From Auanema rhodensis (lineage: Eukaryota; Animalia; Nematoda), in the NCBI GenBank assembly GCA_964057225.1, contig OZ059896.1:19220001-19284000 (forward strand): a stretch of 64,000 nt of DNA. Reading direction: 5' to 3'. Below, in pieces: positions 1-64,000 of the stretch. The translations under genes and the position numbers were made by a program. Each line of letters opens with the position of its first letter. Positions within the stretch are counted from its first letter, which is position 1. The notes beneath the pieces are model-generated. The model did not search any database. It had not been told where the DNA came from and saw only the letters and a list, made by a program, of their open reading frames with translations.

Positions 1-3000
1 CAGATCGACGCAGCTTAAAAATCCGCATCGAATGCACTATACTACATTGAGAAACGCTTAATACAAAAATTAGTTATGATCGTTTGAAAAATGATGCATT
101 AGTGTATGTTGAGTTTCCATGTACACTCAACATTGCTTCCAAAAACATTTTGACAAAAATTTTTTCGAAAAATTTCAAAATAATTTAGCAAAAAGTAGAT
201 GTTTTTAGATTCCTTTTTTCAAGGCAAAGACGATGGACAATGTTATTCAACGAAAAAATTAATTCTTCAGGGTGAAAATCGAGGATATAAGTGTGAACTT
301 ATATCAGTTGATATCTCGGTGCATTTTTAAGCTAGCGCAAATCTGATAACACAGATCGACGCAGCTTAAAAATCCGCATCGAATGCACTATACTACATTG
401 AGAAACGCTTAATACAAAAATTAGTTATGATCGTTTGAAAAATGATGCATTAGTGTATGTTGAGTTTCCATGTACACTCAACATTGCTTCCAAAAACATT
501 TCGACAAAAATTTTTTCGAAAAATTTCAAGATAATTTAGCAAAAAGTAGATGTTTTTAGATTCCTTTTTTCAAGGCAAAGACGATGGACAATGTTATTCA
601 ACAAAAAAATTAATTCTTCAGGGTGAAAATCGAGGATATAAGTGTGAACTTATATCAGTTGATATCTCGGTGCATTTTTAAGCTAGCGCAAATCCGATAA
701 CACAGATCGACGCAGCTTAAAAATCCGCATCGAATGCACTATACTACATTGAGAAACGCTTAATACAAAAATTAGTTATGATCGTTTGAAAAATGATGCA
801 TTAGTGTATGTTGAGTTTCCATGTACACTCAACATTGCTTCCAAAAACATTTTGACAAAAATTTTTTCGAAAAATTTCAAAATAATTTAGCAAAAAGTAG
901 ATGTTTTTAGATTCCTTTTTTCAAGGCAAAGACGATGGACAATGTTATTCAACGAAAAAATTAATTCTTCAGGGTGAAAATCGAGGATATAAGTGTGAAC
1001 TTATATCAGTTGATATCTCGGTGCATTTTTAAGCTAGCGCAAATCTGATAACACAGATCGACGCAGCTTAAAAATCCGCATCGAATGCACTATACTACAT
1101 TGAGAAACGCTTAATACAAAAATTAGTTATGATCGTTTGAAAAATGATGCATTAGTGTATGTTGAGTTTCCATGTACACTCAACATTGCTTCCAAAAACA
1201 TTTTGACAAAAATTTTTTCGAAAAATTTCAAAATAATTTAGCAAAAAGTAGATGTTTTTAGATTCCTTTTTTCAAGGCAAAGACGATGGACAATGTTATT
1301 CAACAAAAAAATTAGTTCTTCAGGGTGAAAATCGAGTATATAAGTGTGAACTTATATCAGTTGATATCTCGGTGCATTTTTAAGCTAGCGCAAATCTGAT
1401 AACACAGATCGACGCAGCTTAAAAATCCGCATCGAATGCACTATACTACATTGAGAAACGCTTAATACAAAAATTAGTTATGATCGTTTGAAAAATGATG
1501 CATTAGTGTATGTTGAGTTTCCATGTACACTCAACATTGCTTCCAAAAACATTTTGACAAAAATTTTTTCGAAAATTTTCAGAATAATTTAGCAAAAAGT
1601 AGATGTTTTCAGATTCCTTTTTTCAAGGCAAAGACGATGGACAATGTTATTCAACGAAAAAATTAATTCTTCAGGGTGAAAATCGAGGATATAAGTGTGA
1701 ACTTATATCAGTTGATATCTCGGTGCATTTTTAAGCTGGCGCAAATCTGATAACACAGATCGACGCAGCTTAAAAATCCGCATCGAATGCACTATACTAC
1801 ATTGAGAAACGCTTAATACAAAAATTAGTTATGATCGTTTGAAAAATGATGCATTAGTGTATGTTGAGTTTCCATGTACACTCAACATTGCTTCCAAAAA
1901 CATTTCGACAAAAATTTTTTCGAAAAATTTCAAGATAATTTAGCAAAAAGTAGATGTTTTTAGATTCCTTTTTTCAAGGCAAAGACGATGGACAATGTTA
2001 TTCAACAAAAAAATTAATTCTTCAGGGTGAAAATCGAGGATATAAGTGTGAACTTATATCAGTTGATATCTCGGTGCATTTTTAAGCTAGCGCAAATCTG
2101 ATAACACAGATCGACGCAGCTTAAAAATCCGCATCGAATGCACTATACTACATTGAGAAACGCTTAATACAAAAATTAGTTATGATCGTTTGAAAAATGA
2201 TGCATTAGTGTATGTTGAGTTTCCATGTACACTCAACATTGCTTCCAAAAACATTTTGACAAAAATTTTTTCGAAAAATTTCAAAATAATTTAGCAAAAA
2301 GTAGATGTTTTTAGATTCCTTTTTTCAAGGCAAAGACGATGGACAATGTTATTCAATGAAAAAATTAATTCTTCAGGGTGAAAATCGAGGATATAAGTGT
2401 GAACTTATATCAGTTGATATATCGGTGCATTTTTAAGCTAGCGCAAATCTCATAACACAGATCGACGCAGCTTAAAAATCCGCATCGAATGCACTATACT
2501 ACATTGAGAAACGCTTAATACAAAAATTAGTTATGATCGTTTGAAAAATGATGCATTAGTGTATGTTGAGTTTCCATGTACACTCAACATTGCTTCCAAA
2601 AACATTTTGACAAAAATTTTTTCGAAAATTTTCAGAATAATTTAGCAAAAAGTAGATGTTTTCAGATTCCTTTTTTCAAGGCAAAGACGATGGACAATGT
2701 TATTCAACGAAAAAATTAATTCTTCAGGGTGAAAATCGAGGATATAAGTGTGAACTTATATCAGTTGATATCTCGGTGCATTTTTAAGCTGGCGCAAATC
2801 TGATAACACAGATCGACGCAGCTTAAAAATCCGCATCGAATGCACTATACTACATTGAGAAACGCTTAATACAAAAATTAGTTATGATCGTTTGAAAAAT
2901 GATGCATTAGTGTATGTTGAGTTTCCATGTACACTCAACATTGCTTCCAAAAACATTTCGACAAAAATTTTTTCGAAAAATTTCAAGATAATTTAGCAAA

Positions 3001-6000
3001 AAGTAGATGTTTTTAGATTCCTTTTTTCAAGGCAAAGACGATGGACAATGTTATTCAACAAAAAAATTAATTCTTCAGGGTGAAAATCGAGGATATAAGT
3101 GTGAACTTATATCAGTTGATATCTCGGTGCATTTTTAAGCTAGCGCAAATCTGATAACACAGATCGACGCAGCTTAAAAATCCGCATCGAATGCACTATA
3201 CTACATTGAGAAACGCTTAATACAAAAATTAGTTATGATCGTTTGAAAAATGATGCATTAGTGTATGTTGAGTTTCCATGTACACTCAACGTTGCTTCCA
3301 AAAACATTTCGACAAAAATTTTTTCGAAAAATTTCAAGATAATTTAGCAAAAAGTAGATGTTTTTAGATTCCTTTTTTCAAGGCAAAGACGATGGACAAT
3401 GTTATTCAACAAAAAAATTAATTCTTCAGGGTGAAAATCGAGGATATAAGTGTGAACTTATATCAGTTGATATCTCGGTGCATTTTTAAGCTAGCGCAAA
3501 TCTGATAACACAGATCGATGCAGCTTAAAAATCCGCATCGAATGCACTATACTACATTGAGAAACGCTTAATACAAAAATTAGTTATGATCGTTTGAAAA
3601 ATGATGCATTAGTGTATGTTGAGTTTCCATGTACACTCAACATTGCTTCCAAAAACATTTTGACAAAAATTTTTTCGAAAAATTTCAAAATAATTTAGCA
3701 AAAAGTAGATGTTTTCAGATTCCTTTTTTCAAGGCAAAGACGATGGACAATGTTATTCAACGAAAAAATTAATTCTTCAGGGTGAAAATCGAGGATATGA
3801 GTGTGAACTTATATCAGTTGATATCTCGGTGCATTTTTAAGCTAGCGCAAATCTGATAACACAGATCGACGCAGCTTAAAAATCCGCATCGAATGCACTA
3901 TACTACATTGAGAAACGCTTAATACAAAAATTAGTTATGATCGTTTGAAAAATGATGCATTAGTGTATGTTGAGTTTCCATGTACACTCAACATTGCTTC
4001 CAAAAACATTTTGACAAAAATTTTTTCAAAAAATTTCAAAATAATTTAGCAAAAAGTAGATGTTTTCAGATTCCTTTTTTCAAGGCAAAGACGATGGACA
4101 ATGTTATTCAACGAAAAAATTAATTCTTCAGGGTGAAAATCGAGGATATGAGTGTGAACTTATATCAGTTGATATCTCGGTGCATTTTTAAGCTAGCGCA
4201 AATCTGATAACACAGATCGACGCAGCTTAAAAATCCGCATCGAATGCACTATACTACATTGAGAAACGCTTAATACGAAAATTAGTTATGATCGTTTGAA
4301 AAATGATGCATTAGTGTATGTTGAGTTTCCATGTACACTCAACATTGCTTCCAAAAACATTTTGACAAAAATTTTTTCGAAAAGTTTCAAGATAATTTAG
4401 CGAAAAGTAGATGTTTTTAGATTCCTTTTTTCAAGGCAAAGACGATGGACAATGTTATTCAACGAAAAAATTAATTCTTCAGGGTGAAAATCGAGGATAT
4501 GAGTGTGAACTTATATCAGTTGATATCTCGGTGCATTTTTAAGCTAGCGCAAATCTGATAACACAGATCGACGCAGCTTAAAAATCCGCATCGAATGCAC
4601 TATAGTACATTGAGAAACGCTTAATACAAAAATTAGTTACGATCGTTTGAAAAATGATGCATTAGTGTATGTTGAGTTTCCATGTACACTCAACATAGCT
4701 TCCAAAAACATTTTGACAAAAATTTTTTCAAAAAATTTCAAAATAATTTAGCAAAAAGTAGATGTTTTTAGATTCCTTTTTTCAAGGCAAAGACGATGGA
4801 CAATGTTACTCAACGAAAAAATTAATTCTTCAGGGTGAAAATCGAGGATATAAGTGTGAACTTATATCAGTTGATATCTCGGTGCATTTTTAAGCTAGCG
4901 CAAATCTGATAACACAGATCGACGCAGCTTAAAAATCCGCATCGAATGCACTGTACTACATTGAGAAACGCTTAATACAAAAATTAGTTATGATCGTTTG
5001 AAAAATGATGCATTAGTGTATGTTGAGTTTCCATGTACACTCAACATTGCTTCCAAAAACATTTTGACAAAAATTTTTTCGAAAAATTTCAAAATAATTT
5101 AGCAAAAAGTAGATGTTTTTAGATTCCTTTTTTCAAGGCAAAGACGATGGACAATGTTACTCAACGAAAAAATTAATTCTTCAGGGTGAAAATCGAGGAT
5201 ATAAGTGTGAACTTATATCAGTTGATATCTCGGTGCATTTTTAAGCTAGCGCAAATCTGATAACACAGATCGACGCAGCTTAAAAATCCGCATCGAATGC
5301 ACTGTACTACATTGAGAAACGATTAATACAAGAATTAGTTATGATCGTTTGAAAAATGATGCATTAGTGTATGTTGAGTTTTCATGTACACTCAACATTG
5401 CTTCCAAAAACATTTTGACAAAAATTTTTTCGAAAAATTTCAGAATAATTTAGCAAAAAGTAGATGTTTTTAGATTCCATTTCTCAAGGCAAAGACGATG
5501 GACAATGTTACTCAACGAAAAAATTAATTCTTCAGGGTGAAAATCGAGGATATAAGTGTGAACTTATATCAGTTGATATCTCGGTGCATTTTTAAGCTAG
5601 CGCAAATCTGATAACACAGATCGACGCAGCTTAAAAATCCGCATCGAATGCACTATACTACATTGAGAAACGCTTAATACAAAAATTAGTTATGATCGTT
5701 TGAAAAATGATGCATTAGTGTATGTTGAGTTTCCATGTACACTCAACATTGCTTCCAAAAACATTTTGACGAAAATTTTTTCGAAAAATTTCAAAATAAT
5801 TTAGCAAAAAGTAGATGTTTTTAGATTCCTTTTTTCAAGGCAAAGACGATGGACAATGTTACTCAACAAAAAAATTAATTCTTCAGGGTGAAAATCGAGG
5901 ATATAAGTGTGAACTTATATCAGTTGATATCTCGGTGCATTTTTAAGCTAGCGCAAATCTAATAACACAGATCGACGCAGCTTAAAAATCCGCATCGAAT

Positions 6001-9000
6001 GCACTATACTACATTGAGAAACGCTTAATACAAAAATTAGTTATGATCGTTTGAAAAATGATGCATTAGTGTATGTTGAGTTTCCATGTACACTCAACAT
6101 TGCTTCCAAAAACATTTTGACAAAAATTTTTTCGAAAAATTTCAAAATAATTTAGCAAAAAGTAGATGTTTTTAGATTTCTTTTTTCAAGGCAAAGACGA
6201 TGGACAATGTTATTCAACGAAAAAATTAATTCTTCAGGGTGAAAATCGAGGATATAAGTGTGAACTTATATCAGTTGATATCTCGGTGCATTTTTAAGCT
6301 AGCGCAAATCTGATAACACAGATCGACGCAGCTTAAAAATCCGCATCGAATGCACTGTACTACATTGAGAAACGCTTAATACAAAAATTAGTTATGATCG
6401 TTTGAAAAATGATGCATTAGTGTATGTTGAGTTTCCATGTACACTCAACATTGCTTCCAAAAACATTTTGACGAAAATTTTTTCGAAAAATTTCAAAATA
6501 ATTTAGCAAAAAATAGATGTTTTTAGATTCCTTTTTTCAAGGCAAAGACGATGGACAATGTTACTCAACAAAAAAATTAATTCTTCAGGGTGAAAATCGA
6601 GGATATAAGTGTGAACTTATATCAGTTGATATCTCGGTGCATTTTTAAGCTAGCGCAAATCTGATAACACAGATCGACGCAGCTTAAAAATCCGCATCGA
6701 ATGCACTATACTACATTGAGAAACGCTTAATACAAAAATTAGTTATGATCGTTTGAAAAATGATGCATTAGTGTATGTTGAGTTTCCATGTACACTCAAC
6801 ATTGCTTCCAAAAACATTTTGACAAAAATTTTTTCGAAAAATTTCAAAATAATTTAGCAAAAAGTAGATGTTTTTAGATTCCTTTTTTCAAGGCAAAGAC
6901 GATGGACAATGTTACTCAACGAAAAAATTAATTCTTCAGGGTGAAAATCGAGGATATAAGTGTGAACTTATATCAGTTGATATCTCGGTGCATTTTTAAG
7001 CTAGCGCAAATCTGATAACACAGATCGACGCAGCTTAAAAATCCGCATCGAATGCACTGTACTACATTGAGAAACGATAAATACAAGAATTAGTTATGAT
7101 CGTTTGAAAAATGATGCATTAGTGTATGTTGAGTTTCCATGTACACTCAACATTGCTTCCAAAAACATTTTGACAAAAATTTTTTCGAAAAATTTCAAAA
7201 TAATTTAGCAAAAAGTAGATGTTTTTAGATTCCATTTCTCAAGGCAAAGACGATGGACAATGTTACTCAACGAAAAAATTAATTCTTCAGGGTGAAAATC
7301 GAGGATATAAGTGTGAACTTATATCAGTTGATATCTCGGTGCATTTTTAAGCTAGCGCAAATCTGATAACACAGATCGACGCAGCTTAAAAATCCGCATC
7401 GAATGCACTATACTACATTGAGAAACGCTTAATACAAAAATTAGTTATGATCGTTTGAAAAATGATGCATTAGTGTATGTTGAGTTTCCATGTACACTCA
7501 ACATTGCTTCCAAAAACATTTTGACGAAAATTTTTTCGAAAAATTTCAAAATAATTTAGCAAAAAATAGATGTTTTTAGATTCCTTTTTTCAAGGCAAAG
7601 ACGATGGACAATGTTACTCAACAAAAAAATTAATTCTTCAGGGTGAAAATCGAGGATATAAGTGTGAACTTATATCAGTTGATATCTCGGTGCATTTTTA
7701 AGCTAGCGCAAATCTGATAACACAGATCGACGCAGCTTAAAAATCCGCATCGAATGCACTATACTACATTGAGAAACGCTTAATACAAAAATTAGTTATG
7801 ATCGTTTGAAAAATGATGCATTAGTGTATGTTGAGTTTCCATGTACACTCAACATTGCTTCCAAAAACATTTTGACGAAAATTTTTTCGAAAAATTTCAA
7901 AATAATTTAGCAAAAAGTAGATGTTTTTAGATTCCTTTTTTCAAGGCAAAGACGATGGACAATGTTACTCAACAAAAAAATTAATTCTTCAGGGTGAAAA
8001 TCGAGGATATAAGTGTGAACTTATATCAGTTGATATCTCGGTGCATTTTTAAGCTAGCGCAAATCTGATAACACAGATCGACGCAGCTTAAAAATCCGCA
8101 TCGAATGCACTATACTACATTGAGAAACGCTTAATACAAAAATTAGTTATGATCGTTTGAAAAATGATGCATTAGTGTATGTTGAGTTTCCATGTACACT
8201 CAACATTGCTTCCAAAAACATTTTGACAAAAATTTTTTCGAAAAATTTCAAAATAATTTAGCAAAAAGTAGATGTTTTTAGATTCCTTTTTTCAAGGCAA
8301 AGACGATGGACAATGTTACTCAACGAAAAAATTAATTCTTCAGGGTGAAAATCGAGGATATAAGTGTGAACTTATATCAGTTGATATCTCGGTGCATTTT
8401 TAAGCTAGCGCAAATCTGATAACACAGATCGACGCAGCTTAAAAATCCGCATCGAATGCACTGTACTACATTGAGAAACGATTAATACAAGAATTAGTTA
8501 TGATCGTTTGAAAAATGATGCATTAGTGTATGTTGAGTTTCCATGTACACTCAACATTGCTTCCAAAAACATTTTGACAAAAATTTTTTCGAAAAATTTC
8601 AAAATAATTTAGCAAAAAGTAGATGTTTTTAGATTCCATTTCTCAAGGCAAAGACGATGGACAATGTTACTCAACGAAAAAATTAATTCTTCAGGGTGAA
8701 AATCGAGGATATAAGTGTGAACTTATATCAGTTGATATCTCGGTGCATTTTTAAGCTAGCGCAAATCTGATAACACAGATCGACGCAGCTTAAAAATCCG
8801 CATCGAATGCACTATACTACATTGAGAAACGCTTAATACAAAAATTAGTTATGATCGTTTGAAAAATGATGCATTAGTGTATGTTGAGTTTCCATGTACA
8901 CTCAACATTGCTTCCAAAAACATTTTGACGAAAATTTTTTCGAAAAATTTCAAAATAATTTAGCAAAAAATAGATGTTTTTAGATTCCTTTTTTCAAGGC

Positions 9001-12000
9001 AAAGACGATGGACAATGTTACTCAACAAAAAAATTAATTCTTCAGGGTGAAAATCGAGGATATAAGTGTGAACTTATATCAGTTGATATCTCGGTGCATT
9101 TTTAAGCTAGCGCAAATCTGATAACACAGATCGACGCAGCTTAAAAATCCGCATCGAATGCACTATACTACATTGAGAAACGCTTAATACAAAAATTAGT
9201 TATGATCGTTTGAAAAATGATGCATTAGTGTATGTTGAGTTTCCATGTACACTCAACATTGCTTCCAAAAACATTTTGACGAAAATTTTTTCGAAAAATT
9301 TCAAAATAATTTAGCAAAAAGTAGATGTTTTTAGATTCCTTTTTTCAAGGCAAAGACGATGGACAATGTTACTCAACAAAAAAATTAATTCTTCAGGGTG
9401 AAAATCGAGGATATAAGTGTGAACTTATATCAGTTGATATCTCGGTGCATTTTTAAGCTAGCGCAAATCTGATAACACAGAACGACGCAGCTTAAAAATC
9501 CGCATCGAATGCACTATACTACATTGAAAAACGCATAATACAAAAATTAGTTATGATCGTTTGAAAAATGATGCATTAGTGTATGTTGAGTTTCCATGTA
9601 CACTCAACATTGCTTCCAAAAACATTTTGACAAAAATTTTTTCGAAAAATTTCAAAATAATTTAGCAAAAAGTAGATGTTTTTAGATTCCTTTTTTCAAG
9701 GCAAAGACGATGGACAATGTTATTCAACGAAAAAATTGATACTTCAGGGTGAAAATCGAGGATATAAGTGTGAACTTATATCAGTTGATATCTCGGTGCA
9801 TTTTTAAGCTAGCGCAAATCTGATAACACAGATCGACGCAGCTTAAAAATCCACATCGAATGCACTATACTACATTGAGAAACGCTTAATACAAAAATTA
9901 GTTATGATCGTTTGAAAAATGATGCATTAGTGTATGTTGAGTTTCCATGTACACTCAACATTGCTTCCAAAAACATTTTGACAAAAATTTTTTCGAAAAA
10001 TTTCAAAATAATTTAGCAAAAAGTAGATGTTTTTAGATTCCTTTTTTCAAGGCAAAGACGATGGACAATGTTACTCAACGAAAAAATTAATTCTTCAGGG
10101 TGAAAATCGAGGATATAAGTGTGAACTTATATCAGTTGATATCTCGGTGCATTTTTAAGCTAGCGCAAATCTGATAACACAGATCGACGCAGCTTAAAAA
10201 TCCGCATCGAATGCACTGTACTACATTGAGAAACGATTAATACAAGAATTAGTTATGATCGTTTGAAAAATGATGCATTAGTGTATGTTGAGTTTCCATG
10301 TACACTCAACATTGCTTCCAAAAACATTTTGACGAAAATTTTTTCGAAAAATTTCAAAATAATTTAGCAAAAAGTAGATGTTTTTAGATTCCTTTTTTCA
10401 AGGCAAAGACGATGGACAATGTTACTCAACAAAAAAATTAATTCTTCAGGGTGAAAATCGAGGATATAAGTGTGAACTTATATCAGTTGATATCTCGGTG
10501 CATTTTTAAGCTAGCGCAAATCTAATAACACAGATCGACGCAGCTTAAAAATCCGCATCGAATGCACTATACTACATTGAGAAACGCTTAATACAAAAAT
10601 TAGTTATGATCGTTTGAAAAATGATGCATTAGTGTATGTTGAGTTTCCATGTACACTCAACATTGCTTCCAAAAACATTTTGACAAAAATTTTTTCGAAA
10701 AATTTCAAAATAATTTAGCAAAAAGTAGATGTTTTTAGATTTCTTTTTTCAAGGCAAAGACGATGGACAATGTTATTCAACGAAAAAATTAATTCTTCAG
10801 GGTGAAAATCGAGGATATAAGTGTGAACTTATATCAGTTGATATCTCGGTGCATTTTTAAGCTAGCGCAAATCTGATAACACAGATCGACGCAGCTTAAA
10901 AATCCGCATCGAATGCACTGTACTACATTGAGAAACGCTTAATACAAAAATTAGTTATGATCGTTTGAAAAATGATGCATTAGTGTATGTTGAGTTTCCA
11001 TGTACACTCAACATTGCTTCCAAAAACATTTTGACAAAAATTTTTTCAAAAAATTTCAAAATAATTTAGCAAAAAGTAGATGTTTTTAGATTCCATTTCT
11101 CAAGGCAAAGACGATGGACAAGGTTATTCAATGAAAAAATTAATTCTTCAGGGTGAAAATCGAGGATATAAGTGTGAACTTATATCAGTTGATATCTCGG
11201 TGCATTTTTAAGCTAGCGCAAATATGATAACACAGATCGACGCAGCTTAAAAATCCGCATCGAATGCACTGTACTACATTGAGAAACGCTTAATACAAAA
11301 ATTAGTTATGATCGTTTGAAAAATGATGCATTAGTGTATGTTGAGTTTCCATGTACACTCAACATTGCTTCCAAAAACATTTTGACAAAAATTTTTTCAA
11401 AAAATTTCAAAATAATTTAGCAAAAAGTTGATGTTTTTAGATTCCATTTCTCAAGGCAAAGACGATGGACAAGGTTATTCAACGAAAAAATTAATTCTTC
11501 AGGGTGAAAATCGAGGATATAAGTGTGAACTTATATCAGTTGATATCTCGGTGCATTTTTAAGCTAGCGCAAATCTGATAACACAGATCGACGCAGCTTA
11601 AAAATCCGCATCGAATGCACTATACTACATTGAGAAACGCTTAATACAAAAATTAGTTATGATCGTTTGAAAAATGATGCATTAGTGTATGTTGAGTTTC
11701 CATGTACACTCAACATTGCTTCCAAAAACATTTTGACGAAAATTTTTTCGAAAAATTTCAAAATAATTTAGCAAAAAGTAGATGTTTTTAGATTCCTTTT
11801 TTCAAGGCAAAGACGATGGACAATGTTACTCAACAAAAAAATTAATTCTTCAGGGTGAAAATCGAGGATATAAGTGTGAACTTATATCAGTTGATATCTC
11901 GGTGCATTTTTAAGCTAGCGCAAATCTGATAACACAGAACGACGCAGCTTAAAAATCCGCATCGAATGCACTATACTACATTGAAAAACGCATAATACAA

Positions 12001-15000
12001 AAATTAGTTATGATCGTTTGAAAAATGATGCATTAGTGTATGTTGAGTTTCCATGTACACTCAACATTGCTTCCAAAAACATTTTGACAAAAATTTTTTC
12101 GAAAAATTTCAAGATAATTTAGCAAAAAGTAGATGTTTTTAGATTCCTTTTTTCAAGGCAAAGACGATGGACAATGTTATTCAACGAAAAAATTAATTCT
12201 TCAGGGTGAAAATCGAGGATATAAGTGTGAACTTATATCAGTTGATATCTCGGTGCATTTTTAAGCTAGCGCAAATCTGATAACACAGATCGACGCAGCT
12301 TAAAAATCCACATCGAATGCACTATACTACATTGAGAAACGCTTAATACAAAAATTAGTTATGATCGTTTGAAAAATGATGCATTAGTGTATGTTGAGTT
12401 TCCATGTACACTCAACATTGCTTCCAAAAACATTTTGACAAAAATTTTTTCGAAAAATTTCAAAATAATTTAGCAAAAAGTAGATGTTTTTAGATTTCTT
12501 TTTTCAAGGCAAAGACGATGGACAATGTTATTCAACGAAAAAATTAATTCTTCAGGGTGAAAATCGAGGATATAAGTGTGAACTTATATCAGTTGATATC
12601 TCGGTGCATTTTTAAGCTAGCGCAAATCTGATAACACAGATCGACGCAGCTTAAAAATTCGCATCGAATGCACTATACCACATTGAGAAACGCTTAATAC
12701 AAAAATTAGTTATGATCGTTTGAAAAATGATGCATTAGTGTATGTTGAGTTTCCATGTACACTCAACATTGCTTCCAAAAACATTTTGACGAAAATTTTT
12801 TCGAAAAATTTCAAAATAATTTAGCAAAAAGTAGATGTTTTTAGATTTCTTTTTTCAAGGCAAAGACGATGGACAATGTTATTCAACGAAAAAATTAATT
12901 CTTCAGGGTGAAAATCGAGGATATAAGTGTGAACTTATATCAGTTGATATCTCGGTGCATTTTTAAGCTAGCGCAAATCTGATAACACAGATCGACGCAG
13001 CTTAAAAATCCGCATCGAATGCACTGTACTACATTGAGAAACGCTTAATACAAAAATTAGTTATGATCGTTTGAAAAATGATGCATTAGTGTATGTTGAG
13101 TTTCCATGTACACTCAACATTGCTTCCAAAAACATTTTGACAAAAATTTTTTCAAAAAATTTCAAAATAATTTAGCAAAAAGTAGATGTTTTTAGATTCC
13201 ATTTCTCAAGGCAAAGACGATGGACAAGGTGATTCAACGAAAAAATTAATTCTTCAGGGTGAAAATCGAGGATATAAGTGTGAACTTATATCAGTTGATA
13301 TCTCGGTGCATTTTTAAGCTAGCGCAAATCTGATAACACAGATCGACGCAGCTTAAAAATCCGCATCGAATGCACTATACTACATTGAGAAACGCTTAAT
13401 ACAAAAATTAGTTATGATCGTTTGAAAAATGATGCATTAGTGTATGTTGAGTTTCCATGTACACTCAACATTGCTTCCAAAAACATTTTGACAAAAATTT
13501 TTTCGAAAAATTTCAAAATAATTTAGCAAAAAGTAGATGTTTTTAGATTCCTTTTTTCAAGGCAAAGACGATGGACAATGTTATTCAACGAAAAAATTAA
13601 TTCTTTAGGGTGAAAATCGAGGATATAAGTGTGAACTTATATCAGTTGATATCTCGGTGCATTTTTAAGCTAGCGCAAATCTGATAACACAGATCGACGC
13701 AGCTTAAAAATCCACATCGAATGCACTATACTACATTGAGAAACGCTTAATACAAAAATTAGTTATGATCGTTTGAAAAATGATGCATTAGTGTATGTTG
13801 AGTTTCCATGTACACTCAACATTGCTTCCAAAAACATTTTGACGAAAATTTTTTCGAAAAATTTCAAAATAATTTAGCAAAAAATAGATGTTTTTAGATT
13901 CCTTTTTTCAAGGCAAAGACGATGGACAATGTTACTCAACAAAAAAATTAATTCTTCAGGGTGAAAATCGAGGATATAAGTGTGAACTTATATCAGTTGA
14001 TATCTCGGTGCATTTTTAAGCTAGCGCAAATCTGATAACACAGATCGACGCAGCTTAAAAATCCGCATCGAATGCACTATACTACATTGAGAAACGCTTA
14101 ATACAAAAATTAGTTATGATCGTTTGAAAAATGATGCATTAGTGTATGTTGAGTTTCCATGTACACTCAACATTGCTTCCAAAAACATTTTGACGAAAAT
14201 TTTTTCGAAAAATTTCAAAATAATTTAGCAAAAAGTAGATGTTTTTAGATTCCTTTTTTCAAGGCAAAGACGATGGACAATGTTACTCAACAAAAAAATT
14301 AATTCTTCAGGGTGAAAATCGAGGATATAAGTGTGAACTTATATCAGTTGATATCTCGGTGCATTTTTAAGCTAGCGCAAATCTGATAACACAGATCGAC
14401 GCAGCTTAAAAATCCGCATCGAATGCACTATACTACATTGAGAAACGCTTAATACAAAAATTAGTTATGATCGTTTGAAAAATGATGCATTAGTGTATGT
14501 TGAGTTTCCATGTACACTCAACATTGCTTCCAAAAACATTTTGACAAAAATTTTTTCGAAAAATTTCAAAATAATTTAGCAAAAAGTAGATGTTTTTAGA
14601 TTCCTTTTTTCAAGGCAAAGACGATGGACAATGTTATTCAACGAAAAAATTAATTCTTTAGGGTGAAAATCGAGGATATAAGTGTGAACTTATATCAGTT
14701 GATATCTCGGTGCATTTTTAAGCTAGCGCAAATCTGATAACACAGATCGACGCAGCTTAAAAATCCACATCGAATGCACTATACTACATTGAGAAACGCT
14801 TAATACAAAAATTAGTTATGATCGTTTGAAAAATGATGCATTAGTGTATGTTGAGTTTCCATGTACACTCAACATTGCTTCCAAAAACATTTTGACGAAA
14901 ATTTTTTCGAAAAATTTCAAAATAATTTAGCAAAAAATAGATGTTTTTAGATTCCTTTTTTCAAGGCAAAGACGATGGACAATGTTACTCAACAAAAAAA

Positions 15001-15093
15001 TTAATTCTTCAGGGTGAAAATCGAGGATATAAGTGTGAACTTATATCAGTTGATATCTCGGTGCATTTTTAAGCTAGCGCAAATCTGATAACA

Positions 15094-18000
15094 CAGATCG
15101 ACGCAGCTTAAAAATCCGCATCGAATGCACTATACTACATTGAGAAACGCTTAATACAAAAATTAGTTATGATCGTTTGAAAAATGATGCATTAGTGTAT
15201 GTTGAGTTTCCATGTACACTCAACATTGCTTCCAAAAACATTTTGACGAAAATTTTTTCGAAAAATTTCAAAATAATTTAGCAAAAAGTAGATGTTTTTA
15301 GATTCCTTTTTTCAAGGCAAAGACGATGGACAATGTTACTCAACAAAAAAATTAATTCTTCAGGGTGAAAATCGAGGATATAAGTGTGAACTTATATCAG
15401 TTGATATCTCGGTGCATTTTTAAGCTAGCGCAAATCTGATAACACAGAACGACGCAGCTTAAAAATCCGCATCGAATGCACTATACTACATTGAAAAACG
15501 CATAATACAAAAATTAGTTATGATCGTTTGAAAAATGATGCATTAGTGTATGTTGAGTTTCCATGTACACTCAACATTGCTTCCAAAAACATTTTGACAA
15601 AAATTTTTTCGAAAAATTTCAAAATAATTTAGCAAAAAGTAGATGTTTTTAGATTCCTTTTTTCAAGGCAAAGACGATGGACAATGTTATTCAACGAAAA
15701 AATTGATACTTCAGGGTGAAAATCGAGGATATAAGTGTGAACTTATATCAGTTGATATCTCGGTGCATTTTTAAGCTAGCGCAAATCTGATAACACAGAT
15801 CGACGCAGCTTAAAAATCCACATCGAATGCACTATACTACATTGAGAAACGCTTAATACAAAAATTAGTTATGATCGTTTGAAAAATGATGCATTAGTGT
15901 ATGTTGAGTTTCCATGTACACTCAACATTGCTTCCAAAAACATTTTGACAAAAATTTTTTCGAAAAATTTCAAAATAATTTAGCAAAAAGTAGATGTTTT
16001 TAGATTCCTTTTTTCAAGGCAAAGACGATGGACAATGTTACTCAACGAAAAAATTAATTCTTCAGGGTGAAAATCGAGGATATAAGTGTGAACTTATATC
16101 AGTTGATATCTCGGTGCATTTTTAAGCTAGCGCAAATCTGATAACACAGATCGACGCAGCTTAAAAATCCGCATCGAATGCACTGTACTACATTGAGAAA
16201 CGATTAATACAAGAATTAGTTATGATCGTTTGAAAAATGATGCATTAGTGTATGTTGAGTTTCCATGTACACTCAACATTGCTTCCAAAAACATTTTGAC
16301 AAAAATTTTTTCGAAAAATTTCAAAATAATTTAGCAAAAAGTAGATGTTTTCAGATTCCATTTCTCAAGGCAAAGACGATGGACAAGGTTATTCAACGAA
16401 AAAATTAATTCTTCAGGGTGAAAATCGAGGATATAAGTGTGAACTTATATCAGTTGATATCTCGGTGCATTTTTAAGCTAGCGCAAATCTGATAACACAG
16501 ATCGACGCAGCTTAAAAATCCGCATCGAATGCACTATACTACATTGAGAAACGCTTAATACAAAAATTAGTTATGATCGTTTGAAAAATGATGCATTAGT
16601 GTATGTTGAGTTTCCATGTACACTCAACATTGCTTCCAAAAACATTTTGACGAAAATTTTTTCGAAAAATTTCAAAATAATTTAGCAAAAAGTAGATGTT
16701 TTTAGATTCCTTTTTTCAAGGCAAAGACGATGGACAATGTTACTCAACAAAAAAATTAATTCTTCAGGGTGAAAATCGAGGATATAAGTGTGAACTTATA
16801 TCAGTTGATATCTCGGTGCATTTTTAAGCTAGCGCAAATCTAATAACACAGATCGACGCAGCTTAAAAATCCGCATCGAATGCACTATACTACATTGAGA
16901 AACGCTTAATACAAAAATTAGTTATGATCGTTTGAAAAATGATGCATTAGTGTATGTTGAGTTTCCATGTACACTCAACATTGCTTCCAAAAACATTTTG
17001 ACAAAAATTTTTTCGAAAAATTTCAAAATAATTTAGCAAAAAGTAGATGTTTTTAGATTTCTTTTTTCAAGGCAAAGACGATGGACAATGTTATTCAACG
17101 AAAAAATTAATTCTTCAGGGTGAAAATCGAGGATATAAGTGTGAACTTATATCAGTTGATATCTCGGTGCATTTTTAAGCTAGCGCAAATCTGATAACAC
17201 AGATCGACGCAGCTTAAAAATCCGCATCGAATGCACTGTACTACATTGAGAAACGCTTAATACAAAAATTAGTTATGATCGTTTGAAAAATGATGCATTA
17301 GTGTATGTTGAGTTTCCATGTACACTCAACATTGCTTCCAAAAACATTTTGACAAAAATTTTTTCGAAAAATTTCAAAATAATTTAGCAAAAAGTAGATG
17401 TTTTTAGATTTCTTTTTTCAAGGCAAAGACGATGGACAATGTTATTCAACGAAAAAATTAATTCTTCAGGGTGAAAATCGAGGATATAAGTGTGAACTTA
17501 TATCAGTTGATATCTCGGTGCATTTTTAAGCTAGCGCAAATCTGATAACACAGATCGACGCAGCTTAAAAATCCGCATCGAATGCACTGTACTACATTGA
17601 GAAACGCTTAATACAAAAATTAGTTATGATCGTTTGAAAAATGATGCATTAGTGTATGTTGAGTTTCCATGTACACTCAACATTGCTTCCAAAAACATTT
17701 TGACAAAAATTTTTTCAAAAAATTTCAAAATAATTTAGCAAAAAGTAGATGTTTTTAGATTCCATTTCTCAAGGCAAAGACGATGGACAAGGTTATTCAA
17801 TGAAAAAATTAATTCTTCAGGGTGAAAATCGAGGATATAAGTGTGAACTTATATCAGTTGATATCTCGGTGCATTTTTAAGCTAGCGCAAATATGATAAC
17901 ACAGATCGACGCAGCTTAAAAATCCGCATCGAATGCACTGTACTACATTGAGAAACGCTTAATACAAAAATTAGTTATGATCGTTTGAAAAATGATGCAT

Positions 18001-21000
18001 TAGTGTATGTTGAGTTTCCATGTACACTCAACATTGCTTCCAAAAACATTTTGACAAAAATTTTTTCAAAAAATTTCAAAATAATTTAGCAAAAAGTTGA
18101 TGTTTTTAGATTCCATTTCTCAAGGCAAAGACGATGGACAAGGTTATTCAACGAAAAAATTAATTCTTCAGGGTGAAAATCGAGGATATGAGTGTGAACT
18201 TATATCAGTTGATATCTCGGTGCATTTTTAAGCTAGCGCAAATCTGATAACACAGATCGACGCAGCTTAAAAATCCGCATCGAATGCACTATACTACATT
18301 GAGAAACGCTTAATACAAAAATTAGTTATGATCGTTTGAAAAATGATGCATTAGTGTATGTTGAGTTTCCATGTACACTCAACATTGCTTCCAAAAACAT
18401 TTTGACGAAAATTTTTTCGAAAAATTTCAAAATAATTTAGCAAAAAGTAGATGTTTTTAGATTCCTTTTTTCAAGGCAAAGACGATGGACAATGTTACTC
18501 AACAAAAAAATTAATTCTTCAGGGTGAAAATCGAGGATATAAGTGTGAACTTATATCAGTTGATATCTCGGTGCATTTTTAAGCTAGCGCAAATCTGATA
18601 ACACAGAACGACGCAGCTTAAAAATCCGCATCGAATGCACTATACTACATTGAAAAACGCATAATACAAAAATTAGTTATGATCGTTTGAAAAATGATGC
18701 ATTAGTGTATGTTGAGTTTCCATGTACACTCAACATTGCTTCCAAAAACATTTTGACAAAAATTTTTTCGAAAAATTTCAAGATAATTTAGCAAAAAGTA
18801 GATGTTTTTAGATTCCTTTTTTCAAGGCAAAGACGATGGACAATGTTATTCAACGAAAAAATTAATTCTTCAGGGTGAAAATCGAGGATATAAGTGTGAA
18901 CTTATATCAGTTGATATCTCGGTGCATTTTTAAGCTAGCGCAAATCTGATAACACAGATCGACGCAGCTTAAAAATCCACATCGAATGCACTATACTACA
19001 TTGAGAAACGCTTAATACAAAAATTAGTTATGATCGTTTGAAAAATGATGCATTAGTGTATGTTGAGTTTCCATGTACACTCAACATTGCTTCCAAAAAC
19101 ATTTTGACGAAAATTTTTTCGAAAAATTTCAAAATAATTTAGCAAAAAGTAGATGTTTTTAGATTCCTTTTTTCAAGGCAAAGACGATGGACAATGTTAC
19201 TCAACAAAAAAATTAATTCTTCAGGGTGAAAATCGAGGATATAAGTGTGAACTTATATCAGTTGATATCTCGGTGCATTTTTAAGCTAGCGCAAATCTGA
19301 TAACACAGAACGACGCAGCTTAAAAATCCGCATCGAATGCACTATACTACATTGAAAAACGCATAATACAAAAATTAGTTATGATCGTTTGAAAAATGAT
19401 GCATTAGTGTATGTTGAGTTTCCATGTACACTCAACATTGCTTCCAAAAACATTTTGACAAAAATTTTTTCGAAAAATTTCAAGATAATTTAGCAAAAAG
19501 TAGATGTTTTTAGATTCCTTTTTTCAAGGCAAAGACGATGGACAATGTTATTCAACGAAAAAATTAATTCTTCAGGGTGAAAATCGAGGATATAAGTGTG
19601 AACTTATATCAGTTGATATCTCGGTGCATTTTTAAGCTAGCGCAAATCTGATAACACAGATCGACGCAGCTTAAAAATCCACATCGAATGCACTATACTA
19701 CATTGAGAAACGCTTAATACAAAAATTAGTTATGATCGTTTGAAAAATGATGCATTAGTGTATGTTGAGTTTCCATGTACACTCAACATTGCTTCCAAAA
19801 ACATTTTGACGAAAATTTTTTCGAAAAATTTCAAAATAATTTAGCAAAAAGTAGATGTTTTTAGATTCCTTTTTTCAAGGCAAAGACGATGGACAATGTT
19901 ACTCAACAAAAAAATTAATTCTTCAGGGTGAAAATCGAGGATATAAGTGTGAACTTATATCAGTTGATATCTCGGTGCATTTTTAAGCTAGCGCAAATCT
20001 GATAACACAGAACGACGCAGCTTAAAAATCCGCATCGAATGCACTATACTACATTGAAAAACGCATAATACAAAAATTAGTTATGATCGTTTGAAAAATG
20101 ATGCATTAGTGTATGTTGAGTTTCCATGTACACTCAACATTGCTTCCAAAAACATTTTGACAAAAATTTTTTCGAAAAATTTCAAAATAATTTAGCAAAA
20201 AGTAGATGTTTTTAGATTCCTTTTTTCAAGGCAAAGACGATGGACAATGTTATTCAACGAAAAAATTGATACTTCAGGGTGAAAATCGAGGATATAAGTG
20301 TGAACTTATATCAGTTGATATCTCGGTGCATTTTTAAGCTAGCGCAAATCTGATAACACAGATCGACGCAGCTTAAAAATCCACATCGAATGCACTATAC
20401 TACATTGAGAAACGCTTAATACAAAAATTAGTTATGATCGTTTGAAAAATGATGCATTAGTGTATGTTGAGTTTCCATGTACACTCAACATTGCTTCCAA
20501 AAACATTTTGACAAAAATTTTTTCGAAAAATTTCAAAATAATTTAGCAAAAAGTAGATGTTTTTAGATTCCTTTTTTCAAGGCAAAGACGATGGACAATG
20601 TTACTCAACGAAAAAATTAATTCTTCAGGGTGAAAATCGAGGATATAAGTGTGAACTTATATCAGTTGATATCTCGGTGCATTTTTAAGCTAGCGCAAAT
20701 CTGATAACACAGATCGACGCAGCTTAAAAATCCGCATCGAATGCACTGTACTACATTGAGAAACGATTAATACAAGAATTAGTTATGATCGTTTGAAAAA
20801 TGATGCATTAGTGTATGTTGAGTTTCCATGTACACTCAACATTGCTTCCAAAAACATTTTGACAAAAATTTTTTCGAAAAATTTCAAAATAATTTAGCAA
20901 AAAGTAGATGTTTTTAGATTCCATTTCTCAAGGCAAAGACGATGGACAAGGTTATTCAACGAAAAAATTAATTCTTCAGGGTGAAAATCGAGGATATAAG

Positions 21001-23600
21001 TGTGAACTTATATCAGTTGATATCTCGGTGCATTTTTAAGCTAGCGCAAATCTGATAACACAGATCGACGCAGCTTAAAAATCCGCATCGAATGCACTAT
21101 ACTACATTGAGAAACGCTTAATACAAAAATTAGTTATGATCGTTTGAAAAATGATGCATTAGTGTATGTTGAGTTTCCATGTACACTCAACATTGCTTCC
21201 AAAAACATTTTGACGAAAATTTTTTCGAAAAATTTCAAAATAATTTAGCAAAAAGTAGATGTTTTTAGATTCCTTTTTTCAAGGCAAAGACGATGGACAA
21301 TGTTACTCAACAAAAAAATTAATTCTTCAGGGTGAAAATCGAGGATATAAGTGTGAACTTATATCAGTTGATATCTCGGTGCATTTTTAAGCTAGCGCAA
21401 ATCTAATAACACAGATCGACGCAGCTTAAAAATCCGCATCGAATGCACTATACTACATTGAGAAACGCTTAATACAAAAATTAGTTATGATCGTTTGAAA
21501 AATGATGCATTAGTGTATGTTGAGTTTCCATGTACACTCAACATTGCTTCCAAAAACATTTTGACAAAAATTTTTTCGAAAAATTTCAAAATAATTTAGC
21601 AAAAAGTAGATGTTTTTAGATTTCTTTTTTCAAGGCAAAGACGATGGACAATGTTATTCAACGAAAAAATTAATTCTTCAGGGTGAAAATCGAGGATATA
21701 AGTGTGAACTTATATCAGTTGATATCTCGGTGCATTTTTAAGCTAGCGCAAATCTGATAACACAGATCGACGCAGCTTAAAAATCCGCATCGAATGCACT
21801 GTACTACATTGAGAAACGCTTAATACAAAAATTAGTTATGATCGTTTGAAAAATGATGCATTAGTTTATGTTGAGTTTCCATGTACACTCAACATTGCTT
21901 CCAAAAACATTTTGACAAAAATTTTTTCGAAAAATTTCAAAATAATTTAGCAAAAAGTAGATGTTTTTAGATTTCTTTTTTCAAGGCAAAGACGATGGAC
22001 AATGTTATTCAACGAAAAAATTAATTCTTCAGGGTGAAAATCGAGGATATAAGTGTGAACTTATATCAGTTGATATCTCGGTGCATTTTTAAGCTAGCGC
22101 AAATCTGATAACACAGATCGACGCAGCTTAAAAATCCGCATCGAATGCACTGTACTACATTGAGAAACGCTTAATACAAAAATTAGTTATGATCGTTTGA
22201 AAAATGATGCATTAGTGTATGTTGAGTTTCCATGTACACTCAACATTGCTTCCAAAAACATTTTGACAAAAATTTTTTCAAAAAATTTCAAAATAATTTA
22301 GCAAAAAGTAGATGTTTTTAGATTCCATTTCTCAAGGCAAAGACGATGGACAAGGTTATTCAATGAAAAAATTAATTCTTCAGGGTGAAAATCGAGGATA
22401 TAAGTGTGAACTTATATCAGTTGATATCTCGGTGCATTTTTAAGCTAGCGCAAATATGATAACACAGATCGACGCAGCTTAAAAATCCGCATCGAATGCA
22501 CTGTACTACATTGAGAAACGCTTAATACAAAAATTAGTTATGATCGTTTGAAAAATGATGCATTAGTGTATGTTGAGTTTCCATGTACACTCAACATTGC
22601 TTCCAAAAACATTTTGACAAAAATTTTTTCAAAAAATTTCAAAATAATTTAGCAAAAAGTTGATGTTTTTAGATTCCATTTCTCAAGGCAAAGACGATGG
22701 ACAAGGTTATTCAACGAAAAAATTAATTCTTCAGGGTGAAAATCGAGGATATGAGTGTGAACTTATATCAGTTGATATCTCGGTGCATTTTTAAGCTAGC
22801 GCAAATCTGATAACACAGATCGACGCAGCTTAAAAATCCGCATCGAATGCACTATACTACATTGAGAAACGCTTAATACAAAAATTAGTTATGATCGTTT
22901 GAAAAATGATGCATTAGTGTATGTTGAGTTTCCATGTACACTCAACATTGCTTCCAAAAACATTTTGACGAAAATTTTTTCGAAAAATTTCAAAATAATT
23001 TAGCAAAAAGTAGATGTTTTTAGATTCCTTTTTTCAAGGCAAAGACGATGGACAATGTTACTCAACAAAAAAATTAATTCTTCAGGGTGAAAATCGAGGA
23101 TATAAGTGTGAACTTATATCAGTTGATATCTCGGTGCATTTTTAAGCTAGCGCAAATCTGATAACACAGAACGACGCAGCTTAAAAATCCGCATCGAATG
23201 CACTATACTACATTGAAAAACGCATAATACAAAAATTAGTTATGATCGTTTGAAAAATGATGCATTAGTGTATGTTGAGTTTCCATGTACACTCAACATT
23301 GCTTCCAAAAACATTTTGACAAAAATTTTTTCGAAAAATTTCAAGATAATTTAGCAAAAAGTAGATGTTTTTAGATTCCTTTTTTCAAGGCAAAGACGAT
23401 GGACAATGTTATTCAACGAAAAAATTAATTCTTCAGGGTGAAAATCGAGGATATAAGTGTGAACTTATATCAGTTGATATCTCGGTGCATTTTTAAGCTA
23501 GCGCAAATCTGATAACACAGATCGACGCAGCTTAAAAATCCACATCGAATGCACTATACTACATTGAGAAACGCTTAATACAAAAATTAGTTATGATCGT
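15094..23600. repeat. Duplication with a 13-monomer offset (4,563 bp)
   Basis: TTGATACT (~15703/20267), AAATATGATAA (~17890/22453) and CAGAACGACG monomers (15445/20008, 18604/23167) recur 4,563 bp apart. Confidence 0.8.
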
Positions 23601-26600
23601 TTGAAAAATGATGCATTAGTGTATGTTGAGTTTCCATGTACACTCAACATTGCTTCCAAAAACATTTTGACAAAAATTTTTTCGAAAAATTTCAAAATAA
23701 TTTAGCAAAAAGTAGATGTTTTTAGATTCCTTTTTTCAAGGCAAAGACGATGGACAATGTTACTCAACGAAAAAATTAATTCTTCAGGGTGAAAATCGAG
23801 GATATAAGTGTGAACTTATATCAGTTGATATCTCGGTGCATTTTTAAGCTAGCGCAAATCTGATAACACAGATCGACGCAGCTTAAAAATTCGCATCGAA
23901 TGCACTATACCACATTGAGAAACGCTTAATACAAAAATTAGTTATGATCGTTTGAAAAATGATGCATTAGTGTATGTTGAGTTTCCATGTACACTCAACA
24001 TTGCTTCCAAAAACATTTTGACGAAAATTTTTTCGAAAAATTTCAAAATAATTTAGCAAAAAGTAGATGTTTTTAGATTTCTTTTTTCAAGGCAAAGACG
24101 ATGGACAATGTTATTCAACGAAAAAATTAATTCTTCAGGGTGAAAATCGAGGATATAAGTGTGAACTTATATCAGTTGATATCTCGGTGCATTTTTAAGC
24201 TAGCGCAAATCTGATAACACAGATCGACGCAGCTTAAAAATCCGCATCGAATGCACTGTACTACATTGAGAAACGCTTAATACAAAAATTAGTTATGATC
24301 GTTTGAAAAATGATGCATTAGTGTATGTTGAGTTTCCATGTACACTCAACATTGCTTCCAAAAACATTTTGACAAAAATTTTTTCAAAAAATTTCAAAAT
24401 AATTTAGCAAAAAGTAGATGTTTTTAGATTCCATTTCTCAAGGCAAAGACGATGGACAAGGTGATTCAACGAAAAAATTAATTCTTCAGGGTGAAAATCG
24501 AGGATATAAGTGTGAACTTATATCAGTTGATATCTCGGTGCATTTTTAAGCTAGCGCAAATCTGATAACACAGATCGACGCAGCTTAAAAATCCGCATCG
24601 AATGCACTATACTACATTGAGAAACGCTTAATACAAAAATTAGTTATGATCGTTTGAAAAATGATGCATTAGTGTATGTTGAGTTTCCATGTACACTCAA
24701 CATTGCTTCCAAAAACATTTTGACAAAAATTTTTTCGAAAAATTTCAAAATAATTTAGCAAAAAGTAGATGTTTTTAGATTCCTTTTTTCAAGGCAAAGA
24801 CGATGGACAATGTTATTCAACGAAAAAATTAATTCTTTAGGGTGAAAATCGAGGATATAAGTGTGAACTTATATCAGTTGATATCTCGGTGCATTTTTAA
24901 GCTAGCGCAAATCTGATAACACAGATCGACGCAGCTTAAAAATCCACATCGAATGCACTATACTACATTGAGAAACGCTTAATACAAAAATTAGTTATGA
25001 TCGTTTGAAAAATGATGCATTAGTGTATGTTGAGTTTCCATGTACACTCAACATTGCTTCCAAAAACATTTTGACAAAAATTTTTTCGAAAATTTTCAGA
25101 ATAATTTAGCAAAAAGTAGATGTTTTTAGATTCCTTTTTTCAAGGCAAAGACGATGGACAATGTTATTCAACAAAAAAATTAATTCTTCAGGGTGAAAAT
25201 CGAGGATATAAGTGTGAACTTATATCAGTTGATATCTCGGTGCATTTTTAAGCTAGCGCAAATCTGATAACACAGATCGACGCAGCTTAAAAATCCGCAT
25301 CGAATGCACTATACTACATTGAGAAACGCTTAATACAAAAATTAGTTATGATCGTTTGAAAAATGATGCATTAGTGTATGTTGAGTTTCCATGTACACTC
25401 AACATTGCTTCCAAAAACATTTTGACAAAAATTTTTTCGAAAAATTTCAAAATAATTTAGCAAAAAGTAGATGTTTTTAGATTCCTTTTTTCAAGGCAAA
25501 GACGATGGACAATGTTATTCAATGAAAAAATTAATTCTTCAGGGTGAAAATCGAGGATATAAGTGTGAACTTATATCAGTTGATATATCGGTGCATTTTT
25601 AAGCTAGCGCAAATCTCATAACACAGATCGACGCAGCTTAAAAATCCGCATCGAATGCACTATACTACATTGAGAAACGCTTAATACAAAAATTAGTTAT
25701 GATCGTTTGAAAAATGATGCATTAGTGTATGTTGAGTTTCCATGTACACTCAACATTGCTTCCAAAAACATTTTGACAAAAATTTTTTCGAAAAATTTCA
25801 AAATAATTTAGCAAAAAGTAGATGTTTTTAGATTCCTTTTTTCAAGGCAAAGACGATGGACAATGTTATTCAATGAAAAAATTAATTCTTCAGGGTGAAA
25901 ATCGAGGATATAAGTGTGAACTTATATCAGTTGATATATCGGTGCATTTTTAAGCTAGCGCAAATCTCATAACACAGATCGACGCAGCTTAAAAATCCGC
26001 ATCGAATGCACTATACTACATTGAGAAACGCTTAATACAAAAATTAGTTATGATCGTTTGAAAAATGATGCATTAGTGTATGTTGAGTTTCCATGTACAC
26101 TCAACATTGCTTCCAAAAACATTTTGACAAAAATTTTTTCGAAAAATTTCAGAATAATTTAGCAAAAAGTAGATGTTTTTAGATTCCTTTTTTCAAGGCA
26201 AAGACAATGGACAATGTTATTCAACGAAAAAATTAATTCTTTAGGGTGAAAATCGAGGATATAAGTGTGAACTTATATCAGTTGATATCTCGGTGCATTT
26301 TTAAGCTAGCGCAAATCTGATAACACAGATCGACGCAGCTTAAAAATCCGCATCGAATGCACTATACTACATTGAGAAACGCTTAATACAAAAATTAGTT
26401 ATGATCGTTTGAAAAATGATGCATTAGTGTATGTTGAGTTTCCATGTACACTCAACATTGCTTCCAAAAACATTTTGACAAAAATTTTTTCGAAAAATTT
26501 CAAAATAATTTAGCAAAAAGTAGATGTTTTTAGATTCCTTTTTTCAAGGCAAAGACGATGGACAATGTTATTCAATGAAAAAATTAATTCTTCAGGGTGA

Positions 26601-29600
26601 AAATCGAGGATATAAGTGTGAACTTATATCAGTTGATATCTCGGTGCATTTTTAAGCTAGCGCAAATCTGATAACACAGATCGACGCAGCTTAAAAATCC
26701 GCATCGAATGCACTATACTACATTGAGAAACGCTTAATACAAAAATTAGTTATGATCGTTTGAAAAATGATGCATTAGTGTATGTTGAGTTTCCATGTAC
26801 ACTCAACATTGCTTCCAAAAACATTTTGACAAAAATTTTTTCGAAAAATTTCAAAATAATTTAGCAAAAAGTAGATGTTGTTAGATTCTTTTTTTCAAGG
26901 CAAAGACGATGGACAATGTTATTCAACGAAAAAATTAATTCTTCAGGGTGAAAATCGAGGATATAAGTGTGAACTTATATCAGTTGATATCTCGGTGCAT
27001 TTTTAAGCTAGCGCAAATCTGATAACACAGATCGACGCAGCTTAAAAATCCGCATCGAATGCACTATACTACATTGAGAAACGCTTAATACAAAAATTAG
27101 TTATGATCGTTTGAAAAATGATGCATTAGTGTATGTTGAGTTTCCGTGTACACTCAACATTGCTTCCAAAAACATTTTGACAAAAATTTTTTCGAAAAAT
27201 TTCTAAATAATTTAGCAAAAAGTAGATGTTTTTAGATTCCTTTTTTCAAGGCAAAGACGATGGACAATGTTATTCAACGAAAAAATTAATTCTTCAGGGT
27301 GAAAATCGAGGATATAAGTGTGAACTTATATCAGTTGATATCTCGGTGCATTTTTAAGCTAGCGCAAATCTGATAACACAGATCGACGCAGCTTAAAAAT
27401 CCGCATCGAATGCACTATACTACATTGAGAAACGCTTAATACAAAAATTAGTTATGATCGTTTGAAAAATGATGCATTAGTGTATGTTGAGTTTCCATGT
27501 ACACTCAACATTGCTTCCAAAAACATTTTGACAAAAATTTTTTCGAAAAATTTCTAAATAATTTAGCAAAAAGTAGATGTTGTTAGATTCTTTTTTTCAA
27601 GGCAAAGACGATGGACAATGTTATTCAACGAAAAAATTAATTCTTCAGGGTGAAAATCGAGGATATAAGTGTGAACTTATATCAGTTGATATCTCGGTGC
27701 ATTTTTAAGCTAGCGCAAATCTGATAACACAGATCGACGCAGCTTAAAAATCCGCATCGAATGCACTATACTACATTGAGAAACGCTTAATACAAAAATT
27801 AGTTATGATCGTTTGAAAAATGATGCATTAGTGTATGTTGAGTTTCCATGTACACTCAACATTGCTTCCAAAAACATTTTGACAAAAATTTTTTCGAAAA
27901 ATTTCAAAATAATTTAGCAAAAAGTAGATGTTGTTAGATTCTTTTTTTCAAGGCAAAGACGATGGACAATGTTATTCAACGAAAAAATTAATTCTTCAGG
28001 GTGAAAATCGAGGATATAAGTGTGAACTTATATCAGTTGATATCTCGGTGCATTTTTAAGCTAGCGCAAATCTGATAACACAGATCGACGCAGCTTAAAA
28101 ATCCGCATCGAATGCACTATACTACATTGAGAAACGCTTAATACAAAAATTAGTTATGATCGTTTGAAAAATGATGCATTAGTGTATGTTGAGTTTCCGT
28201 GTACACTCAACATTGCTTCCAAAAACATTTTGACAAAAATTTTTTCGAAAAATTTCTAAATAATTTAGCAAAAAGTAGATGTTTTTAGATTCCTTTTTTC
28301 AAGGCAAAGACGATGGACAATGTTATTCAACGAAAAAATTAATTCTTCAGGGTGAAAATCGAGGATATAAGTGTGAACTTATATCAGTTGATATCTCGGT
28401 GCATTTTTAAGCTAGCGCAAATCTGATAACACAGATCGACGCAGCTTAAAAATCCGCATCGAATGCACTATACTACATTGAGAAACGCTTAATACAAAAA
28501 CTAGTTATGATCGTTTGAAAAATGATGCATTAGTGTATGTTGAGTTTCCATGTACACTCAACATTGCTTCCAAAAACATTTTGACAAAAATTTTTTCGAA
28601 AAATTTCAAAATAATTTAGCAAAAAGTAGATGTTTTTAGATTCCTTTTTTCAAGGCAAAGACGATGGACAATGTTATTCAACGAAAAAATTAATTCTTCA
28701 GGGTGAAAATCGAGGATATAAGTGTGAACTTATATCAGTTGATATCTCGGTGCATTTTTAAGCTAGCGCAAATCTCATAACACAGATCGACGCAGCTTAA
28801 AAATCCGCATCGAATGCACTATACTACATTGAGAAACGCTTAATACAAAAATTAGTTATGATCGTTTGAAAAATGATGCATTAGTGTATGTTGAGTTTCC
28901 ATGTACACTCAACGTTGCTTCCAAAAACATTTCGACAAAAATTTTTTCGAAAATTTTCAAGATAATTTAGCAAAAAGTAGATGTTTTTAGATTCCTTTTT
29001 TCAAGGCAAAGACGATGGACAATGTTATTCAACAAAAAAATTAATTCTTCAGGGTGAAAATCGAGGATATAAGTGTGAACTTATATCAGTTGATATCTCG
29101 GTGCATTTTTAAGCTAGCGCAAATCTGATAACACAGATCGACGCAGCTTAAAAATCCGCATCGAATGCACTATACTACATTGAGAAACGCTTAATACAAA
29201 AATTAGTTATGATCGTTTGAAAAATGATGCATTAGTGTATGTTGAGTTTCCATGTACACTCAACGTTGCTTCCAAAAACATTTCGACAAAAATTTTTTCG
29301 AAAATTTTCAAGATAATTTAGCAAAAAGTAGATGTTTTTAGATTCCTTTTTTCAAGGCAAAGACGATGGACAATGTTATTCAACAAAAAAATTAATTCTT
29401 CAGGGTGAAAATCGAGGATATAAGTGTGAACTTATATCAGTTGATATCTCGGTGCATTTTTAAGCTAGCGCAAATCTGATAACACAGATCGACGCAGCTT
29501 AAAAATCCGCATCGAATGCACTATACTACATTGAGAAACGCTTAATACAAAAATTAGTTATGATCGTTTGAAAAATGATGCATTAGTGTATGTTGAGTTT

Positions 29601-31328
29601 CCATGTACACTCAACATTGCTTCCAAAAACATTTTGACAAAAATTTTTTCGAAAAATTTCAAAATAATTTAGCAAAAAGTAGATGTTTTTAGATTTCTTT
29701 TTTCAAGGCAAAGACGATGGACAATGTTATTCAACGAAAAAATTAATTCTTTAGGGTGAAAATCGAGGATATAAGTGTGAACTTATATCAGTTGATATCT
29801 CGGTGCATTTTTAAGCTAGCGCAAATCTGATAACACAGATCGACGCAGCTTAAAAATCCGCATCGAATGCACTATACTACATTGAGAAACGCTTAATACA
29901 AAAATTAGTTATGATCGTTTGAAAAATGATGCATTAGTGTATGTTGAGTTTCCATGTACACTCAACATTGCTTCCAAAAACATTTTGACAAAAATTTTTT
30001 CGAAAAATTTCAAAATAATTTAGCAAAAAGTAGATGTTTTTAGATTCCTTTTTTCAAGGCAAAGACGATGGACAATGTTATTCAACGAAAAAATTAATTC
30101 TTTAGGGTGAAAATCGAGGATATAAGTGTGAACTTATATCAGTTGATATCTCGGTGCATTTTTAAGCTAGCGCAAATCTGATAACACAGATCGACGCAGC
30201 TTAAAAATCCGCATCGAATGCACTATACTACATTGAGAAACGCTTAATACAAAAATTAGTTATGATCGTTTGAAAAATGATGCATTAGTGTATGTTGAGT
30301 TTCCATGTACCCTCAACATTGCTTCCAAAAACATTTTGACAAAAATTTTTTCGAAAAATTTCAAAATAATTTAGCAAAGAGTAGATGTTTTTAGATTCCT
30401 TTTTTCAAGGCAAAGACGATGGACAATGTTATTCAACGAAAAAATTAATTCTTTAGGGTGAAAATCGAGGATATAAGTGTGAACTTATATCAGTTGATAT
30501 CTCGGTGCATTTTTAAGCTAGCGCAAATCTGATAACACAGATCGACGCAGCTTAAAAATCCGCATCGAATGCACTATACTACATTGAGAAACGCTTAATA
30601 CAAAAATTAGTTATGATCGTTTGAAAAATGATGCATTAGTGTATGTTGAGTTTCCATGTACACTCAACATTGCTTCCAAAAACATTTCGACAAAAATTTT
30701 TTCGAAAAATTTCAAGATAATTTAGCAAAAAGTAGATGTTTTTAGATTCCTTTTTTCAAGGCAAAGACGATGGACAATGTTATTCAACAAAAAAATTAAT
30801 TCTTCAGGGTGAAAATCGAGGATATAAGTGTGAACTTATATCAGTTGATATCTCGGTGCATTTTTAAGCTAGCGCAAATCTGATAACACAGATCGACGCA
30901 GCTTAAAAATCCGCATCGAATGCACTATACTACATTGAGAAACGCTTAATACAAAAATTAGTTATGATCGTTTGAAAAATGATGCATTAGTGTATGTTGA
31001 GTTTCCATGTACACTCAACATTGCTTCCAAAAACATTTCGACAAAAATTTTTTCGAAAAATTTCAAGATAATTTAGCAAAAAGTAGATGTTTTTAGATTC
31101 CTTTTTTCAAGGCAAAGACGATGGACAATGTTATTCAACAAAAAAATTAATTCTTCAGGGTGAAAATCGAGGATATAAGTGTGAACTTATATCAGTTGAT
31201 ATCTCGGTGCATTTTTAAGCTAGCGCAAATCTGATAACACAGATCGACGCAGCTTAAAAATCCGCATCGAATGCACTATACTACATTGAGAAACGCTTAA
31301 TACAAAAATTAGTTATGATCGTTTGAAA

Positions 31329-31331
31329 AAT
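31329..31331 (+). repeat. Left AAT crossover trinucleotide (partner at 35755-35757)
   Basis: Empty site GAAA-AAT-GATG; left junction GAAA-AAT-TATT; right junction ATAT-AAT-GATG; circle junction from the ICR ATAT-AAT-TATT. Confidence 0.9.
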
Positions 31332-31366
31332 TATTCTATTTTACTAGTCTACGACGTTAAATAAGA
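31332..31366 (-). other. 3'-terminal extension (rE) beyond the ITR
   Basis: TATTCTATTTTACTAGTCTACGACGTTAAATAAGA is present at this end only and is mirrored in the ICR, as in DIRS-1 elements. Confidence 0.9.
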
Positions 31367-31512
31367 ATTATATTTATTCGAAATGCTTTATTTCGTAATA
31401 GGTCCTCACATAAAACAAACAAAAAAAATTCAAATTATCTCTCAGGTTCCCTTTCCCACGTTTCTTTGGGCGGGAAACAGTGAGAGTAAGCGATCGTCCT
31501 TATTCATTTCAG
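31367..31512 (+). repeat. 3' inverted terminal repeat of the DIRS element (146 bp)
   Basis: Matches the reverse complement of 35612-35757; identity stops after ATTTCAG. Confidence 0.95.
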
Positions 31513-31758
31513 GTGTCCGAAAAAGGAAGAATAGAAAGGCAGCATAACAATAACAAAATAAAAGAACAATAGTAACAGAAGGAAAGGAAAGGCTGCGGAT
31601 AGCAGGCAGCATGCTAATCTATCTCTTGCGGTCGTAGTTGGTGCGTTGTGCAGGCTTGAATCTGGAAAGTTATGATAAAGACATCGAAAGTGGGCGAGCT
31701 CGAGTGGAAGTCCTCAGGTTGGTTAGCGGGAGCGCAGTAGGGGTGGAGGTGGGAGATA

Positions 31759-31831
31759 TTCGAATAAATATAATTCTTATTTAACGTCGTAGACTAGTAA
31801 AATAGAATAATTATATTTATTCGAAATGCTT
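31759..31831. other. Internal complementary region (ICR), template for the circular cDNA junction
   Basis: 31759-31812 is the reverse complement of 31329-31382 (54 bp), and 31810-31831 is the reverse complement of 35736-35757 (22 bp). The halves overlap by ATT. It lies just past the YR stop codon (31834-31836). Confidence 0.93.
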
Positions 31832-31833
31832 CT

Positions 31834-32080
31834 TCAAAAAAGAATCTTGGACTGGAACGAGGTTCTTCGCTCATAGTGGGTGAAGAAGGTTTTTTCTGAA
31901 GCCCAGTTAGCCGCCTTGAGGATGTCGCCTATAGGTAGACCTTGCGCTAGTGCCTTCGAGGTCACAGCCGAGCGTGTTGAGTGAGCTTTGAAGGTAGTGG
32001 GTATGCCCGCGCTGTGCAGGGTCTTTCTAATCCAACCAGAAATGGTGGTGGGTTCCACTGCTGCTAAAATTCTTTCTGTT
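31834..32080 (-). pseudogene. Tyrosine recombinase, C-terminal catalytic part in the +1 frame
   Basis: TISGWIRKTLHSAGI...FKAHSTRS (H-x-x-R), ILKAANW, TFFTHY (catalytic Tyr). It continues the upstream YR ORF if the frame shifts near 32060-32090. Confidence 0.88.
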
Positions 32081-33103
32081 AAGAAAGAGGCATCTTGTTC
32101 GGCGGAGTTCCATGGTTCGAGATAGGTATTCATTTATGCAGTTAATAGGGCACAGGTTATTGCGTGTGGGGAAGTTCTCGAACTTCGCTTCATGCGGGGG
32201 TCCCTTAGATCTGTTTTTATTGCGTTTATTTATGAAGAAAGTTAACCCTTCTGCGTCGATACGCATGTGATCTAGGGAGAAAACGGCCAATTCGCTCACC
32301 CTCTTTGGAGAGCATAGGGCCAATAGAGTGGCTAGCTTGTGAGTGAGAGACTCTAGGCTGAGTTGGACGTTGGGGCCCAGCCTATCAAGGAAGTCCAAGA
32401 CTTCGGAGGGGTCCCAGGTGTCTACGTACCTAGCCCCTGAAGGCTTCTCTCTGAACAAACCCCTCATGAGGCGGAGGAGCAGCACGTTCTCCTTTAGGGA
32501 GGGGGAGACCCCTAGGTGATCGGCCAATGCGGATATCGCTACCTTGTGTATGCGTACTGTGGAGAAGGCCTTAGTTTGAGCGAGAAATGATAGATAGTTA
32601 GCAACCGTTACTGGGTTGGGAGTAAAAGGTATCTTCTGCTTATTGCAGTAAGCTTTCCAGTTCTTGAGAGCACAGCCGTACTGTTTGCGTGTTCCTGGGG
32701 CCCAGGATTCGTTTAGGAGTCTCTTAGTCTCTGCTGTTACTCCCTCAAAGGAGTTTGTTAAATCTTCCACGCTGCTAATTGGAAATTCGGCGACTGCAGG
32801 AGAGGATGTGGGTTTCCTTCCCGGTCGGACAGCAGGTTCGGGTGTTGGAGCAGCAAGGGAGGCTCCTTGGATCTCTCTTGGAGTAGGGGAAACCACATTT
32901 GGCTCTTCCAGAATGGTGCTATCACTATAGCCGACCTCTGGGAGCTGGCGAGCTTTCCTAAGGTCTTGTGCAGGAGGTGGAAAGGTGGAAATACGTAAAG
33001 TAATCCGTCTGGCAGCTGCTGCCAATTGAACAAGAGTGCGTTCACTCCTAATGCGGCGCAATCTGGAAAGAAGGAGTAGAAAAGGGCGCATTTGGCGTTC
33101 CAA
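32027..33103 (-). CDS. Tyrosine recombinase, N-terminal part (core-binding domain and catalytic Arg box I); truncated by frameshift
   Basis: SWAPGTRKQY..WKAYC, VANYLSFL, HKVAIS, LMRGLFREKP..RY..TWD, KLATLLALCSPKRVSEL, LCPINCINEYLSRT. The first ~115 codons overlap the MT domain in another frame, so the true start is uncertain. Confidence 0.88.
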   Translation of the reverse strand: MERQMRPFLLLLSRLRRIRSERTLVQLAAAARRITLRISTFPPPAQDLRKARQLPEVGYSDSTILEEPNVVSPTPREIQGASLAAPTPEPAVRPGRKPTSSPAVAEFPISSVEDLTNSFEGVTAETKRLLNESWAPGTRKQYGCALKNWKAYCNKQKIPFTPNPVTVANYLSFLAQTKAFSTVRIHKVAISALADHLGVSPSLKENVLLLRLMRGLFREKPSGARYVDTWDPSEVLDFLDRLGPNVQLSLESLTHKLATLLALCSPKRVSELAVFSLDHMRIDAEGLTFFINKRNKNRSKGPPHEAKFENFPTRNNLCPINCINEYLSRTMELRRTRCLFLNRKNFSSSGTHHHFWLD

Positions 33104-35580
33104 GTGGACGCGAACAGGTCTATTTTGGGTTCACCCCATTTGGAAAATATTGATCTAGTGATCTCCGGATGGAGCGACCAGTCTTCCTTCAAAATTCTGC
33201 CGCGGGACAGGCAGTCGGCAGCCGTATTGATTTTTCCCGCTATATGCGATGCTCTGATTCTGAGCTTACGGGTATCGGCAAATTGCCATAACTCCAGTGC
33301 TAATCTAGTGCCCTTCTGGGATTGACTCCCGCCCCTACGGTTGATGTAGGCAATGGCAGAAGTATTATCTAAGAGTAAGAGAACGTCGAGATTGCGCCAG
33401 GTCTTGCCGAACTCTGTTAGACCCTTCGTTGCTGCAATCAGCTCCAGCCAGTTTATATGGTAGTTAATGCGTTCTGCCTCGGACCAAGATCCTGACAAGG
33501 TATTACCTTCCCACGAAGCGCCAAAACCCTCCAGGGAGGCATCTGAGGTAATGGAGTATCGGGGAGAAAAGGGCGTGAGCGAGGATACTTCTGATAGACG
33601 GGGAACGTCCTTGGTTCGAAGATCCTCCAGGATCTTTCTTAACGATCGATCTATTCTTAGAATCTGAGGGAAGGCATTGGGATCATTTACGTTCGTAATT
33701 CCTTTAAGCCGTAGGTGGAAGTGCAGTTCACGGTTTCTGAAGGAGAGGTTAGGTGCTACCAGAGACGCAAAGTTCAATTTTCCCATTAGCGAGGCTAATG
33801 CTCTTATACTCAGCTCTGATTGAGCTGTTAAACGAGTGAGAGACTCGAGCAAACCGTTTTTCTTGGCCTTTGGGAGAGACCAGCTCATCGATCTTGAATT
33901 CAGCTGAATACCAAGAAATTCTATTTCTTGTGTGGGTATCATAATTGATTTATCCCAGTTTATCGTAAAACCCGCGCGATCAAAAGTAATTAGAATCTCT
34001 GTTAGTTGGGACCTGAGACAATCAGGATCCTCCGAGATGAACAGCCAGTCATCTAAGTAGTTGATGAGATTGATCCCTTTACCCCGAAAATGGGATACCA
34101 GAACACGCATTAGCTTATGGAATATGTAGGGGGCTGAGCTCAGCCCAAAAGGGAGTGCTCTAAATAGGAAAGTGCGCCCCTCTGCTGTGAAAGCTAGGAA
34201 GGGTTGATCCTTCGGATCGATACTAATCGCGTGGTAGGCTGAATGGAAATCGATTTTGATCATGAAATTATCCTGTCGTAGGAGCGACGGGATGTCCCGA
34301 AGGGATTCTAGCTTGAACTTGGGTACTCGGAGAAAAGTGTTCAGGCGCTTTAAATTGAGGATGAAACGGGCCGTGCCGTCCGCCTTGGGAACGTGGAAGG
34401 TCGGGGATATGAAAACCTTCTCCCTCGGGGCGGCCTCTCGAATGGCGCCAGTGTACAGCAGTTCCTGGATATCCGACCTGGGTTGCTCCGGCAAGGTAGA
34501 GCAGATGGGTGGCAGCGATAAAGGTGGAGGTGTGCGGGCAAAGGGGAGACTATAGCCCTGAACCGCGTTAAGGATCTCCTTGTCCCTGGAGATGGACGCC
34601 CAAAAGGTTGTGGTGGAGGATACCCGGCATGCGAAAGGAAAAGTGACTAACCTCTTTCTCTGGTTAGTAGCGAACGTTGAGAAGGTAGCTTGTCTCTTGG
34701 GGGCTGAGCGTGGCCGTTGGGCATCATTCCTGCGAGGAGTTGTTCTGGAGCTTCTGGACAGTTCGGAGTACGACGATAGTTCTGCTCTGAGCTTCTTGCC
34801 AAACAGTTCGGGTGCCGAATCCTCTGGAGCGTTGTCTACCGGGATCACGGTTCCATAGATGGGGGACTTCTTGAAGCTAGGCATGGCTCGGTAGGGTTGA
34901 GAGATCTTCATCTTGGTTAGAGCACACTCTCGCAAGTTGGTGCAGTGGGTCTTGATGTTAGCGCTGAGGAAGCGCTCCACTATGGCAAAGTATGCCTCCT
35001 GTTTTGTTGACAGACGAGAGTCCCTATCTATCCTGCCCAGCTTGCGAATTATCTTGATGTTAGAAAGAACGATTAGATCATTCTCGTATGCCGTGCGTAT
35101 CTCAGCTTCGGACAGACGGATAGTGGGCTTGATGTTATTGTCCACGTGAGTAGTGTAGCGGTCGTCCAAGACCGGTAGTCGAGCGAACGGTGAGTCGATA
35201 TTTGGGAGTTCCGAGATGAGCTCAGCTCTCTCGGTCGAGGACATGAGCAGTCCCGAGGCGAGTCTCTCGAAATCAGCAGTCTCGGAGGAAGATAGGCGAA
35301 CGAGTGGCCTAGATCTGGGTCCATGTGCCTCCGGTGGCATGGGGACCGTTTCGTCTTCGTCGTCCTCTGAATAGAGGTCCTCTTTCTCGGGCTGGTCCGA
35401 GTTCGGAGGTGGTGGGGAAGGAGCTTCTACCCTTCTCCTCTCGACGTGTTGACGGTCGGTGGAGATAGACGTTGGAGATGTTGAGCGTGACGATCTCGAA
35501 GAAGAAGAGCTGAAGGCTCGTACTCTTCTCGGAGAAGTTTCAGTCGGGGCTTGTCCCTGACGAGTGTGGCTTGGAGCCAT
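32758..35580 (-). CDS. Gag-like / reverse transcriptase / RNase H / Dam-like N6-adenine methyltransferase polyprotein (940 aa)
   Basis: S/R/P-rich Gag-like N-terminus. RT motifs: FHVPKADGTARFILNLKRLN, KIDFHSAY, LPFGLSSAP, YLDD (34048-34059), IEFLG. RNase H motifs: TSDAS, HINWLEL, LDNTSA, NTAADCLSR. MT motifs: IDLFAS, YVFPPF, IAPFWKSQMWFP. C-terminus LAAWKI. Confidence 0.93.
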   Translation of the reverse strand: MAPSHTRQGQAPTETSPRRVRAFSSSSSRSSRSTSPTSISTDRQHVERRRVEAPSPPPPNSDQPEKEDLYSEDDEDETVPMPPEAHGPRSRPLVRLSSSETADFERLASGLLMSSTERAELISELPNIDSPFARLPVLDDRYTTHVDNNIKPTIRLSEAEIRTAYENDLIVLSNIKIIRKLGRIDRDSRLSTKQEAYFAIVERFLSANIKTHCTNLRECALTKMKISQPYRAMPSFKKSPIYGTVIPVDNAPEDSAPELFGKKLRAELSSYSELSRSSRTTPRRNDAQRPRSAPKRQATFSTFATNQRKRLVTFPFACRVSSTTTFWASISRDKEILNAVQGYSLPFARTPPPLSLPPICSTLPEQPRSDIQELLYTGAIREAAPREKVFISPTFHVPKADGTARFILNLKRLNTFLRVPKFKLESLRDIPSLLRQDNFMIKIDFHSAYHAISIDPKDQPFLAFTAEGRTFLFRALPFGLSSAPYIFHKLMRVLVSHFRGKGINLINYLDDWLFISEDPDCLRSQLTEILITFDRAGFTINWDKSIMIPTQEIEFLGIQLNSRSMSWSLPKAKKNGLLESLTRLTAQSELSIRALASLMGKLNFASLVAPNLSFRNRELHFHLRLKGITNVNDPNAFPQILRIDRSLRKILEDLRTKDVPRLSEVSSLTPFSPRYSITSDASLEGFGASWEGNTLSGSWSEAERINYHINWLELIAATKGLTEFGKTWRNLDVLLLLDNTSAIAYINRRGGSQSQKGTRLALELWQFADTRKLRIRASHIAGKINTAADCLSRGRILKEDWSLHPEITRSIFSKWGEPKIDLFASTWNAKCALFYSFFPDCAALGVNALLFNWQQLPDGLLYVFPPFHLLHKTLGKLASSQRSAIVIAPFWKSQMWFPLLQERSKEPPLLLQHPNLLSDREGNPHPLLQSPNFQLAAWKI

Positions 35581-35611
35581 GGACGATCGTATGTGAGGCT
35601 CAACGAAAAAA

Positions 35612-35757
35612 CTGAAATGAATAAGGACGATCGCTTACTCTCACTGTTTCCCGCCCAAAGAAACGTGGGAAAGGGAACCTGAGAGATAATTTGAATTTTT
35701 TTTGTTTGTTTTATGTGAGGACCTATTACGAAATAAAGCATTTCGAATAAATATAAT
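35612..35757 (-). repeat. 5' inverted terminal repeat of the DIRS element (146 bp)
   Basis: Reverse complement of 31367-31512 (ATTATATTTATTCGAAATGC...TTATTCATTTCAG); no mismatch seen on reading. Confidence 0.95.
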
Positions 35758-38700
35758 GATGCATTAGTGTATGTTGAGTTTCCATGTACACTCAACATTG
35801 CTTCCAAAAACATTTCGACAAAAATTTTTTCGAAAAATTTCAAGATAATTTAGCAAAAAGTAGATGTTTTTAGATTCCTTTTTTTAAGGCAAAGACGATG
35901 GACAATGTTATTCAACAAAAAAATTAATTCTTCAGGGTGAAAATCGAGGATATAAGTGTGAACTTATATCAGTTGATATCTCGGTGCATTTTTAAGCTAG
36001 CGCAAATCTGATAACACAGATCGACGCAGCTTAAAAATCCGCATCGAATGCACTATACTACATTGAGAAACGCGTAATACAAAAATTAGTTATGATCGTT
36101 TGAAAAATGATGCATTAGTGTATGTTGAGTTTCCATGTACACTCAACATTGCTTCCAAAAACATTTTGACAAAAATTTTTTCGAAAAATTTCAAAATAAT
36201 TTAGCAAAAAGTAGATGTTTTTAGATTCCTTTTTTCAAGGCAAAGATGATGGACAATGTTATTCAACGAAAAAATTAATTCTTCAGGGTGAAAATCGAGG
36301 ATATAAGTGTGAACTTATATCAGTTGATATATCGGTGCATTTTTAAGCTAGCGCAAATCTCATAACACAGATCGACGCAGCTTAAAAATCCGCATCGAAT
36401 GCACTATACTACATTGAGAAACGCTTAATACAAAAATTAGTTATGATCGTTTGAAAAATGATGCATTAGTGTATGTTGAGTTTCCATGTACACTCAACAT
36501 TGCTTCCAAAAACATTTCGACAAAAATTTTTTCGAAAAATTTCAAGATAATTTAGCAAAAAGTAGATGTTTTTAGATTCCTTTTTTCAAGGCAAAGACGA
36601 TGGACAATGTTATTCAACGAAAAAAATAATTCTTTAGGGTGAAAATCGAGGATATAAGTGTGAACTTATATCAGTTGATATCTCGGTGCATTTTTAAGCT
36701 AGCGCAAATCTGATAACACAGATCGACGCAGCTTAAAAATCCGCATCGAATGCACTATACTACATTGAGAAACGCTTAATACAAAAATTAGTTATGATCG
36801 TTTGAAAAATGATGCATTAGTGTATGTTGAGTTTCCATGTACACTCAACATTGCTTCCAAAAACATTTCGACAAAAATTTTTTCGAAAAATTTCAAGATA
36901 ATTTAGCAAAAAGTAGATGTTTTTAGATTCCTTTTTTCAAGGCAAAGACGATGGACAATGTTATTCAACAAAAAAATTAATTCTTCAGGGTGAAAATCGA
37001 GGATATAAGTGTGAACTTATATCAGTTGATATATCGGTGCATTTTTAAGCTAGCGCAAATCTCATAACACAGATCGACGCAGCTTAAAAATCCGCATCGA
37101 ATGCACTATACTACATTGAGAAACGCTTAATACAAAAATTAGTTATGATCGTTTGAAAAATGATGCATTAGTGTATGTTGAGTTTCCATGTACACTCAAC
37201 ATTGCTTCCAAAAACATTTCGACAAAAATTTTTTCGAAAAATTTCAAGATAATTTAGCAAAAAGTAGATGTTTTTAGATTCCTTTTTTCAAGGCAAAGAC
37301 GATGGACAATGTTATTCAACAAAAAAATTAATTCTTCAGGGTGAAAATCGAGGATATAAGTGTGAACTTATATCAGTTGATATCTCGGTGCATTTTTAAG
37401 CTAGCGCAAATCTGATAACACAGATCGACGCAGCTTAAAAATCCGCATCGAATGCACTATACTACATTGAGAAACGCTTAATACAAAAATTAGTTATGAT
37501 CGTTTGAAAAATGATGCATTAGTGTATGTTGAGTTTCCATGTACACTCAACATTGCTTCCAAAAACATTTTGACAAAAATTTTTTCGAAAAATTTCAAAA
37601 TAATTTAGCAAAAAGTAGATGTTTTTAGATTCCTTTTTTCAAGGCAAAGATGATGGACAATGTTATTCAACGAAAAAATTAATTCTTCAGGGTGAAAATC
37701 GAGGATATAAGTGTGAACTTATATCAGTTGATATATCGGTGCATTTTTAAGCTAGCGCAAATCTCATAACACAGATCGACGCAGCTTAAAAATCCGCATC
37801 GAATGCACTATACTACATTGAGAAACGCTTAATACAAAAATTAGTTATGATCGTTTGAAAAATGATGCATTAGTGTATGTTGAGTTTCCATGTACACTCA
37901 ACATTGCTTCCAAAAACATTTCGACAAAAATTTTTTCGAAAAATTTCAAGATAATTTAGCAAAAAGTAGATGTTTTTAGATTCCTTTTTTCAAGGCAAAG
38001 ACGATGGACAATGTTATTCAACAAAAAAATTAATTCTTCAGGGTGAAAATCGAGGATATAAGTGTGAACTTATATCAGTTGATATCTCGGTGCATTTTTA
38101 AGCTAGCGCAAATCTGATAACACAGATCGACGCAGCTTAAAAATCCGCATCGAATGCACTATACTACATTGAGAAACGCTTAATACAAAAATTAGTTATG
38201 ATCGTTTGAAAAATGATGCATTAGTGTATGTTGAGTTTCCATGTACACTCAACATTGCTTCCAAAAACATTTCGACAAAAATTTTTTCGAAAAATTTCAA
38301 GATAATTTAGCAAAAAGTAGATGTTTTTAGATTCCTTTTTTCAAGGCAAAGACGATGGACAATGTTATTCAACGAAAAAAATAATTCTTTAGGGTGAAAA
38401 TCGAGGATATAAGTGTGAACTTATATCAGTTGATATCTCGGTGCATTTTTAAGCTAGCGCAAATCTGATAACACAGATCGACGCAGCTTAAAAATCCGCA
38501 TCGAATGCACTATACTACATTGAGAAACGCTTAATACAAAAATTAGTTATGATCGTTTGAAAAATGATGCATTAGTGTATGTTGAGTTTCCATGTACACT
38601 CAACATTGCTTCCAAAAACATTTTGACAAAAATTTTTTCGAAAAATTTCAAAATAATTTAGCAAAAAGTAGATGTTTTTAGATTCCTTTTTTCAAGGCAA

Positions 38701-41700
38701 AGATGATGGACAATGTTATTCAACGAAAAAATTAATTCTTCAGGGTGAAAATCGAGGATATAAGTGTGAACTTATATCAGTTGATATATCGGTGCATTTT
38801 TAAGCTAGCGCAAATCTCATAACACAGATCGACGCAGCTTAAAAATCCGCATCGAATGCACTATACTACATTGAGAAACGCTTAATACAAAAATTAGTTA
38901 TGATCGTTTGAAAAATGATGCATTAGTGTATGTTGAGTTTCCATGTACACTCAACATTGCTTCCAAAAACATTTTGACAAAAATTTTTTCGAAAAATTTC
39001 AAAATAATTTAGCAAAATGTAGATGTTTTTAGATTCCTTTTTTCAAGGCAAAGACGATGGACAATGTTATTCAACGAAAAAATTAATTCTTCAGGGTGAA
39101 AATCGAGGATATAAGTGTGAACTTATATCAGTTGATATCTCGGTGCATTTTTAAGCTAGCGCAAATCTGATAACACAGATCGACGCAGTTTAAAAATCCG
39201 CATCGAATGCACTATACTACATTGAGAAACGCTTAATACAAGAATTAGTTATGATCGTTTGAAAAATGATGCATTAGTGTATGTTGAGTTTCCATGTACA
39301 CTCAACATTGCTTCCAAAAACATTTTGACAAAAATTTTTTCGAAAAATTTCAAAATAATTTAGCAAAATGTAGATGTTTTTAGATTCCTTTTTTCAAGGC
39401 AAAGACGATGGACAATGTTATTCAACGAAAAAATTAATTCTTCAGGGTGAAAATCGAGGATATAAGTGTGAACTTATATCAGTTGATATCTCGGTGCATT
39501 TTTAAGCTAGCGCAAATCTGATAACACAGATCGACGCAGTTTAAAAATCCGCATCGAATGCACTATACTACATTGAGAAACGCTTAATACAAGAATTAGT
39601 TATGATCGTTTGAAAAATGATGCATTAGTGTATGTTGAGTTTCCATGTACACTCAACATTGCTTCCAAAAACATTTTGACAAAAATTTTTTCGAAAAATT
39701 TCAAAATAATTTAGCAAAAAGTAGATGTTTTTAGATTCCTTTTTTCAAGGCAAAGACGATGGACAATGTTATTCAACGAAAAAATTAATTCTTTAGGGTG
39801 AAAATCGAGGATATAAGTGTGAACTTATATCAGTTGATATCTCGGTGCATTTTTAAGCTAGCGCAAATCTGATAACACAGATCGACGCAGCTTAAAAATC
39901 CGCATCGAATGCACTATACTACATTGAGAAACGCTTAATACAAAAATTAGTTATGATCGTTTGAAAAATGATGCATTAGTGTATGTTGAGTTTCCATGTA
40001 CACTCAACATTGCTTCCAAAAACATTTTGACAAAAATTTTTTCGAAAAATTTCAAAATAATTTAGCAAAATGTAGATGTTTTTAGATTCCTTTTTTCAAG
40101 GCAAAGACGATGGACAATGTTATTCAACGAAAAAATTAATTCTTCAGGGTGAAAATCGAGGATATAAGTGTGAACTTATATCAGTTGATATCTCGGTGCA
40201 TTTTTAAGCTAGCGCAAATCTGATAACACAGATCGACGCAGTTTAAAAATCCGCATCGAATGCACTATACTACATTGAGAAACGCTTAATACAAGAATTA
40301 GTTATGATCGTTTGAAAAATGATGCATTAGTGTATGTTGAGTTTCCATGTACACTCAACATTGCTTCCAAAAACATTTTGACAAAAATTTTTTCGAAAAA
40401 TTTCAAAATAATTTAGCAAAAAGTAGATGTTTTTAGATTCCTTTTTTCAAGGCAAAGACGATGGACAATGTTATTCAACGAAAAAATTAATTCTTTAGGG
40501 TGAAAATCGAGGATATAAGTGTGAACTTATATCAGTTGATATCTCGGTGCATTTTTAAGCTAGCGCAAATCTGATAACACAGATCGACGCAGCTTAAAAA
40601 TCCGCATCGAATGCACTATACTACATTGAGAAACGCTTAATACAAAAATTAGTTATGATCGTTTGAAAAATGATGCATTAGTGTATGTTGAGTTTCCATG
40701 TACACTCAACATTGCTTCCAAAAACATTTTGACAAAAATTTTTTCGAAAAATTTCAAAATAATTTAGCAAAATGTAGATGTTTTTAGATTCCTTTTTTCA
40801 AGGCAAAGACGATGGACAATGTTATTCAACGAAAAAATTAATTCTTCAGGGTGAAAATCGAGGATATAAGTGTGAACTTATATCAGTTGATATCTCGGTG
40901 CATTTTTAAGCTAGCGCAAATCTGATAACACAGATCGACGCAGTTTAAAAATCCGCATCGAATGCACTATACTACATTGAGAAACGCTTAATACAAGAAT
41001 TAGTTATGATCGTTTGAAAAATGATGCATTAGTGTATGTTGAGTTTCCATGTACACTCAACATTGCTTCCAAAAACATTTTGACAAAAATTTTTTCGAAA
41101 AATTTCAAAATAATTTAGCAAAAAGTAGATGTTTTTAGATTCCTTTTTTCAAGGCAAAGACGATGGACAATGTTATTCAACGAAAAAATAAATTCTTTAG
41201 GGTGAAAATCGAGGATATAAGTGTGAACTTATATCAGTTGATATCTCGGTGCATTTTTAAGCTAGCGCAAATCTGATAACACAGATCGACGCAGCTTAAA
41301 AATCCGCATCGAATGCACTATACTACATTGAGAAACGCTTAATACAAAAATTAGTTATGATCGTTTGAAAAATGATGCATTAGTGTATGTTGAGTTTCCA
41401 TGTACACTCAACATTGCTTCCAAAAACATTTCGACAAAAATTTTTTCGAAAAATTTCAAGATAATTTAGCAAAAAGTAGATGTTTTTAGATTCCTTTTTT
41501 CAAGGCAAAGACGATGGACAATGTTATTCAACGAAAAAAATAATTCTTTAGGGTGAAAATCGAGGATATAAGTGTGAACTTATATCAGTTGATATCTCGG
41601 TGCATTTTTAAGCTAGCGAAAATCTGATAACACAGATCGACGCAGCTTAAAAATCCGCATCGAATGCACTATACTACATTGAGAAACGCTTAATACAAAA

Positions 41701-42685
41701 ATTAGTTATGATCGTTTGAAAAATGATGCATTAGTGTATGTTGAGTTTCCATGTACACTCAACATTGCTTCCAAAAACATTTCGACAAAAATTTTTTCGA
41801 AAAATTTCAAGATAATTTAGCAAAAAGTAGATGTTTTTAGATTCCTTTTTTCAAGGCAAAGACGATGGACAATGTTATTCAACAAAAAAATTAATTCTTC
41901 AGGGTGAAAATCGAGGATATAAGTGTGAACTTATATCAGTTGATATCTCGGTGCATTTTTAAGCTAGCGCAAATCTGATAACACAGATCGACGCAGCTTA
42001 AAAATCCGCATCGAATGCACTATACTACATTGAGAAACGCTTAATACAAAAATTAGTTATGATCGTTTGAAAAATGATGCATTAGTGTATGTTGAGTTTC
42101 CATGTACACTCAACATTGCTTCCAAAAACATTTTGACAAAAATTTTTTCGAAAAATTTCAAAATAATTTAGCAAAAAGTAGATGTTTTTAGATTCCTTTT
42201 TTCAAGGCAAAGACGATGGACAATGTTATTCAACGAAAAAATTAATTCTTTAGGGTGAAAATCGAGGATATAAGTGTGAACTTATATCAGTTGATATCTC
42301 GGTGCATTTTTAAGCTAGCGCAAATCTGATAACACAGATCGACGCAGCTTAAAAATCCGCATCGAATGCACTATACTACATTGAGAAACGCTTAATACAA
42401 AAATTAGTTATGATCGTTTGAAAAATGATGCATTAGTGTATGTTGAGTTTCCATGTACACTCAACATTGCTTCCAAAAACATTTCGACAAAAATTTTTTC
42501 GAAAAATTTCAAGATAATTTAGCAAAAAGTAGATGTTTTTAGATTCCTTTTTTCAAGGCAAAGACGATGGACAATGTTATTCAACGAAAAAAATAATTCT
42601 TTAGGGTGAAAATCGAGGATATAAGTGTGAACTTATATCAGTTGATATCTCGGTGCATTTTTAAGCTAGCGAAAATCTGATAACA

Positions 42686-45600
42686 CAGATCGACGCAGCT
42701 TAAAAATCCGCATCGAATGCACTATACTACATTGAGAAACGCTTAATACAAAAATTAGTTATGATCGTTTGAAAAATGATGCATTAGTGTATGTTGAGTT
42801 TCCATGTACACTCAACATTGCTTCCAAAAACATTTCGACAAAAATTTTTTCGAAAAATTTCAAGATAATTTAGCAAAAAGTAGATGTTTTTAGATTCCTT
42901 TTTTCAAGGCAAAGACGATGGACAATGTTATTCAACAAAAAAATTAATTCTTCAGGGTGAAAATCGAGGATATAAGTGTGAACTTATATCAGTTGATATC
43001 TCGGTGCATTTTTAAGCTAGCGCAAATCTGATAACACAGATCGACGCAGCTTAAAAATCCGCATCGAATGCACTATACTACATTGAGAAACGCTTAATAC
43101 AAAAATTAGTTATGATCGTTTGAAAAATGATGCATTAGTGTATGTTGAGTTTCCATGTACACTCAACATTGCTTCCAAAAACATTTTGACAAAAATTTTT
43201 TCGAAAAATTTCAAAATAATTTAGCAAAAAGTAGATGTTTTTAGATTCCTTTTTTCAAGGCAAAGATGATGGACAATGTTATTCAACGAAAAAATTAATT
43301 CTTCAGGGTGAAAATCGAGGATATAAGTGTGAACTTATATCAGTTGATATATCGGTGCATTTTTAAGCTAGCGCAAATCTCATAACACAGATCGACGCAG
43401 CTTAAAAATCCGCATCGAATGCACTATACTACATTGAGAAACGCTTAATACAAAAATTAGTTATGATCGTTTGAAAAATGATGCATTAGTGTATGTTGAG
43501 TTTCCATGTACACTCAACATTGCTTCCAAAAACATTTCGACAAAAATTTTTTCGAAAAATTTCAAGATAATTTAGCAAAAAGTAGATGTTTTTAGATTCC
43601 TTTTTTCAAGGCAAAGACGATGGACAATGTTATTCAACAAAAAAATTAATTCTTCAGGGTGAAAATCGAGGATATAAGTGTGAACTTATATCAGTTGATA
43701 TCTCGGTGCATTTTTAAGCTAGCGCAAATCTGATAACAAAGATCGACGCAGCTTAAAAATCCGCATCGAATGCACTATACTACATTGAGAAACGCTTAAT
43801 ACAAAAATTAGTTATGATCGTTTGAAAAATGATGCATTAGTGTATGTTGAGTTTCCATGTACACTCAACATTGCTTCCAAAAACATTTTGACAAAAATTT
43901 TTTCGAAAAATTTCAAAATAATTTAGCAAAAAGTAGATGTTTTAGATTCCTTTTTTCAAGGCAAAGACGATGGACAATGTTATTCAACAAAAAAATTAGT
44001 TCTTCAGGGTGAAAATCGAGTATATAAGTGTGAACTTATATCAGTTGATATCTCGGTGCATTTTTAAGCTAGCGCAAATCTCATAACACAGATCGACGCA
44101 GCTTAAAAATCCGCATCGAATGCACTATACTACATTGAGAAACGCTTAATACAAAAATTAGTTATGATCGTTTGAAAAATGATGCATTAGTGTATGTTGA
44201 GTTTCCATGTACACTCAACATTGCTTCCAAAAACATTTTGACAAAAATTTTTTCGAAAAATTTCAAAATAATTTAGCAAAAAGTAGTTGTTTTTAGATTC
44301 CTTTTTTCAAGGCAAAGACGATGGACAATGTTATTCAACGAAAAAATTAATTCTTCAGGGTGAAAATCGAGGATATAAGTGTGAACTTATATCAGTTGAT
44401 ATCTCGGTGCATTTTTAAGCTAGCGCAAATCTGATAACACAGATCGACGCAGCTTAAAAATCCGCATCGAATGCACTATACTACATTGAGAAACGCTTAA
44501 TACAAAAATTAGTTATGATCGTTTGAAAAATGATGCATTAGTGTATGTTGAGTTTCCATGTACACTCAACATTGCTTCCAAAAACATTTTGACAAAAATT
44601 TTTTCGAAAAATTTCAAAATAATTTAGCAAAGAGTAGATGTTTTTAGATTCCTTTTTTCAAGGCAAAGACGATGGACAATGTTATTCAACGAAAAAAATA
44701 ATTCTTTAGGGTGAAAATCGAGGATATAAGTGTGAACTTATATCAGTTGATATCTCGGTGCATTTTTAAGCTAGCGCAAATCTGATAACACAGATCGACG
44801 CAGCTTAAAAATCCGCATCGAATGCACTATACTACATTGAGAAACGCTTAATACAAAAATTAGTTATGATCGTTTGAAAAATGATGCATTAGTGTATGTT
44901 GAGTTTCCATGTACACTCAACATTGCTTCCAAAAACATTTCGACAAAAATTTTTTCGAAAAATTTCAAGATAATTTAGCAAAAAGTAGATGTTTTTAGAT
45001 TCCTTTTTTCAAGGCAAAGACGATGGACAATGTTATTCAACAAAAAAATTAATTCTTCAGGGTGAAAATCGAGGATATAAGTGTGAACTTATATCAGTTG
45101 ATATCTCGGTGCATTTTTAAGCTAGCGCAAATCTGATAACACAGATCGACGCAGCTTAAAAATCCGCATCGAATGCACTATACTACATTGAGAAACGCTT
45201 AATACAAAAATTAGTTATGATCGTTTGAAAAATGATGCATTAGTGTATGTTGAGTTTCCATGTACACTCAACATTGCTTCCAAAAACATTTTGACAAAAA
45301 TTTTTTCGAAAAATTTCAAAATAATTTAGCAAAAAGTAGATGTTTTTAGATTCCTTTTTTCAAGGCAAAGACGATGGACAATGTTATTCAACGAAAAAAA
45401 ATTAATTCTTCAGGGTGAAAATCGAGGATATAAGTGTGAACTTATATCAGTTGATATATCGGTGCATTTTTAAGCTAGCGCAAATCTCATAACACAGATC
45501 GACGCAGCTTAAAAATCCGCATCGAATGCACTATACTACATTGAGAAACGCTTAATACAAAAATTAGTTATGATCGTTTGAAAAATGATGCATTAGTGTA

Positions 45601-48303
45601 TGTTGAGTTTCCATGTACACTCAACATTGCTTCCAAAAACATTTCGACAAAAATTTTTTCGAAAAATTTCAAGATAATTTAGCAAAAAGTAGATGTTTTT
45701 AGATTCCTTTTTTCAAGGCAAAGACGATGGACAATGTTATTCAACAAAAAAATTAATTCTTCAGGGTGAAAATCGAGGATATAAGTGTGAACTTATATCA
45801 GTTGATATCTCGGTGCATTTTTAAGCTAGCGCAAATCTGATAACACAGATCGACGCAGCTTAAAAATCCGCATCGAATGCACTATACTACATTGAGAAAC
45901 GCTTAATACAAAAATTAGTTATGATCGTTTGAAAAATGATGCATTAGTGTATGTTGAGTTTCCATGTACACTCAACATTGCTTCCAAAAACATTTTGACA
46001 AAAATTTTTTCGAAAAATTTCAAAATAATTTAGCAAAAAGTAGATGTTTTTAGATTCCTTTTTTCAAGGCAAAGATGATGGACAATGTTATTCAACGAAA
46101 AAATTAATTCTTCAGGGTGAAAATCGAGGATATAAGTGTGAACTTATATCAGTTGATATATCGGTGCATTTTTAAGCTAGCGCAAATCTCATAACACAGA
46201 TCGACGCAGCTTAAAAATCCGCATCGAATGCACTATACTACATTGAGAAACGCTTAATACAAAAATTAGTTATGATCGTTTGAAAAATGATGCATTAGTG
46301 TATGTTGAGTTTCCATGTACACTCAACATTGCTTCCAAAAACATTTCGACAAAAATTTTTTCGAAAAATTTCAAGATAATTTAGCAAAAAGTAGATGTTT
46401 TTAGATTCCTTTTTTCAAGGCAAAGACGATGGACAATGTTATTCAACAAAAAAATTAATTCTTCAGGGTGAAAATCGAGGATATAAGTGTGAACTTATAT
46501 CAGTTGATATCTCGGTGCATTTTTAAGCTAGCGCAAATCTGATAACAAAGATCGACGCAGCTTAAAAATCCGCATCGAATGCACTATACTACATTGAGAA
46601 ACGCTTAATACAAAAATTAGTTATGATCGTTTGAAAAATGATGCATTAGTGTATGTTGAGTTTCCATGTACACTCAACATTGCTTCCAAAAACATTTTGA
46701 CAAAAATTTTTTCGAAAAATTTCAAAATAATTTAGCAAAAAGTAGATGTTTTAGATTCCTTTTTTCAAGGCAAAGACGATGGACAATGTTATTCAACAAA
46801 AAAATTAGTTCTTCAGGGTGAAAATCGAGTATATAAGTGTGAACTTATATCAGTTGATATCTCGGTGCATTTTTAAGCTAGCGCAAATCTCATAACACAG
46901 ATCGACGCAGCTTAAAAATCCGCATCGAATGCACTATACTACATTGAGAAACGCTTAATACAAAAATTAGTTATGATCGTTTGAAAAATGATGCATTAGT
47001 GTATGTTGAGTTTCCATGTACACTCAACATTGCTTCCAAAAACATTTTGACAAAAATTTTTTCGAAAAATTTCAAAATAATTTAGCAAAAAGTAGTTGTT
47101 TTTAGATTCCTTTTTTCAAGGCAAAGACGATGGACAATGTTATTCAACGAAAAAATTAATTCTTCAGGGTGAAAATCGAGGATATAAGTGTGAACTTATA
47201 TCAGTTGATATCTCGGTGCATTTTTAAGCTAGCGCAAATCTGATAACACAGATCGACGCAGCTTAAAAATCCGCATCGAATGCACTATACTACATTGAGA
47301 AACGCTTAATACAAAAATTAGTTATGATCGTTTGAAAAATGATGCATTAGTGTATGTTGAGTTTCCATGTACACTCAACATTGCTTCCAAAAACATTTTG
47401 ACAAAAATTTTTTCGAAAAATTTCAAAATAATTTAGCAAAGAGTAGATGTTTTTAGATTCCTTTTTTCAAGGCAAAGACGATGGACAATGTTATTCAACG
47501 AAAAAAATAATTCTTTAGGGTGAAAATCGAGGATATAAGTGTGAACTTATATCAGTTGATATCTCGGTGCATTTTTAAGCTAGCGCAAATCTGATAACAC
47601 AGATCGACGCAGCTTAAAAATCCGCATCGAATGCACTATACTACATTGAGAAACGCTTAATACAAAAATTAGTTATGATCGTTTGAAAAATGATGCATTA
47701 GTGTATGTTGAGTTTCCATGTACACTCAACATTGCTTCCAAAAACATTTCGACAAAAATTTTTTCGAAAAATTTCAAGATAATTTAGCAAAAAGTAGATG
47801 TTTTTAGATTCCTTTTTTCAAGGCAAAGACGATGGACAATGTTATTCAACAAAAAAATTAATTCTTCAGGGTGAAAATCGAGGATATAAGTGTGAACTTA
47901 TATCAGTTGATATCTCGGTGCATTTTTAAGCTAGCGCAAATCTGATAACACAGATCGACGCAGCTTAAAAATCCGCATCGAATGCACTATACTACATTGA
48001 GAAACGCTTAATACAAAAATTAGTTATGATCGTTTGAAAAATGATGCATTAGTGTATGTTGAGTTTCCATGTACACTCAACATTGCTTCCAAAAACATTT
48101 TGACAAAAATTTTTTCGAAAAATTTCAAAATAATTTAGCAAAAAGTAGATGTTTTTAGATTCCTTTTTTCAAGGCAAAGACGATGGACAATGTTATTCAA
48201 CGAAAAAAAATTAATTCTTCAGGGTGAAAATCGAGGATATAAGTGTGAACTTATATCAGTTGATATATCGGTGCATTTTTAAGCTAGCGCAAATCTCATA
48301 ACA
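42686..48303. repeat. Tandem duplication of an 8-monomer unit (2,809 bp)
   Basis: Rare marks recur 2,809 bp apart: ACAAAGATC (~43740/46549), a 1-bp T deletion (~43940/46749), GTAGTTGT, CAAAGAGTAG, and a 2-bp A insertion (~45395/48204). Confidence 0.9.
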
Positions 48304-49707
48304 CAGATCGACGCAGCTTAAAAATCCGCATCGAATGCACTATACTACATTGAGAAACGCTTAATACAAAAATTAGTTATGATCGTTTGAAAAATGATGC
48401 ATTAGTGTATGTTGAGTTTCCATGTACACTCAACATTGCTTCCAAAAACATTTCGACAAAAATTTTTTCGAAAAATTTCAAGATAATTTAGCAAAAAGTA
48501 GATGTTTTTAGATTTCTTTTTTCAAGGCAAAGACGATGGACAATGTTATTCAACAAAAAAATTAATTCTTCAGGGTGAAAATCGAGGATATAAGTGTGAA
48601 CTTATATCAGTTGATATCTCGGTGCATTTTTAAGCTAGCGCAAATCTGATAACACAGATCGACGCAGCTTAAAAATCCGCATCGAATGCACTATACTACA
48701 TTGAGAAACGCTTAATACGAAAATTAGTTATGATCGTTTGAAAAATGATGCATTAGTGTATGTTGAGTTTCCATGTACACTCAACATTGCTTCCAAAAAC
48801 ATTTTGACAAAAATTTTTTCGAAAAATTTCAAAATAATTTAGCAAAAAGTAGATGTTTTTAGATTCCTTTTTTCAAGGCAAAGACGATGGACAATGTTAT
48901 TCAACAAAAAAATTAGTTCTTCAGGGTGAAAATCGAGTATATAAGTGTGAACTTATATCAGTTGATATCTCGGTGCATTTTTAAGCTAGCGCAAATCTCA
49001 TAACACAGATCGACGCAGCTTAAAAATCCGCATCGAATGCACTATACTACATTGAGAAACGCTTAATACAAAAATTAGTTATGATCGTTTGAAAAATGAT
49101 GCATTAGTGTATGTTGAGTTTCCATGTACACTCAACATTGCTTCCAAAAACATTTTGACAAAAATTTTTTCGAAAAATTTCAAAATAATTTAGCAAAAAG
49201 TAGATGTTTTTAGATTCCTTTTTTCAAGGCAAAGACGATGGACAATGTTATTCAACGAAAAAATTAATTCTTCAGGGTGAAAATCGAGGATATAAGTGTG
49301 AACTTATATCAGTTGATATCTCGGTGCATTTTTAAGCTAGCGCAAATCTGATAACACAGATCGACGCAGCTTAAAAATCCGCATCGAATGCACTATACTA
49401 CATTGAGAAACGCTTAATACAAAAATTAGTTATGATCGTTTGAAAAATGATGCATTAGTGTATGTTGAGTTTCCATGTACACTCAACATTGCTTCCAAAA
49501 ACATTTTGACAAAAATTTTTTCGAAAAATTTCAAAATAATTTAGCAAAAAGTAGATGTTTTTAGATTTCTTTTTTCAAGGCAAAGACGATGGACAATGTT
49601 ATTCAACGAAAAAATTAATTCTTCAGGGTGAAAATCGAGGATATAAGTGTGAACTTATATCAGTTGATATATCGGTGCATTTTTAAGCTAGCGCAAATCT
49701 GATAACA

Positions 49708-52700
49708 CAGATCGACGCAGTTTAAAAATCCGCATCGAATGCACTATACTACATTGAGAAACGCTTAATACAAGAATTAGTTATGATCGTTTGAAAAATG
49801 ATGCATTAGTGTATGTTGAGTTTCCATGTACACTCAACATTGCTTCCAAAAACATTTTGACAAAAATTTTTTCGAAAAATTTCAAAATAATTTAGCAAAA
49901 AGTAGATGTTTTTGGATTCCTTTTTTCAAGGCAAAGACGATGGACAATGTTATTCAACGAAAAAAATAATTCTTTAGGGTGAAAATCGAGGATATAAGTG
50001 TGAACTTATATCAGTTGATATCTCGGTGCATTTTTAAGCTAGCGCAAATCTGATAACACAGATCGACGCAGCTTAAAAATCCGCATCGAATGCACTATAC
50101 TACATTGAGAAACGCTTAATACAAAAATTAGTTATGATCGTTTGAAAAATGATGCATTAGTGTATGTTGAGTTTCCATGTACACTCAACATTGCTTCCAA
50201 AAACATTTTGACAAAACTTTTTTCGAAAAATTTCAAAATAATTTAGCAAAAAGTAGATGTTTTTAGATTTCTTTTTTCAAGGCAAAGACGATGGACAATG
50301 TTATTCAACGAAAAAAATAATTCTTTAGGGTGAAAATCGAGGATATAAGTGTGAACTTATATCAGTTGATATCTCGGTGCATTTTTAAGCTAGCGCAAAT
50401 CTGATAACACAGATCGACGCAGCTTAAAAATCCGCATCGAATGCACTATACTACATTGAGAAACGCTTAATACAAAAATTAGTTATGATCGTTTGAAAAA
50501 TGATGCAATAGTGTATGTTGAGTTTCCATGTACACTCAACATTGCTTCCAAAAACATTTTGACAAAAATTTTTTCGAAAAATTTCAAAATAATTTAGCAA
50601 AAAGTAGATGTTTTTAGATTCTTTTTTTCAAGGCAAAGACGATGGACAATGTTATTCAACGAAAAAAATAATTCTTTAGGGTGAAAATCGAGGATATAAG
50701 TGTGAACTTATATCAGTTGATATCTCGGTGCATTTTTAAGCTAGCGCAAATCTGATAACACAGATCGACGCAGCTTAAAAATCCGCATCGAATGCACTAT
50801 ACTACATTGAGAAACGCTTAATACAAGAATTAGTTATGATCGTTTGAAAAATGATGCATTAGTGTATGTTGAGTTTCCATGTACACTCAACATTGCTTCC
50901 AAAAACATTTTGACAAAAATTTTTTCGAAAAATTTCAAAATAATTTAGCAAAAAGTAGATGTTTTTGGATTCCTTTTTTCAAGGCAAAGACGATGGACAA
51001 TGTTATTCAACGAAAAAAATAATTCTTTAGGGTGAAAATCGAGGATATAAGTGTGAACTTATATCAGTTGATATCTCGGTGCATTTTTAAGCTAGCGCAA
51101 ATCTGATAACACAGATCGACGCAGCTTAAAAATCCGCATCGAATGCACTATACTACATTGAGAAACGCTTAATACAAAAATTAGTTATGATCGTTTGAAA
51201 AATGATGCATTAGTGTATGTTGAGTTTCCATGTACACTCAACATTGCTTCCAAAAACATTTTGACAAAACTTTTTTCGAAAAATTTCAAAATAATTTAGC
51301 AAAAAGTAGATGTTTTTAGATTTCTTTTTTCAAGGCAAAGACGATGGACAATGTTATTCAACGAAAAAAATAATTCTTTAGGGTGAAAATCGAGGATATA
51401 AGTGTGAACTTATATCAGTTGATATCTCGGTGCATTTTTAAGCTAGCGCAAATCTGATAACACAGATCGACGCAGCTTAAAAATCCGCATCGAATGCACT
51501 ATACTACATTGAGAAACGCTTAATACAAAAATTAGTTATGATCGTTTGAAAAATGATGCAATAGTGTATGTTGAGTTTCCATGTACACTCAACATTGCTT
51601 CCAAAAACATTTTGACAAAAATTTTTTCGAAAAATTTCAAAATAATTTAGCAAAAAGTAGATGTTTTTAGATTCTTTTTTTCAAGGCAAAGACGATGGAC
51701 AATGTTATTCAACGAAAAAAATAATTCTTTAGGGTGAAAATCGAGGATATAAGTGTGAACTTATATCAGTTGATATCTCGGTGCATTTTTAAGCTAGCGC
51801 AAATCTGATAACACAGATCGACGCAGCTTAAAAATCCGCATCGAATGCACTATACTACATTGAGAAACGCTTAATACAAGAATTAGTTATGATCGTTTGA
51901 AAAATGATGCATTAGTGTATGTTGAGTTTCCATGTACACTCAACATTGCTTCCAAAAACATTTTGACAAAAATTTTTTCGAACAATTTCAAAATAATTTA
52001 GCAAAAAGTAGATGTTTTTGGATTCCTTTTTTCAAGGCAAAGACGATGGACAATGTTATTCAACGAAAAAATTAATTCTTTAGGGTGAAAATCGAGGATA
52101 TAAGTGTGAACTTATATCAGTTGATATCTCGGTGCATTTTTAAGCTAGCGCAAATCTGATAACACAGATCGACGCAGCTTAAAAATCCGCATCGAATGCA
52201 CTATACTACATTGAGAAACGCTTAATACAAAACTTAGTTATGATCGTTTGAAAAATGATGCATTAGTGTATGTTGAGTTTCCATGTACACTCAACATTGC
52301 TTCCAAAAACATTTTGACAAAAATTTTTTCGAAAAATTTCAAAATAATTTAGCAAAAAGTAGATGTTTTTAGATTCCTTTTTTCAAGGCAAAGACGATGG
52401 ACAATGTTATTCAACGAAAAAATTAATTCTTCAGGGTGAAAATCGAGGATATAAGTGTGAACTTATACCAGTTGATATCTCGGTGCATTTTTAAGCTAGC
52501 GCAAATCTGATAACACAGATCGACGCAGCTTAAAAATCCGCATCGAATGCACTATACTACATTGAGAAACGCTTAATACAAAAATTAGTTATGATCGTTT
52601 GAAAAATGATGCATTAGTGTATGTTGAGTTTCCATGTACACTCAACATTGCTTCCAAAAACATTTTGACAAAACTTTTTTCGAAAAATTTCAAAATAATT

Positions 52701-55700
52701 TAGCAAAAAGTAGATGTTTTTAGATTTCTTTTTTCAAGGCAAAGACGATGGACAATGTTATTCAACGAAAAAAATAATTCTTTAGGGTGAAAATCGAGGA
52801 TATAAGTGTGAACTTATATCAGTTGATATCTCGGTGCATTTTTAAGCTAGCGCAAATCTGATAACACAGATCGACGCAGCTTAAAAATCCGCATCGAATG
52901 CACTATACTACATTGAGAAACGCTTAATACAAAAATTAGTTATGATCGTTTGAAAAATGATGCAATAGTGTATGTTGAGTTTCCATGTACACTCAACATT
53001 GCTTCCAAAAACATTTTGACAAAAATTTTTTCGAAAAATTTCAAAATAATTTAGCAAAAAGTAGATGTTTTTAGATTCTTTTTTTCAAGGCAAAGACGAT
53101 GGACAATGTTATTCAACGAAAAAAATAATTCTTTAGGGTGAAAATCGAGGATATAAGTGTGAACTTATATCAGTTGATATCTCGGTGCATTTTTAAGCTA
53201 GCGCAAATCTGATAACACAGATCGACGCAGCTTAAAAATCCGCATCGAATGCACTATACTACATTGAGAAACGCTTAATACAAGAATTAGTTATGATCGT
53301 TTGAAAAATGATGCATTAGTGTATGTTGAGTTTCCATGTACACTCAACATTGCTTCCAAAAACATTTTGACAAAAATTTTTTCGAAAAATTTCAAAATAA
53401 TTTAGCAAAAAGTAGATGTTTTTGGATTCCTTTTTTCAAGGCAAAGACGATGGACAATGTTATTCAACGAAAAAAATAATTCTTTAGGGTGAAAATCGAG
53501 GATATAAGTGTGAACTTATATCAGTTGATATCTCGGTGCATTTTTAAGCTAGCGCAAATCTGATAACACAGATCGACGCAGCTTAAAAATCCGCATCGAA
53601 TGCACTATACTACATTGAGAAACGCTTAATACAAAAATTAGTTATGATCGTTTGAAAAATGATGCATTAGTGTATGTTGAGTTTCCATGTACACTCAACA
53701 TTGCTTCCAAAAACATTTTGACAAAACTTTTTTCGAAAAATTTCAAAATAATTTAGCAAAAAGTAGATGTTTTTAGATTTCTTTTTTCAAGGCAAAGACG
53801 ATGGACAATGTTATTCAACGAAAAAAATAATTCTTTAGGGTGAAAATCGAGGATATAAGTGTGAACTTATATCAGTTGATATCTCGGTGCATTTTTAAGC
53901 TAGCGCAAATCTGATAACACAGATCGACGCAGCTTAAAAATCCGCATCGAATGCACTATACTACATTGAGAAACGCTTAATACAAAAATTAGTTATGATC
54001 GTTTGAAAAATGATGCAATAGTGTATGTTGAGTTTCCATGTACACTCAACATTGCTTCCAAAAACATTTTGACAAAAATTTTTTCGAAAAATTTCAAAAT
54101 AATTTAGCAAAAAGTAGATGTTTTTAGATTCTTTTTTTCAAGGCAAAGACGATGGACAATGTTATTCAACGAAAAAAATAATTCTTTAGGGTGAAAATCG
54201 AGGATATAAGTGTGAACTTATATCAGTTGATATCTCGGTGCATTTTTAAGCTAGCGCAAATCTGATAACACAGATCGACGCAGCTTAAAAATCCGCATCG
54301 AATGCACTATACTACATTGAGAAACGCTTAATACAAGAATTAGTTATGATCGTTTGAAAAATGATGCATTAGTGTATGTTGAGTTTCCATGTACACTCAA
54401 CATTGCTTCCAAAAACATTTTGACAAAAATTTTTTCGAACAATTTCAAAATAATTTAGCAAAAAGTAGATGTTTTTGGATTCCTTTTTTCAAGGCAAAGA
54501 CGATGGACAATGTTATTCAACGAAAAAATTAATTCTTTAGGGTGAAAATCGAGGATATAAGTGTGAACTTATATCAGTTGATATCTCGGTGCATTTTTAA
54601 GCTAGCGCAAATCTGATAACACAGATCGACGCAGCTTAAAAATCCGCATCGAATGCACTATACTACATTGAGAAACGCTTAATACAAAACTTAGTTATGA
54701 TCGTTTGAAAAATGATGCATTAGTGTATGTTGAGTTTCCATGTACACTCAACATTGCTTCCAAAAACATTTTGACAAAAATTTTTTCGAAAAATTTCAAA
54801 ATAATTTAGCAAAAAGTAGATGTTTTTAGATTCCTTTTTTCAAGGCAAAGACGATGGACAATGTTATTCAACGAAAAAATTAATTCTTCAGGGTGAAAAT
54901 CGAGGATATAAGTGTAAACTTATATCAGTTGATATCTCGGTGCATTTTTAAGCTAGCGCAAATCTGATAACACAGATCGACGCAGCTTAAAAATCCGCAT
55001 CGAATGCACTTTACTACATTGAGAAACGCTTAATACAAAAATTAGTTATGATCGTTTGAAAAATGATGCATTAGTGTATGTTGAGTTTCCATGTACACTC
55101 AACATTGCTTCCAAAAACATTTTGACAAAAATTTTTTCGAAAAATTTCAAAATAATTTAGCAAAAAGTAGATGTTTTTAGATTCTTTTTTTCAAGGCAAA
55201 GACGATGGACAATGTTGTTCAACGAAAAAATTAATTCTTCAGGGTGAAAATCGAGGATATAAGTGTGAACTTATATCAGTTGATATCTCGGTGCATTTTT
55301 AAGCTAGCGCAAATCTGATAACACAGATCGACGCAGCTTAAAAATCCGCATCGAATGCACTATACTACATTGAGAAACGCTTAATACAAGAATTAGTTAT
55401 GATCGTTTGAAAAATGATGCATTAGTGTATGTTGAGTTTCCATGTACACTCAACATTGCTTCCAAAAACATTTTGACAAAAATTTTTTCGAAAAATTTCA
55501 AAATAATTTAGCAAAAAGTAGATGTTTTTAGATTCCTTTTTTCAAGGCAAAGACGATGGACAATGTTATTCAACGAAAAAATTAATTCTTCAGGGTGAAA
55601 ATCGAGGATATAAGTGTGAACTTATACCAGTTGATATCTCGGTGCATTTTTAAGCTAGCGCAAATCTGATAACACAGATCGACGCAGCTTAAAAATCCGC

Positions 55701-58500
55701 ATCGAATGCACTATACTACATTGAGAAACGCTTAATACAAAAATTAGTTATGATCGTTTGAAAAATGATGCATTAGTGTATGTTGAGTTTCCATGTACAC
55801 TCAACATTGCTTCCAAAAACATTTTGACAAAACTTTTTTCGAAAAATTTCAAAATAATTTAGCAAAAAGTAGATGTTTTTAGATTTCTTTTTTCAAGGCA
55901 AAGACGATGGACAATGTTATTCAACGAAAAAAATAATTCTTTAGGGTGAAAATCGAGGATATAAGTGTGAACTTATATCAGTTGATATCTCGGTGCATTT
56001 TTAAGCTAGCGCAAATCTGATAACACAGATCGACGCAGCTTAAAAATCCGCATCGAATGCACTATACTACATTGAGAAACGCTTAATACAAAAATTAGTT
56101 ATGATCGTTTGAAAAATGATGCAATAGTGTATGTTGAGTTTCCATGTACACTCAACATTGCTTCCAAAAACATTTTGACAAAAATTTTTTCGAAAAATTT
56201 CAAAATAATTTAGCAAAAAGTAGATGTTTTTAGATTCTTTTTTTCAAGGCAAAGACGATGGACAATGTTATTCAACGAAAAAAATAATTCTTTAGGGTGA
56301 AAATCGAGGATATAAGTGTGAACTTATATCAGTTGATATCTCGGTGCATTTTTAAGCTAGCGCAAATCTGATAACACAGATCGACGCAGCTTAAAAATCC
56401 GCATCGAATGCACTATACTACATTGAGAAACGCTTAATACAAGAATTAGTTATGATCGTTTGAAAAATGATGCATTAGTGTATGTTGAGTTTCCATGTAC
56501 ACTCAACATTGCTTCCAAAAACATTTTGACAAAAATTTTTTCGAAAAATTTCAAAATAATTTAGCAAAAAGTAGATGTTTTTGGATTCCTTTTTTCAAGG
56601 CAAAGACGATGGACAATGTTATTCAACGAAAAAAATAATTCTTTAGGGTGAAAATCGAGGATATAAGTGTGAACTTATATCAGTTGATATCTCGGTGCAT
56701 TTTTAAGCTAGCGCAAATCTGATAACACAGATCGACGCAGCTTAAAAATCCGCATCGAATGCACTATACTACATTGAGAAACGCTTAATACAAAAATTAG
56801 TTATGATCGTTTGAAAAATGATGCATTAGTGTATGTTGAGTTTCCATGTACACTCAACATTGCTTCCAAAAACATTTTGACAAAACTTTTTTCGAAAAAT
56901 TTCAAAATAATTTAGCAAAAAGTAGATGTTTTTAGATTTCTTTTTTCAAGGCAAAGACGATGGACAATGTTATTCAACGAAAAAAATAATTCTTTAGGGT
57001 GAAAATCGAGGATATAAGTGTGAACTTATATCAGTTGATATCTCGGTGCATTTTTAAGCTAGCGCAAATCTGATAACACAGATCGACGCAGCTTAAAAAT
57101 CCGCATCGAATGCACTATACTACATTGAGAAACGCTTAATACAAAAATTAGTTATGATCGTTTGAAAAATGATGCAATAGTGTATGTTGAGTTTCCATGT
57201 ACACTCAACATTGCTTCCAAAAACATTTTGACAAAAATTTTTTCGAAAAATTTCAAAATAATTTAGCAAAAAGTAGATGTTTTTAGATTCTTTTTTTCAA
57301 GGCAAAGACGATGGACAATGTTATTCAACGAAAAAAATAATTCTTTAGGGTGAAAATCGAGGATATAAGTGTGAACTTATATCAGTTGATATCTCGGTGC
57401 ATTTTTAAGCTAGCGCAAATCTGATAACACAGATCGACGCAGCTTAAAAATCCGCATCGAATGCACTATACTACATTGAGAAACGCTTAATACAAGAATT
57501 AGTTATGATCGTTTGAAAAATGATGCATTAGTGTATGTTGAGTTTCCATGTACACTCAACATTGCTTCCAAAAACATTTTGACAAAAATTTTTTCGAACA
57601 ATTTCAAAATAATTTAGCAAAAAGTAGATGTTTTTGGATTCCTTTTTTCAAGGCAAAGACGATGGACAATGTTATTCAACGAAAAAATTAATTCTTTAGG
57701 GTGAAAATCGAGGATATAAGTGTGAACTTATATCAGTTGATATCTCGGTGCATTTTTAAGCTAGCGCAAATCTGATAACACAGATCGACGCAGCTTAAAA
57801 ATCCGCATCGAATGCACTATACTACATTGAGAAACGCTTAATACAAAACTTAGTTATGATCGTTTGAAAAATGATGCATTAGTGTATGTTGAGTTTCCAT
57901 GTACACTCAACATTGCTTCCAAAAACATTTTGACAAAAATTTTTTCGAAAAATTTCAAAATAATTTAGCAAAAAGTAGATGTTTTTAGATTCCTTTTTTC
58001 AAGGCAAAGACGATGGACAATGTTATTCAACGAAAAAATTAATTCTTCAGGGTGAAAATCGAGGATATAAGTGTAAACTTATATCAGTTGATATCTCGGT
58101 GCATTTTTAAGCTAGCGCAAATCTGATAACACAGATCGACGCAGCTTAAAAATCCGCATCGAATGCACTTTACTACATTGAGAAACGCTTAATACAAAAA
58201 TTAGTTATGATCGTTTGAAAAATGATGCATTAGTGTATGTTGAGTTTCCATGTACACTCAACATTGCTTCCAAAAACATTTTGACAAAAATTTTTTCGAA
58301 AAATTTCAAAATAATTTAGCAAAAAGTAGATGTTTTTAGATTCTTTTTTTCAAGGCAAAGACGATGGACAATGTTGTTCAACGAAAAAATTAATTCTTCA
58401 GGGTGAAAATCGAGGATATAAGTGTGAACTTATATCAGTTGATATCTCGGTGCATTTTTAAGCTAGCGCAAATCTGATAACACAGATCGACGCAGCTTAA
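49708..58500. repeat. Nested higher-order repeats: 3-mer inside 7-mer and 9-mer units
   Basis: GCAATAG variant at ~50505, 51559, 52963, 54016, 56121 and 57175 (3, 4, 3, 6, 3 monomers apart). CGAACAATTT at ~51980, 54437 and 57596 (7, then 9 monomers). GTGTAAACTT at ~54912 and 58071 (9 monomers). Confidence 0.85.
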
Positions 58501-61500
58501 AAATCCGCATCGAATGCACTATACTACATTGAGAAACGCTTAATACAAGAATTAGTTATGATCGTTTGAAAAATGATGCATTAGTGTATGTTGAGTTTCC
58601 ATGTACACTCAACATTGCTTCCAAAAACATTTTGACAAAAATTTTTTCGAAAAATTTCAAAATAATTTAGCAAAAAGTAGATGTTTTTAGATTCCTTTTT
58701 TCAAGGCAAAGACGATGGACAATGTTATTCAACGAAAAAATTATTTCTTCAGGGTGAAAATCGAGGATATAAGTGTGAACTTATATCAGTTGATATCTCG
58801 GTGCATTTTTAAGCTAGCGCAAATCTGATAACACAGATCGACGCAGCTTAAAAATCCGCATCGAATGCACTATACTACATTGAGAAACGCTTAATACAAG
58901 AATTAGTTATGATCGTTTGAAAAATGATGCATTAGTGTATGTTGAGTTTCCATGTACACTCAACATTGCTTCCAAAAACATTTTGACAAAAATTTTTTCG
59001 AAAAATTTCAAAATAATTTAGCAAAAAGTAGATGTTTTTAGATTCCTTTTTTCAAGGCAAAGACGATGGACAATGTTGTTCAACGAAAAAATTAATTCTT
59101 CAGGGTGAAAATCGAGGATATAAGTGTGAACTTATATCAGTTGATATCTCGGTGCATTTTTAAGCTAGCGCAAATCTGATAACACAGATCGACGCAGCTT
59201 AAAAATCCGCATCGAATGCACTATACTACATTGAGAAACGCTTAATACAAGAATTAGTTATGATCGTTTGAAAAATGATGCATTAGTGTATGTTGAGTTT
59301 CCATGTACACTCAACATTGCTTCCAAAAACATTTTGACAAAAATTTTTTCGAAAAATTTCAAAATAATTTAGCAAAAAGTAGATGTTTTTAGATTCCTTT
59401 TTTCAAGGCAAAGACGATGGACAATGTTATTCAACGAAAAAATTATTTCTTCAGGGTGAAAATCGAGGATATAAGTGTGAACTTATATCAGTTGATATCT
59501 CGGTGCATTTTTAAGCTAGCGCAAATCTGATAACACAGATCGACGCAGCTTAAAAATCCGCATCGAATGCACTATACTACATTGAGAAACGCTTAATACA
59601 AGAATTAGTTATGATCGTTTGAAAAATGATGCATTAGTGTATGTTGAGTTTCCATGTACACTCAACATTGCTTCCAAAAACATTTTGACAAAAATTTTTT
59701 CGAAAAATTTCAAAATAATTTAGCAAAAAGTAGATGTTTTTAGATTCCTTTTTTCAAGGCAAAGACGATGGACAATGTTATTCAACGAAAAAATTATTTC
59801 TTCAGGGTGAAAATCGAGGATATAAGTGTGAACTTATATCAGTTGATATCTCGGTGCATTTTTAAGCTAGCGCAAATCTGATAACACAGATCGACGCAGC
59901 TTAAAAATCCGCATCGAATGCACTATACTACATTGAGAAACGCTTAATACAAGAATTAGTTATGATCGTTTGAAAAATGATGCATTAGTGTATGTTGAGT
60001 TTCCATGTACACTCAACATTGCTTCCAAAAACATTTTGACAAAAATTTTTTCGAAAAATTTCAAAATAATTTAGCAAAAAGTAGATGTTTTTAGATTCCT
60101 TTTTTCAAGGCAAAGACGATGGACAATGTTATTCAACGAAAAAATTATTTCTTCAGGGTGAAAATCGAGGATATAAGTGTGAACTTATATCAGTTGATAT
60201 ATCGGTGCATTTTTAAGCTAGCGCAAATCTGATAACACAGATCGACGCAGCTTAAAATACCGCATCGAATGCACTATACTACATTGAGAAACGCTTAATA
60301 CAAAAATTAGTTATGATCGTTTGAAAAATGATGCATTAGTGTATGTTGAGTTTCCATGTACACTCAACATTGCTTCCAAAAACATTTCGACAAAAATTTT
60401 TTCGAAAAATTTCAAGATAATTTAGCAAAAAGTAGATGTTTTTAGATTCCTTTTTTCAAGGCAAAGACGATGGACAATGTTATTCAACGAAAAAATTAAT
60501 TCTTCAGGGTGAAAATCGAGGATATAAGTGTGAACTTATACCAGTTGATATCTCGGTGCATTTTTAAGCTAGCGCAAATCTGATAACACAGATCGACGCA
60601 GCTTAAAAATCCGCATCGAATGCACTATACTACATTGAGAAACGCTTAATACAAAAATTAGTTATGATCGTTTGAAAAATGATGCATTAGTGTATGTTGA
60701 GTTTCCATGTACACTCAACATTGCTTCCAAAAACATTTTGACAAAAATTTTTTCGAAGAATTTCAAAATAATTTAGCAAAATGTAGATGTTTTTAGATTC
60801 CTTTTTTCAAGGCAAAGACGATGGACAATGTTATTCAACGAAAAAATTAATTCTTCAGGGTGAAAATCGAGGATATAAGTGTGAACTTATATCAGTTGAT
60901 ATCTCGGTGCATTTTTAAGCTAGCGCAAATCTGATAACACAGATCGACGCAGCTTAAAAATCCGCATCGAATGCACTATACTACATTGAGAAACGCTTAA
61001 TACAAAAATTAGTTATGATCGTTTGAAAAATGATGCATTAGTGTATGTTGAGTTTCCATGTACACTCAACATTGCTTCCAAAAACATTTTGACAAAAATT
61101 TTTTCGAAAAATTTCAAAATAATTTAGCAAAAAGTAGATGTTTTTAGATTCCTTTTTTCAAGGCAAAGACGATGGACAATGTTATTCAACAAAAAAATTA
61201 ATTCTTCAGGGTGAAAATCGAGGATATAAGTGTGAACTTATATCAGTTGATATCTCGGTGCATTTTTAAGCTAGCGCAAATCTGATAACACAGATCGACG
61301 CAGCTTAAAAATCCGCATCGAATGCACTATACTACATTGAGAAACGCTTAATACAAAAATTAGTTATGATCGTTTGAAAAATGATGCATTAGTGTATGTT
61401 GAGTTTCCATGTACACTCAACATTGCTTCCAAAAACATTTTGACAAAAATTTTTTCGAAAAATTTCAAAATAATTTAGCAAAAAGTAGATGTTTTTAGAT

Positions 61501-64000
61501 TCCTTTTTTCAAGGCAAAGATGATGGACAATGTTATTCAACGAAAAAATTATTTCTTCAGGGTGAAAATCGAGGATATAAGTGTGAACTTATATCAGTTG
61601 ATATCTCGGTGCATTTTTAAGCTAGCGCAAATCTGATAACACAGATCGACGCAGCTTAAAATACCGCATCGAATGCACTATACTACATTGAGAAACGCTT
61701 AATACAAAACTTAGTTATGATCGTTTGAAAAATGATGCATTAGTGTATGTTGAGTTTCCATGTACACTCAACATTGCTTCCAAAAACATTTTGACAAAAA
61801 TTTTTTCGAAAAATTTCAAAATAATTTAGCAAAAAGTAGATGTTTTTAGATTCCTTTTTTCAAGGCAAAGACGATGGACAATGTTATTCAACGAAAAAAT
61901 TAATTCTTCAGGGTGAAAATCGAGGATATAAGTGTGAACTTATACCAGTTGATATCTCAGTGCATTTTTAAGCTAGCGCAAATCTGATAACACAGATCGA
62001 CGCAGCTTAAAAATCCGCATCGAATGCACTATACTACATTGAGAAACGCTTAATACAAGAATTAGTTATGATCGTTTGAAAAATGATGCATTAGTGTATG
62101 TTGAGTTTCCATGTACACTCAACATTGCTTCCAAAAACATTTTGACAAAAATTTTTTCGAAAAATTTCAAAATAATTTAGCAAAAAGTAGATGTTTTTAG
62201 ATTCCTTTTTTCAAGGCAAAGACGATGGACAATGTTATTCAACGAAAAAATTATTTCTTCAGGGTGAAAATCGAGGATATAAGTGTGAACTTATATCAGT
62301 TGATATATCGGTGCATTTTTAAGCTAGCGCAAATCTGATAACACAGATCGACGCAGCTTAAAATACCGCATCGAATGCACTATACTACATTGAGAAACGC
62401 TTAATACAAAAATTAGTTATGATCGTTTGAAAAATGATGCATTAGTGTATGTTGAGTTTCCATGTACACTCAACATTGCTTCCAAAAACATTTCGACAAA
62501 AATTTTTTCGAAAAATTTCAAGATAATTTAGCAAAAAGTAGATGTTTTTAGATTCCTTTTTTCAAGGCAAAGACGATGGACAATGTTATTCAACGAAAAA
62601 AATAATTCTTTAGGGTGAAAATCGAGGATATAAGTGTGAACTTATATCAGTTGATATCTCGGTGCATTTTTAAGCTAGCGAAAATCTGATAACACAGATC
62701 GACGCAGCTTAAAAATCCGCATCGAATGCACTATACTACATTGAGAAACGCTTAATACAAAAATTAGTTATGATCGTTTGAAAAATGATGCATTAGTGTA
62801 TGTTGAGTTTCCATGTACACTCAACATTGCTTCCAAAAACATTTCGACAAAAATTTTTTCGAAAAATTTCAAGATAATTTAGCGAAAAGTAGATGTTTTT
62901 AGATTCCTTTTTTCAAGGCAAAGATGATGGACAATGTTATTCAACGAAAAAAATAATTCTTTAGGGTGAAAATCGAGGATATAAGTGTGAACTTATATCA
63001 GTTGATATCTCGGTGCATTTTTAAGCTAGCGAAAATCTGATAACACAGATCGACGCAGCTTAAAAATCCGCATCGAATGCACTATACTACATTGAGAAAC
63101 GCTTAATACAAAAATTAGTTATGATCGTTTGAAAAATGATGCATTAGTGTATGTTGAGTTTCCATGTACACTCAACATTGCTTCCAAAAACATTTCGACA
63201 AAAATTTTTTCGAAAAATTTCAAGATAATTTAGCAAAAAGTAGATGTTTTTAGATTCCTTTTTTCAAGGCAAAGACGATGGACAATGTTATTCAACAAAA
63301 AAATTAATTCTTCAGGGTGAAAATCGAGGATATAAGTGTGAACTTATATCAGTTGATATCTCGGTGCATTTTTAAGCTAGCGCAAATCTGATAACACAGA
63401 TCGACGCAGCTTAAAAATCCGCATCGAATGCACTATACTACATTGAGAAACGCTTAATACAAAAATTAGTTATGATCGTTTGAAAAATGATGCATTAGTG
63501 TATGTTGAGTTTCCATGTACACTCAACATTGCTTCCAAAAACATTTTGACAAAAATTTTTTCGAAAAATTTCAAAATAATTTAGCAAAAAGTAGATGTTT
63601 TTAGATTCCTTTTTTCAAGGCAAAGATGATGGACAATGTTATTCAACGAAAAAATTAATTCTTCAGGGTGAAAATCGAGGATATAAGTGTGAACTTATAT
63701 CAGTTGATATATCGGTGCATTTTTAAGCTAGCGCAAATCTCATAACACAGATCGACGCAGCTTAAAAATCCGCATCGAATGCACTATACTACATTGAGAA
63801 ACGCTTAATACAAAAATTAGTTATGATCGTTTGAAAAATGATGCATTAGTGTATGTTGAGTTTCCATGTACACTCAACATTGCTTCCAAAAACATTTCGA
63901 CAAAAATTTTTTCGAAAAATTTCAAGATAATTTAGCAAAAAGTAGATGTTTTTAGATTCCTTTTTTCAAGGCAAAGACGATGGACAATGTTATTCAACAA

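Follow-up and report, generated by a model that had tools for sequence, protein, structure and literature searches.

How an intact-looking retroelement came to lie in perfect register inside a satellite array is the question raised by this locus. Does it belong to a family that seeks out the satellite, and does that family read one particular site in the repeat unit? The window, by which we mean the whole 64,000-nt stretch of Auanema rhodense DNA that was analysed, consists of a single array of a 351-bp satellite (1-31331 and 35755-63998, 98% matches in TRF), and GC content rises from 0.31 in the array to 0.45-0.53 across the insert only.

Structure of the element and its junctions

The array, the element and its repeats are arranged as follows.

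1-31331, + strand: 351-bp satellite left of the insertion, 89.3 units, last monomer position 92 (TRF and sequence)
31329-31331, + strand: AAT at the left junction, 3-bp crossover core, the target's or the element's own
31332-35757, - strand (sense strand): DIRS1-like retrotransposon, 4,426 bp (from sequence, repeats and ORFs)
31332-31366, - strand: terminal extension past the inverted terminal repeat (ITR), 3' end of the element in sense, complementary to part of the ICR (inverted repeat I2)
31367-31512, - strand: ITR arm, 3' end in sense (inverted repeat I1, 146 nt)
31759-31831, - strand: internal complementary region, ICR (inverted repeats I2 and I3)
35612-35757, - strand: ITR arm, 5' end in sense (inverted repeat I1, 146 nt)
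35755-35757, + strand: AAT at the right junction, where the crossover core stands a second time
35758-63998, + strand: 351-bp satellite right of the insertion, starting again at monomer position 93

The left part of the array ends at 31331, which is 89 x 351 + 92, and the right flank continues from position 93; the insertion at monomer position 90-92 has added 4,426 bp, removed none and kept the satellite phase. Both junctions carry AAT and there is no target-site duplication. The two ITR arms of this copy, each of 146 nt, are 100% complementary. Within the ICR, 31759-31812 complements the left end of the element (31329-31382) and 31810-31831 complements the right end (35736-35757), the whole being the reverse complement of both ends joined. 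These two complements share an ATT overlap, and therefore the junction of a circular form would carry one AAT. No split or long direct repeats were found in the element, and the short ones (26 nt or less) are part of the ICR and ITR system.

Coding capacity

Two overlapping reading frames occupy the sense strand.

32758-35580, - strand: long ORF, 940 aa from ATG (958-codon open frame), with gag-like N-terminus, reverse transcriptase (RT), RNase H-like and Dam-like regions
33901-34389, - strand: RT domain, residues 398-560 (PF00078, E 1.1e-21)
32875-33189, - strand: Dam-like methyltransferase region, residues 798-902, weak match (PF05869, E 0.0097)
32027-33103, - strand: recombinase ORF, N-terminal part, overlap with the end of the long ORF about 370 nt
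31834-32133, - strand: tyrosine recombinase, C-terminal part with HxxR and catalytic Y region (PF00589, E 0.0014)
32066-32068, - strand: private 3-for-2-base replacement causing the recombinase frameshift, absent in 10 other full-length copies

The PF05869 match, at 16 bits, falls under the cut-off of 28.1, and the same domain is present in several of the closest relatives; the closest database proteins reach at most 39% identity. RNase H gave no Pfam match at E 0.01 or better in the 940-aa ORF, and inspection of the translation by eye picked out a D..E..D-type stretch 3' of the RT. In the same protein, Pfam found no integrase domain, chromodomain or other recognisable tethering domain. The tyrosine-recombinase frame of the window copy is split into ORFs of 358 and 99 aa because of its private replacement. 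The sister copy L002 has an intact 431-codon frame, with PF00589 at E 4.7e-8 and above the cut-off, and both frames are open in 9 of the 11 full-length copies. By its ITRs, ICR, junction trinucleotide, RT and tyrosine recombinase we assign the element to the DIRS1-like group.

A sequence-only reading of the locus had described a complete element with identical ITRs that cleanly interrupts a homogeneous satellite at monomer position 90-92. The arrangement given above bears this out for the array, the arms and the position, and completeness holds for the ITRs, the ICR and both ends, but not for the recombinase frame, broken at 32066-32068.

Copies of the family and independence of the insertions

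The element belongs to a family, here family 1, with 12 copies genome-wide, 11 full-length and 1 interrupted, that differ by at most 0.75%; copies were compared as found, without use of any consensus, repaired or ancestral sequence. Family 1 is a very young DIRS1-like tyrosine-recombinase family of A. rhodense. All 12 copies are flanked by the 351-bp satellite and all adjoin AAT (a single lineage has AAG at one of its sides), and the orientation of every copy tracks the strand of its AAT. The ITR arms are identical or nearly so in all 11 full-length copies, and the variants that occur, in L008 and in the length of the A-run, are mirrored in both arms, which is consistent with retrotransposition, since this predicts mirroring.

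Copies that occupy the same site could descend from one insertion, without any site preference, if segmental duplication, unequal crossing-over or homology-directed copying, inside an array or from one array to another, had multiplied it. Such duplication does occur: L002/L003, L004/L007 and L009-L011 have identical flank runs of 300 to 1,500 nt, well above the null, for which the median identical run is 53-62 nt, and the distance between L004 and L007 is exactly 4 monomers; these copies did arise by duplication after insertion. However, the flanks of L001, L004, L005 and L006 mismatch 3-7 nt from the junction while the elements themselves differ by only 0-11 bases; over 4,427 bp L004 and L005 show no difference, and yet their flanks differ by 3%, with the first mismatch at the 8th base outwards. 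Nor does the tree of elements track the site, L001 (site A) being nearer to L002 (site B) than to L004 (site A). Moreover, site A is occupied by two different families, and sites B and C are oppositely oriented to site A. Duplication as the whole explanation is thus very improbable. We count about 8 independent family-1 insertions at 4 monomer sites and in both orientations, at least 4 of them at site A (GAAAAAT^GATGCA, position 90-92).

Target motif and hot spot

At the four family-1 sites, what follows the core on the right is unrelated (GATGCA, TTTTGT, GTTGAG and CCGCAT), and only an A-run followed by AAT is common to them. Seven of the 8 family-1 events, together with all reconstructed events of a second family described below, lie at this motif or, once, at an A-run with AAC; the insertions explained by the rule are also those from which it was derived. 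Each 351-bp monomer contains 27 AAT/ATT, but just 8 AAAAAT/ATTTTT.

The 351-bp satellite amounts to 121,191 monomers or 42.5 Mb, at least 23.5% of an assembly that matches the germline size of 180.9 Mb given in a preprint (10.64898/2026.08.27.747507). Against its 23.5% share of length, the placement of 8 of 8 events in the satellite has a P of 9e-6. The genome holds 1,662,597 AAAAAT sites, about 969,500 of which (about 58%) are inside the satellite, and against this motif share P is about 0.013; exclusivity is therefore weaker than it appears. Position 90-92 received 4 of the 8 family-1 events (P 0.09 if the 8 AAAAAT sites were used evenly) and, with the second family pooled, 6 of 10 (P 0.004 on the same assumption). 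This position is over-used, and something beyond the hexamer matters.

We also considered the lack of family 1 in a second satellite, AT-1, as evidence of specificity. The AT-1 FISH probe of the preprint has 138,553 genome matches with a 176-bp period, and the satellite covers 24 Mb. The AT-1 unit contains about 1 AAAAAT and the 351-bp unit 8, so that in roughly one case out of three none of 8 events would be expected to fall in AT-1, and this argument was dropped.

Sister families and a distant relative

Family 2 is a second DIRS family with 65% DNA identity to family 1. At site A it has made at least 2 insertions, which match those of family 1 in nucleotide and orientation, and it adds a fifth site. 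It is also found at A-run and AAT sites in unrelated satellites of 199, 200 and 173 bp, and therefore recognition involves a short motif with a 3-bp crossover and not one attachment site per monomer. Families 1 and 2 have the outermost 15 nt of their ITRs in common, so that they probably have the same target preference. All 19 inspected loci of the two families lie in satellites, of at least 4 different kinds, and none of these loci is in non-repetitive DNA. A family 3 is represented by about 8 RT matches in the genome. A distant relative in an ENA assembly (L039), with a 34% identical protein, has the same ITR and ICR structure and is located outside satellite, and consequently the wider clade is not characterised by life in satellites.

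The same comparisons bear on whether the recombinase, or a partner, actively reads an extended monomer sequence around TTTGAAAAAT^GATGCA. On this view the array would offer attachment sites throughout, and the remaining sites would be look-alikes of lower affinity. The repeated use of site A by at least 4 independent family-1 and at least 2 family-2 insertions, at one nucleotide and in one orientation, is what such targeting predicts, as are the location of 12 of 12 family-1 copies in the satellite and a target preference probably held in common, given the shared ITR ends. However, the four family-1 sites are alike only in A-run and AAT, with unrelated sequence to their right, family 2 uses the same rule in three unrelated satellites, and the hot spot is just moderately significant among AAAAAT sites. 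By eye, we could see no likeness of site A to the circle junction beyond the core. On balance we consider this explanation unlikely.

As judged from the sites used, the target is a short motif, an A-run then AAT, with a hot spot, rather than one attachment site. This leaves the targeting interpretation of the sequence-only reading partly supported. In its favour are 12 of 12 copies in a satellite covering about 23.5% of the assembly and the recurrent insertions of both families at site A; the 58% motif share, together with tolerance of insertions in DNA that the soma probably discards, can account for most of the apparent attraction to the satellite. One attachment site every 351 bp, as it had supposed, does not agree with at least 3 further monomer sites, two of them in opposite orientation, or with family 2 in other satellites.

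Restriction to satellites and programmed DNA elimination

According to the preprint (10.64898/2026.08.27.747507), about 61% of the A. rhodense genome is deleted from somatic cells, including repeat blocks at autosome ends, H3K9me3 is found on elimination bodies and H3K27me3 on lagging DNA; the preprint does not mention DIRS elements. From its chromosomal positions in the autosome-end blocks, the 351-bp satellite itself is probably eliminated from the soma. A centromeric reading of the array was ruled out because the satellite lies in blocks reported as lost from somatic chromosomes.

Chromatin might direct the elements, with the integration complex led to germline-restricted repeats bearing H3K9me3 or H3K27me3 and AAT setting only the exact nucleotide. 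Two families in at least 4 satellites, with none of the inspected loci in non-repetitive DNA, would fit this idea, as would the marks reported in the preprint on elimination bodies and lagging DNA and the confinement of Dictyostelium DIRS-1 to heterochromatic centromeres (PMC7192593). On the other hand, the 940-aa protein has no chromodomain or tethering domain that Pfam could recognise, and family 1 is found in one eliminated satellite only and never in AT-1, although motif density alone could account for the latter. Survival of insertions in dispensable DNA predicts the same pattern equally well. We judge guidance by chromatin to be improbable, more so than the reading of an extended monomer sequence.

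The explanation that we favour, with somewhat better than even confidence, is insertion at a short motif with a hot spot, combined with passive causes for the restriction to satellites. The single AAT of the element's joined ends, as spelled by the ICR, would recombine conservatively with an AAT in the target, leaving AAT on both sides with neither duplication nor loss, and the asymmetry of AAT would set the orientation. Sites would be chosen by an A-run then AAT (in most cases AAAAAT), and monomer position 90-92 would be a hot spot. Two passive causes may then cover most of the restriction: with 8 motifs per monomer the array holds over half of the genome's motifs, and it lies in autosome-terminal blocks discarded by the soma, where a 4.4-kb insertion would be cost-free, in contrast to the gene-dense 60-70 Mb that are retained. 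Some copies would later have been duplicated along with their satellite units. The anatomy, the junctions, the copy census, the independence of the site-A insertions and the motif counts are observations, whereas we infer the circular or joined-end intermediate, that the recombinase is the catalyst, and a part played by selection. An active preference for satellite DNA or chromatin keeps some weight because all of the inspected loci are in satellites.

Comparison with known systems

The non-LTR elements TRAS1 and SART1 (telomeric repeats) and R1 and R2 (rDNA) insert at one defined site by a sequence-specific endonuclease and target-primed reverse transcription. As in those systems all copies here are at fixed nucleotides of a tandem repeat, but a tyrosine recombinase, a 3-bp core, several sites and more than one satellite are involved. 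CRM-type Ty3/gypsy chromoviruses integrate through a chromodomain-bearing integrase and duplicate their target; they too are enriched in satellite arrays, whereas the A. rhodense element has no integrase or chromodomain by Pfam.

The ends of DIRS1-like elements are mostly ATT, and recombination occurs at a 3-bp junction without duplication (PMC3266345; PMC7192593). The A. rhodense element resembles those surveyed (PMC3266345) in its ITRs, an ICR complementary to both ends, the 3-bp junction and lack of duplication, a sense-strand terminal ATT that is the commonest trinucleotide in the survey, the long overlap of pol and recombinase ORFs, and the combination of RT, tyrosine recombinase and a putative Dam-like region. 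It differs in its rhabditid host, in having gag and pol in one frame and in the presence of all copies in one satellite. With the nematode PAT1-like elements of Panagrellus, Caenorhabditis briggsae and Pristionchus it shares the DIRS order, RT, YR and a putative MT, and nematode hosts (PMC4157794), but split direct repeats (A1-B1 ... A2-B2) characterise PAT, where this element has ITRs and an ICR.

The architecture is also that of Dictyostelium discoideum DIRS-1, whose copies are likewise confined to a heterochromatic, repeat-rich 'safe' compartment (PMC7192593). Unlike DIRS-1, which accumulates in itself and forms centromeres, the A. rhodense copies are single interruptions of a satellite probably discarded by the soma. 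Relatives of A. rhodense have holocentric chromosomes.

Significance

The target specificity of DIRS recombinases has had no experimental test to date (PMC7192593), and about 8 independent, near-identical insertions in a uniform background provide a clean natural read-out of DIRS target choice: crossover takes place at a 3-bp AAT, an A-run is preferred, the core sets the orientation, and two families have one hot spot in common. DIRS1-like elements were detected in none of 12 nematodes surveyed (Piednoel et al. 2011, PMC3266345) and were thought possibly absent from Rhabditida (Szitenberg et al. 2014, PMC4157794); apparently active ones are now recorded in a rhabditid, with their copies probably placed in the fraction of the genome that somatic cells lose.

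Perhaps the A. rhodense DIRS families are specialists of germline-restricted DNA that actively aim at elimination-bound satellites, through the context of position 90-92, through chromatin, or both. We offer this tentatively, as a possibility that we doubt more than we believe. If true, programmed DNA elimination would have created a transposon niche, and the supposed absence of DIRS1-like elements from rhabditids would be accounted for, older assemblies being mostly somatic. Active targeting would tie transposon ecology to programmed DNA elimination, and passive restriction would make these families a tidy case of repeats as a safe haven.

Structure and coding state of the window copy

The window carries a homogeneous 351-bp satellite (1-31331 and 35755-63998; 98% matches, GC 0.31) whose single interruption is one insert of higher GC. 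Since 31331 = 89 x 351 + 92, the left array breaks off at monomer position 92; the right flank restarts at 93, and both junctions bear AAT. Therefore 4,426 bp were gained, with none lost and none duplicated. The monomer phase across the junctions confirms the clean insertion described in the sequence-only reading. The insert is a copy of a DIRS1-like retrotransposon family (family 1), and all its long ORFs are on the minus strand.

Features of the window copy
31332-35757: insert, 4,426 bp
31367-31512 and 35612-35757: arms of the inverted terminal repeat (ITR), 146 nt, 100% complementary
31759-31831: internal complementary region (ICR), complement of the left end (31329-31382) and right end (35736-35757)

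Inside the ICR, the complements of the two ends share an ATT overlap, and the ICR therefore represents the joined ends spelled with a single AAT. The reverse transcriptase is found in a 940-aa ORF (PF00078, E 1.1e-21), which also has a weak Dam-like match, and the recombinase is split over two frames, in ORFs of 358 and 99 aa. Alignment of the 11 full-length family-1 copies traced this split to a private 3-for-2-base replacement at 32066-32068, absent from the other 10. Nine of these 11 copies keep both frames uninterrupted, at 958 and 431 codons, and the intact recombinase frame scores above the PF00589 cut-off. The window copy is structurally complete and young, but unable to make its own recombinase; the earlier description of a complete, young element thus stands for structure and youth and fails for coding.

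Family-1 copies and independent insertions

A whole-genome DNA search of the assembly (180,911,798 bases) identified 12 family-1 copies, of which 11 are full-length and one is split by a pair of large insertions; the 351-bp satellite flanks all 12.

Family-1 insertion sites in the 351-bp monomer (^, insertion point; C1 to C6, contigs)
Site A, 90-92, GAAAAAT^GATGCA: window copy on C4 and four copies on C1
Site B, 159-161, other strand: two copies on C1 and three on C6
Site C, 132-134, other strand, GCAAT^GTTGAG: one copy on C5
Site D, 20-22, TAAAAAT^CCGCAT: split copy on C3

The single attachment site per monomer that had been proposed is replaced by four, with B and C on the other strand. The same element end adjoins AAT in every copy, one lineage having AAG on one side, and therefore orientation tracks the strand of the trinucleotide. 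Over 4.4 kb, no more than 33 substitutions separate the copies. Two ITR variants are each present in both arms of their carrier copies, as would be expected if the ends were regenerated in every retrotransposition cycle.

Identical flanks of 300 to 1,500 nt were found between loci L002 and L003, between L004 and L007, and among L009-L011. Because these runs far exceed the null for random units (median 53-62 nt, 95th percentile 166-191 nt), these copies are duplications later than insertion. The distance between L004 and L007 (G000:C1:19393784-19404039) is exactly 4 satellite units, or 1,404 bp; this is a tandem duplication comprising the element and 4 units, and a 2-bp loss breaks the long ORF in the second copy of the pair. 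At L001, L004, L005 and L006 the first flank mismatch falls 3-7 nt from a junction and the flanks diverge by 1.7-3.3%; the elements themselves differ by 0-11 bases, and element distances within the family do not track insertion site. By our estimate there were about eight independent events: A was hit four times, B twice, and C and D once each, so that recurrence at monomer 90-92, proposed earlier as a check, is seen in four of them. A build-up of copies through duplication alone can largely be excluded.

The split copy (G000:C3:4559842-4594597) is interrupted by two inserts, each roughly 17 kb long, represented by L013:2851-4350, L014:1-1500 and 2386-3885, and L012:1-1500. They belong to one element family in opposite orientations; their terminal inverted repeats measure at least 640 nt, and the 6-bp target duplications are GCCGTA and ATGGAG. 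In size, termini and target duplication they resemble Maverick/Polinton elements.

Abundance and probable fate of the satellite

The Auanema rhodense germline assembly is 180.9 Mb, of which somatic cells lose about 61%, and the autosome ends consist almost wholly of two repeats, AT-1 and AT-2 (10.64898/2026.08.27.747507). The published AT-1 FISH probe has 138,553 matches in the assembly with a 176-bp period, which upholds the A. rhodense identification. With up to 2 mismatches allowed, a 33-mer from the 351-bp unit has 121,191 matches in the whole assembly, giving at least 42.5 Mb of satellite, or 23.5% of the assembly. The satellite positions seen are all toward autosome ends, and from this chromosomal position we infer that the 351-bp satellite is AT-2 and is eliminated.

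The AT-1 satellite opens contig 1 (L038, G000:C1:1-1661) and makes up 13.5% of the assembly by probe count (about 24.4 Mb), with one AAAAAT per unit. Each 351-bp unit contains a 14+14-nt dyad (GTTGAGTTTCCA / TGTACACTCAAC type) at positions 106-133 (window 35771-35798), and site C is at its 3' edge.

Sister families

A protein search of the genome revealed two more DIRS families, with amino-acid identities of 55% and 47%. Family 2 (65% DNA and 55% protein identity to family 1) has in common with it the ITR and ICR plan and the outer 15 nt of the ITR. All seven fetched family-2-like loci (L031-L037, the last a variant; C4:13.65M; C3:4.41M, 4.95M; C6:4.73M, 15.9M; C1:3.14M, 13.2M) are in satellites, three in 351-bp units and the others in unrelated 199-, 200- and 173-bp units. 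Within the 351-bp unit, family 2 occupies site A at four or more C3 loci, with unrelated flanks in the two checked, and is inserted once at position 68-70, ACAAAAAT^TAGTTA, which is a fifth site. Reconstructed empty sites in the other satellites read as an A-run followed by AAT, or AAC in one case.

At L036:1648-9901 (G000:C3:4413147-4421400), two family-2 copies 4,787 bp apart have 2.2 satellite units between them. The first is missing its normal right end, and the arrangement suggests local copying inside the array. An isolated match to the right end of the L037-like variant (G000:C4:10771046-10771080) is followed by non-satellite-looking sequence (ATTAGCTGGATTGGGAA) and may be a DIRS end lying outside the satellites identified so far. 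Family 3 is DIRS-like, with 46-47% protein identity from RT to MT and 700-codon open frames in six of its eight matches (C1:12975695, C1:12995705, C3:5288997, C4:7887999, C4:12012770, C4:12054996, C8:25846241 and C6:4252169).

Motif preference and possible targeting

The 351-bp monomer contains 27 AAT/ATT trinucleotides and eight AAAAAT/ATTTTT hexamers. The hexamers were used in seven of the eight family-1 events and in every family-2 event in this unit, so the preference for A-runs is real; the motif was derived from the very insertions it serves to explain. Site A accounts for four of the eight family-1 events, with P 0.003 when all 27 trinucleotides count as eligible and P 0.09 when only the eight hexamers do; pooling families 1 and 2 gives six of 10 events (P 0.004 on eight sites), which makes site A a moderate hot spot.

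Enrichment in the satellite, a check proposed in the sequence-only reading, has P ~9e-6 by length, for all eight events against a 23.5% share. It is weaker by motif: about 969,500 (58%) of the 1,662,597 AAAAAT hexamers genome-wide are inside the 351-bp satellite, and against this share P is ~0.013, a value that does not yet allow for selection against insertion in gene-dense retained DNA. Given the A-run use, the site A share and these habitat statistics, we rank first a short-motif rule combined with motif abundance and tolerance in dispensable DNA, extended recognition at site A second, and chromatin-directed targeting third.

Comparison with known DIRS elements

Most DIRS1-like elements begin and end with NTT, most commonly ATT, and integration is thought to occur, with no duplication, by recombination of the 3-bp junction with the same trinucleotide in the genome (PMC3266345; PMC7192593). 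The family-1 junctions follow this same rule, and Dictyostelium DIRS-1 is likewise confined to a heterochromatic safe compartment (PMC7192593). The closest database proteins, all unnamed, are at most 39% identical, and one such relative sits outside satellites. DIRS1-like elements were reported missing from nematodes (PMC3266345) or, possibly, Rhabditida (PMC4157794), and the elimination preprint makes no mention of DIRS (10.64898/2026.08.27.747507). What is new relative to these published accounts is a nematode host, within Rhabditida, for DIRS1-like elements, and their residence in germline-restricted satellites.
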